Shown here: piece after piece, positions 1-64,000 of the stretch | Layout: every line of letters starts with the position of its first letter | Position numbering within the stretch: the stretch's first letter is position 1 | From: Cystobasidiomycetes sp. EMM_F5 | Lineage: Eukaryota | Length of the DNA stretch: 64,000 nt | Direction of reading: 5' to 3' | NCBI GenBank assembly: GCA_051047955.1 | Contig: JBPGPT010000001.1 | Location: forward strand, 1-64,000 | Notes under the pieces: model-generated | The model's database searches: none | What the model was told of the DNA's origin: nothing | What the model saw: only the letters and a program-made list of their open reading frames with translations | Made by a program: the position numbers and the translations under genes

Positions 1-450
1 GTCCGAGGCCTTGCGCCAGACTTGGGATGTGGTGATTGAAGCGGAGGGGATTGTGCCAGGTGTAGTCGAAGTCGGGGTCCAGGGAGTGGGGGCGGGCAGC
101 GTCGATGAGAGACGTCTGCCAGGCGAGGGGGATGGATCCGCTTGACGTCGATGAGTGACGTGCAAGGCGGAGGGGGAGTGGGGTGTTGAGGGAGGGGTGG
201 TGGATGTTGGAGGGATTAGTATATCGTCGATGAGAGACGACAGGGACTAGGGAGTTGGGGGTTGGGTGTTGTATGTGTCGTATTGGTGCCAACAGTATGT
301 GCATAGATGCAGCTGGTGTTTGTTGGACTTGGCCAGAGCCAGTCGTCGATGAGAGACGGCCGGCTTGACCCTTTGCAAGTGATCGAGTTTTTGGTGTGCG
401 TGACACTTTCAAGAGGGGCGATACATTTTATTTTGGTGGCAATCGTGACA
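1..450. mobile_element. Possible end of a transposable element (LTR-like terminus), truncated by the window edge
   Basis: Compositionally distinct, carries the repeated 15-mer and ends in CGTGACA (444-450), the reverse complement of TGTCACG, a common fungal LTR terminus. No TE coding sequence is visible. Confidence 0.3.
100..358. repeat. Four dispersed copies of the 15-mer CGTCGATGAG(A/T)GACG (100-114, 146-160, 225-239, 344-358)
   Basis: Three exact copies and one with a single mismatch, in G-rich/A-poor flanks; the motif has self-complementary ends (CGTC...GACG). Confidence 0.85.
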
Positions 451-1141
451 GCCGGTTCTATCAGGCGAAAATATCCTTGACGAACCGTGATGCTAACTTA
501 CCGATACTATCATCCCATCGTCCAGTTTGGACTCAGGCTTGAATACTTATTAGACTAGGAAGTCTGACGTTCTGTCGCTGTGGACACCCACGCCTCACAT
601 GAGCACGATATTCAGTTCTCTCTGCAAAAAAAGTCTGCAGATTATTCGAGAAGTTCCTCTGTACTTCAGTCGCCCTGCGTCATCGATGAAGCCGCGCCAG
701 TCAGAGATAGCGATACTTCAGATGGGGACAGCATATGCGGCGGGAAAACTCGATATCGGAATCATCGAGCGTGTGACTTCATTCCCTCTTGTCTCCAAGA
801 TCCGTACTTTGCATAGAAGGTGCACCACATAATCTTCTTCTTACAATGCCTCTTACTCGACGCACGACTGGCAATCGATTGGTAAATGAGATATCTGTAT
901 GAAGCGGGAAGGACGGCACGGTATCTCAGCATAACAAGATGTATGTGATCACCCTGTCACCTGACGGCAGATATCCAACGGTAAAACGCAATGCGGTAAA
1001 ACGTCATGAAATGTCAAGCAGGGAAATGCAAAGACTGAAATGCACAACGCCCTGTTTTGTTTTTTTTTCCAAAAGGCTGATGAGTCGATCTTTGCGGAAT
1101 AGCTTATACAGTGATACCCACGGAGTCCGCTACGTGAAGGA

Positions 1142-3108
1142 CTAGTCCTCATCCCAATGACCTAGCTTCTTCGGCGGCGCAATGCCGGAAGCACGAGAGA
1201 CAATTATAGACTGAAGCCCCAGAAAAGTTAGCGTCATTACTTGCACCTCCTGTACAATTGAAGAACCTACGTCCACTCGCAACACATTGATTGCAGCTTC
1301 AGTACCGTAGCGTACAGCCCACAGTGTCGCATCCATGAGGTCGAATATACCTGCTGCTGCTGCATCGAGTACACCTCCGTTTTCGCCTTCAACATCAACG
1401 CCCATGCTCCCTGCCCTGTCTGTTGCGTGCAAGGATAAGAGTCTGGCAACGACTTCGGTTGCATCCAGTCCAGCATTTTCTGCGAGCGTGCGGGGTACGA
1501 CTTCGAGAGCTTCGGCAAACCGTTTTATGCCATGTTGAGCCAGACCGGGAGTCCTTTCTCCAAGTTCCGCAACCTGCCTGGCCATCGCCAATTCAGTCGA
1601 GCCGGCTCCAGGAATCACTCGCGGATCCTTCAGTATAGACTTGACGACATTGACACCGTCATCAATTGCTCTTTCGATATCGTCCATTCTGTTGGTAGTG
1701 GCACCGCGAATAACGATCGTGGCGGTACGAGTTTTGTAGCCCTCCTCCTCTTGACGAAACACCGTTACCCTGTCACCGGCAATTTCTATAGTTTCCACGA
1801 CGTCAATTGATCCAGCTTCTTCAGGGGTGGGTGCACCCAGTCGAGCAAGAGGAGTTGCTCCTATCACGCGACACAGGCGTCGCAAGTCGAATTTCGAGAG
1901 AACCTTGACTACCATGATGTTGTACCGGTTCAGATAATGAAGCGCGAGCTCGCCTACGGCCGATCCAGCAATGACCACAGTCACTCCAGCGTCAGCGATC
2001 TCCTTGATGACTTTTTCTAGGTGTTTTTCCTCTCCTCGGCTGAACCCTAGCAAATCGTCCGCGTTCTTGAGTAAAACTGTCCCTTTGGTTTCTGTTTGAG
2101 CCACGTCGATCCCGCTGGTATACACCGCCACTTTTCCTTTTCTTGCGTGTTGAACTTCTCCTTCTGGTTCTCTCCCAAAGACCATCCCTGCGATTACTGT
2201 GCTCTTCTCCAGACTACCTCCCATAATCTTCACTACACGAACGTTGTCAACATTGAAGTCTGATGCTTTGGCGGGCATGACGAGCAGGCTCGCTTTAGAG
2301 ACTAGCTCGGCCAGAAAGTCTTCTTGTCCGTATTGCTTCGCAGCCAGCACCGATCGTAGAGGTTTGGACAATGTTTCTTGGGTGAGAGGTAAAGGGAGTG
2401 TACGGATTTTCAGGGCTGACGAACGATCGCATAGATAAGTTTCGATTCAGGGCTCTGACGAGCTCGTCCACGTACAGTTTAGCGCTTCTTCAGCCTTTTC
2501 CCGTGCAAGTTCGTAACCAGCGATGATTTCCGATGGATGTAGGCCGACAGTAAGGAGATACTCTGCCTTTCGTAACAGTTCTCCGGCAAACATGAGTACA
2601 AAGTTGGTCCTGTCTCCCATCTGAGTGATTGAGAAGCTTGCAATTCAGAGGACAGGCCATTGAACTCTGAAGAACGAACTAACCTCCGCCTCTTGTTGCT
2701 GACTGGCCATGACCAGGACCTTGGCAGCAGGGTGAACAACCTCCAATTCTCGTATGATCGTGGCAGCATCGTTTGTTACAAATAGTCGCTCCAGGTGCTG
2801 TCATCGGAGGCCGATACACCGATACAATGTCAGATTTGGTCAGACGTAAGCTTGTGACTACGTGCAACCTCTCAAGTGTTGGCGTACATTGATAACCATC
2901 TTGTTCCTTCCATTTGGACCGAATGATGTCCTGACTATCTCGGTAATCTGTCCCACAGCTTGAATATTTCGAATGACCGCGTCCTCAATCCCAGACTGGA
3001 ACGAGTAGCCATCTTTGAACAGGGACGGACCACTTGAACTGCAGTCAGCATGAACGTCTGCGATTGTCTCACGTATTGCACGTACGCTCGCGGGATTTTC
3101 AGCGACAT
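1142..3108 (-). CDS. CCT8: T-complex protein 1 subunit theta (multi-exon)
   Basis: Spliced MSLKIPRA...TSFGPNGRNKMVIN/HLERLFVTNDAATI; FNVDNVRVVKIMGG, DDIERAIDDGVN and a C-terminal WDED. Confidence 0.95.
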
Positions 3109-3666
3109 GGTCTTATGGCAAGAGGCAACGTTGATGCCGCGCCAGCTTTTACGAATATTAGGCGTTGAAAGCTAACAACGATGCAAGCTGGATCAATGTC
3201 CAGGAATCCTTACAATACAGCTGCGATGATGCAACCCATGGCTTGACAAAACATGCAGAATTTTGGCATAACGCAAAGAACGGTAATTACGGCCTGAGTG
3301 ACGCGAAGAGGAAAAGCGACAGGGCTCCCAAGCCTCTGCAGAGATGTAATCCAATGACCAACGAAGTCGCTGTTTGTCAAAGGCCGGCGAGTAGATAACG
3401 GAAAGTGTATGTATTTGTGGAAAGGGCATTCGTTCTAGCAGCAAGTTGAGCGAGTAAGGATTCATACGTTGTGCGGACGGAGAGAGAAAAATGATGTCGT
3501 ATGAGCGGTAATGGCTGGTCACAGCCGGGCAATTTGATTACTGTGCCAAAAATGTCGAGGAAGGAAAGCCAAACACCATAGCATTCAGATCAGGGATCAT
3601 CGTAGCTGTGACGTGGCAGCATTCAAGTATCGTCGAAGCTGTGACGTAGGCGTGTTCGAATGAGAG

Positions 3667-4458
3667 CTAAGGGAGCCAGAGTGCCTCGAAAACGTTGAGC
3701 CACTCCGTCGCCTCCGTCCCGAGGCGATCAAAATTGTCATTCCACCCATCGATGATGGCCTTGCGATGATGCGGATACCAGACTATGCGGTAGTAGTATG
3801 CCGCAACTCTCAGGCATCTTGCGCCTATGTAGCTCGGCGTTATCGACAAATAAAGGAAGTGCAAAGCTGCAAAAACCTTTTGGCCTTGAAATCGAGCTGT
3901 CGGAGATGGCTGAGTCTGCTCCGTTGCAGTAGTGAATGAGTCGTGCCCATGCTCCTGAAGCGCTACGGTATTGCCGTTACTTGTTCTTCGCAACCATGCT
4001 GCGAGTCCGGCACTCCAAGGCGAGGAAGGGTTTGAACGATCGTAATCTTCCAGTTCTTGCGCGAGTCTTGCGTATATGCGGAACCGCACCTGGAAGTCGC
4101 GCCAAAACGCGGCATCAGATTGGGTAAGCGGGGCGTGTGTCCGGCTCAACACGAAATCTCTTCGATCAGGGATAGCACGAGTCTTCCTGACCTGCGGGGA
4201 TGTTTCGTCGTAGTTAGTCATTTCGACCGCTGAGGGTAGATGTCTTACGTCACCGACAGTACTTTGACATTGATACCGACTTCGTGCAAAGGCGTCTATA
4301 TGCATAGTCCTTATTTTGGTTACGCCCATCCACATGGTGGCTAGTATAACGGTACCGATAAGAAATGACGACCAGGAAGCGTTTGCCAGTGACAGAGAGG
4401 TAAGTACCGTAGTGGGCACACTTGGAGCGGGCATGCTAGAGTTTGCCGGCTCTGCCAT
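3667..4458 (-). CDS. Hypothetical protein with an N-terminal hydrophobic (TM-like) segment
   Basis: 263-codon ATG ORF; segment SSFLIGTVILATMWMGV; no recognised motif. Confidence 0.55.
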   Translation of the reverse strand: MAEPANSSMPAPSVPTTVLTSLSLANASWSSFLIGTVILATMWMGVTKIRTMHIDAFARSRYQCQSTVGDVRHLPSAVEMTNYDETSPQVRKTRAIPDRRDFVLSRTHAPLTQSDAAFWRDFQVRFRIYARLAQELEDYDRSNPSSPWSAGLAAWLRRTSNGNTVALQEHGHDSFTTATEQTQPSPTARFQGQKVFAALHFLYLSITPSYIGARCLRVAAYYYRIVWYPHHRKAIIDGWNDNFDRLGTEATEWLNVFEALWLP

Positions 4459-4688
4459 AGCCTCTGCCTGTACGATATAACAGTGGTATTGGCGTGAGAG
4501 TGGACCCGTAAGGGCTCATTGTGAATTCCTCTGGCATGGTCTGCTTGTTTTGATAAACAACTAGCTGAGGGGTCGTCAGGGGGTTCGAAGGCTTCGAAAA
4601 TCCCCTCGCCATCCAGTTTGGAAGGGCATCCACAGGAGTTTCCGGATTACCGCAAGCGACGGAGTTTGCCTTGTCCCGAACGAGGAAG

Positions 4689-5319
4689 ATGTACAGCGTC
4701 AACGTGTGGCTGTATGCTGGTGTCGCCTCTGCTGGCCTGGCCGGACTCGCGGCTGGCGCGATTCGCTACTTCTCTACTGGCAGATTCCACGAAGATAACG
4801 CGTACGAGCCGGTACACGAGTTCATATGTGAGCAGGAGCGGCAGCGTATAGCGTGAGCGAAACAGTGAAGCGTTCTGGACTCTGGCTTACTGTGCTTGTC
4901 ATCTTATAGCGATGCCTTAGTCTTGCTCGACAAAGTCGGAGACTTGGACCTGCCTAATGGTAATCGTGTCCGGTCGCTCCAGTGGCATGTCATTGTGCGT
5001 ATAGACTGCTTGCGGACAAGACACTAAGAATTGACGTGAACTGCCCTGTGTACCTGCACAGCCTGAAATGGCGGAAGTCTTTAGGCGACTCCAAATCTGC
5101 CTTGATCATGAAGGATGCACTAGGGCACAATACAGTCACATCCGTCACAGCATAGACATCTGGTATGATCAATTGCGAGGTCTGCTGCAGGGATTCATGC
5201 AGGGTGACCACGATGTCAAAATTGTCTGCGAGTTCCACGACAGACGAGCATACTGGCTTCGACAGACCCTGCCCCATTTGGAGAAGATGGAGTTTCTCAT
5301 TCGCCAAGTACAAGTATGA
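4689..5319 (+). CDS. Hypothetical three-exon protein with an N-terminal hydrophobic segment
   Basis: ATG 4689 MYSVNVWLYAGVASAGLAGLAAGAIRYF; introns GTGAGC..TAG and GTGCGT..CAG join it in frame to the 5068-5319 ORF. Confidence 0.55.
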
Positions 5320-5583
5320 CTGCATACCCTAGCCCACCGCTTATGTGTCAGAGGACGTCACTTAACGCAAGCCCTCGGTTCATTCGAACTCTCACTCGAC
5401 CTGTACTTGCACTCTGCCGAAGAACACGCAGCGGCGGCCCTAGTCGCCTTACAAACGGTCAACGTCTCCCATCGAGCTGCACTCGTCTGGACATTCGCAT
5501 CAGAGGACGGCTATTTCGTTACATAATTTTCGAGATAATTGTGAACCTGCCCGTTTCAACATGTATCGCATGCAAGACTACCT

Positions 5584-7043
5584 TCAGGAGAGCTGCGTCC
5601 GCGTCGCCTGCGTAAAGGCTGCACTATAAGATGCCCCCTCGCCGCAGCTTTCCTGACGGATCTGCTCACACTAGAAAGGTGACAAATGCGTCAGCATGGG
5701 ATGCGGAGCTTGCTGCAGATAGCGGTCTCACCTCCGGCAACCATTTTTTGATCTGCTGGATGCGTTTCTGATTCGCAGGATGCGTAGAGAGGAAGTCAAG
5801 GCCTTGAGGACTGCCGCCTTCCGCTTGTTGCATGCGCTCCCACATGCGGGCCGCTTCTCCCGGCTTGAAGCATGCTCGACTTGCGAGCTTCAACCCGATC
5901 TATAGGAGACACTTCAGTACCGCCTGTCTACGGTCGACATTGTCGCTCTCACTCGATCAGCTTCCGACTCTGCCGCTCTACTGTTGGGTAGCTGCAATAG
6001 AAGCCCGATTGCAGGAGAAGTAATTCCGGCATCGATACCCAGCAGTAAAGCCAGCCAACTCAAGGCAGCGTAGACCTTCTGAGACGACATTTTCTCGCCT
6101 GCGTGTCGCGCTACTTGATGTGCAACTTCGTGGCCAAGGACAGCGGCCAAGCCATCTTCGTTGGCACATACTGGTAGAATTCCGGTCTGACACATAAGGA
6201 TGAGTCACATCAAAGACCGCAGCTGGTTATGACGAGTCGTGTTTTCCTTACAAAAACTTCGATAGGGTCAGAGGTATGTAGCAAGCGCTTCGTGGGCGTC
6301 ACTTACCAAAAATTGCACCGTTTGGCAGGACAAAAGCGTTACGAATCGAGTCGTCTGCGATGACTCTGACTTTCCAATCTACTCCTTGTTTGCGCGCAAC
6401 TGCGTCCCATGAATCAGCAGTGCGCTGCAATATGCCTTGCTTGCCGTGCGTGGAGCTGTCCAGACCGCTCGCTGACAATATGCGATTTGCAATTCGTCTA
6501 ACGTATATTGTTGTTGGGTGGTTATCCGGAAGGAATCGTCCGTTGTACTGAGACATTATTTCCTGTGATGCCTGTTACATCGCCGCATTTCAGACCGCAG
6601 CAGTAGCCTGTGTAAGCGTGTCCAACTTACGGCATCTCCCATTTCGCGCTCGGACACCTCTGTAACGTCCATAAATCGCCAGCGACCTGTCTCTGTTTTC
6701 TCCAGGTGATACACTGCGTGTGTATTCATCAGTCTGGTTGTTTCTCACGTCACGCTACATACTCACCATAGTACACGCCTCCCCCAGACGCGGCTATCCA
6801 AACGACCGGCGGCGTTCGGCGGACCCTGGCTGCCAAATCACTGCCGAAACGAGCGTTGAATGGTGTGTTTTGCTGCTGCCCGAAGTGTCTGTAGGAAGGG
6901 GCGCGCAGTGGATTGGACCCGTGAAGCCTACGAATAGTTTGTTGTATAGTAGCCGGCCTAGGCTGCAGGCGGCATTGCGGGTGCAGAAAGTTCAACAAGG
7001 ATGGACGTGGTAGAAATCTATCTCTACGACCTAATGACCACAT
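5584..7043 (-). CDS. OMA1: Mitochondrial M48 metalloendopeptidase
   Basis: NAFVLPNG, LAAVLGHEVAH (HExxH), LPNSRAAESEAD and FLSTHP motifs; Arg-rich presequence-like N-terminus. Confidence 0.92.
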
Positions 7044-7327
7044 TAGTGGAGCAAAGGAGGGTTCCGGTGCGTTTCGACGGAATGCAAATTGCTTACCGCT
7101 CGAGCAACAGCAGCGATGATTTGAAACCGAGCCTTAGCTGAAAGCAAACAGATTTTGACATGAGCCAAACTTCTACAGCCAGCAGATCCCGCAAGCTAAT
7201 GCTCTCCGGAATTCTGTACACCACAGTCCCTAGCTCAATCCACGGGCCAGCCCCGGCTTGAAAGGCAGCATGCATTTAACATGACGCGGGCAGATGCGCC
7301 ATGGCATGTGTGGTGTAACCCTTCACA

Positions 7328-9213
7328 ATGCGGCTTGCGATCTATCTTGGCTTGACTGCAACTGCCGCCGCCATATGGCCTGCTCCCGAACTGGTTGAAG
7401 ATGGCACCTCAAAAACAGTTCGCCTTCATAAACAGTTTCGCATTGAGGCGCCCGACTGTTCGATACCCCAAGATGTCCGACAAGCTATCAGGAGCGCGAT
7501 GGGGCACATTTATGAGGATGATATGCGGCCACTCCGTTCTGACGAGCATCAGCTCGCTCTGCAAGCTCTGCATGCAGGGCCGCCTTTATACCTGCTCAAG
7601 CTGCATCTCCCATGCTTCGGGAAGATTCCATCTATTGCAGAGGAAGTGAACGGACCTTTGAAAGACCTCCGTGAGAAGGAGACGTACGAACTCGTCATAC
7701 CTGAGAGCGCATCAGAGGCACGCCTGTTCGCGAACTCCACCGTTGGCTTACTCCGGGGCCTCCAGACGTTCGTCCAGCTCGTATATACTGGTCATTACCG
7801 ACAGACTGTCAGATATCTGCTCGATCCCCCACGATGCATTCGCGACATGCCTGCCTTTCCAGTTCGGGGTTTACTTCTCGATACCTCCCGTCATTTCTAC
7901 CCTCTCCGTGTACTACGTCGCACCTTGATCGCGATGTCTTGGTCTAAATTAAATATGTAAGCAACTTAATCACCATGATGAGTCTGCGCCGACTCTGCAA
8001 GACAGCTTTCATTGGCATATAACAGACTCGCAGAGCTGGCCCTTAGAGGTAGAGTCATACCCGGACTTATCGCGTAACGGAGCTTATTCAGAACGAGAAA
8101 CCTACAAACGGGCAGAGGTTCAGGCGCTCGTCAAATTTGCAAACTCTATCGGAATTCAGGTGATCGTTGAAATTGATTCGTACGTCTGCCGTAGTCGTTC
8201 GGCGTATACTAATGTTGTTTCTTTACGCAGTCCAGGTCATACTGCCAGTATTGGCGCAACGTATCCGGATCTGGTTGCGTGCCTGAATTGCGAATGGCAG
8301 ACATTCGCAGTGGAACCACCATCCGGTCAAGTCAGCTTTGCAGATAATTCATGAAGGTAGCTATCATCACTCACGCGAATGTTTGCTAGATCCGCATCAC
8401 GGAACCGCTGGCCGTTGAGCTAATGACCAACATCATAAGGGATACCGCGGGGATACTACCGGGACAGTATTTCGGGACAGGTGGCGATGAAGTCAATATC
8501 GCTTGCTACACCGAGGACCACATCACACAAGCCGCACTCAAACGGCGCAATGAATCCCTAACTGCAGCTCTACAGCGCTTTGGGGACGCTACAAGTCTCG
8601 CCGTTCGCGACACGGGAAAAATTCCCGTGATTTGGGAAGACCAAGCTATTGGTTCGCGTGCAATCCGACTCAACGACTCAAGTGTCATATTAGCTTGGCG
8701 AGGCATGGAGACTTTGCCAAAGCTCATGGCGATGGGACACCACCTGATCTACGTCCCTTATCAGCAAGCTTACTTAGACTGCGGGAGAGGGGGATGGATC
8801 GAGACAGGGGCATCATGGTGTAACTACGTCTCGTGGTGGGATATGTACGACGATCCGCTCTCGACACATTTTCCGCCGGAGATGTTACAGGATGTCTTGC
8901 TTGGAGGGATGGCTGCATTGTGGTCTGAACAGACAGACAGTCAGAATGTCGATCAGATACTATGGTATGCTCTCTTCCCCCCAACGCGTCACAACGGGCT
9001 GAGTACAATTTCTTCAGGCCCCGAGCCGCTGTCGTCTCCGAGCTATGGTGGACAGGAGTGGCACGAATGAATGCATCACTGCGCAATGTTTCGGATGCGC
9101 TGCAACGTCTACACGATTTTAGGTATCGGATGGTCGCTCGAGGTGTCGGTGCAACCCCGCTACAACCACATATGTGTGCGATATTCCCTTCTCGCTGTAC
9201 GAAGATGAAGTAG
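7328..9213 (+). CDS. Secreted beta-N-acetylhexosaminidase, GH20
   Basis: Signal peptide, IWPAP, RGLLLDTSRHF, FHWHITDSQSWP, GGDE catalytic pair, YLDCG, ALWSEQ. Confidence 0.92.
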
Positions 9214-9567
9214 CGCGGCGCATATTGGAGATCCCTGGTCCGCAATTGTAACATACATCAATTTAGCAGGTGTACCTTGCTGCCAGACAGCCTTTAATCG
9301 CGCGCCATATTGCCACGCTTAATGGAACGCTTCTATGAAGCGTGCGCCGGTGTTCAGCCAGTTCTATAAGAGACCATGATGAAACCTGGCATCTTAAATT
9401 ACTCCAAGCTTGCGAAGAAATACTGTCCCTCACAGCCTCTACTTGTGTTGGAAGACCCAACCTTCACCGATGTTCGCAATACTGTCAGACAGTAGCATGG
9501 TCGCCGAGTGCCCTGACTCGAAGTATGCTAAACAACCACTTTGAAGCATGAGCGCGCCGGATCATTT

Positions 9568-10599
9568 TTAACTCTGCTGTAACTCTTTTTCAGGCTCGCT
9601 GCCAGCTTCGCTGACTTGCTTATCGTGTGACAGCACCTCCGTCAGCTTATCTGCTACCATCCCATGTACGAGCGACGTCGGGTGTAGACCGTCCAGCCAA
9701 ATCGCTCCTCCCCGAGCCTTGCCAGCGTCCAAGGCATCGATGCCATACTGTGCAGCATTGTCCATCAAATCCGTAAAGAGATGCCAGCTTGGGAAGATGC
9801 GAATGTCAAGAGCCACATCTCGCATATTTCGAGTGAGAGCTTGTTGTGCTAACGCTATATTCCATGTCTTGATCCTTGAGTGATGGCGCTCGTAACCGGG
9901 AGAGCTCACAAATAGAGGCTTAGGTTTGCGCATGCGGGGTGGCACTTCAAACAGAACAAATCTGCGCAGCCCTGATTCGATCAAGGTGTCGACTGCTTTT
10001 GTGAAGAGGCGGTTCACCACATCGACGGGGTCGATTGCAAAGCAGCAATCATTGATACCAATCCAGAGACCTTGATCATGGCTTTAGCCAAGTATTGACA
10101 GTGTAGAACATCACTCACACGCAAGGGCACTGCGCCGATCAGCCGCTGCTTGTGGGCTCTGCAGGTATGCCTGCCAAACGATATCAGTATGTTCACCAAT
10201 TCGCAGCGACTCAGCATGGTATGACACACATTGACCTGGCTCACGAGGCCATCCGTGGTTGCTCCACCATAGGCGTAATTGTATACAAGCATCGGCACGC
10301 CAGGTTTTTTCGCCTGGAAATGCATGACCCAGTTTGGTTTGCCTAACAGCTACTGATCAATCGTAGCGCCATAAGAATCTCCGAGTCAAGCAGTCTTACC
10401 TGGCTCATTATAGGTATCTTGCACATCGGATCCAAAAGGATTGTTCAGAGTGGGTTCCGAAAATCGGCCTCCGAGACTTGTTTGACAGTACGAGGCTCCG
10501 AAGCTACGAACGTGATGGTTCAGTGCTATAAGTCTACCGCCCTACTGCGCGAGAAGTGGAAACCCACACTACTAAGCGATCAATGCTATCCAGCGACAT
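9568..10599 (-). CDS. SGNH/GDSL hydrolase, CE16-like acetylesterase
   Basis: Spliced MSLDSIDRLVVFGASYC...NNPFG...GKPNWV...YNYAYGGAT...WLDGLHPTS (DxxH). Confidence 0.8.
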
Positions 10600-10717
10600 T
10601 GTCGGGAATGCACAAACGAATCTGGACTCGATTACGCCGGGTACATGGAGCGAAAACTTCATAGCGTTAAACGGTTATTTTGACTGTTGGACGCTTGCAT
10701 GTGGATGTTATGCTTTA

Positions 10718-13700
10718 TCAGCAGTAGTCAGGCGCTCGCGAGAGCAGTGATTTTATTCCATCTATTTGTCCAATGTAGTGGTCCAGATCTTTTCTCATGC
10801 TTTGTATCTGACGCTTTAGCTCGCCGGTTTCTGCTGCAAAGCTATTGCTTCTGTGTTGCTGTTCCTGTTGAAAACTTGCGATGAGGCTTGCTCTGTCAAG
10901 GGCGTGTGCGTCAAGAATGGCCTTTTTTTCTTCGCCGAATGCCGTTTCCCTTTCGTTATGAGAACGCTGTGAATGGTCGAGAGTGCGTTCGAGCTTTTCC
11001 AGGGAGGCAAGCAACTCCTCGATACGCTCGGCATCTTTCTTGGCCTGAGTCGCTTGGCTTACAACGAGCCTGTCCAGTTCGTTAGCACGTTGATGCATTC
11101 GTGTTGTTTCCGTTTCGAGTTCCGAATGACGAATTTGATGGTTCCTGACGATATCTTCCAGAGACGCAATGGTTATATTGCGGAGGTCCAGCTGGCGTTT
11201 TTGGTTTTGATACAGTTCGCCTAAGCTACCAAACAAATGAGCAGCGTCTGCGTCCATGTGCTCGGTACCTCGAGGTTTTCCAGATGTTAGTGCAGACTGC
11301 GGAAAAATGAAAATTCTGGACATACTTGTTTCAGTTCCGATGTCAGCACCCAGTCCCGGGGCCGAGAAAGAACGACCGGCTCCGACAGAGATGGGCTGTT
11401 GCTGATATGCTGGCTGTGCTGGTTGTGCGTCGACATTGCCGTTGACCGCTGCCTCTGCGGACTCGCCGATGTTTTTCGACAAGGTAGGCTTTTCAACCGG
11501 AATAGTTGCGGATGTCGCGCTAAAGTTGGCAGCTGTAGAGCGCTCATGAGGCGGGTGCGAGGCTTCGTCCGAGCTGACGGCCGCAAGTCTTGGAATAAGG
11601 TCGGGATGGACGTCGTTGAGGCAATTGTAGTCTTCGTCCAGCAAATCTTGGCTGAGAGAGTCATCCCAATTAGTCAGCAACCATGCTAGGCCAGCTTCTG
11701 CTTGACCGTCCATGCCTCTGCAAGACCCAAGCATGCTAGGCGCAAACAAACAAGCTACTACTGAAGTATCGAGTGCAGTGAGCGGGTGTAGTGTCAGCTG
11801 GTAAAGGAATGCGACCATGTATATGAACATGGATAGATTCTTGCGAGGTAGTCTAAGAAATTCACTTAGCGCGATCAGCCATAGCAGCAGTGTCTCCCAC
11901 GCACAACCGCAATATGATTTGCGCAGATGCGAGACCATTTGCTCGCTGTTGAGGCAGGTTGGTGACATGCAAGCTCGTTAAACACGCTCGCTTGAAAAGA
12001 GGCCACAGCTCCTCGCTGAAGATCGGCTCGGGCATTTCATGTAGGAATACTTGTAATAGGTCGCATAGAGTCGCAATATCTTCATTCTTCAAATCAATGT
12101 TGTCTCCGTAGGTGGGAGACGTATCGAAGGCCAACTTGAGTCTCTGTAGGCTGTCAGGGTCTCCGGAACGGCGAAATAATCGAGAGTCACTAAGGCCACG
12201 CCGAAAAATCGATTCGATCAAGGAGAATACCACAACGGGCAATTGATGTCGTTGACCCCCTATAATTGATACTGCATACGCAAGGTGGGGTATGTCGTCT
12301 AATCTTGAGCCGAACACTCGCCTCGTTCCCACCATTTGAGAGTCTGCCGATTCGTTCGTACTGGTCGGCTGTCTAGACGTTGAAACCTCGATAGTTTTTC
12401 GGCCTGCAGCTGCGGCTGAGTCTTTCTGGTGTGACACTTCAGTGTTCGCGAATTGCTTCGTTAATTGTGCCGAGACATGGCCACCGCCGAGCCTGGCTGC
12501 AACTCGGTCGAACAGACTGGGCTTCCGGAAAGATGACGATGTAGTCGAAGTGACACTTACTTTACGGCCATGTTCTTGGAGATCTAAAGGGCGGGTGGGA
12601 ATCGCTGTGAGCTCGTCATTCCTATCGGGAGCAGGGCATTTCGCGGGAGCCGTGATACTCCCGTTGCGAGTCTGAGCCATTTCCTCTCCAGCATTAACAC
12701 GCAGGTTGACACCGTCCAGCCAGACTGTACGAGCAATATCACAGTCGGCTAAGACTTCCTCCCCGCTGATGTGAACCAGTTGGCGCATCATGCGAATACG
12801 CATCTTGATGATAGTGTCCGGTTCTGCATTCTGTATGATCAGATCGGTAATGGCAGAGTCGGCTTGATCCCAAAGGTATGACTCTTCAAGCTTTCGCAGA
12901 CCAGACAGGCCGACGAGCCTTGATCTTCCAGTGTCGGCGGTGGAGCTTTGTTGCAATGCCGCCTTGGCGGCGCCGTCATATGAAGTGGATCTCCACATAG
13001 TTGGGACTGCCGGAGTTGAGATGGTCGCGCTATCTGCAACCGGTCTCGTCGCCTCTGCAAGGCCTCCTTGGATATCTGCGTCATTTCGTAAAAGCGAGTA
13101 GGGCTTCTGACGATGGCAGCGTATAATAATTAGCATCAAATGTTCAAGTAAGATTAATGCAGTAGCAAGCTTACCTCCTCTGTGGTGTTCTCGTGTGGAG
13201 TGACTGCAAGTACGTCGGACTGATTGTCTCCGATTGAAGGTGGCTGGGAAAGTTGAGCGCTGTCCGATCGATCTATCATGCGAGAGGAAGGATCCGACGC
13301 CTGTCGCATTCGTGGGATACCGCTCATCTCCGCGCGTTGACTCGGCACTGGTACTTGGGCGTCGCTCTGTATGCCGCCAGTGCGAGAATTTGCTACAGAA
13401 ACATCTTGCGTTGACAAAGTGGGTATACGAGATGGCGTAGAGGACGGAGAAGAAGCTGTTGCGGTCGCAAGTCTTGATGAATTACTTGCGGCAGTGGTCG
13501 TGGAGGCGGAGCGGGGTATCATGCTTGCGATCTTGGTTGATGCGCCGTTGATTCCTCTTGGACTTGAAGAAGGGCCAGATGACAGCTTCATACCGTTACG
13601 TTCGACAGGGTCGTTCAATTTGCCTGATGTTGACCGTGGAAGACTTGCGGAGGAACTGCTTCGACTGTGGTTGGTAAGTAATCGATTCCCACTCGTCGAG

Positions 13701-13870
13701 TTGCGCGAGAGAAGAGATGGAAAGCGCTTCGAGGACATTCGTTGAGGTGCGGCATCGTCGGTGATGCTCGTTGGACGGGATGTTGTTGCCTCGTCGGGCG
13801 ATTGCAGCCTTTTGGCGGACGGCTTCTGAAGAACACGAGAGCCATTCGACAGCATTGCTGCGGTTGGCAT
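10718..13870 (-). CDS. RhoGAP-domain protein with a Ser-rich N-terminus and C-terminal coiled coil
   Basis: VFG...LPVVV...LFRRSG (Arg finger), LLQVFLHEMPEPIF, LFAPSML; ORFs joined by GT-AG introns. Confidence 0.85.
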
Positions 13871-14323
13871 ATACAGGAGGTTGCAGGCGCAACGACGAGG
13901 ATGTCACTGCTTTTCACAGCACAGCAGTAGCTCTTTCAAATTCGTTGATTCCGTATCCGAATTGTAGCAGCGATGCCTAGTCATGCAGAGAACTTAGGAA
14001 TTGTCGTTCTGGGCCTCGTTTCTTTGCAAGCACGGTGTGATGGTGCAGTACCGGCGCATTTCTCGGTTGGTAGGGAGCGACCATTCCCAAGTCCTCTTTG
14101 GCCGGGCAGCACGTCACATAGCAGTTGCAACCGAGAATCTGGCAAGCATACAAACATACAAGAGCACGGCAGTGCAGAGTATATGCGTAGCGGTGAAATG
14201 AACGGCGCAGATTGTGCAACGTAGACCGGTGCTAATGCTGTCTGCGGAGATTATTCTTGTATGTTTTCGAACCGAACAACGTGTATTCATGGTTGTCACA
14301 CGACCCAGTTCCCAATTGACAGC

Positions 14324-16592
14324 ATGGCGAGCACAAACGGACAGGCCAGCAGCAGCGGTAGCACTTCATCCTCGAGCACGTCCTCTCTTCAGTACGCCTG
14401 TGGGTATGGAGCATCTGCGACCACTTTCCAGAGGCTGAAGTCTGTCAAATATCGCAGTTCGGGCGGAAAAAGCGCTGGGCGTGGTAAACTCCAATGGCCA
14501 AGCTGGACCAGCGACTTGGGCAGAGGCCGATGCGTGGAGCAAGCCAGAAGGAACAACCCGTGCAGCCTGCTACTCTCCAGATGGGTCACTGTACGCAGTC
14601 GCGTCGACAATAGGGTGAGCTGCGCTCCTGTACGCCAAATGGCAATGCATCTTGTGCTGACCTTGATACGTGCCCTCGTTTAGCGTCACAGTTTACGCAG
14701 TGGACAGAGCCGGCGAATCCTGCTTCACTTTGGTCAAAATTATTCCGATAAAAAACGCTATCGAAATCGCATTCTCACCGAAAGCTACCTTTATTGCAAC
14801 CTGGACACGGCACGTCAAGCTTGAAGATGATCAACAGCACAAGAATCTGCAAATCTGGTCGACTGCCATCGCAATTGCTGTACCAGCCGACGATCAAGGG
14901 GATTTACAACCAGAGTCGGAAAACCACCTCATCGCATTCACACACAAGGACCAGAACAGCTGGAAGCTTCAGTATACCGATGACGAAGCTTTTGCTCTGC
15001 GTTGCATACCCAACGAAGTACACGTCCTGGACACTGCGAAACGGTTTACACTGATTGACAAGCTGAAACACGAGGGTCTGACGAGCTTTCAGCTCAGTCC
15101 TGGGAGAAATCCGTCTGTCGCAATATTTGTGCCCGAACGCAAAGTATGTAGAATCGAGTGTGCAGTCGAATTTTTTATACCCGCGCTGAACCTCGAACTT
15201 TGTTTTCAGGGCATGCCAGCATCCGTGCGGATTCACTCACTGGCGACTCTCGCAATCCCTAGTATCCAGAAATCCTTCTTTAAGGCTGATCGAGGGCAGA
15301 TGAAGTGGAATGCGGCAGGCACATCGCTTCTATTCCTGTCTTCTACAGACCACGACAAGACTGGAAAATCTTATTATGGCGAGACGAACTTGTACCTTAT
15401 GACTCCGGCTCTCCAGTATGAAGCAAAAGTGGTCTTGGACAAAGAGGGCGGGATTGGCGACTTTACCTGGAATCCAGCCAACGGTGGAAAGGAGTTTGTC
15501 GTGACCTACGGTTACATGCCGGCCAAAGCTACACTCTTCGACGCACGCTTGAACGTCTTGCACGACTTTGGAGCGCAACCGCGCAACTTTGTCAGCTTCA
15601 ATCCTCAAGGTCGTTTATTGTGTATCGGTGGCTTTGGCAATCTTGCAGGTCAAGTAGACATCTGGGATCGAAGTACGCTCAAGAAGGTGTCCAACTTTCG
15701 CGCGAGTAATTGCACAGAGTGCACATGGTCCGCGGATGGCCGGCTTCTTATGTGTGCAACACTCTCACCGAGGTTGCGAGTTGATAATGGCGTAAAGATC
15801 CATCACTGGTCAGGAGAACTCGTACACATGGACTTGATAAATGAGTGTTATCAAGCTACATGGCGACCCGCCGATACTCGCATGTGGAGCTTTCCGCGAG
15901 CACTGTCACCAGCACCCAGACCTTCTGCAGCGGTCCAAGCTGCACAAGCTGAAAAGGCCGCTCTCATCGGCACCGCTTCCGGCACATCTTCACCTCAGCC
16001 GCCTTCAACTGGTGCTTATCGACCTCCAGGGTTACGAGGGCGCGAGGTACCGGCAGCTTACCGATTTGACGAATATACGGGCGCGCCGAGCACACCGAGC
16101 AAGCAAAGTGAGAAACCTCCCATTCCGGGTCTGACCGGGCGTCCTCACAATGGCCAGGGCAGAGGGCGGGACAGAGTAGTGCCTGGCGCCGGTCCACCGA
16201 TACACAACGGCAAGCAGACTCCGGGACGTGGTTCGCAAGGCCAGCAGCCAGGAAAAAAGAACCTACACGAAGGGTTTAACGGCACAGCCACTCCATCCAG
16301 CGGCGCGATGCAAGACCTGCGCATATCTTCCAATGAGCAGCTTGCCGACGCTTCCGAGCCGTCCACGCCGGCGAAATCGCATACGAGTCTCCTCGCCTCG
16401 AATGGCGATGCAAGTCTTCCTCTCACACCCGAAGACAAGAAAAGACGCGCTCTGCAAAAGAAGTTAGGCGCGATAGAACAATTGAAGGGAAAGCTTGCTG
16501 CCGGGGACAAGATGGAGAAGACGCAGCTGCAAAAGATTGAGGCTGAGGATGAGGTCAGGAGAGAATTAGAGAGTCTAGGAGGACCACTTTGA
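14324..16592 (+). CDS. EIF2A: Eukaryotic translation initiation factor 2A
   Basis: KSFFKAD, GKSYYGETNLY, YGYMPAK, GFGNLAG, ATLSPRLRVDNG and C-terminal KKRRALQKKL. Confidence 0.93.
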
Positions 16593-16878
16593 TGCTATAG
16601 ATCTTATGCGACACGTATATTGCGGTACTGCTCCTGCCTCCTAGCGCTTCAATGCCACCACAACGTGCTTGTCGACTAGGCTTCTGTCCAACTGCCCCAT
16701 GAGCCAGCTGTCTTGCAAAGCACGCTTGGCTACCGCAACATGCTATCTCTTCCGAATGCCTGTGATTGTTACGGCATATCCTCCTCGAGCTCAGGGGGTC
16801 TCCTGAAAGGACCAGCCCGGGCATAGGAGACAGTCGATTCGTCGGCGTACCAACGCCGGTAATGCAGTAAAGTCAGCC

Positions 16879-18613
16879 ATGTATGACGCTGCCGTTCACT
16901 CTGAGGACGAGCATCCAAAGATTAACACCGCCTCTCCGTCAGTACTTCGACAGGCATTGCGGCTATGTCTCACGGGGTATGCGATACTGGCCGCGGTGTA
17001 CACAACATGGGATGCAGCAGCTCTAGGTTTACTAAAGCAATCAGATTGTAGGAATACGCGTAAACGGCAGTACTCGCAAAGAAGTGACATCCTTAAACAA
17101 TCCTCCACAGATGTCGACATGTCGTCTTCGCCCGCTGTTGCCATTGCAGAGCGCGTCACTCGCAGCTCAGCTCTCAACGTTGTGGATCTCGTTACTCCTG
17201 CAACGATTCCAAATAGACTCGCATCGGCCGAGTGGGGACGCATAGCAAGCGTAAAGTGGAACAAGGGTTCATTAACCTGGCGAACATCAAACGACCGTGA
17301 AGGATCCCCGACGATGTCTGAAGACCTGTTTCTCTCAAAAGCCTTTGGTACTGCGCTTCAACCTAGCAAGATCATCCCGTATTACTATAGGGCGCGCACT
17401 GCAGCAGAAGCACGAGACATCACCATAAGCACAATTGTGACAGGCGACCGCTTCAACGTACTCGATCAGCTTTCGCATCGTTACAAGGGTACGATCAGAG
17501 CTTCTGTCAGTATCGCTTGGTAACTTATATCGCTTTCTCATCAGGCCCCATTTCAGTCGCCATCCACGTCTCGAGTGACACTGCCGCTCGGGCCGCCACT
17601 CTGAAGTCTTTGAAGGATCTTTATGAGACATCTTCGTCAATACGAGAGTATGTCGATATTCATTTGGTCATCGACAACTTTGACCGTCAGTTCAACATGT
17701 GGCGCAATGTAGCGCGATTCTTCGCTCGAACGGACTACTTCATGATGCTAGATGTCGACTTCGCAGTGTGTTCTGACTTCCGGAACCGCGTTTTGACGAG
17801 TACAAAAGTGATGGATAAGCTCGGAAATGGTTCTGCAGCTTTCGTTATCCCAGCATTTGAGTATTACCGACAGGCGGACGGGAGAAACACATCAGCTTTC
17901 CCTATCAACAAGGCTTCACTCCTCAAACTCGTGGATCAGAACAAGATTGGCATGTTTCATCGATCGTGGGAGCCTGGTCATGGCAGTACAAATTATTCAC
18001 GCTATTACTCAGCTCCGCCAGGTGAAGTGTACAAGGTTACTGCATACACTGCGGCATACGAGCCGTATGTTATTTTGAAGAAGGAAGGCCCGCCGTAGTG
18101 AGTACTTGCTATAGATCCCATGATTCCGCTCATCGTTTTTGACCTAGCTGCGATGAGCGCTTTATTGGGTACGGTGCCAACAAAGCCGCATGTCTCTTCC
18201 AGATTTACCTATCTGGGATATCTTTCTACGTCTTGCCCGATGATTTCATCATACACCAAAGCCACGAGTACGCTGAATCGGTACGCAAAAACGAGCGGCG
18301 TTATAATCGCAAATTGTACCTGGATGTGAGCCTGCTTGCATGGGACTCTTCACTTGCGTTGATCATCAGCACTGACTGAGAGGCAGTTTCGTGAGGAACT
18401 TTGCTTCAGGTATCTCAGCCATTTCATACAGACTCGGCAGATGGGAGGACCTCTACCTCGCAATATGCTTGTAGAATGCAGGAAGATTCGGGGGTTTTCA
18501 GGAGCCGCTGGCAAGGTGAGCATATGGACCGGAGTGTTGTGTGTAACACCATACTCACAAGGCTGCAGATTATAAGGGCAGCAGCGGACTCCTCGGAAGG
18601 CAAAGGAAAATAG
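16879..18613 (+). CDS. Type II membrane glycosyltransferase, GT49/LARGE-like
   Basis: N-terminal TM; FNMWRNVARFFARTDYFMMLDVDF (DxD), YEPYV, spliced CDERFIGYGANKAAC. Confidence 0.85.
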
Positions 18614-18864
18614 AAAGGATTGTAGCATACAGATACGACATGCTTCGCTGGATGATGTAGCAATACAATTGTCGCACGCGATGCAATGCACACGAGGAGT
18701 GTGCCGTGGTGCATGATGAGAGCTCGAGACGATCGGGAGTGCTCTCTACCACTCCGTTACCTGAATTTTGGTAGCATCTCAGGCCTCATACTGCATACCT
18801 AAAGTTCTGTACTCTGCATCACTCACTACCGAAGGATTATTCCTTAAAGTTTCAGGCATTGAAC

Positions 18865-20281
18865 ATGTTCGTCCCGACTTCGTCTTAGTCGTCGAAGTCT
18901 TCTAGCAAGGGACGACTAACCAGACGTGCTGCTCGATCTACAGGCCAGCAGGACAGATCCATCCTGATGACCGCCCACTGCCGAAGCTTGCGGACAATGT
19001 TCTCGACATGTTCTCGTTAAAAGGGTCAGTCCGCCTTTGCCTTACAGCTGGGCGAGGTATAACTTGAGCCATTACCACTTTCGATTACAGCAAAGTGTGC
19101 GTTGTGACCGGCGCTGGGGCTGGCATTGGTCTGGCCGCCGTGCGAGCTTTCCTTGACGCGGGCGCGGCGGGCGTTGCTATGCTGTACAATACCAAAGATT
19201 CCACAATCAAGCTTGGGCAAGAACTGGAAGCAGAGTTTCAGGGCCGCACAAAGATCAGAGCCTACAAATGCTCTGTCAACGATTCAAATATGGTCGCCGA
19301 CGTTGTTGCTCAAGTTATCGCGGACTTCGGTCGCTTGGATGTTTTCGTAAATCAGTCTCTACTTCCTTCTACCTAAGCTTACAAGCTCACAGGTCGCAAA
19401 TGCGGGAATGGGAGCGGGTGGTAATGTCACAGAGATGACCGACGAGAAATTCGACTACACCACCGCTGTGAATTTTTCTAGCGTGGTAAGGGAAATTCCA
19501 CAGGATCTCCTCACTTACCTCTAATGCAAGCTTATGCTTCACCAGTTCTACTCAGCGCGGGAAGCCGGAAAGTACGAGCAAAGATTAAGCACTGATCCAA
19601 TCTATACTGACAGAAACTGACCAGACAATTTAAAAAGCAAGGCAACGGATCTTTCATTATTACCGCCTCAATGTCCGGACACATTGTCAACACGCCTTGT
19701 AATCAGGTAAGTCGCACTAATGTCGCTTCTCCTGCGACTGCCGTGCTGAATGGCATGGTCGCAAGGCGGTATATAATGCTCATAAGGCTGGCGTGATACA
19801 CTTGGGCAAATCGCTCGCTGTGGAATGGAAAGACTTTGCTCGCGTCAACAGCATCAGTCCTGGGTTTTTCTACACTGTTCGTTTCCGTATATACTGGCTA
19901 GCCCGAAAGGCTACTGCTGAACTTGGTAACAGGACATGGGAGCCGCTGAGGGCGAAGTAGCAGAGGTAGCGCGCAAAATGGCTGTTCTCGGTAGGCAAGG
20001 AGACGTCCGCGAGTTGAAGGTTTGTTACAAAACTTCGAGATTGGCTGAGCCGGTCTCATGTTCACTGTTGCATTGCAGGGCATATTTCTGTACCTCGCCA
20101 GCGACGCTTCGACCTTCACAACTGGAGCCGGTCAGTTTCGTTTTCATGCGGCCACAACGTCATCGCTAAAAGTTTCAAATTCAGATATCCTAGTCGATGG
20201 TGAGCCAAATTGTGTTCATGGTGGCGTAGACGCTTGAAACTGATCATCAACCTCAATGCAGGCGGATACACGCTGCCTTAG
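18865..20281 (+). CDS. Short-chain dehydrogenase/reductase (sorbose reductase/mannitol dehydrogenase-like), about 11 exons
   Basis: [41 protein letters not shown] (YxxxK), [19 protein letters not shown]. Confidence 0.9.
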
Positions 20282-20899
20282 AATGCTTGGAATTAGTTGA
20301 TTAATGTGCAATATCAAAAATCAATTTCGGTCAACTTTGTGATGGCGCTCACGCCTTCTAAGCGCATTACGGACATGTCCTGTCTTGACTGAACCCCTGC
20401 ATCAGCTAACGAGAGCCTTGACCAGGAACTTGGCTGTACCTGGCCACAGGGAGAAGGTCCTATATTCGAGTTCAGTACATGCACAGTATGCGGACGGCAG
20501 TTTGAGCCGAGTTGATACATAATATGTTTTTTCGTGTGACCAGCAGTCAAGAAGGCTGAAGACATGGTTTATATATGTGGTTGAGCTCCACCGGCATCCG
20601 GATGGAGGATCGTGTTGTCGCTTCGGAAGATCGTGCGCTCTGGCATCGAAGCGGACCCTCGATAACATCGCAGTGCGCCCACGCGAGCAGGATAGAACAG
20701 CTAAGAACGTGTGTCAAACAGTTGAGGCGTCCAATGAGGTGGAGAAACGTATGAGCAAGGCACAAGTAAAGTACGTTGTCATAGAGTGGACACTTTACGA
20801 CATTACGCGCAGCGAAAGGCAAGGCAAAGCCAACTACTGACAAGTTCAACCTCTGTCCTCGATAAATCAGGCGCTGCGAACAATGGTAATCACCCTGCT

Positions 20900-23800
20900 C
20901 TATTTGGCGAACGCTGCTAGTCCAGTCGGTTTGGCTTTGGGCCTATAAGATTGTCCAGCTCGTCTGCCTGCAAGGGGATCGCGACTCTGCCTCTTGTCAT
21001 CATTGCTGCCATCATTCTCATCATCGGCACTGCTAGAAGCCTCTTCACTGCTGTCGGTCCCCTTCGGAAACTCGGCAGGTTGTCGCTGCTGTCGTGCAGC
21101 ACTCAGTAATATAGATGATTGGCGTGACAAAGTACCTCGGCGACTTCCAGACGATTGCTGGCTCAGTTGACTCAGCGATTGGTGCCTCAATCCGCCTAAA
21201 CGAGGTCGCGCTAACGTTATTTGCGAAGACCCATCCGGGGTTTGGCTTATTTTGGTCCGAGAGGGAGGTGTCGCAAAGGAAAGTGGTGTCGAACGTAGAC
21301 CGTTGCGTTCTGAGATGGAACGTAAAGTGATGACCTGAGTATCAACGGGATTGTTGCGGGAGTTGCTGATATTGTAGCGCGTCTTGCGAATGTTTGCAAG
21401 GGGCTGAGAAGAGCTGTCGTCGTTTGCATCAGGCGATGGCCGAAGTATGTATGGCTGCCAATTTGGCGGACTTGCGCCAATCCCCTTTGCGTCTGAGTCA
21501 ACGTCAGAACCAATCGATGACTCAGACGAATGCTCGCCGACTTCGCCATCTTCGATATCGTGTCCACTTCTACTAGTCGGAGATTCACTTCGAGGGAGGA
21601 ACAAGGGTCGAGGACGCTGAACTAGCTCAAGTTGTAAATCTTGTTCTGAAATCAATGCGTCAACGTCGTGCAGATCCGCCAGATTATGATGCCCTCACCC
21701 GACATATTGCCACTTTCCGAAGGAGAAATGGCGGACTCTACATCTTCTGCAATCTCATCCAGGCGGCCTTTTCTGATCTCGGCCACACTGCCATTTGCTT
21801 GGGACAAAGCGATGTCTGCAGTAAGGGGTGATAGATTTGCTGCTTGACTGTCACCGGCAATCTCCCCTACAGTCCCTGCTGTGGAGTCTGCGCCATTTTG
21901 TCCGTTGTGCAACCTAATGCGGCTGTCTTGACTGCCATCGTCGCTCGTAGGAGATGCATCCGGCACGTTGCTCGACACCATAACCTCATTCGCCAATGCT
22001 GAGACATCAGGTCGCTCTGTTGCATTTAGCGCAGATGTGTCCGAGGGAGAAGACAGAGAAGTGTCGTTGATCGTTTGGGTTCGAGATACGAAATGCTCGT
22101 CCTGCCGCGCGTCCACTATACCACTATGTAACTTGATTACATCCGTGTCAGTGGCTGCCGCCATCACGACTTCAATCAACGCTGGCGCAGGATCTCCGGA
22201 CCTCAAGCTGTGATGAGGAATGCTTGAAGGCGTTGATTCCGACTGCTCGGCAGACAGTCCCGGCAAGTCGGGTATGGGCGGACTGGCTTCGTATTGTCTA
22301 ATATGATCGGTGATAAGATCATAAACTGATCGCGACCCATCCACACCGTTTTCATCGGACGATGCTGTCGTCTCAGCAGCATTCGTCGCTTGCGTAAGTG
22401 ACGGTCTGAGAGAAGATCCGGCAAGAGTCGCAGGTTTTGATTGATTCAGAGTAGCATCGAGAGACGCGTTTTGCGAAGACTTGGACATCTTTTCGAGATA
22501 AGCTCGTATGTCATGTTGAGTTTTGGAGGGAGAGAGGGAGTCACGCTCGCTTGATCCGATTGGAAGGCAAGAATCCTCTGCTAAGGCTTCAAGATCCTTA
22601 AGCGACGGGTATGATACTGCGTCTTCAAAACTCTGCGAGGACACGTTGGCATCTTCGATGCGGTGACTCTCATCAACTGCCTCAACGATGCCGGCTTGAC
22701 TGTCATTATCGCTGATAGCCGTACGCCTTGTTGCGTCATTCGCGCGCACTTCTGGTGCAAGATTGCCATTCGCTTCGCTTTCAAATACAGTGAGCACCGG
22801 TGATAGAGGTCGCACCTGCAGACTCGCTCGCGCATCGCCTTCGCTGTCAGTTTCAGCGACTAGCGGATTTGCAGCGGTGGCAACAGCGTCCGTCGCAACT
22901 TGAACCTGCGGTGCTGGTAAAAGTAACGATGGCGGGCTTACGTTGTTTGGACTGTCCTTTAGTCGTTGTATAACGCCTACATCGGACGCTTTCGGTGACT
23001 GATACAGCACCGGAGACTCGGCCGAGACGGGGGTGTGCGGGTTGCTATCCTCGGTGGAGGCCGAAGTTTCGCTTGCGGTCTCGGAAGGGATTGTGTGTGT
23101 CACTGTTTGATGGCCGACATTGCTGTTGATCTCGTCGGAATCTTCGATTGTGTCTACCTCCATTTCCAGGTTGTGTACCGCTAATGCTCTTTCTGCAATA
23201 ACTAGAGGAGGGGCTGGATCCGACCGGCTTTCCTGGTTGTCAGTTGTAGATGGGTTGGAAGTTGAGGTATCTGTTGTGAGCACCGGAATATTGTTTACTA
23301 TTGTCGCAGAGCGGACATTAGGCACTGATTCAGCAACACGCCCTTCATCGAGATCCATTTCGACGCCGTCGTCATAAGCACTACTTTCAGAGTCACTTCG
23401 GTTGTGATGTGTCATTGACGTGTGTCGTCGTATGGGCGGGACCCGCGATGTTTCCGCCTCGGCCTCGTCATCAAGATACCCGTCATCCGGTGCATCGTCA
23501 CTCGAATCGCAGGACGATTGCGATTCCTTGTTTGCGTCCAACGTGTCAATGAAAGATGTCAGAGTAGGGCGATAGCGCAGACCCTGCGGGGCGATCACGC
23601 TCGGCTGACTTGCAGAAACAGACTCAGTTGCGTTTGTGGCAGTATCAACGCCTTGTCTATCATCTGCAGAGATAGATCTGTCTGTTATTTCGCAGTCGAT
23701 GGATGCTGTCCCTGGAACAGGGAGCTTTGACTGCATGCGATACGACGCAGAGACAGTGTCGACGGTGGTTGGGGGTGTGCTGTCATCACCTGTAATATAA

Positions 23801-26497
23801 GTTGATGCGTCTTTAGCGAACATGTCTGTGACTGTATGCTCTGGTGGCGGTGCAGTCGGCATCAACTCGCCATCTTGGTATTTCATCGATCGCGGCACTA
23901 TGACTTCGATTCGTCGAGGCTTGTAGACCATGTCCGTTGTAGGAATGCAAGATTCTGCCTTCAAGGACTGTTGCAGCAGAGGAGCAAGAGAAGCATGATC
24001 GGAATCTGTGCAACCGCTCGACCTCGATTGTAGCACAACGTTGCCTGCACGGGCTCCATTCGGCCTTTGATGCTTGTCTCGGTCACTGTGCAAATATGCA
24101 AGACTTTGAGACAGAGGAGCTGGCCTTTCGTCGTCTCCGTTGTCGCTTGTTTCACTGCTACTACTTGCCAATGGTGTCTCCGGCTGCAGACCGGACAACG
24201 CGACCTTGCCATTAAGTCGAGGGCGGAGAGTCTGTGATGATGCGGATGTCTCCTTCAATGAGGGCAAGTACGCAGTAGATCTTGTTTCATACGGCCGGAA
24301 AGGTCCGTCTACCGGCGGCCGTGTCGGTTGAAGGCGCTTCCTAGCTGGTTGCTTCTTCGGTGATGGGGGCGGAGGCAATTCTGTAATGTATTCCTCGACC
24401 TCGTCGCTTGACGACTCTTCCGACGCTTCGTGATCCTCCAGAATTTCCAGATCCGCATCGCTCGCTTCATCCAGGAGGCGGACCCTTGATGGAAGGGGGT
24501 TCAAATTTGGAGTGCTGACGTCGTTAATAGGCTGTCCGGAAGTTGGTTCAGTGGTCTCAACAGCAGGTTGAACGCAATCAGATTGCACTTCACTTGCCAC
24601 AGCATTGGGTTGCGAATCTTTGCGCTTTTTGGCAGCGCCTACCGCAGCCATTTGCGCCGCGCGATCCGCCCTCTTCTGTTGACGAGCAGCATGTTTGACA
24701 GCTCGCTGCGCCTTGCGTACGGCTCTTTCAGCCTTCCGCGCCCGTTTTGCGTCGCGTTCAGCCTTCCGCAATCGCTTCGCCTGTAGTGCAGCCTGCTCTG
24801 AACTTTCGGCAGCGGGTTGATCAGGCGCCGTGCATTCTGTCTCGACGACCCCATCATTGCCCTCACTTCGGTGGGAAACCTCGGCTGCGGGTGCAACAAC
24901 CGTACTTTGAGAAGCGAAAGCTCGGCTATTGGCTTTCGTGGTGTCATGGCCTGAGCTGGCAACCTCACCATCCACGTCAGAAAACTGATGTATTTCAGAC
25001 GCTTCCGAAGGAGCGGGCGACCTTTGCGAGGCTGCAACCTTCTGGGCTGTCGTGGGCGTAAGATGGGCTTCTGACAGCGGCTGATGCGGTAAGCCAGCTT
25101 GACGCCGCTGCGGTGGTCGAGATATAACTTGAGCTTTGTGGACGCTGTGATGGATTTGGGTCGGTGCCTCGCGAGACAGTGGTTGCCTGTTGCTTTGAGT
25201 CTGTGCCCGCGTAGTGCCAAGACTCAGAGGAGCGGTAAGTTTCGCTTGTTCATCCGGCGCTAGCTTCCGCCTTTTGTGTGCACGATCTGACGACATGCTC
25301 TGATCAGCCGCTGCAGAGAGTGGCGCAGTACCGTCGACAACTGGCTTCTTGCTGAAGAGGGAATTGAGGCTTTCATTATGCCTGTCATCGTCCTTCAGCC
25401 TGCGTAGCGCCCTTGAGCGTTTCTTGCGAGCACTCTTGGAGAAAGAATCATCTGCTCTTTCTGCGGACTTGCGTCCTGGATCCATGATTTGCTGTGTCTT
25501 CTGGTTAACAGCTGTGAATGCATGCACCGATGTCGTAGCCTGCGCTGTCCCAGTGGATACAGATGCTACCCGAGACACAAGCTTACCGCTAGCAGCGATT
25601 CTTCCTGCCTGTGTCCGTAGGTGATCCTGAGACAAAACGGGCGTCTCCTGCACTTCCTGACTGGCATTGAGGGCGGAAATGACAGAATTGACAGGGACTT
25701 CAGAGATTTTCTTGTGTTCTGAGACGTCAGATTGACGGGAAACATGGCTTAAATCACCTTCACGACGGATTGTGACTATCGACTTCTCGGGCCGAACCGT
25801 TGACGACTCCTCGACGGCATCCCGCTTGCGTTTTCTGGCGGGCTTAGAGAGGCGGGATGCAGCTTCTAGTCCTTCAGTAGTGACATCAGGCAATTGCTGC
25901 ATTGCCATTGAGCATTATTCCTCACCCGAAATAGGCTGCGTTGATCTGCCATTTAAATGTACCTCAGTACCCTTTTTCTGCTCCGTCCCCACAGCTTTGA
26001 GTGGAGGCTGCTACAGTATCGGAACGTCAGATGGATGGCAGTACGACGATCTACATACCGAATACCTTGCGCGGGTTGGGGCTCTTTTTTAATTTCACGT
26101 GGGCATTTGGCGATGATGCGAATGCTTGACTGGGAGTCGCAGAGCGATTGGCAGTGTCTGTCTTCGTACGCATAAAGGCGCGCATACGCTCAAGCTTCTG
26201 CCGAGCCTCTGCCGATATGGCATTCTTTGTACTATTCGTGGATGTTGACGATAGGACTGAGCTCTCGCGCGGTCGTTGTAAGAGCTGCGACGTAGATTGG
26301 GCGTTAGACTGGCGTACAGAAGTGGATCCCTCTTCGTCAACACTGCCATCGTTTTGCAAATGGGCGTCTGAGCTCGGCGAGCGCTGATGCTGTTGCCTTC
26401 GTAACGATGACGATAATGATGCCGCATCCAACGCCGGTCTTTTACCGCGAGCTTTAGCTGACAGCTTAGGCGGGTCCGCAGGTGTGCGTCTAGCCAT
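20900..26497 (-). CDS. Very large (about 1800 aa) low-complexity, probably disordered protein with basic NLS-like and coiled-coil stretches
   Basis: Three long ORFs (148, 1418 and 251 aa) joinable by GT-AG introns; S/D/E/T/A-rich with KRKR motifs; no recognised domain. Confidence 0.75.
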
Positions 26498-26889
26498 ACT
26501 GGTTGTGAGATTGGCTTGGTCCGACTTGCTTGGTCTAGCTGAACCCGACGTCGACGGCCGTGTATATGGTTATGGTTGCACCAGTCTGTTCTAGCCATCA
26601 GTGAATGAGCATGCTCGCATACGAACAGCCTTGCATCGTCGTCATATAGTGGCAGGTGGTCCTTCAGTCATGCAGAGCAGAATTTGCTCGAGAGACACGG
26701 TCGAGCAGCCTTGCAACTTCGCTTACAAGTGAGCTGGACACAAACCTACACGGCAGCGTTGAATCCACCAATACATCATTACAACATACTGCGCAGATCA
26801 GAGTCATGCCTGGCGTGAAAGAGGTGCGAAAAAAGCTACAACTACTATATCGTGACGGGAAGACAGCCAACCTCATCAATCTCTGCGAT

Positions 26890-29800
26890 TTACTGGGCAT
26901 GGCCATACTGACTATGTGCAGGGGAATTATCGAATGGACTGCGGGCATGCGGCAATTCCATGGGACTTTGCGGCAGGGGGACACTGGCGGCCAAGTCTTC
27001 GTCTTCGCGCGGTGCTAGTTGATTTGCAGATAGAACTTCGCGATCCGAATGCGCGTCAGTATTCTCCTCAGCCCGGGCAAAGTCGATGGCGGGAAAATAA
27101 ATAGTCGGCTCGTCCGCGGCCTCACCAGCGATACCGGTCGCTTGCTCGGCCTGTCCTTGCTCCTCTTCTTCCTCAAATGAAAAGAGCCATTCTTGCTGAG
27201 TGATGAGGATAGATACGAGCTTGATAGAACTGTTCAGGTTTCTTACTGCACAAGCGAGGTGAAAAACAAAAACGAAATAGAGCCTATTTTCAGTCAAACG
27301 CAAAGATCATACTAATGCCCTTTGAGCTCACTCAAAAGCTCTTGATGATTAGGACCCAACGGTGGTTTGAATACTGTCGGAGCAAACACCGTAGCTAGAT
27401 TATTGGCAGTCATGCCGCTGTATTGTTCGTATTCCGCTACCTGAGCCAAATGGCGGCAGAGGCGCTTGATGAGGTCAAAGTGTGGCTTGGGAAGAGTCCA
27501 GATAAGGTCACGAATAGTATACATTCGCAGCTCATACTCAGAGATGTTGCTAGCCTGCATGAAATCGATGTATGCCGGAAAGGCTATGATCTCGGGCATT
27601 TCCCGAAAAAATCTCTTGCACAGGTTTGCTAAATTGTGAACGTCGTATTTCCAAGGGGGCTGCGTCCGAATGACATCGGCAATCATTTGACCTTGATCAA
27701 TGGCAGTTCGCATATCACGAATATCGACTTCCGTTCCCGCCAACCGGTAAAGTCCGACCTGTTCCCAAAATGAAAGTACTGCATTAGCTTGCTCACCCCT
27801 GACACTGTTGCAGTATACCTACTTCTTGCAGTCCAGTACGTTCGATGTTGTCAAGCATTTGCATAACAACTAAAGGGACATCCGTGCCGTCGCGCGCGAC
27901 TAGTTGCAGAAGGTCCAGTCCAAACACAGCTGTCGCAAGAAGCCTGTCTGGAGCAGATTTTATGGCCTGCTGGTGGCCACTTGCGTGTATGGACAAGTCT
28001 TTGAGTGCTTCGTCACTGCAAATGGGCACGTAGCTTGCCCGCCTTTGTTCGATTGTCTTCCGAGCATCATTGAGCTTTGCTATCCACTCCAATGCAAGGG
28101 TGCGCGTTGGCGCCTGCATCACTACACGCTCTCCGTCGGCAGTGTGTAGCAAGATACAAGTTGAAGAGCCCTTACCGGCAATGGCAGGCAGCAGACTAAT
28201 ATTGGCTTCGGCCAATAGAACAGTAGATATTGGCGCCGAGGGAGTCTGACCAACTTCAATCCGAGCTCCTTCCGAGATTTTAAGACAGGTTTCTGCTGTG
28301 ACGCCACGCTTCATCGGTTGGCCATCGGATGGGAACAGAGTCATCGCGGCTCTGTGGGACTCCGACGGCAGCTTGTAGAAATCTAGCTTGGCGTTACCTC
28401 TCAAGATGGCGTAGAAAGGTCTAAAGGGTGTTTTTGTATCGGTAGAGGTTGACACGCTCAGCTCTTTCCGACCATCGGATGCCTTCTGCTTCCCCTTTAC
28501 GGAAGGCTTCGAAGCAGGACTGAGCGACGGCAAAGAAGCCAAAGGTGAGGAGGAAGGGGAAGCAGAAGGAGTGGAACATGTCGATTGGGCAGGAGAAGGC
28601 GAGGAGGTGTAAAAGTCGAAAGGCAAGCTGAACACTCGATACAGTGATGTTGAGCGTTTTGAGCGAGGTTTTGGAGGTAACTGACGCTGCAATATGCCTT
28701 GATGGAGGATTATCTGCGAATCTCGTTTATGAAGGCGGGTGGAACGAAGTGGCTGATTGACGAGATTGGACAGGAGGGGCTGGTCAGAGGGGGCAGTGGT
28801 ATTTGCAATTTGCGGGATGGAGTTTGCAGTTGATTTAGACTGCTCAAATTCGATAGAAGGCTTGTATTGTAAGGGATTTGCAAATTGTATGGGTGCTTCT
28901 AGGTGTACGTTCGCATGTGTAGACGACGGAGATGCCATTGATTCGATGAGAAGCGACGTCAGCTGAGAGCCGGACTGTGGTTGATGAGTGTCGCTCGACA
29001 ACTGCTCGGAGCTTCGACTGTTCCGCAAGCTGTCGTGAGCTGCCAGCGACATTCGCCGTTTTGCGGCTGGGAGAACCAGAGCATGACCGGAAGCATCGAG
29101 ATCGATGGATTTCCGGGCCTTGGCTTTGCTGGAAGCGGCGTGCGAATCTCCGAGACCTGCGGTGTAGTGGAAACGATGAGTAGAGAGATCGTCCACACTC
29201 TTCGAGTAGTGTCCTGTAGACATGACGCGCGTGTTCTGCCACGCACGAATGCAAGAAGGAGGGTCAGCTAGCTGATGTATTCTTGGCACATTAAATATCC
29301 ACCTGAAGGTCCTGCAACTTCGCTGCCGTGACACTTCGTCCCGACTTGACGCGGCTTGGACTGGGTTTGATAGGCTGCAACGGCGACGAAGATGATGCGG
29401 GCGTGGGATCTGCTGTGGTACGTCCGGAAGATGAATTCGACAGCGTGAAGACTGTACTTGATGACATTGATCGCGATGTCGGAAGCAGCCAATTCGACAA
29501 TGTCGCTATTGACTTTGTACGACGACGTCGTGTAGATTTTGCCAGTTCTTCAGTCTCGTCATCTTTATAAGTTGGAAGAGCAGCAGAGGGTAGAGATGCA
29601 GCTGGTGAGGTCAAGGCAGGAGCTTGAAAGGGAAATCCGTCTGTCGGGGATTTGGCAGAACGGGCTGATGTTGAGGCAGCTGGAATAAGGCTGGAATATA
29701 AATCGCCTTTTACAGACTGAGACGAGGAGGACGAAGCAGAAGCGGGTAGCGAGGTATTGTGAGCAGATTTTCCAGGCTGGGAGTGTGCAGAAAAAGGAGT

Positions 29801-30445
29801 GTATGGCGTTGTCGGCGTACGAGGAGCCAAAGGAGGCATGCTGAGGGAGGAGGAAGCCGAGTGAAGAGAGTTTGAATGACCGGAATTGCTCCCGCTTTGG
29901 CCAAGATTAGTTGTGATGCTTCTGTGGCTGTCGTGGAGGGATAGCGCGGGAAACGGCAACGGCGGTGGTGACGACACGCCCCCCGTTCCAAAGCTGTCGT
30001 TGGTACGCGTCCTTTCGAGCGACAAATCATTCATGGATGCAAAGCCCAGTCTTCCGCCCAACGAAGCGAATTGAGCTGTCCGCCGGTCTGACCGCTGTCG
30101 ATGTGGGTCGCGGTGAGCCGTGTAGTTGAAGATGGAGGACGGGGAGATGGATGACGAGACTGATTTGGAAAGATCGTTTGTATGTATACGATGCACATCG
30201 TGTGGGTGCTGTTGAGGGTGTCCTGATCCAGCTGTGCCGCCACTAGACGGAGCGACAGAGGCGGACAGAGCGTCGTTGCCCGACTTGAAGTGCTCCCGTC
30301 TGGCTGCATTAGACGGCGACGAAGGGAGGAGTGCATTCTTGAGCCGCGAGAGTAGGGTTGTGGATCCAGTCGACTGCCGGGGCTGGGTGTGGGTGCTGCT
30401 AGCGAGTCTGTCTTGGTCTGCGAGTACAGACCTGGAGGGTGCCAT
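26890..30445 (-). CDS. RhoGAP protein with a PH-like domain and Ser-rich N-terminus
   Basis: FYAILRG..LDFYK...EWIAKLN (PH-like); VFG, VPLVV, spliced VGLYRLAG, KRFFREMPE, MTANNLATVFAPT. Confidence 0.88.
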
Positions 30446-30927
30446 ATGCGACTGAGGGGGTTAGTAAATGCGAGGATAATGCTGCCGTCTTTGATACAAA
30501 TGGAGAGATTCAAGAGTGAGCTGGACTGCCTGCCCGTATTTTCCGTGTGCTAAAATGAGTGTGGGTGTGTTTCGTTTGACGGGAGCGAATGCAGCTGCAA
30601 CGGCGAACCCGCGCAGGGTCAACAGGGCACGGTGAGCATGTCGAGCGCTGCAGATGGCATCGTGTGTCGCATTTGTAGGATGGGGAGCAAGTCTGACTCT
30701 GCCCAGGTCTTTTGTGCCAGCACCAGTCGCGGTCAGCAGCCCGTGCACTGACGCCCCGCTGACTTTGCCCAAATATCCTCGATCAATCACCATGTGGGCA
30801 GCTGCTGGCACCAAGCAGCCTTTATGAATACGCCAACGCTCGCAGGATGGGCAGTCTCTGTGCTAGAATGACTGGTGAGTTCAGTCTGCTCCTGTCAGTC
30901 TATCGTCGACGGCCCCTGCGACTCTTC

Positions 30928-31033
30928 GCCAAACGATGCAAATTTCAATCCAAATCTCTTGAACAATCCAACTCGTAGCCCTGCCACAAGTCTGACAGGG
31001 AGTGCCGATAAATGGTTATATGCATCTGATGAC
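30928..31033 (+). ncRNA. Box C/D snoRNA, SNORD69-like guide for LSU G2917 (S. cerevisiae numbering)
   Basis: TGAACAATCCAAC (30960-30972) is complementary to LSU GUUGGAUUGUUCA; boxes C ACGATGC, D' CGTA, C' GTGCCGA, D CTGA (31026). Confidence 0.72.
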
Positions 31034-31200
31034 ATACGCTTGATTATCACTGCGATGGGAGCGCGTTGAGCATTATGCTGATTGTACCATGCCACTCTTT
31101 TCATCGTCAGACCGCTGTCCAGTGAGTATTCTCTGTTCGACAGCACCCACGCACCACCCGGTTCCCTCCTTCCGTCTCCCACTCCGCTTCCACTCCACCC

Positions 31201-31307
31201 GCAAAGATTATACAAACAAGATCAACAATAGGTATTCCTCGGACTGAAGTGTACTGCACTCTGTTGAGAATTGTCTGTTTATACAAAAGTTTCAGCCTTG
31301 TATGAGC
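31201..31307 (+). ncRNA. snR41: Box C/D snoRNA, snR41-like (18S Gm1126 guide)
   Basis: AAGTTTCAGCCTTG (31287-31300) is complementary to 18S CAAGGCUGAAACUU, and the D+5 rule gives G1126. Second guide TAGGTATTCCTCG precedes D' CTGA; C' is CTGTTGA. Confidence 0.8.
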
Positions 31308-31451
31308 TTCCTCTCCTTCCTCAAAGTCGTATTGTTACCACTCGTAGAGAAAGGTGCTGATTGTGATTTCCTTTCGAATAGGCAAGACGCACGTTCTAAA
31401 GTAGGTTTACTCCCCTCTATTGTACGCCTCCCCTTCCCAGCTTCCTCCTCC

Positions 31452-31628
31452 TACCCAGATGATAACGCTTAACGGGCGGTCATTAATTAAGTCCAACGCA
31501 ATGTCATCACGACCTCAGCGGGTCAAGCCCTCTTCGTCTTTCGTCCCCTAGTGTACAAATTGGGGATGGGCGTATGAGGGTGATGGTGTTGCATGTGTTG
31601 AGAGTTTCAAGTTAGGCTCTCTGATCTA
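31452..31628 (+). ncRNA. snR70: Box C/D snoRNA, snR70/SNORD43-like (18S Cm1639 guide)
   Basis: C CAGATGA; guide ACGGGCGGT (31472-31480) complementary to 18S ACCGCCCGU; long G-U-rich hairpin 31498-31592; C' GTGTTGA; D CTGA 31621. Confidence 0.82.
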
Positions 31629-32070
31629 TATCTATGCCTCTCTTACTCGTCTTGCGTGGGGAATGGCTGCCAACATCTTGCTGACGTAAAGTGCTTTCCC
31701 AGCAGACATATCGAATTCGGCAGTTCAACGTGTAGATACTACAAATGTGTCCAGTGTATCATATAGCCAACCTTGTCATTGCAATCTCCTCGAATCAAGT
31801 CTATGATGCTATAGAATACAGTGCCCCCGATCACCGCACGCGCCCCCTTCGCGACTTGAGAATGCCAATACAGGCATTGCCATATGCCATACTGCACCAC
31901 TGGCCTGACCCAGCCAGATAACAGAGCACTTACTTCCTCCCTCCACGCTCATTACTGTGTCTGTACGACACACTGCACCTCTTGCACCCGCCTGAACCGG
32001 TGTTGACGTTCAAGCCAGCCTCGTTAATTCGCAGCACATCAAAGGACATTTAAAGGACAGCACACTCGCA

Positions 32071-33307
32071 ATGGCAGCGACGGATGCGCCAGTACCTACA
32101 GTGAGTATCGAGACACCGTCACTGGCTCCTTGTCAGCTGCGATGTTCACCATCTAATTATACATTGTCGGTTCGCGAAATGGATACACAGACCCCTCCTT
32201 CGACCTATACCTTTGGAACAGCATGGGAGGCATCCAACTTTGCTTCTTTAGCTAACGGAGGCGTGGCCACAAAGCAAATTGCAAGCACGTACGGTCCAGA
32301 CGCGGACGCAGCAACCCCGACAACTCCGACTTCCCAACTCACAGTCTATTACGGCGGCAACAACGCCAACAACACTGCCGCACCCCAAATATCAGGCTCT
32401 GCCTCTTCGTCGTCTTCTGTATCTTGGTGGAACAAGCTCAGCAATGGGACAAAATATGCTATATATGGTGGAGCGGCCGGAGTGCTTGTAATTCTGATTG
32501 TACGTATTGTTGCACATCGCAAATGTCGTTTTTAGCTGACCGATTGTATGACATTGTTCACGTCAATGACAGGCCCTCATCGCATTCATTGTTGTTCGAA
32601 GGAGACGCAAGAGACGAAGCGTGATTGAAAATCGCAATAAGGCAATGCGGATGACGTGGGTCCACCTTCATCTGACAACTGACCTGGTGGGCACGCTGAA
32701 TGCTCAATTCGCCCTCCTCAGACAACGCTCTTCTTTCGCTTCGCCCATGCATTCTCGAGGATCAGCATCAGCAGCAACGCTAGTTGCAGATCAAGATACC
32801 TACACACCGAATGAAGATACATCTGGCAAGCTATACACACCACAACAGTCTTACAATGACGGCTACGGCTCCAAGTCTGGAATGGCCTTCAACGATGCTC
32901 AGTCTGTGCACTCTGTTCCTCCGATCTACGGGCAGTTCAGCAATGGCAGTCACGTTCAACTACAACAACAGCAACAACATCAACCACAGTCTGGTAAATC
33001 TTTCCGCGAAGATCGGTCACAGCAGGCCAGGCACTCTCCCTACCCGCTTTCAAATGGATACGACGATAGCTATGCGTCAGTAGGCGACGACTCGATGAAT
33101 AGCGAATCGCACGGAGCGTACGCCCCTTCATACGCCCAAAACCACCAGCAAAGCTATCATCAGCCCGAGTATCAGTCCGAGTATCCGTCAACCAATCGCT
33201 ACCAGGCGTACGCGCAAGACGATGATCTCGGCGCGTCACAGTACAGCACGAGATACCAGCCGCAGCACGTTCACTCTGATGGCGGTAGACAGTACCGGCA
33301 GTACTGA
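32071..33307 (+). CDS. Single-pass membrane protein with a T/S/A-rich N-terminal region and Q/Y/S-rich C-terminal tail
   Basis: Spliced TM YAIYGGAAGVLVILIALIAFIVV followed by RRRRKRR; three GT-AG introns. Confidence 0.75.
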
Positions 33308-33681
33308 TCAACACACACATTTAGACCTTGTACAATCTATCATCAGCCTATGCGACTTTAGCAGGATTGCGCAGGCGCATATCATATTGAAAACGGACAA
33401 TAATTTCTGCCGACTATGGGACGTGATAAACTCTTCGACCATTGTCCCAAAGCATTGCGACAAATTCGGTTGCTCGCTCGAAGTACGCAAAAACAACAAC
33501 ATTCCTGCTGCATGGCAACAACCTGCTGGCCTCGTAAAGCTATTACTGATCTCTGTGACTGAATCGACTGTATGTTGTGTGCCCCCTTCTCACCGTTTCG
33601 CATGACACCCTGCTGCACGCTGCCCATACCTTTGAAGAGCCTTGATGACCTTGATGACCATGTCGAGCCGTCCAATGCACC

Positions 33682-34909
33682 TCAAGGCGACGATAGAATA
33701 ATTTCGAGAAACTTGTCGTAGGAGATATTGACCCATCCATCTCTGTCCGTGTCGAGCTCCATGAATGCGGAAGTTAGCGTCTTTACGCTGACGCAACATC
33801 GCACAAAGCTGTCTGTAGGCAGAGAGAGAAGTTTTCAGACATTTCTTCTGACATATCCTTACAAGAGCGCGTATGCTGTATGCCTACCAAAAGTAATGCC
33901 TGCTGGTCGACCGGGTACCGTAGAGACTGAGCCTGACATGCGAGAGAACTGTATTAGCGGAAAAATCTCGCGTCCAACGACAGTTGGAAACTTGCTGTAT
34001 TTTCTGCAGAGCAGATCTACCAACTTTGCAGACAGGTTGTATTCTAATGCATCGCTTCAGTCTCCACATTTTCTGACGCACAGGCACCGAGATGCTTACG
34101 GAATTCTGCTAAAGCTCTAGCCAGTTCGTCGCCATCGATTGTACCGGACCTGTCGGCGTCGAAGCGCCGGAATATACCTTGCCATTGCTCGACGTATTGA
34201 AAGATGTCGACAAACCTGAATATGGCCGTCAGCAGAGTAGATGTAGCTGAGCGTAGAAATGCCCGAACTCGTTGAAGCCAATTTGGCCAGAGCGGTCCGT
34301 ATCAAACATGCCAAGGAGCATCTTGACTGTCTCCGTAGAGAATTGCGAATGATCTCCGTTGCGTAGAGCTCCTTGCAATTCAGATGCGGATATCTGACCG
34401 GAGCGATCAGTGTCTACCAGATGAAACCAACGCCAGTGTTCGGGATTGACGTTTGGAGGGCACGGTGGAGGACCAGGTCGACGCTGACTTGAAACTGTGT
34501 CTGTTCGACTGGGTCCACCAGAACCGGCACTCGCACCAGGTCCTGGAGCGATACTATGACCAGCATGGTCGTGTGTAGGGTACTGAGGACTATGGTGCTG
34601 TTGCTGATGCTGCCCTTGATACCGCTGCTGCCCACTGGCGACCGAGCTGACAGACGACATGCGCGACACGCCTGCCGCAGGATCCATCGCTGAAGGTCTC
34701 TGTGCGGAGTGACTTGCGTAGCTGCCAGAGGGTCTTAGTGTGCTCGATGGGACGGAGCCATACATGCTGTTCCCGCTGCTGACGGGCGGACTCGTCCCCA
34801 TGTTCTGATGCTGCTGTGAATTGTACTGCCCTTGTTGTCCTGAATGCTGACTTTGGCTAGCACCGTACGGCTGCCGAATAGGTCCACCGTCATGGTACGC
34901 AAAGCTCAT
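33682..34909 (-). CDS. PEF1: Penta-EF-hand protein (Pef1/ALG-2/peflin family)
   Basis: EF hands DTDRSGQISASE, DTDRSGQIGFNE, DADRSGTIDGDE and DTDRDGWVNISY; G/Q/P-rich N-terminus. Confidence 0.9.
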
Positions 34910-35473
34910 CGTTGGAGTGGAGAGAAGTATCTGAAAAAGGCCAACATGTGTTGGCACGGATTGCCATCAACACCACACCGCCATGGTCGGTCGCGGGTCT
35001 CAGGCACAGCCTCAGGGATTTATTATGTCATCGCGTTGCATTCGCATTCAGAGCAGAGACAGTACAAATACATATGCAGGTCCTCATGCTATATGTACAC
35101 TAGCAGACTGCTACTCTGGCTCGCTGTTCAGCGCGACTTTGCCAAACGGACCGTGCTGAAGCAACGACGATTCGCGAGAGTCGGTGCAGGAAGTCGGTGG
35201 ATGGCGTATCGCGGCTGATTGACATGCGACCGACGGTATGTGGAAGACTTGCAGAGATGACGTGTAAGAGACGCACAGATCCGAATGATGTCAACAGTAC
35301 TCTTCATACTTCCAGTATACTGATGACGGAGAATAAGATGCATCCATCGATGCGTCAAGCAGGTAGCAAGAGGGCTAATACTGATATTGCTGCGCTATCT
35401 GCTCTTACAGAACTTCGTACTGAAAAGGGCGGCGATTGCGAAGGGGAAAGGCAAGAGGTAAAACATGGCGCCG

Positions 35474-38243
35474 TCACGACTGTGCGACGCGACGGCCCTG
35501 TTCGTCCACCTTGGTGGTCGATTGCCGATGAAGTGCGAGCTTTCCTGCCAAGGATTGGCGTGTCGTGCTCGGGCGGAGTCCTCTGGCGGAGCCAGTAGTG
35601 ATAGATCCGGATGCGAGATTGCTATTGGACTGTCTGCGTGTGATTGATCCAGCTCCAGACATGCCCGCAACTGCCTGCGCTGCCACCATGGCTCGAAGTC
35701 CCATCGAGGCCTTCTTCTTCAAAAATGGCGACGGAAGACTGTCTTCGTCCTCTAGATTGTACCTCGGTGCCACGTTCGGCAATGCTGCAGCCAATGAGGC
35801 CAGAGACGCCGTCGAAGTAGCCGCGGGGATAGAAGGGGGAGCCGTCGCGGTCCGTGACATAGGTTGCGGCCGCTTCGACGGACTTACAGAAGTGGTAGCC
35901 AGCGAAGCTGAGCTGTCACTCCGCCTGGTGTGCATTGCAAACCCCTCTGGCAAAGTAGCAGTAGACATTGGTCTGGCTGGAGGAGCTTGGGTAAAATTGA
36001 AGCTAGGAACAGTTGCCGATGATGGGCCATTCTGGCGAGACCCTGCAAGAGATGAAGGCGGCGCTCGCATTGTGGGAGAATCGTTGCGAGATCCTCCCGA
36101 GGATTTCAAGTTGTGCATCGACTTGCTCGATGCAATACCCCGCTTACGGCCATCCGTAGCGGGTGTATTGACGCCATTCTTAATCGGTGTCTCACCGTCT
36201 ACGGCCATCACATTCTGCAAGCTCTGGACAGAATATCGTTTAGTAAGGCCGTGCGAGTTGCTGCTCAGGCTGTCATGCAGAGAAAATCAGGATGGATACT
36301 CTAGCGACATTGTCTGAACTTACGTTGACGCTCTGCGCTCCTCCAGCGGCCGTCGCGGCACCAAACTTGGTCGACTGCTCATTCGTGACAGAGTTTTTGA
36401 AGCGCCGGGTTCATGATGCATGTCGACTGGTGATCCGATGCTCTGAGCAGAATTCTCCTTCTGATCAACCATTGGCGAAGTATCGCGGCTGGAAAGGCCA
36501 GATGATGTTCCGCTGGTGCTGAAGCCACTAGATGACGATGATTGATACGTGACAGTTGTACTAGCAAAGGCTTGCGCCAGTCTGACGCGCTCTTGCTGAA
36601 GCTCAGCTCGCTCTGTTTCCAGATCTCGCTCTCTCGTAATCAGTACACGCTCTCTTTCGAGCACTGCCGTCTCTCTTGCAACCAGCTGCGCGATTCGGAC
36701 CTTTATCTCCTCGTGCATTCGCCCGAGCTGCATAATACGTAATTGCAGCTTGACTTCGTCAAGGTTCTTGATCTGCTCTATGTTTGGACGCTGCTTCGGC
36801 TGTTGGTGCGGACATCAGCGTTGTTGCGGGTCAAAGAAGCTCAGAATCTCACATCCTGACGCAGCATGAGCTTTACGATTGTCTGCAGATTCTGCGAATA
36901 CCGACCAGGTAAATTCGGGATACGGCCGTCCCGGATCAATTTTGTTAATTCTGCTTGAGTACGGGCTTCGTGAAATGGAGGACTAGTAGGGGTCTCGATT
37001 TAGACATGCTTCAGTCATAGCCACGGTAGACTCACTGCCAAGCGCATAATTCGAAGATCAGGCAGCCAAGTGCCCATATATCGGATCTTTGCACGAGGGC
37101 ATTAGCTACAGGCTGATCTTCGAAAAGCCATGTGCTCCTTACTTGTTATCATATGCCTGACCATTGATCAGTTCGGGTGACATATAGTATGGCGTACCAA
37201 CATATGTATTGGTAAAGGCCGCCGATGCCATCGCCTTGGACAATCCGAAATCGCCTAGCTTGATCTGGTTATCCTTGTCGAGAAATACATTCTCTGGCTT
37301 AATATCGCGATGCAGAATCACCTGCTTTGTACGGCCATGCTTGTCCTGCTCGGCATGGCAGTCTGATAATGCCATGGCGATCTGAGCGAGATACAACCAG
37401 ACCGTGTCTTCGTGAAGCAGAACACTGGAGGCGCTAGTCAGCGTTCTGCCCTCGAATGTCATGGCGCAGACTTACTTCTTGCGGCGACAGCGCTGGATCT
37501 GCGCAGCCAAGTCACCGTTATGGCAGTATTCCATGATGATGTGAAGTCTGAAGCTCTGACGGTCGACATATCGCTCATAATATCGGACAATGTTTTCGTT
37601 TGGCTCGAGATTTTGAAGGATATTTCTGCAAGGTTCCATCAAGTCAGAACACCGGCCGAATGGAGAGTATACCTTCACCTACACTTCTTCGCTGAGTTGT
37701 TTCAGATCTCTCTCATCCATGCGGCCATAGTCAAGCTCCTGTCAATTGTCGTATTGTCAGTCTCAAGCGCACGTGGCTCATCGCCTTGATGCATACTTTT
37801 CGAGCCAAGACCTGGTAATCCGTACTTCTTGGTTAGCTGAACATACTGTACGTGCAGTAGACTTTGACGCACAAGACCATCACTCTTCCGTGTTACCTTC
37901 ACAAGGAGAAAACGGCCAAGTCAGTGGCCGAGTAGTACCTTTGCCACCAGATGCATACCTTTCGAATGATACCAAACGTGCCCGTTCCGATGACTTCTCC
38001 AACCTCGTACATGTCGTTCATCGTAGCTATTGATCCTTGACCATTGTACGAAGAAGACTGCTGTACCATGGGAACAGAAGGAGGCGGGGCTGTCGCATTG
38101 ACGGGAGAGGTAGCGGTTGTTGTGGTCGTCGCTGGCGCAGAATATGGCGGATTGGGAATAGCAGCTGATGTAGCGTTTGCGATGGTACCGTTCTGTACAA
38201 AGCTGGGCTTGCGAGCCAGGGTTGGCACTGAAGCCGACGACAT
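35474..38243 (-). CDS. NimA/NEK2-family Ser/Thr kinase
   Basis: IGTGTFGIIRKV, NIVRYYER, MEYC, HRDIKPENVFL, KLGDFGLSK, YVGTPYYMSPE; coiled coil and LPSPFLKK tail. Confidence 0.9.
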
Positions 38244-39767
38244 GGCGGCGGGCGCCTCACTCAACGCAGACTGTGATGTTTCGCGAAGGCGGCGTGGCTA
38301 ACAAGGCGAAGCACCAGAGGTACTTTAGCCAAAAGAGTCACTTGTAGAGTACCGCAGAGTGCAGCCGCAGTGTTTAAAATGGCCGGGCTGCGGCAGGAGT
38401 TAGGCGTAGAATCTTGCGATGCCAACGCGGAAAGGGTCGAGCAGCGCAAGGGCGGGCTATATCGTTGACGAATGGTGTTAAATCAGGCAGTGTTGCTGCC
38501 GCAGTATTGCTGCTGACTGCTGTCCCGTATGGTGACTGGTGTACAAGCCTGCTCGATAGGGCCCTTCAATCAACAATCCCAGCCAAACGAAATTCGATCG
38601 GGATTTGCGGATGGCAGGCAAGATCACGCGTCACTGCGGAAAAGTAGTCGCGTCAAGTGTAGATTGATGTCGGAGTCATCAAAAGGCTCGATAGAGATGT
38701 AGTCACAACAGTAGACCATCTTAGGTCGTCATACGATACCTGACCGCGGCCGTAGATGCACAAAGCAAGCCTTCCCGGTTCACATGGCCGGCAGCGGAAT
38801 GCCTATATAGGTTAACAATCTTCTTTACATCAGCACTTACAGATGTCGCAAGATATTGAGCAATCTCTCTAAAACGCTCTCTGCTCGCAAGGCTACGAAG
38901 GTATTGCCTTTCATCGCGGACTGAACCGCCATTCTGTGACGGAGTACATATACAGTAACTTGCGATAATGGCATGGCATGAACACCACAAGCAGCACCTG
39001 GAAATAGGGCATCCCTTTGATTGAATCGTTCGATACGTAGCAGTACTTCAGTCGCTTGGGGCACGAAGCGTCTTTGTCATTTTGATATGAACTTCGGTAT
39101 TCTCGGATGGGCATGCGTTAAGAAGTGTGATGTTTTGCATTGGTGGCATTAATGCACGGGTGACAGTGTCCACACAACTCGAGTCTATTCCGCCCTCGCA
39201 CCCAGACTGATGAGAAGTTGGATACATAGTCTGGGTTGCGCCGTCCAGATTCTGGACCACCACCCCTTCTGCTGCGAGACGTTGCCCTGACTTTATCGTT
39301 GTCTGGCTCGGGATACGAGAGGTGAGGAGGTCTGCGCGAGAAACTGGATCTACGTATGTGTGCTATGTTCAGCATTGATGTACTGGGCCGTGCAGTATTG
39401 GTCCTTAACATCCCGTCAGAAATTCGAAGAATCCCAATGCGCCGTTGAGTCACACAACAACCTACAAAATAGGTTGTGAGGTGTCAGGCTCAGAGCTGAG
39501 ATTAGCTCAGAGATGGTCGACCCGTTTTTATTTGAGACAAGCAGGCTGTGTGTGTGATAGAGAAAGAGATCTGGTCGCGCGAGCTTGCATGCATCAGCAA
39601 TGAGCATTCGACAACCTAAGTCTGTTGGTATCAGTATCCGAATAGCAGTTCTGCCCTTGTATCGTTCTTGACCATGTTCGCGAACCGTCTTTTGCGCCAC
39701 TCGGAATCAGTAGGACCGAGAAACGTCGAGTTGGCCTTTTGACCCAGAGCCACTCACTTGCGCAACG

Positions 39768-40154
39768 ATGCTGCAAACATCGATGAGACATGTCATACGA
39801 TCCCGTGCGGTAACACATCGCAGCGTCTCGACAACATCGCTTCGTTTCTCGTCACATTTCGGACATCGTCCTGCGCCACCTCGTCTACCTCCACACCTGC
39901 AGAAGGAATTCGAAGAATTGCAACGACAGGCTTCTACACCCTTAGCCACGCCAACACTCTCCACCACAGGAGTCGCTGCGTCGAATGTATCGTCCAATCA
40001 AGAGATGGACCTGCACCCAGATCTCAGAAGCAAGCCTAAGGCCGAGTTTGATGGAGACGTCAACCCCAATACCGGCGAGGTCGGTGGGCCAAAGAATAAT
40101 CCGCTGAATTACGAGAAAGAGTGGACGTACGGCGGGAGGGCAACCGACTTTTGA
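39768..40154 (+). CDS. SDHAF4: Succinate dehydrogenase assembly factor 4 (Sdh8, DUF1674)
   Basis: Mitochondrial presequence-like start; GDVNPNTGEVGGPK...WTYGGRATDF*. Confidence 0.92.
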   Translation: MLQTSMRHVIRSRAVTHRSVSTTSLRFSSHFGHRPAPPRLPPHLQKEFEELQRQASTPLATPTLSTTGVAASNVSSNQEMDLHPDLRSKPKAEFDGDVNPNTGEVGGPKNNPLNYEKEWTYGGRATDF

Positions 40155-40439
40155 GCGGTTAGCGAATCATTGGCTACTTCCTTGATGAACAACGTAAGTA
40201 CGACAACGCAGACTCAATAGCCGCATGTGTTGACGATCATACGACAGATCAAGCTGTAGATGGACGCGCAGAGTCTCTACTGTCTAGGCAATCCCCTATT
40301 CTCATAATTGTATGAAGACCCAAACTCAGATGCGCCAATCATCGCATTGTGACAATGCAACAAACCGACATACCCTCCATTATGTACCTTTCTCTACGAA
40401 CATTTGGCTCGCCTTCTCGACAAGATTACGCTCACCGAT

Positions 40440-41743
40440 TTACTGTACTTTCACTACGACCTTCTTTGCGGAAACCCCATCGGCAAGCGTCTCCAGAGCT
40501 TTCTCGATCTGTCAGCCAGAGAGATTCGCCACGTTAGCTCGACTCATGTACTGATCGTAGTGGACCTACGTAATGGAGACCCTCTCCTACGATCAGTGGT
40601 TCCGGGACGGCCTTCAGTAGCCCGGTCTCAAGAGCTTTCGGACAGTATTCTTGCCAAATATAGTGTGCCACGTCTTTCCGACTCGGATCAGTAAACATAG
40701 TTGCCGCAGGTCCAAGCAGCACCAATTCCACGCCATCTGGCAATGTGTCAGGAGCAGGAGGAACGCTAGCCACGCGTTTGGTATTGCTTGGCGAGTCGGC
40801 GAAAGCGACGACGACTTGCCCACAGATAGTGCCAGCAGGTTTGTTTGCGATAGTGTTGTATGCTCCGACTAGATCTAGTTGTGCTTCTTTCAGTGTTGTG
40901 ATGATATCCTTCGAAACGGTCGTTGAAGAATGATTAAAGGTGTATTCTGCGCCTAGAGATTTCACAAACGCATTGTTTCGCGGTGAGCACGTAGTGGCCA
41001 CTCTGATTCCCGATGCAACGGCCATTTGTATGACGACTGCTCCGACAGAGGAAGAGCCGCCCCACACCAGGAGGACTTTATTGGAGAGTTTGGGTAAAGA
41101 TTGATATTGTGGCAGAGGTAGGTTGAGCTGATTCTTCATGTACATACCAACAGCTGCCGTTGATATGGCAAGAGGTAGAACGACTGCTTCCTCCAGCGAG
41201 ACTGCCTCTGGTATGCGACAGACTGCGGGGGCGAGCGCGACTGTGTATTCCTGGAAGGCACCCTCTGCATGATTCTGGGACACGACTCCCATGACGTGAC
41301 TGATAAGATGTAGAGGGTTGTATACGGGAACATGCTTAGAAACGGTGCGGCCGGACATAGCTTGTGTGAAAAACGTACGCCATGACTCTGTCTCCAACGT
41401 TCACGTTGGTAACTCCATCTCCGACCTCCTCGACGGTTCCCGAGACGTTCTGTCCAATAATGTTGGGATACACGGTCACCCTTGTGCCGTGCTTTGCAAT
41501 CATATTGTCGGCTAGATGTGGATCAGTCAGGCGAAAGATGGACAGGTCAGGTCAGTTGCTTTTGCGTTGGACTATACGCACGAAGCCGTCTGATGATGGA
41601 CGTCACTCACCAGGATTCATCGCGCAGTACGCTACCTTTACGACAGCCTGACCCGGTCCTGGTCGGGTATATGGTGCTTCTCGAACGACCAGCGGGAGCT
41701 GCTGCTTTGCCTCAATCCAGGCGGCATGGTTTACGGGGGCCAT
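40440..41743 (-). CDS. MDR-family NAD(P)H oxidoreductase (enoyl reductase/CipB-like)
   Basis: NHAAW...VKVAYCAMNP, GAFQEY, LPLAISTAA, LVWGGSSSVG, GVSAKKVVV. Confidence 0.88.
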
Positions 41744-42246
41744 GTTGATGGAGTGAGTGTGTATGTGATGTGTATGTTGCTTATGAGCCAGCCTGGTATC
41801 GAGAGAATGTATGGGCTGGTGAAGCCGATGATTTGCGGCACGTGACTGAATGCAGCTCCGCAAAGATGCAGCTGCACTTTGACCGGGCAAGGCAGAGACG
41901 ACCTTTGACTTGAGCATTCTGAGACTTGTGAAGCATTGGACAGCTATCATGCATGCTGAGTAGACAGTACTCGGCTGCTAATCGTCCTTCTGCCCAGCTG
42001 GCCATTACGAAAGTCGATCGCCCTCCCAAAAGACGCTCGCTTGCAGAGCAACATGCACGTTTGAGTGCAGCCCTGGTAGCAGCTTAGTGCAGCTCATTTG
42101 CCTGGCAAGCGACGCTGCAACTGCTAAGACACTGTCTGCGCTGGGTCTGCATTCGACAGCTCAGTCTACGCCCTGCTGGATTTGGGTTGGGTCGCCTCAA
42201 CATCCTCGGTAGCCGGAGCGCAACGAGCTCGAGCCGCAACAGCATA

Positions 42247-45200
42247 ATGGTCGCAGCAAATGGCATAAAGCAAAAGTTGAGCGACGAGTCTCATGCACCG
42301 GCATGGCAGGAGGACGAGTGCGTGCATCCCTACGTAACCCAGGCTCGGACTTGTCGCTGAATTGCCATTCAATGCATTCCTGCGGCACTGACGAAAACGT
42401 AATAGATGGGAACCGCCTGAGCCTACGGGACATCTGATGCCTTTGGAGGAGCTGAGAAACAAGATTAGTGCGGCAACGACGACCCACAACAAGAAGGGTT
42501 ACTTCAAGGTATCTGGTCGCACAATGTAGGTTGCGACATTGAGTGAGGTCAATCCCGCCCGCATCACCGCTAACGCGTACATTCCTACAGAGTCGTATGT
42601 CATACTCTGCCATACACGTGCAGCTACGTCAACCAGACCTCTTCTGCCGAGCTGCAACTCAGTCAAGGCACAAGCGGGGAACATTCAAACCTGACGGCAA
42701 TTGACGTTCAGCCTGAACCGGGCGTAGCATCACTACACGAGCCGACTCTAAATGACACAAGCAAAGCTCCGTCATCTCTAGATGTTCGCGCTCCGCCAGT
42801 GCGTAAAGACACCCCGAGCCAGATCTATGACGTACAATCTAGGGATAAACAAATGTCACCACCGGCCGATGGGCAGTCAAGATGGGTTCTCTCGCCACGT
42901 AGAGTACATGCTGCTCTCAACAGCGGCATCAAGAGTTTGGCGGAAAATGACAGGATTGTGGTCGTCGGCTGGCCAGGCGATGTTAGAGATCCAAAAGGCG
43001 AGAAGATTGGAGTGGATGCACTCAAGGACGAGCAAAGAAATGAGCTCGAACAGGGCTTCGAACGTCTGTCGGGTATTGATCAGTCCAAAGGCGTACAGTG
43101 TGTCCCTGTGTGGGTAAATGACCAGGTCAGTGCAAGTTCGCTTTGATAGCTGTATGGGATGTTCACACTGAATACCTATCTATATGTTTCCCATCTACAG
43201 ACATCCAATGGCTTTTACAACGACTACTGCAAGACATTTCTCTGGCCTACCTTTCACTACCTTGGCCTGACGGATCATCAGGAATCGGAAAAGGAAGCCA
43301 AAGCATGGAAGGCATACGTCGATGCCAATCGCGCCTATGCCGATCGCGTATCTGATGTATACAAAGAAGGCGATATCGTGAGTAGCCCGACCAATGTCTG
43401 GACCAAACGCCTCACTAAGGTTAGAACCTCGCAGATCTGGGTCCAAGATTATCATTTGCTTCTCGTCCCAAAGATGCTGAGAGAAAAGATACCCAATGCG
43501 GCCATCGGACTCTTCCTTCACTCTCCTTTCCCATCAAGCGAATTCTTCAGATGTCTACCCCGTCGCGAAACGATACTCAACGGCATGCTCGGAGCAAATC
43601 TCTGCTGTTTCCAGACCTACTCGTACGGCCGGCATTTCATATCTTCATGCGTGCGTGTATGCGGCTACGAGGCATTAGAAGGTGGCATCGGAGTCGATGC
43701 CAAAGGCAACATAACAAATATCGCCTACTGTCCTATCGGTATTGATAGTGATCATATCGAGGCCGACAGAGCTAGCAAGTCCGTCTTGCCGAAAATTGAG
43801 GCACTGAGGCAGCTCTACAAGGGCAAGAAGATTATTGTCGGGAGGGATAAACTAGATTCGACGAAGGGAGTCCTTCCAAAACTAGAGGCATTCGAATCTT
43901 TCCTCAGCTTTTACCCCGAGTGGATAGGCAAGGTCGTAATGATTCAAGTCACGACACCGACAGCAAATGACTCTCCCCAAGTCGCTCGCAAGATCTCGAG
44001 ACTGGTCGACCATATTAACGTAAGCAATGCGGAACCTGTTCGGAAATATGCTAGGCTAATGGCGACGAGATGTACAGGGAACATATGGCAATTTGTCGTT
44101 TGCCCCTCTACACCACTATCATCAAGTCATTGATCGCGACGAATACTTTGCCCTCCTCACCGTCGCTGATCTCGCTCTCATCACTTCGATCCGAGACGGT
44201 ATGAACACTACAAGCATGGAGTATGTCTTATGTCAGAACGAATCGCACAACCCCCTCATACTGTCCGAGTTTACTGGAGTGACCGGTTCGATGAAGTCGG
44301 CCATCAAGGTCAACCCTTGGGATGCGCACGGTTGTGCCAGAGCAATCGACCAATGCTTGAGAATGGGAGCGGAAGAGAAGGCTACACGGCATGCTCAGCT
44401 GTATAAGCGTGTGACCACGCAAACGGCTGCAGTATGGGCGCATACTTTGGTCCTTCGGCTCTTACAGTCCTTGAAGCACGATCCGGCCAGCGATATGACA
44501 CCTCGTCTTGATCTTGACAATATCAAGCAGAGATATGCCGCGTCTAAAAAGCGTCTACTCATGTTTGACTATGATGGCACCCTCACCCCCATCGTGAAAA
44601 CACCTTCCGCAGCAGTACCTTCCCAAAGTCTTCTCAAATCACTCGAAACGCTTGCGGCGGACCCTAAAAACATACTATACATTATTTCGGGTCGAGACGG
44701 GGATTTCTTGTTACAACACCTTGGTCATATAAAGGGAATAGGTTTCTCTGCAGAACACGGCAGCTTCCTTCGTGAACCAGAAGATACTGAATGGAAAAAT
44801 CTGACCGAACATATTGATATGAGCTGGAAGGCCGACGTCGAAGAAATCTTTAGATGTAAGTTACGATCGGTGTTTCCTACCTGATACTGCTCATAATCTG
44901 ACATCCTTGCCGTTATAGACTACGAAGCTAGAACTACTGGTTCATTCGTTGAGAAGAAGAAAGCCAGTGTCACGTTTCACTATCGAAATGCCGATCCGGA
45001 GTATGGCGAATTCCAGGCGAAGGAGTGCCAAGCTTTGCTCGACAATATGGTTGGCAAGTTGCCAATCGATGTCATTGTTGGCAAAAAGAATCTGGAAGTT
45101 CGGCCTGCACACACGCACAAGGGCGAGATTGTACGAAGACTATCATACCAGCATGCCGATGCCGACTTCCTGATATGTGCCGGAGACGACAAGACCGATG

Positions 45201-45568
45201 AAGATATGTTCCGGACAATCTTTGCGATCGAAAGCGCCGAAGCGACAGAAGGCGATGGCAGCCTGATGGTCACTCCTCCGCCATCACTGACACTGTTCCC
45301 GAGTCTTGCACAGACGATCACCCTACCAGAGTCTGCTGTTGCCCGCCAGCATCGTCGGTCTTCCTCTACGCCTCGTGTAGACAGCGTCACTGGTCAATTG
45401 GGGGTCAATCCACTGCCGCCACTTAAGAGCAATCTCACTATAGATGGCTTATTCTCAATAGCTGTCATTCCCGCCGCATCCCGCAAGACTATCGCCAGGT
45501 GGTTTCTGGAGGAGCCGAGAGATCTGCTGCAACTACTTGAGCAACTGAGCACGCTGAGCCAACAGTAA
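42247..45568 (+). CDS. TPS2: Trehalose-6-phosphate phosphatase subunit (GT20 + HAD)
   Basis: Spliced N-terminus SGRTIVVCHTLP; LWPTFHY, WVQDYHL, RDGMN, HAD motif FDYDGTL, AGDDKTDEDMF. Confidence 0.93.
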
Positions 45569-45847
45569 CAGTATTACGAGACATTCTTTCAAAAGACTAC
45601 TAGATTACGGAAGGGCCTCAGGCGAGGCTCCTGGCACCTAGATGATACGATCTTATGTATGAGTTGTGCATGTTGTACTGAGCAACTTACGGAGATGCTT
45701 TGAGCGCCTATCGCAAACGGAGGAGACTTTTATGAATAACGTCATTCTGGTATTTCCAAGTATGGTAGCTTGCAGTCCAGGCCGACATGCGATGTTTATC
45801 TAGATTGACATCTGACCGACGTCGACCCTGTCAAGTCATACAAAGTC

Positions 45848-46315
45848 ATGTCTGCACCCAATACGACCGAATCTGCCACGGGAAGCGAGCAGCGTGAGTC
45901 AATTGCGGAGAACGCTGAACCTCCCTTTACGGTCTGAATTCGTCACGCTCCACAGCCGGCTTCGTCCAGCAAGCCAAGGGCTACGCTAAGCAATTTGCGG
46001 GACAGGCATTTGGTAAACCACACGAGGTAGCGCAGGTGAGTGGTGCACACCAGCCCGGATAGCTTTCCAGATCTCGTCTGACTCTAGGCTCTCAGGGAAA
46101 GGCGGTTCGAGAGGTAAGAAGCTTTCCGATAGCAGGAGATCATTGAAGGCTGAAGATACAGCAACATACAGGGTCAATTGGAACCTCACGAGGCTGTTCA
46201 GCAGATTACGCCTGAAACCCATCCTAAGGGAACCGATGTCAGTTCGACCGGTGCAAGCGGGGCAGCGCCTGGCGTTAGTCACGGCGACAATGTTGTCATC
46301 AAGCCGTCCGCATAG
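45848..46315 (+). CDS. Small (95 aa) hydrophilic four-exon protein absent from the ORF track
   Basis: Exons 45848-45893, 45956-46035, 46096-46113 and 46172-46315 with GTGAGT/GTAAGA donors and CAG acceptors splice in frame: MSAPNTTES...QQAKGYAKQFAGQAFGKPHEVAQGKAVREG...KPSA*. Confidence 0.75.
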
Positions 46316-46447
46316 ACCTAGCACGGCTCGCAAATCTGCAATGAATACCAAATTGTGATCCGGTGCGGTGTGCCGCGTAGGTTTGGGTCATAGAAAGACG
46401 TAACAACGAGCCAACAAGAACATACAGTTGCTATCAAGTGCTACTAT

Positions 46448-47121
46448 TTAATATGTACTTCGCAGTGTAGGTCCCCCTAATTGGCGGGAATTCGACAGAC
46501 TTGCCATCCCGACAAGAGCTTGCTGATGTATTCCAGGATATCGCGATCCCGGCTGCCCTGGCATGCCTTGTACTGAAGACATCACACCTTTCGCCATCGG
46601 GTGCGGCCTTTGACTCGCCATTCCATTGCCAGGGAATAGCTGATGCGAAGGCTGTTGAGAATACTGATGACCCATACCTCCTGACATAACGTTTCCACGT
46701 CCCGCTGACAGGCCACTTTGACCGGGTTTTGATCCCAGACCAGCATGCGGCTCGTTCTCGGGCCGCAAGGGTGAATGATGTTGGCTGGACATTCCTGGAT
46801 TTGCTGGATATGCGGGATTCGGTCCGCCAGCCATCTGTGTCTGCATCTGCGGATTTGGCAAGCCTTGACCGTACTGAAGCGGCATCTCTGCGCCTCCAGA
46901 GCAGCTGCAAGTAGACGAGAGGTGCGTTGAGCAAACAGGTACGGATCCCCGGTTGGCGCAACTTACAGTTTGTCCACAAGCCATCTGAAGAAAACGTCTA
47001 TTGGCGCGTTGGGCAGGTTTTGATCAGCAGGCTGATGGCCTGTGGTAGATCTATCCAGTGGCTTCCCGGAGGACCGTGCTTGTTGCTGTCTCTCTGTGCG
47101 TGCATTCGACGTTGCAGACAT
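46448..47121 (-). CDS. Hypothetical G/Q/P/M-rich low-complexity protein
   Basis: ATG 47121 MSATSNART...FFRWLVDKL spliced (GTAAGT..CAG) to CSGGAEMPLQYGQG in the 46448-46984 ORF. Confidence 0.65.
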
Positions 47122-47428
47122 TTGTTACTCTGGTAAGTGAAAGTTGGCAGAGAACTACTCAAACGCAAGGTAATGACTATTTTGACAACCAGCTCCTTTG
47201 TTTCCTGGTGCCACTAATAATGGGCTCCGGCTGCTGTCCGCGTCTGCCGCAAAGCGACACATACTCGCAGATATCCACACCAGCTGACTAAGCCATACGA
47301 CTTATGATGTAGATTTATCTTCTGTGCCGTGAGATAGAGAGACAATGCCAATATATACAGTAATCATTCAGCTTTTGCATGATTGCATGAAAGGCGCCAC
47401 TTCAGTGTTCCACTGCTCGTCTGGAAAA

Positions 47429-48637
47429 CTAGAACGTTTGCGCTATAGGAGGCATCGGCTTGAAAAAGGTGGAGTTTGGCCGTTCCGGCAGACCACCTGT
47501 GCGCGCTACAGGTGGGGCAACAGCAGGATGCGAAAGCACGCCAGAGTGAGGCCTGATCGACGGACGTTTGTCGTTGAAGATATTTTTCCTTGACTGGACA
47601 GTCTGCGGATGGGCTACTGGTACGCTGATCCGGTTCTTTGCATCACCCTTCTGCGCCGTCAGCGTCGGCGTTACTTGGGTGCCGACATCTGATGAGGAGC
47701 TACGCGGTGCAGCATCGTCTTTGCCCTTAGACTGCGTCAGTGCACGACTCATTCCCCTGTCGGAACTCGGGGCGTCGGATTCGGACTGAGTGAAGAGCGG
47801 TCTTCTCGCTGCAGACGGCTGTCGTGGTAAATTCGGTATATTCTGAAGAATAGGCTGCGTGGACGGAACGGCGTCAAACTTGCTTAAGCCGTCGCTTTTG
47901 ACGGGATTACGACTTTGCCTACTTGCGACAGCTGCTGAAACCGATGTGTTTACGCCTACCTCGCTTCCGCCGGGCCTGTTGTGTGAGCGGTTCGGTGTTG
48001 TAGAACTTGTAGGAAGCGTGGGTACGGCTGTAGTCTGGTTGGTGGGTATGTCCGGGGCCGGATGACTAGCTCGACGAGTCGAAAGCGGTCTCGTGTGAAC
48101 TGGAGGCGGAGCAACAAGCGGTGGACGTGCAGCGGAGGAGAAAGGCTGCTGCAGGGGTTGGTTGCAGCCTGGCTGGTTGAATGGCTTGTTGCCCATCTGC
48201 GGCTGAGGCATAGTACTAGGTGCATATCGTGGTCTTGCATTCGAGTTGTAAGGATCTGCGTGCGTATCCGAGAGAGGCCTTTGGGGGAGCATGCCAGGAC
48301 GTTGGGACATGGGCATCGTTGAAGGCTGAATCTGTTGAGTTGGTATGCTTGGCACAGTCATTCGTCTCGCTGCAGGGTATGGACGATTCAACGACGTAGC
48401 TGGGCCGCCTCCGCCTATTGTGGTAGACATTGGGTCGGCCTCGTCTCCACACCTACGTGTTTTGACTTAAATCAGCGAATCTCGGACGACTATGGCTGAC
48501 TTCCGCTCAAACGCCTACATGTGAGCTCCTGCGTTAGTGCATCCATCTCTGGGGCCGACGAGTATATTGCTTAATGTAGGCCAGCCGCGTCTGGGCTGTT
48601 GCGTTCCAGCCATCGCTGACGAGCTATATGTGGCCAT
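47429..48637 (-). CDS. Hypothetical P/Q/S/R-rich low-complexity protein
   Basis: MATYSSSAM...AHM spliced (GTAGGC..TAG) to CGDEADPMST and the 333-aa ORF. Confidence 0.7.
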
Positions 48638-48996
48638 GACGATGGAAAGAGCACAACAGTACGACGAGGACACCCCCCAAGACCTGTCTCTAGCTGTCAG
48701 CATAGCCCTACATAGCTTTTACGTGGCAATGATCCGGGACATGGGTGGGATGTGAAAGGGCCGGGATTTGAATCAGTCTCGAAGATGAAATGCGCTGTTA
48801 GTCAATGCCTTCATTAGCAATCTATGATTCACAATTAGTGCTCGCTGTCGCCGTTAGTTGACCATTTCTCTAGTGGCCAATGTGGGCTTCCTTTGAAATT
48901 TTGCGAGCTCCGTTCTGCGCCTGACCCCAACTCGCATTTCTGCCAAATCGTTTCCGTCAAATTACAAGAACCAGCTCATACACCACCAAGCACACC

Positions 48997-51413
48997 ATGT
49001 CTGGAGACGACGATAGTGCGTGGCCATCCATTGACCTGTGCAGCCCAGGTTGTGCAGCTTCGAATTATGCGAAAATCTGGGCCGCCCAAAATTTTGAAAG
49101 TCAAAGGTGCAGACCGGCTGACTTCGAATTACATGCACACTGCTGGTTCACGACCTTTATTTGGACTATCGAATGATGTTGCGCTACTCTTGTCGCCATT
49201 CATGCAGTCCCGCAGCTCGTTGACGCCGAGACTGTGCCAGGAGCAGATAGCGAAGAGGTGGGCAGGAAATTGCAGACTCAATTTGGAAAGCAAACGTTAT
49301 CTGACTATGGTTTGTCTATTCTCTGACACGTTCAGTTCCTCGGAGCTATTGGTATCGAGTATGTCGAGGTTTATCTTGTGTCTTTGAAAATCTTGCTGAT
49401 CGTTACTTCTCGTCTAGTCTCGGCACAACGTATTCTTGGTGAGAATCGAGGATGCAACGGATGCACTTTCGACAAAACTGACGTGGACACCTTGGCAACC
49501 GTGCAGTGTTGGTGTTTGGACAGATGACCGCGTCGAAAGTAGGTGTTCAACCATACCCCTCATTTCTACGACATTTTAAGCCTTATGCAATTACAGTCAT
49601 TGCCAATGACCAAGGAAACCGAACAACACCATCCTATGTCGCCTTCTCTTCTGACGAGCGTTTGATCGGTGACGCCGCGAAGAACCAGGCTGCCATGAAC
49701 CCAAAGAACACGGTCTTCGATGCTAAGCGCCTCATCGGGCGTCGCTTCGACGATGCTGACGTCAAGAAGGACATGAAAGTATGGCCATTTGAGGTCATTG
49801 ATAAGGATGGTGCACCAGCTATCCAGGTAGAATACCTTGGCGAGACCCGCCAGTTCACCCCGGCCGAAATCTCCGCCATGGTCCTTAGCAAGCTCAAGGA
49901 GACTGCTGAAGCCAAGGTTAGTCTTATCCCTCTTCATTATGTTTGTGCAATTCTGATACGCCTTCTCGCATAGATCGGCAAGCCAGTCAAGAAGGCCGTC
50001 GTCACCGTGCCCGCTTACTTCAACGACTCTCAAAGGCTGTCCACCAAGGATGCTGGTACAATTGCCGGCCTTGACGTCCTCCGTATCATCAACGAGCCCA
50101 CTGCTGCTGCCATTGCATATGGTCTCGATGCCGCCAACGACAAGGACAAGAAGGAACGTACCGTCTTGATCTTCGATCTAGGTGGTGGTACATTCGACGT
50201 GTCTTTGCTGACCATCACTGGAGGCGTATTCGCCGTCAAGGCGACTGCAGGTGACACACATCTTGGTGGAGAGGACTTCGATAATGCGCTCTTGGATCAC
50301 TTCAAGGCCGAATTCAAGCGCAAGACAAAGCTCGACATTGACGGTGACGCACGCGCCCTCCGAAGACTTCGTTCTGCATGCGAGCGTGCAAAGCGTACTC
50401 TGTCTTCCGTTACCCAGACCACTGTAGAAGTCGACTCCCTCTTCCAAGGTACCGACTTCCAGGCTTCTATTTCCCGCGCCCGTTTCGAGGAAATCAACGC
50501 CGTTACCTTCAAAAGCACCATCACTCCAGTCGACAAGGTACTCAAAGACGCCAAAATTGCCAAGGACAAGGTCGATGATATTGTCCTTGTTGGTGGGTCT
50601 ACCCGTATCCCGAAGATTCAGTCGCTTGTCTCCGAATTTTTCGGTGGCAGAGCTTTGAATAAGAGCATCAACCCAGACGAGGCTGTCGCTTATGGTGCTG
50701 CTGTGCAAGCTGCCGTCCTTACCGGTCAGACTTCCGACAAGACTGCCGATCTCCTCCTACTCGATGTCGCCCCTCTGTCCCTCGGCGTAGCCATGCAAGG
50801 CGATGTCTTCGGTGTCGTTGTCCCACGAAACACTCCCATCCCATCCAACAAATCCCGTACATTCACCACCGTTGAAGACAACCAGACCACCGTTACTTTC
50901 CCAGTGTACGAGGGTGAGCGTGTCACATGCAAAGAGAACAGGTTACTCGGAGAATTCGAGCTTTCTGGAATCACTCCTCAACCCAGAGGTCAAGCCGAAC
51001 TGGTCTGCACTTTCGAAGTCGATGCCAACGGTCTGCTCAAGGTGTCTGCCCAAGACAAGACATCTGGTAGAAAAGCGAACATCACCATCACCAACTCTGT
51101 TGGTCGATTGTCATCTGCCGAAATTGACCAGATGATCAAGGACGCTGAGACGTTCAAGACTGCCGATAAGGAGTTCAGCGCACGTCATGAAGCCAAGCAA
51201 GAGCTCGAGTCGTATATTGCCTCGGTCGAGGCTACCATTACCGGCCCTGAAGCTGGCTTGAAGATCAAGCGTGCAGCCAAGGCTAATATTGAGACCGAGT
51301 TGGCAAAGGCCCTAGAGAAGCTCGAGATTGAGGAATCGACTACCGATGAGCTCAAGAAGGCGCACCTTCTGTTGAAACGCGCCCTGCAAAAGGGTATGGC
51401 TGGTGGTCGTTAA
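48997..51413 (+). CDS. SSB1: Ribosome-associated Hsp70 (Ssb/Sks2 type)
   Basis: [57 protein letters not shown]; no EEVD tail. The 5' exon structure is uncertain. Confidence 0.93.
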
Positions 51414-51740
51414 AGGCTGGGATTAGCTGTTTGGACTCTCGTCTGCTCAAACGCAATAAGCAGTTTATGGCAATGTCTGGCTCTTCCGTAAAATGTAGTT
51501 ACGTGTGCTCGATCTACTGTCTTCTCCGACCCTTCTCATTTTGTGCAATGGCGTTGTAGGAGGTAGTCACCCTAAAACTCGGCAATCCATTTGCTTGATA
51601 CTCCCTCTTTTCGTCTGCGTAATACAGTGTCTCTATCTAGGCATACATTCGCGTATGTACTGCACTGAATGTGGAAGGCTACCGTTGGCCCTAATGCTGA
51701 TGCTATTGCGACTGACTAAAGATATTTCAGACATTACTCA

Positions 51741-54330
51741 TCATACGGTTCGTAATCTTGCAGGGACAGCATTCAAAGGCTTTTGAGCATCTAGTAAGCA
51801 GTCTTTGACGCTAGCTTTATCATGATCTGCAAGAGCAACGTATTAGATCTGTACTGTGAGAATGTGGGGTGAACCGCCTGCCTTTCCCAATGCGCTCGAG
51901 AATCTTTGCGCGGTCCAAAGTTGCTCGAAGATCAGGCTGTATATGCGCAAAGTACACCTGTACACCGCGACTGGCGTAACTTGAGCATGTTTCTTCTAGG
52001 ATTTGCATCGCACAAGCATCGATCGCTACCACATCTCGCATATGGAATACGATGACACGAGCATCATCTCGTGTCGGTGCATCAGCAGGGTGGTGCTTGT
52101 CTGTCCCGTAGTGCTCCAGACGGCGCAGACGGTCCTTGAGAGCGCCGGCGTTGGCAAAGTGTAGTGTTTCGCGCAAGCGGACGATTAAAACGCCAGGGAC
52201 TTCTTCGCCCAAAGCCATTTCGTCTTCCACCAGCGCCGATTGACTGTCGTCTACAGGCACCCAATCTTCCGTTCCTGGCACACGGCCCATGATTTGTATG
52301 CCCATTGATCGAGCAGACTGCCTCACCACCAGTACTAACGAGACTGCCACGCTGACCACGATGCCAGTCTGGATCCGAGCAACTTAGTACACAAGCGGTA
52401 TGCGGTATGTAGTTGTTTCTCACCTGAACTGAAAGAAAGAGAGTCAGGAAGAATGCCAATGCCATCAGGCTGAGGTCTGTCCAGGCTCGCATTCTGATGA
52501 AGAAATGAACATCTTCGGGAAACTCTGCCAAAATCGAGTATACGACCTGTGCGATGATGCATCCCAAGACGGCTTTCGGCAGATAGTATAAGAACCGCAA
52601 GAGGAAGAAGGTAACAAGCATGGAAAAGATGGCGACGAATAGAGAAAACAGCGGAGACCGCGCGCCGGTGTTGGCTGCAATACGGGATCGGGTGATGGAG
52701 CCGTAGCCAGGGATGGTACCGCTTATGAAGGAGGCTGCGAGGTTGGCTGCATCCGATGTTGCATCAGTATCAACCATTGGCCCGTGATTGAGTTGGCTTA
52801 CCTAGACCAATCGCCGTTAGTTCTCGGTTTGGCGAAATGGCATAGTTGTACTTCGTCGCACTTTGCTTGGCAGCGACTATACTATCAACGTAGCCGATAA
52901 TGGATAGTACCACAGCAGTCGACATGACCTCCCCGCTGAGTGCATATCGCCATACAGCACCTTGATGTATAGGAAAATGCGCATGAACAGCTCCAGCCGA
53001 AACCTTGCCGAGAATGTCGACGCCTCGTTCGTCCCAATCGAAGCAGTCGCAAAGTAGAGTTGTACTGATGACCACAAGAAGGATCTCCGGGATAAAGGAT
53101 ACCCACGGATGTCGTTTAGATAGTCGAGGCTTGATGACTTTGGACAATACCAACATGGACAGGCACACTGCGGAGATGCACGTAGTGAGCCTGTGTGCAT
53201 GCTGCACGTTGCGAATGACGAATGCCAGCTTCTCGATGGGGTGTGAGCCAACTTTGGCGTTATGATAGAGCTGTCCCAGGCCGAGTAAAGGTACTGGACA
53301 GATATTTAACATCGGTCAAAACGTGGTTATATCGGGGAAAGTTACATACTGGATTGTTCGATGAATATGACTAAACCTAGACTGGTAATAAAGCCCCGCA
53401 ACAGCGCTCGACTCAGAACTGCATCTAGAAACCCGAGTCGCAGTATACCAAGGAGAAAGGTGAGTAATCCGACTTCGAACCTAGTAAAACCATATAAATC
53501 ATAAGCTCGTCTTCGAGAAATCTGTGCAAGCCGTACAAGACTGCGCTAGCAATACCAGCACGAAGTTCATACAGTGCTTTACTGGGCATATCTAGCGTGA
53601 GGGGAGCAAGCTTGTCGAGCGTCTGTCCTAAGCTGGTGACGAAGTCGTGAGCCCCGGCAACCCCATGGCGCCGACAGGAATTCGACTGACATCAATGATA
53701 AGCCAGCTTCAGGTCCCACACTCAGTTGACCGCATGTGCCGAAGAATGTGTACACAAAGCAAGGCACAATGACGCCAAAAAGCCCTAAACAACGAGTCAA
53801 GAACGGACGAAAGGGACAATGTGGCAGTTTACGCACCATTTACCGGATCAAGATGTGCGAGTCCACTAGCATAGCTCATAGATTGAGGGACCAAAAGACA
53901 TGTGAGCTGGAAAAACGACGTCAAATCGGATTTATATGCCTTGCGGCGGGCCAATCCATACAGTTAGTCCTGCCAGAATGTCACCGATCAACTGTCTTGG
54001 CTCGTAACGCGGTGCCCATTTGATGACCGGGATATAGTATGACCAGTATTGCGATTGTACAGCCTTGATGAATCCTCGCGGTCGATTCGTAGGTTCCAAG
54101 CTCCCTTTACGGGTAGGAGTACTTGTCCCAGAGTGCAAGGACGATGCACCAATACTCTCGTATGTATTGCCAGACCCAGATATGTTGTTTGACCGATGAT
54201 TTGCTGCACCAGCCGTCGCGTTGGCTGGCGATCTGGCGAACGAGCCGTAGTTGCTGTCAAAGGAAGCGTCATGATGGTCGGCCAGGATGGGACGGCGTTG
54301 CTGAGCTTCTTGCGCTGCTAATGTAGCCAT
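51741..54330 (-). CDS. SulP/SLC26 anion transporter with a STAS domain
   Basis: YYIPVIKW, GDILAGLT, VPQSMSYA, FGTCGQLSVGPEA, NRELTAIG, GYGSITRS, LHFANAGALK. Confidence 0.92.
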
Positions 54331-54631
54331 AGCTGTTCCCTTGAAGCGCTCTTGAAAGCTGGCTACCCTGTAACGACGACTGCAACTTCATTGGCGAGCG
54401 CGCAACAATGCTCGGCCAGGGCTGGAGCTGGTGGCTTGTCAGACTTGACGACGCTGCAATCCGCACAATGCACTGGTCACAGATTGTTCGCTCTAGCCGG
54501 GTATCGGTGACCATGCATAATGTCGAAACGCAACTGACGTAAATTGAATCGAATCTCTGAAGCGCGGAAATTGTTACTTCTTTATGCATTGGTCATTGCA
54601 GACGACAAGCCACTTCTGAGACAACAGAAAC

Positions 54632-57118
54632 TTATTGCGAACCATCTACTACCTGCTTTCCACCTAACAAGGGCGCATTTTCGTCCAGCTCGTTCGCGGC
54701 CTGTAGTCTACGACCGGCTCGACGTGCTGCTTCGCTGCGGTCGAATTCGCCGTGATCGGAGTCGTACCCATCGGGCTCACTGTTGCGCTTGCCATTCCCA
54801 TTTTGCGCTGGTGCGGTCGGCGCCAGAGATGCAATGATCGTCACTGCCGACCCATCATGCATAGGCGATGGTGAAGCAGATAGACTCGCCGAAGCTGAAT
54901 TGACATCTTGCGACCCTTCGTCCACAAACTCAGGTAGTCCGTTACTTCCGCTCTCTAGACTATTTTTGACCTGGTGCAGCGCGTCTTTCCGCTGAGCAGA
55001 CGTGCCGCCCTTAACCTTGACTTGGTCGAGGCTCAGTCCTGCAAGGCCGGGTCCAAGGGCACCGATGTCTGATAGCCGACTCTGATTGCTCGGCCGACGC
55101 CGTGGGGTGGAAACGCCGGCCGTAGTAGCAGCTTGCAGAGTTGCTCCGTAGTTTGCATGTCCGAGGTACGACAACGTGTTCTTGCGTGACACCAACAAGC
55201 GGTCAGTTGGATTGCCACTGCTGTCAGGGGGTCGCTCGCCATCATTTTCACTTCGTGCATCCCCTCCTTCGCTTTCACTCCCTGTTCGAGAGGTCTTCCC
55301 GCCAGCTGGGTCGTTGCCAGAGTTAATCATCGGACTGTTTACTTTGTTTCGCCGCTTTTCTGCAACATCCCGTAGCAGCGGTGTCAATTTCTTGGCAGCG
55401 CCCGTCCGAATTATCGGTCTTCGGACGACTTTGATCTTGTTAGCGACATCGAGGAAGAGATCAGTCTCATCAATGATCTCTTCACCTGTCAAATGGTTTT
55501 CAGTACGGTATTCTCGCCGGGAACAATTCTGTACATACCGATCAACTCTTCAATGACATCTTCCAAAGACACGATGCCGAGCGCGCCTGTTGTCTCGCCT
55601 GGATGCTCCGTCACGAGCATCATGTGAGACCGACCTTGTTGGCTGTGATCACGCTCAGTCGAGAACGTGGCACTGTAACATAGTGAGTACCCTTACAAGA
55701 AATTTAAGGCTTCCAGACAGCTCATACCGAGCTCCGCTTCTGGTAAAGGTATAAGGTTGAACGAAGACACCGGTTTCGCGTCCTCTGGGTCGTACGTGAT
55801 AAGCTACGGTGTGAAGGAGTTTCAGTACTACAGCGTTAGGCGCTAACACGTAGACAGCTCACGTTCTTCACCAATAGCATTCCAATGAAGTTCTTTGTGT
55901 TATTTCCTTCATACACAGGTACTCTCGAGTAGCCTTGTCGAAGTATCTCTCCAACGGTGTCGTCATCGAGAATTTGGTGCGAAGAGATGGAGTAGATATC
56001 CTCAATCGGCACCATGATGTCGCGAATGCTCTTCTCGGATAGTTCCAGGACAGCCGAGATGATTGTGACTTCGTCGTCGACCAGATTTTCGGCGCCTAGG
56101 TGTCGATGTAAGGATACGAAGGTCTTGAGCTCCTTCTTCTTGTACGTTACGCCTTCGTCGTGACCGAGCACACGGTCAAGCAGCAGAGCAATTGGGTAGG
56201 AGATCGGGTAGGATGCGTACATCTATACCACGTAGGGAGTGAGATTGTATTTGCGACCACTTTCCATACGGACTTACAATAATAGTCATAAATGGCACAC
56301 TGGCAGCCCCGATAGCCAGACCATATCGGGAGCAGATGGCTGCAAACCAGTGCAAGGTAACATGTCAATACACTTTTTCATCTGTATATTGAGGAAGGAG
56401 AATGACCAACCTTGTGGGATAATCTCTCCGAAAAGCAGAATCAGTGCCGTTGAACTTGCAATAGCGTAGAAGCCGCCGCCGAGAATGTCGTCGAGGAAGA
56501 TTGGCAAGGTTTCGTTTGTGCTACATAGACAGAGTCAGGCGCGTATTGTAAGAGACGTTCTTTCATTTGATCATGCTCACATCGTATTGAAAAGTAACAA
56601 GGTCACTGCGGCAGACACAATGCTGTCAGCCTGGCGACGTCGCTCACACGTCCAAACGCACCCAATACCCAGTGATGCCCTCGCTTCAACAGCCTCAATA
56701 CCTTTGCAGCCCTCTTTCGCTCAACGCCATCTCCAGACTGCTCCATGACTGTCAGATTGACCGTGTCCATGCTCATCAATGCTAGAGTCAAGCCAGCCAG
56801 TATTCCGCCAATAAGCACGAGGCAAAGTACCACTGCCAATTTCATGAAGAACGCCGGTGATCCAACTGGTGTCTCTGGCTCCTCTGCCATAATTCTTAGC
56901 AGGCTATCCAAATTGGCAGCTTCAGCAGTCAACCTTCGAGAATTGATTATTGAAGGCGCAGATGAAGAAGATAAGAGAGACTGGAAATGCGTAGGGAGAG
57001 CGGAGGCAGCAAAAGGGATGCGGAGTGCTCGAAATAACCCGGGCACAATGGAAGTGACCAGCAGACGTTGCCGATTTGTGAGACGGCTGCGTCCGCCGGC
57101 AGTGCGGCTAGACGCCAT
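54632..57118 (-). CDS. MAM3: CNNM/DUF21 + CBS-domain metal homeostasis protein
   Basis: [44 protein letters not shown]. Confidence 0.9.
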
Positions 57119-57351
57119 GATGTTGCTGCAGCCTCAGGCGAACGTCAGTGTGTGCATACGACAACCACTGACAAGACCTGTACAAACGTTGGCCAAAATG
57201 ATCGAGACTCGAAAGACCTGATGACGATGCAGGAGAAAGCCAATTCCGCAATGTTCATTCCTCGCGCACTCTAGACAAGGATACTCAAGACGGCTTTTAC
57301 AAACATTCGTTACTAGAGAAGCAAGTCAATGAACCTCCAACTCTACCTGCC

Positions 57352-59158
57352 CTACTTGATTGCCAACAGCTTGACTTCGAAAATCAGGGTCGAGTTCGCT
57401 GGGATGCCAGCAAGAGACTGCTTTCCGTAGGCCAGCGCAGGTGGGCATGTCAATCTCCTCTCTCCGCCGACTTGCATACCAGCGACACCTTCGTCCCTGT
57501 TAGCGTAGAAGCATTCAGCGTCTTCTCGTAGGGCTTTCGCTGAAATACTCACCAGCCCTTGATGACCTCGCCGCGGCCGAGCTTGAACGAGAAGGGCGCA
57601 CCCTTGTCATTCTTGTCAAAGACCTTACCACTCTGCAGCCGTCCAATGTATCGCATCTGAACCTTCTGACCAGCTTTAGCTACTGCACCAGTTCCGACTT
57701 TGTGATCCTCAATGATCAGGCCGGAAGCGGTCGTCTGCTTTTTCGATGGTGCCTTCTTTGCTGGTTCGGCAGCTGGCGCAGCAGCTGGCGCAGCTGCCTT
57801 CTTGTCCTCCTTCTTGGCCGGTGCCGCTACTGGTGCTGGAGCAGCCTTCGTTGCAGTGGCGGCAGGTTCAGCTGCAGCAGCGGCGGCATCCTTCTCCTTT
57901 TTGGCCAATTTCTTCAGTTGATTCTTGGACAACTTGGACTTGTCGACTTCGGTAGATGCAGCTGGAGTGTCCGCCTTGGGTGCGGCAGCGGGTGCGGCAG
58001 CCGCTGCAGCAGGTGCAGCTTTAGCGGCCGGAGCAGCTTTTGCGGCAGCTGCGGGCTTTGCGAGTGGCTTGTCATCCTTCTTCTTAGGTGACTCGATCTC
58101 CATGAACCTGCTTTCATCCTCATCCTCCTCGCTGTCATCGTCATCTTCCAGCTGAAGCAATTCGCTCGTGTTCGGATCGTAGATGCCCAATTCGCTATCG
58201 GACAAATCCTCATCGTCTTCAGAATCATCTTCCTCTTCGCTATCGTATCCGTACGGCTCGTTAAATTGCGCAGGAGAGGGTTGGACGATGTAGTGACCAA
58301 ACAGATGAACCTTGTACTCTCCGCTCAGTGTCAGCACAAAGTCTTCTCCGCCTGGCAGAACGACATTGGTCTGGACTTGTTCAATCTGTGCAGTGCGAAT
58401 GAAAAAAGAAGATACGGTAAGCTATATTGCGAATATAGGTGTTCATGGTCTTGAACTCACCTTGCCGGGCAAAAGGGAAGCAATCTGTACTTCAGCCTCC
58501 GCACGCTCAGAGTCTTCGTCGAAGCTGATGTCGGAGTCCTCTTCGTCATCTTCGTCCTGCTCAGCGTCGACTACGCCGTTGATTTTGGTTGCGCCATTTG
58601 ACTTTTTACTCGAAGTGGAAGCTTTTGATGTATTGCCAGCCTTTGAAGCATCCATGCTGGCATCCATGTCCTCGTCATCCTCCTCGTCGCTGTCCAATTC
58701 TTCGTCATCATCACTATCATAGTCGTCCTCGTCATCGCTGAAGCTGTATCCAGCTGCAGCGCGGAGAAGAGAAGTGGCGGCTTCCAAATGCTGCAGCTTT
58801 ACTACGCTGCGCTTTTCGCTCGCGGGCTTGGACTCGTCTACCTCGAGAGTGATTTGGGTAATCTGGATAGAGACATCTTCGGTAATGAGTGATTCTGCAA
58901 AGAATGTACATTATGTATGAGAAATTTGGTGCAACACAGAGCCAAAACTTTGCACTGTAAAAAGCCGAACGTACGTTGTCCTGGCGTCAAGACCTTGGAC
59001 CAGACTGATACTCTGTATTTATGTAGCGGTAGAAGAGTCCTCGTGGTCAGCATACCGTCCTTCGTTGTTTCGTCCAAGCGTCACGTTTTCACTGCTGTTT
59101 TTTTGCGAGCGTGCAAGAATTTCTGCGAGGTCGAGCAAGAGACTTACACTGTTGCCAT
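57352..59158 (-). CDS. Nucleolar FKBP-type prolyl isomerase/histone chaperone (Fpr3/Fpr4-like)
   Basis: Nucleoplasmin-like N-terminus with acidic tracts, K/A-rich linker, [36 protein letters not shown]. Confidence 0.92.
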
Positions 59159-59339
59159 GATTGGGCGTATGTGGCGTGCGTGAGTTGTGAGGGTAAGTGG
59201 TCTTCTCTGCGCAGACCAAGACTGTTTGAATTGTCGAAAGCTGAAAGTCGCGGTCAAGGTTGAAACGTCGAAGTCCAAGTTGCGACCGCCACCGCAGGCC
59301 TGCAGCTAATCCGACCGACAACTCGAAGCCTGTGCAGCC

Positions 59340-60251
59340 ATGGTGAGTCTAAGGAAAAGTACAGCACGTCATTATCAAGTGATATACTGACCAGACTCTC
59401 GCCCTTCTCACCGCAGTCATCGTCGTTGCGGCCCTACCTCGCTGCAGTACGGGCTACTCTGACAGCCGCGCTGGCTATCGAGAACTTCCCAAGCCAGGTA
59501 GGTTCAGCTGTCAAACAGGCTATGCGCCGATGTTATGGTCGCGTCCTGCGAGCTGATGCACCTTTGTGGTCTGCGCCGCCATCAAATACGCATAGAGAGT
59601 CGAACGGCACAATGTTCCCGAGGTGGAATCTGGGTGCGTTGGACACTTTTATCATTATGTACAGATGCCTACTGATGTACGCTTCACGCAGCACAACGCC
59701 CGAAGCGCTCCTCGTTCCGCTGACCGTTTCCCGCAATGCAAACGAGCAAGTCCTCATTGAACCGTCAATCAACTCTGTGCGAGTGTCCATCAAGATCAAG
59801 CAAGCAGATGAGATTGAGTTCATCTTGGCGCACAAGGTGTGTTACTGCTGCAGATGGCGTCTCGAGAATCTGTCGACGCCATGATGCATCAATCATCCCG
59901 CAACGATGTACTGAAATACTGTCTCAATGTGCAATGCTGCTCCAGTTCACGCGCTTCCTCACACAACGTGCCGAAAACTTTGTTATTCTCAGGCGGAGAC
60001 CTGTCAAAGGCTACGACATCTCCTTCCTAATCACAAACGACAATGCTGAGGATATGATGAAGCATAAGCTGGTGGATTTCATCATCCAGTGAGCCGCCAT
60101 GCTGTAACAATTTACATAGATTCCGACTGACGGTTGCAACGCTCTGCCCAGATTTATGGAAGATGTAGACAGGGAGATATCGGAAATGAAGCTATCACTG
60201 AATGCTAGAGCGAGAATATGCGCGGAGACTTTCCTGTCTCAATTCCTATAG
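59340..60251 (+). CDS. ARPC4: Arp2/3 complex subunit 4 (Arc19)
   Basis: [55 protein letters not shown]. Confidence 0.95.
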
Positions 60252-60447
60252 AAGAAGGAGACGTCCGCGGACAACGTGTACCAACCTGATTAAAGCTCGA
60301 AATGGAGTCGAGATTGGCACATACATGCTGCGCTGTCAAGCTGGCATCGTCCGTTTCGCTGTCGCCTTGGGATTGCACACAGAAGCGGCCAATCAAAGTT
60401 ACGCAATCCGAACTTCATAATATACAGTGGTTCGGCTACAACTGAAT

Positions 60448-61524
60448 CTAGCCTGTAAATTTGCTCACGATACTTCGTACTAAATCTCTCGCACTATGTG
60501 AGGAGAGCGATTGGGTTAAGTCAGCTTAATTCGTAGGAACGGGCAACACATTACGCACAACGGTATGTAACTGAGAATATACCACAAGTAGGCAAGATAC
60601 CTGCGGGCAGAGTATCGAGAAAGTCAGCTTATCAGCAGAGTCGGCGCAGGGACGAAACTGACGTCGTCACTGCAAAGACGCTAATGTAGACTGTCAGAAT
60701 CGTGTATTCGTGCGTGCGCTTTTTTTGGGTGCTTACATGACCAGCGCGTCGATGCCGAGCACAAATGCGGATATGAAGACCATGACTATGCTTCCCAGAA
60801 ACAGCAGTGATGCTACTAATCTGACAGGGTCCATCATCTATACATGAAGAAGAAGGTATCGACAGAATTGTCAGATGTAAACGTCTTCAATGGGACATTG
60901 GTATGGCCGTTGCGTTATTGCAACTTACCTTCTTGAACTGGGTGCCGAAGCCTACAAGGAACCCCGTGCCAACTAGTGAGACACATACACCTGTTTGTAG
61001 ACAAGATCAGTTTGGTTGAATAACGCAGTCTCAGCTGCTTACCGACGACATAGAGAACTGCAAAGCTTGTGACTTGTCTGTGTTCCTGGATTTCAGCATT
61101 CGTCCTGACGAATTTGGACGCAAGCTTGCGGCACTTACCCAAACGTGAAGAGTATGCTACCAACGACCGATATTGCGAGGCCGGCCACTAGACATCCTCC
61201 GCAAGCCATAAAACGTTGTGAGCGTGTGAGCTGTCATATCGAGCAGTAAATGGAGAGGACGGGGATGTATAGGCAATACCATGTTTTAATGTGCATTCAA
61301 GTGCATAGTGATGATGGCAGCAGGGCGTAGAGTGCAGAAGAACGGAACAGGACAGGGTCATTAGCATAAGATTTGTTGCAAATTGAATGATTGTCAATGA
61401 TCAGGCAGCATGAACGGCATACCTCTGGCAACAGCCCACTCTGCTGTTCTCCAGTCCCGACTGCTGCCAGTGTCCTGGATCCACTGCCTCCCTCGAGATT
61501 GACAAAACTCCGGATGCTGTCCAT
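60448..61524 (-). CDS. SFT2/Got1-family vesicle transport membrane protein (multi-exon)
   Basis: Spliced LTRSQRFMACGGCLV, GTGFLVGFGTQFKK, DPVRLVAS, YLWYILSYIPFARD. Confidence 0.85.
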
Positions 61525-62541
61525 GTTGATAATCTGCCAGTCCGAAAAGAGCCGCCGGGTTGTATAGTATCGGACGCAGATGTAGGTATTGTTGAAAGTT
61601 GCACGGAGAACGGCAGACCGTGTCAAAGCTCGTCGGCTGTTGCGTGGCAGTGTTTCGCGTAGCAGTCGCGTCGGCCTGAAGCCAAGATAGGGGAAGTACA
61701 TCAAGGTAAAGCTCTCATAAAACGGTGCAAACGCGTTGTATGCGTCCGTCTTCTACTACACTTCCATTTCCAGATCCGATGATGGCCGCGTCCTTACAAA
61801 GCTTTCCTACATCCTACAATTACATGGCTCTTCTGCTGGACAGGGCATAGGCATATATACGCTTCCACTAATTTGTATGGCTTGCATTGACACTGCTGAT
61901 ACACTTCAAAGACGCCAGGTTACGTAATGCATACTTGGGCGGAATGGTTCAGATGGGCAGTTTCTAGAGATTGTATCTGTTGAGCGCTAAGAGGTGTCCT
62001 TGCGTGATCATGATTGTACGAAGTGCGGCAGAAGGCATTAAATGAGGGGAGCGAAGAAAGGATACCCTCAGGAATGACAGAGTGTTAGTCTGTCGCGCAG
62101 CATTTTCTTCGAGGAATGACTGCTACCCATTCAGCAAGCCGCTCATACGCTGTCAGCTCTAGGGAGTCGTGCGTCTTTTCGCGCCACGGCGCACAAGATA
62201 CGACACGAGAGGTATGCGGTGTCAGCAGGGCAAGGTTGTACGGCTTTGGCAATATTACCCAGATTTGCGAGCGGTGAATCTGTACTTTAACACATCATTA
62301 AAGCGAATCAACCCAGTCTTGCGCTTACACCTTACCAATGGCATTGTTACCAATGGCATTGGTGTCGCTAGTGTCTTGAATTCTGGATATGCGCTCAGCC
62401 ATGCAGACAGACTTGCCGCTTGTGCAGCGGGCGGGGCTCGTGGAGGTCTCTTTCGCACCAACCTACTGACAGCCAACGTCTTTCTCTTCTGGTGCAACCT
62501 GAATCGCCGTCTTCGCTGTCGGGATTGGCATCAGCTTGAAT

Positions 62542-64000
62542 ATGGCTTCGCTGGCCAGTAGACTTGATGGCGGAATCTTGCGCAAGACGAGTGGTAATAG
62601 CACATCTGGCAGGGCAGAGCGGATCAAGCAGCAGCAACGGCCAGCACCATACGTGAGCGACATAATCTCAAAGTGAATATTGGCAGGATCCGCGTGGTGA
62701 GACTGATGCCAACATGCGTATCCCATCAAAAGGCAAAGGCCGGTCCTGTGTCACCGTCGAATGTGGCTAATCAAAACGGACGTGTAGCGGGCGCTAACAA
62801 TCATGCTACCACAAGTGACAGATGGGAACACGACCTCTTCAATCCGCTGTCCGATTTGTACAACCCACAACTCAATTCTGGCTTTCCGGCTGGCACTACT
62901 ACCAAGACACGCAGGATAGCCAGTAGCGGCGGGGTATTCGGCAAGGCAATGGAAGACATAGGCGTCAAGCCACCATCACCGTCCCTTCGGCCATTCGGTT
63001 CAGCTACACTGCCAGTCGCTTCAACCAGTCAACGTTACGGCAGTGAACAGTATCCTCCCGGCGACCTATTCAGCAGTATAGGCATGAACGGCATCTCTTC
63101 TCGAACCGGAGGCGGAGTGCAGCTCAATGATGTCGAGATGTCTGCAGCTTCAAGCACAACTACCGACCGGGATGAGCGCAGAGCTCGACAGCGTGAAATC
63201 GCTCATGCAGAAGAACTGGCTCGTGAACGTGAGCGAGAACGTAAACTTGCGAGACAACGAGAGTCGAAGGAGGCAGAAGCGAAAAGATTGGCTCAACAGC
63301 AGGAGGAGGAAGCTGCAAGAAAGGCTCTGCTAGAACAAGTCGAACAAGAACAATACGTGTCCAGGCAGCAAGAAGAGGAAGCGGAGAGGAAAAGGCGACT
63401 CCGAACAGCTGGAGCGACCCAGATTCAAGTCAAGAACCTTGTCAACGGCACGACCCCTGAAGATGTTCAGGCCGCATTTGCAGATTTTGGCGAAATATTG
63501 TCATGCGATATCAAGGAGGTCGTCGGGGATACTGTGACTATGATAGTGGAGTTCGCAAAGCGTAACGAAGCGAAGAACGCCGTGGACAAGCTAAAGTGAG
63601 CTCTGCGTATCTTTGACTTGCACGAAACCTGACAAAACCATCTGCAAGTGGTGCACTGGCTGATGGGCGAACTCTCGAGCTTTCTGTTATTGAGCAACCG
63701 AAATTCACGCGTCCTGCCGCTACTTCCCTGTCCATCAAGAGTGCTGGGAAAGTCCCTCAAGCATCGGCTCCAAGCCTGCATGACCGGATGGGACTGCCGC
63801 TGAAGGGCAGCCAGCAAAGACAAGACCGCCCTTCCAGCACTCGATCTGTGGCATCGAGTCACGCTCTATATACACCGGCTTCACATCACGAGGAACAGCA
63901 AGATAATATGGACACAGATGAACCTGCAGCTCCAAGGTGTGTAGCCGGGGTAACCTATGACAAGCTATTATTGATCCCAATCTTCTGCAGCCGTATGAGA
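62542..64000 (+). CDS. RRM RNA-binding protein with a WxHD motif and coiled coil (3' partial)
   Basis: MASLASRL...RPAPY, DRWEHDLF, RRM-like IQVKNLVNGTTPEDVQAAF...ADGRTLEL; reading frame runs off the window. Confidence 0.8.

Follow-up and report, generated by a model that had tools for sequence, protein, structure and literature searches.

A putative snoRNA host gene with three long introns, each carrying one box C/D snoRNA, in a Pucciniomycotina basidiomycete

A 1.6-kb gap between two divergent protein genes contained a putative snoRNA host site on the + strand of the window (the whole 64-kb stretch of DNA that was analysed), which comes from a Pucciniomycotina basidiomycete. The exons, introns, candidate snoRNAs, and boxes are collected in Table 1. 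The three canonical introns of 236, 260, and about 302 nt, with exons of 11 and 19 nt between them, that an earlier note on this DNA had claimed were all present; the last intron would be 305 nt long if the AG at 31704-31705 were used. The same note had described the introns as far longer than others nearby, and the Hsp70 gene in the window, in which three introns of 68, 58, and 57 nt were read directly, bore this out, putting the locus introns at about four times the local norm. A regular-expression census of intron lengths across the window was crude and lay near the shuffled background. The splice signals of the locus agreed with those of real introns in the window, where GTAGGT was also the 5' site of one Hsp70 intron.

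Table 1. Predicted features of the locus (positions in the window; rRNA positions are those of the fungal rDNA L032)
Feature	Position	Strand	Details
Exon 1 of putative host transcript, 3' part	30790..30874	+	abuts GTGAGT 5' splice site at 30875
Intron 1, 236 nt	30875..31110	+	GTGAGT 30875; branch GCTGAT 31077-31082; CAG 31108-31110
Exon 2, 11-nt micro-exon	31111..31121	+	flanked by CAG at 31110 and GTGAGT at 31122
Intron 2, 260 nt	31122..31381	+	GTGAGT 31122; branch GCTGAT 31356-31361; TAG 31379-31381
Exon 3, 19-nt micro-exon	31382..31400	+	flanked by TAG at 31381 and GTAGGT at 31401
Intron 3, 302 nt	31401..31702	+	GTAGGT 31401; branch GCTGAC 31680-31685; CAG 31700-31702
Putative exon 4, start	31703..31800	+	directly 3' of intron 3 splice site
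snoRNA 1, CD17 / U45-HBII-210-like box C/D snoRNA	30929..31034 (ends approximate)	+	model R2 match, guide, position
snoRNA 1 box C CGATGCA	30934-30940	+	
snoRNA 1 D' guide TGAACAATCCAAC	30960-30972	+	perfect 13-nt complement, LSU 3338-3350
snoRNA 1 D' box TCGTA, degenerate	30973-30977	+	
snoRNA 1 C'-like TGACAGGGA	30993-31001	+	
snoRNA 1 box D CTGA	31026-31029	+	
snR41 homologue	31198..31310	+	Rfam snR41 and Afu_455 matches below gathering
snR41 homologue box C AAGATTA	31204-31210	+	
snR41 homologue D' guide	31229-31241	+	13 nt with one G-U, SSU 1571-1583
snR41 homologue D' box CTGA	31244-31247	+	
snR41 homologue C' TGTTGAGA	31262-31269	+	
snR41 homologue D guide	31287-31301	+	14 nt plus one G-U, SSU 1121-1135
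snR41 homologue box D ATGA	31302-31305	+	
snR70 homologue, about 175 nt	31452..31629 (ends approximate)	+	guide, hairpin, L091 blocks
snR70 homologue box C CAGATGA	31456-31462	+	
snR70 homologue D' guide ACGGGCGGT	31472-31480	+	9 nt, SSU 1635-1643
snR70 homologue D' box CATT, degenerate	31481-31484	+	
snR70 homologue GTGTACAAAT hairpin loop	31551-31560	+	
snR70 homologue C' TGTTGAGA	31596-31603	+	
snR70 homologue D guide AGTTAGGCTCT	31610-31620	+	
snR70 homologue box D CTGA	31621-31624	+	

Scanning metagenomes for the snR41 D guide plus box D gave 113 related loci; blastn of the locus against these produced 8 alignments in total. Only one of these loci, L091, aligned beyond the pattern region (72% over 127 nt). 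At the locus, the branch A lay 52, 55, and 60 nt past the last base of box D in introns 1, 2, and 3, so that a claimed range of 50 to 56 nt held for the first two introns and not for the third. By one script measure, this spacing was 56 nt in the window and had a median of 57 nt in 61 relatives (quartiles, 55 and 60; range, 52 to 78).

The predicted exons had little coding content. All ORFs in the listed part of exon 1 were short (11 to 18 codons), and this part did not align to L091. The ORF crossing the junctions comprised 11 codons from ATG 30868, as had been claimed, and 18 from the in-frame ATG 30847; contrary to the claim that it was the sole ORF, the leader contained further short ORFs, and a 58-codon ORF begins at 31745 if exon 4 extends there. 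No polyadenylation site could be placed for putative exon 4. In L091 the counterpart of exon 3 measured 6 nt; of 47 relatives resolvable by script, 38 had an exon length of 0 nt here. As in UHG-like hosts, the predicted spliced RNA had no long or conserved ORF, and its exons were not conserved relative to L091.

All three candidate snoRNAs had a C box near the 5' end and a D box near the 3' end. The C boxes (CGATGC, AGATTA, and AGATGA) all departed from UGAUGA, with a first letter that was never U, and the D boxes were CTGA, ATGA, and CTGA; the kink-turn GA dinucleotides were kept in every C and D box. ATGA has been accepted as a box D (PMC3596301). At snR41, the terminal stem amounted to at most 2 bp in the Rfam alignment, and none was evident by eye for the other two snoRNAs; obvious terminal stems were likewise absent from the related loci. 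At gathering scores, Rfam gave no match anywhere in the 64-kb window, and the Rfam check proposed in the earlier note gave, below that level, matches to snR41 and Afu_455.

rRNA targets were numbered on one complete fungal rDNA (L032), which is not that of the source organism. Guides of 13 nt, 14 nt plus a G-U, 13 nt with a G-U, and 9 nt lay beside D or D' boxes, and the fifth-nucleotide rule was satisfied for 18S G1125 and C1639 of L032. Complements of 9 to 14 nt next to boxes were thus present in all three introns, as claimed, but complementarity alone was not above chance: among 84 control blocks of 1.5 kb, searched on both strands, most had 3 to 9 perfect complements of at least 10 nt, and the longest complement per block was 10 to 14 nt. 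The guides of the locus exceed chance because they are conserved in other fungi. One 13-nt complement to SSU 558-570 in exon 1 (30801-30813) was set aside, as it had no adjoining box, was absent from L091, and lay within chance.

The candidate in intron 2 is an snR41 homologue, and the snR41 member claimed for the cluster is borne out by the Rfam snR41 model (RF01218), which matched the intron over its full length (1-111) with 36.1 bits and an E value of 3.8e-4. The gathering score is 50. Afu_455 (RF01860) matched over the full model length with 31.5 bits (E, 0.0079; gathering score, 48). With both scores below gathering, the snoRNA counts as a homologue, on the strength of its guide, box D, position, and alignment over the full length, and not as a curated Rfam member. 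The segment AAGTTTCAGCCTTGTATGAGC equalled the Rfam snR41 consensus over 21 nt, and exact blocks of 20 and 21 nt were common to L091. The D guide placed G1125 of the L032 SSU at the fifth position. We take N. crassa Gm1122 to be the equivalent of yeast Gm1126. The N. crassa 18S Gm1122 is the methylation site assigned to the snR41-type guide (PMC2780460). The D guide would accordingly target the equivalent 18S G, and the D' guide would pair with 18S around position 1572.

The intron 3 candidate is the snR70 homologue that had been claimed for the cluster. It is large, directly follows snR41, has the GUACAAA hairpin, and has a guide that places C1639 of the L032 SSU at the fifth position before CATT, so that 18S C1639 would be its target. 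Colinear exact blocks of 19, 11, 8, and 15 nt were common to L091, and GTGTACAAAT was common to the window and the Rfam-confirmed snR70 of the yeast-type locus L078. The hairpin covaried in relatives: 5 of 5 pairs changed on both sides, and 87% of cells were paired versus 18 to 60% in slid controls; its match in the window lay at 31547-31590. In most related loci, the snR70 guide ACGGGCGG lay 134 to 242 nt downstream of the snR41 guide, and in the window it lay 184 nt downstream. The family is called CD_61 in PMC5824354. An snR70 model made for this analysis (R1) matched the L091 copy with an E value of 7.7e-5 and the window only in part, with one piece at 31547-31590 (E of 0.24 for the 68 kb) and another, at noise level, at 31455-31483; with filters off, the piece with box C and guide scored 5.7 bits, compared with 5.9 bits for an unrelated segment at 29857-29884. 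Rfam snR70 (RF01238) had no match at E values up to 10 in 30300-32300. At E values up to 0.05, the same model missed the L061, L070, and L091 copies and scored 187.8 bits on L078, so its reach seems limited to yeast-like sequences. The D guide of this snoRNA had no convincing rRNA target in the L032 rDNA, which is not the organism's own.

The earlier note had put a SNORD69-like member in front of these two; SNORD69 is, we assume, HBII-210. Human SNORD69 (HBII-210) and plant snoR34 resemble snoRNA 1 through the 13-nt complement of the window to the same large-subunit helix, a comparison of guide function only and not of whole sequences. Located in the intron just before snR41, snoRNA 1 has a D' guide to the LSU A-loop helix, and its box C and 13-nt D' guide agreed with the snoRNA at the same position in 42 ascomycete-like loci. 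A model built from these 42 sequences (R2) was searched against both strands of the window plus L091 (68 kb) and matched only at 30933-30977, from box C through D' (15.9 bits; E, 6e-4); with filters off, the L091 copy was matched too (E, 5e-4), and a 12-nt block was common to the two. AACAATCCAA preceded the snR41 guide by 275 to 512 nt in most related loci and by 325 nt in the window. N. crassa CD17 is the guide for 26S-Gm2875, and its tabled counterparts are human HBII-210 and plant snoR34 (PMC2780460). The intron 1 snoRNA carries the same guide, in keeping with the claimed front member. It would target the counterpart of N. crassa 26S-Gm2875, a G located four or five bases to the 5' side of the A-loop G, the degenerate D' box leaving the exact methylated base between these positions. 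The 18S D guide of this double-guide family (Am154, U45-type; CTCTAGAATTAC in relatives) was absent from snoRNA 1, which is therefore called CD17-like and not a full member. The guide was also absent from some related loci, e.g., L066, L067, L071, and L079. Instead, box D is preceded by aaatggttatatgcat, which had no rRNA match in the L032 rDNA (not the organism's own), and the D guide was not conserved in L091. A CTGA at 30992 that had been proposed as the D' box, with a complement to LSU 3248-3258 (10 nt, or 11 with a G-U), is probably part of box C' instead: TGCCACAAG occurred in 0 of the 113 related loci, and the motif occupies the site of box C' and an internal stem in relatives.

Dozens of metagenome loci showed the same snoRNA order, each snoRNA in its own intron and bracketed by splice signals. 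The footprint shared with L091 consisted of colinear exact matches of 12, 20, 21, 19, 11, 8, and 15 nt, all of them guides or boxes; nothing else in the locus aligned to L091, exons included. That guides and boxes are the sole blocks conserved amid unalignable sequence points to selection. In L091, as in the window, the first letter of box C was not U in any of the three snoRNAs. A 16-nt block common to the window and L091 had 61 matches in genome contigs, none followed by the snR41 D guide, and was attributed to chance. The snR51 guide was present in 44 of the 45 related loci with enough sequence and absent from the 64-kb window, in agreement with the claim that no snR51 is recognisable here; a downstream snoRNA of the Afu_294 type was also absent from the window. 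Synteny, a further check proposed earlier, extended to the order and spacing of the snoRNAs and not to the neighbouring ORFs, six of which had no tblastn match in the related loci. A possible fourth snoRNA, a C-like/D-like pair at 31803/31905, was rejected, having no rRNA complement of at least 10 nt, no Rfam match, and no L091 counterpart.

Read together, the signals seen in the sequence and the homology, conserved order, and conserved spacing of the three snoRNAs make it probable (roughly three chances in four) that the locus is a + strand snoRNA host gene with three long introns, each with one box C/D snoRNA. Transcription, splicing, snoRNA release, and rRNA methylation would then proceed as follows. 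The precursor made by RNA polymerase II would have four or more exons, including the two of 11 and 19 nt, and the single box C/D snoRNA in each long intron would lie about 52 to 60 nt before the branch point. The C/D motifs would be bound by the core proteins Snu13, Nop56, Nop58, and fibrillarin. Once spliced out and debranched, the intron lariats would be degraded by exonucleases down to the protected snoRNPs; the spliced exons, which have no long ORF, would probably be discarded. Three snoRNAs are expected as products: a CD17 (U45/HBII-210)-like one with a D' guide to the A-loop helix of the large subunit, an snR41 homologue, and an snR70 homologue.

The reading as an intron-encoded snoRNA cluster, already put forward in the earlier note, is supported by comparison with other fungi, in which such a cluster organisation is not new: the cluster III arrangement has been described in PMC3596301 and PMC2780460. 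According to these two sources, the cluster occupies introns of non-coding host genes in Euascomycetes, Basidiomycota, and Rhizopus oryzae (Zygomycota); EST or RT-PCR data verified 83 of the introns that were predicted in the three clusters, and internal exons are small or absent. Cluster III of N. crassa consists of CD17, CD9, and CD6 (Liu et al. 2009, PMC2780460). The fungal cluster III (Luo et al. 2013, PMC3596301) resembles the locus in having one box C/D snoRNA per intron in the same order (U45/CD17-type, snR41, snR70), no long ORF, very small internal exons, and a conserved distance between box D and branch point. It differs in that the window lacks snR51 and the downstream Afu_294-type snoRNA, and the zero-length internal exons reported throughout Euascomycetes in that source stand against 11 and 19 nt here. 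The first snoRNA also differs, the window copy lacking the 18S U45 guide of most ascomycete-like copies. The S. cerevisiae snR41-snR70-snR51 unit has the same snR41 D guide, ATGA box D, and GATTA-type box C as the window, the same snR70 guide core and GTGTACAAAT motif, and a similarly large snR70; it differs in being unspliced (PMC3596301), in having snR51, and in having no CD17-like member. The yeast-type snR41 D' guide, CCAATTGTTCC, pairs near 18S 537-547 of L032, whereas that of the window pairs near 1571-1583.

The coding gene downstream (ATG at 32072) suggests another reading, namely that the three introns belong to its long 5' untranslated region and the host is an mRNA, which we consider unlikely. 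Its ORF lies on the same strand, 370 nt past the last 3' splice site, and opens with its own GTGAGT intron, but the spliced leader would then have nine or more upstream ATGs with short ORFs, a burden on translation of the main ORF. Neither a polyadenylation site nor a second promoter could be located in between; against this stands a pyrimidine-rich stretch at about 31930-31960, just before the ORF, that was read as typical of a fungal core promoter. Many fungal box C/D snoRNAs lie in introns of protein genes (PMC2780460), whereas for this cluster the hosts in other fungi are described as non-coding (PMC2780460, PMC3596301). For the downstream ORF, no Pfam family was identified and the flanking sequence of related loci gave no match; five neighbouring ORFs had no Pfam families.

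Very improbable is a decayed or chance look-alike in which at least one element, snoRNA 1 above all, forms no working snoRNP. The guides and boxes are the only blocks kept relative to L091, the non-U first letter of box C recurs there in all three snoRNAs, and the GA dinucleotides are retained, all of which argue against decay, while the non-canonical boxes, the two degenerate D' boxes, the lost 18S (U45-type) guide, the D guide of snoRNA 1 (without a target in L032 and not conserved in L091), and the chance level of complementarity alone speak for it. That the snoRNAs are instead cut by endonuclease and exonucleases from an unspliced polycistronic precursor, its splice-like signals unused, is suggested by S. 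cerevisiae and close relatives, which make snR41-snR70-snR51 from unspliced transcripts (PMC3596301), and by L078, the yeast-type locus with snR41, snR70, and snR51 all at Rfam gathering scores, but it is hardly credible where each snoRNA is flanked by a consensus 5' site on one side and, on the other, by a 3' AG and a branch sequence whose spacing from box D is conserved, where the genome is intron rich with the same signals in a real gene, and where the clusters are all intronic in Basidiomycota (PMC3596301).

Under the preferred reading as a spliced non-coding host gene, the locus opens no new mechanism and is a real but ordinary version of the fungal host gene. Mildly new is the CD17-like snoRNA before snR41, because the literature treats both family and intron as specific to Pezizomycotina. 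As far as the available text of these sources goes, the U45/CD17 intron and family are confined to Euascomycetes/Pezizomycotina (PMC3596301, PMC5824354), whereas the copy here is from Pucciniomycotina; Luo et al. (2013, PMC3596301) proposed an "excision-and-insertion" gain of the CD17-type intron in Euascomycetes, and Canzler et al. (2018, PMC5824354) gave the CD_17 family as Pezizomycotina-only. A tentative proposal, to which we would give slightly less than even odds, is that the CD17-type intron upstream of snR41-snR70 was not a Pezizomycotina invention: the linkage would predate the split between Ascomycota and Basidiomycota, the A-loop guide of the Pucciniomycotina copy would be an ancestral feature that was kept, and the 18S U45 guide would be a later gain, or a loss here. 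The CD17-like snoRNA in Pucciniomycotina bears on the claim that snoRNA introns "jump."

For annotation, the locus would add three rRNA-methylation guides and a predicted four-exon non-coding gene where ORF-based callers leave a blank, and at Rfam gathering scores none of the three snoRNAs is picked up in this Pucciniomycotina lineage. It also provides a Pucciniomycotina data point, with micro-exons retained, snR51 absent, and a CD17-like snoRNA outside the group given in the literature, for a cluster used as a model of intron gain, intron loss, and exon shrinkage. Mammalian UHG and GAS5 share with the predicted gene non-coding, poorly conserved exons and one functional intronic snoRNA per intron, an analogy of organisation only, since their snoRNA content is different and the window exons are far smaller. 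The UHG/GAS5-type comparison has also been drawn for N. crassa (PMC2780460).

The snoRNA locus lies in an intergenic stretch (30446-32071) flanked by two protein ORFs, neither of which matched a Pfam family. Full fungal splice signals were read on all three consecutive predicted introns, and the predicted internal exons between them are 11 nt and 19 nt long. The three readable introns of the Hsp70 gene in the window are 68, 58, and 57 nt, with the 5' sites GTGAGA, GTAGGT, and GTTAGT and a CTGAC/CTGAT-type branch sequence in two of the three; the locus therefore has local splice signals and an intron size about four times the local norm. When joined, the exons hold short ORFs only (11 codons from the ATG at 30868 and 18 codons from an in-frame ATG at 30847), and a 58-codon ORF counts only if the last exon extends to 31745 and beyond. 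The earlier note had described three long canonical introns, tiny exons, and an 11-codon ORF, and both signals and lengths were read as it had placed them.

Features of the host locus, box C hexamers, and gene limits on the rDNA reference repeat L032
Feature	Position	Strand	Detail
Upstream flanking gene	27793-30460, ATG near 30445	-	long, very serine-rich ORF
Intron 1	30875-31110 (236 nt)	+	GTGAGT, branch GCTGAT, CAG
Intron 2	31122-31381 (260 nt)	+	GTGAGT, branch GCTGAT, TAG
Intron 3	31401-31702 (302 nt, or 305)	+	GTAGGT, branch GCTGAC, CAG
Downstream flanking gene	31996-33307, ATG 32072	+	long ORF
Window box C hexamers	30934, 31204, 31456		CGATGC, AGATTA, AGATGA
L091 box C hexamers, three snoRNAs			CGATGA, CGATTA, CGATGA
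18S	L032 4255-6054		Rfam
5.8S	L032 6261-6414		Rfam
25S/28S	L032 6544-10340		Rfam
Group I intron within 25S/28S	L032 8881-9223		Rfam

At gathering scores, Rfam gave no match in the whole window. At a relaxed threshold, two models aligned over their full length to the middle intron, both below gathering: snR41 (31198-31310, 36.1 bits, E 3.8e-4) and the Aspergillus fumigatus family Afu_455 (31.5 bits, E 0.0079). Metagenome sequence was searched with a pattern made of the snR41 D guide (19 nt) followed by box D, which retrieved 113 loci. Measured from the snR41 guide, most of these have the snR70 guide core ACGGGCGG at 134 to 242 nt on the downstream side (window, 184) and AACAATCCAA at 275 to 512 nt on the upstream side (window, 325). 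In the related loci examined, each snoRNA has an intron to itself, opened by a 5' site and closed by a branch sequence and AG. Two loci, L061 and L070, exceeded Rfam gathering for Afu_455 and Afu_294, and a third, L078, carried snR41, snR70, and snR51 all above gathering and is thus a yeast-type cluster. In these ascomycete-like loci, the Afu_294 element (L061 682-766, minus strand; L070 2702-2786, plus strand) follows the snR41 homolog at a distance of about 700 nt. It probably corresponds to the "U55" intron with which, according to Luo et al. 2013, cluster III ends on its 3' side (PMC3596301); Rfam at gathering found no Afu_294 in the window.

A sole related locus, L091, was of the window's type. 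The two share colinear exact matches: 12 nt at the guide of snoRNA 1; 20 and 21 nt in snR41, at its two guides and box D; and 19, 11, 8, and 15 nt in snR70, at the guide and D', the GTACAAA loop, box C', and the D guide and box D, respectively. Neither the exons nor the remaining intron sequence aligned between them. Such sharing of guides and boxes only is the pattern expected if selection acts on the snoRNAs and not on the exons. The snoRNA order in the related loci, the Rfam snR41 match, and the L091 footprint together support, at the level of sequence, the reading of a predicted intron-encoded snoRNA cluster proposed in the earlier note. The organization is that of "snoRNA gene cluster III" of Luo et al. 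(PMC3596301), shared by the Neurospora crassa cluster III, which its authors compared to UHG/gas5 (Liu et al. 2009, PMC2780460). Both papers report hosts without long ORFs, and according to Luo et al. these clusters are all intronic in Basidiomycota. Judged from sequence, the feature is real and of a kind already known; its splicing, expression, and methylation are predictions.

Splicing architecture was compared with the relatives. One script measure put the snR41 box D of the window 56 nt from the branch A, and in 61 relatives it gave a median of 57 (quartiles 55 and 60, range 52 to 78); from plain coordinates, the three snoRNAs of the window have 52, 55, and 60 nt. According to the N. crassa paper, spacing relative to the 3' splice site is important in processing (PMC2780460). 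Between the snR41 and snR70 introns, 38 of the 47 script-resolvable relatives have an exon of 0 nt, L091 has one of 6 nt, and the window has one of 19 nt. Exon shrinkage or loss of exactly the type found in the relatives is described by Luo et al., with shrunken or missing exons and stepwise 5'-to-3' splicing in 42 ESTs (PMC3596301).

The rRNA reference, L032, is a complete eukaryotic rDNA repeat that contaminates a public prokaryote assembly and is not the window organism's own; its gene limits were set by Rfam. The locus contains ten perfect complements of at least 10 nt to the L032 rRNAs, and 84 control blocks of 1.5 kb, taken on both strands, mostly contained 3 to 9 such complements each, the longest being 10 to 14 nt. 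By itself, the rRNA complementarity of the locus is not meaningful; conservation, and not length, has to validate the guides. In the putative first exon, 30801-30813 is perfectly complementary over 13 nt to 18S 558-570; this stretch lies inside a small GCTGCT/AGCAGC inverted repeat with neither a C nor a D box nearby, and it was judged a chance match.

The D guide of the snR41 homolog in intron 2 pairs with L032 SSU 1121-1135 (14 Watson-Crick pairs and one G-U), and G1125 is the fifth position before ATGA; the N. crassa CD9, "snR41-II," guides 18S-Gm1122 (PMC2780460). The D' guide TAGGTATTCCTCG (31229-31247 region) pairs with SSU 1571-1583 through 12 Watson-Crick pairs and one G-U, and these 13 nt are the window's version of a pairing that is perfect over 10 to 12 nt in 43 of 59 distinct snR41-type copies (L059-L168). 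The yeast-type CCAATTGTTCC occurred in only 3 of the 59, and the predicted D' guide of this snR41-type snoRNA is not a yeast A541-type guide. Across the fetched rDNA loci, the 18S site has one variable base (G, T, or C), exactly where the window's D' guide departs from the ascomycete-like guide. In yeast, Gm1572 is guided by snR57. An snR57-type guide may have moved into snR41; the snR57 intron was lost from cluster II in all Euascomycetes (Luo et al., PMC3596301), and the N. crassa table gives no second target for CD9 (PMC2780460).

Intron 3 holds an element of about 175 nt, the snR70 homolog, in which ACGGGCGGT pairs with L032 SSU 1635-1643, C1639 being the fifth position before CATT by our own count. 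The motif GTGTACAAAT is common to the window element, L091, and the yeast-type snR70 of L078; among 59 relatives, the hairpin around it covaries, with all five pairs changing on both sides, and its cells are paired in 87% of cases, versus 18 to 60% in slid controls. Our own snR70 model, R1, matched L091 at 21.2 bits (E 7.7e-5) and the window in pieces only, at 31547-31590 (8.8 bits; E 0.24 over 68 kb and 0.024 over 7 kb) and at 31455-31483 (5.7 bits), the latter no better with filters off than the unrelated segment 29857-29884 (5.9 bits). The snR70 assignment therefore depends mostly on its guide and position, on the motifs it shares, and on L091 as a bridge. Directly ahead of its box D, the window and L091 have an identical 11-nt stretch, AGTTAGGCTCT, unlike the ascomycete-like copies (with box D, window 31610-31624 and L091, oriented, 2357-2371); these 11 nt matched none of the 55 fetched rDNA loci at up to 1 mismatch and may be a lineage-specific guide. 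As the earlier note had claimed, there is no recognizable snR51: neither of the relatives' two snR51 guides occurred in the whole 64 kb at up to 1 or up to 2 mismatches. Among the 45 related loci having at least 520 nt downstream, 44 carried an snR51 guide, the exception being L091.

In relatives, the intron 1 snoRNA runs box C ATGATGA, GAACAATCCAAC, TCCTA, TGAAGGA or TGCAGGA, ACTCTAGAATTAC, and CTGA, and this predicted snoRNA fits the table entry for N. crassa CD17, with 18S-Am154 via D (U45A/C) and 26S-Gm2875 via D' (snoR34, HBII-210) (PMC2780460). A model of it, R2, was built from the sequences of 42 relatives, excluding the window and L091. Its single match across the window and L091 together lies at 30933-30977 (15.9 bits, E 6e-4), placing CGATGCA on box C and covering the guide and D'; with filters off, the L091 copy was also found (E 5e-4). 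The guide TGAACAATCCAAC is perfectly complementary over 13 nt to L032 LSU 3338-3350, which we take to be the helix carrying the A loop. By the fifth-nucleotide rule, the methylation target would be G3341 or G3342, with no choice between them because D' is degenerate (TCGTA). The 18S U45 guide is absent from the window's intron 1 snoRNA, and the 16 to 20 nt ahead of its box D (31026-31029) have neither an rRNA match nor sequence common to L091. The CTGA at 30992, possibly counted as a D' box in the earlier note, was rejected as one; it coincides with the relatives' box C' and lies inside a CCCTG/CAGGG stem.

The window encodes TCP-1, RhoGAP, eIF2A, a family-20 glycosyltransferase, and Hsp70. 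The best named relative of the eIF2A ORF is a Cyphobasidiales MAG protein (58% identity), followed by Sporobolomyces, Rhodotorula, and Mixia (44 to 46%) and then other basidiomycetes, with no ascomycete name among the 120 proteins listed; the lineage is therefore that of a Pucciniomycotina basidiomycete. The CD17-like snoRNA has the position of CD17 but sits in a basidiomycete, whereas the U45-associated intron is described as inserted into cluster III in Euascomycetes and absent from other fungi (PMC3596301) and family CD_17 as found in Pezizomycotina (Canzler et al. 2018, PMC5824354). Relative to what these papers say of the family, its presence here is the one point beyond the literature. 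Its place upstream of snR41 could reflect an older linkage, to which we give slightly less than even odds; alternatively, the guide may be convergent, in a neighboring intron.

None of the window's three snoRNAs, nor any of the three in L091, begins its box C hexamer with U; C or A stands there instead. Most ascomycete-like copies have TGATGA or TGAAGA. Among the fetched rDNA loci (L001-L055), a 24-kb contig assigned to a Bryobacteraceae MAG (L032/L035) carries eukaryotic rDNA as a tandem repeat, its large-subunit gene holding a group I intron, and one Virgibacillus assembly contains dozens of contigs of about 400 nt with a fungal ITS5 primer site; both cases suggest that eukaryotic or amplicon sequence has contaminated prokaryote assemblies.
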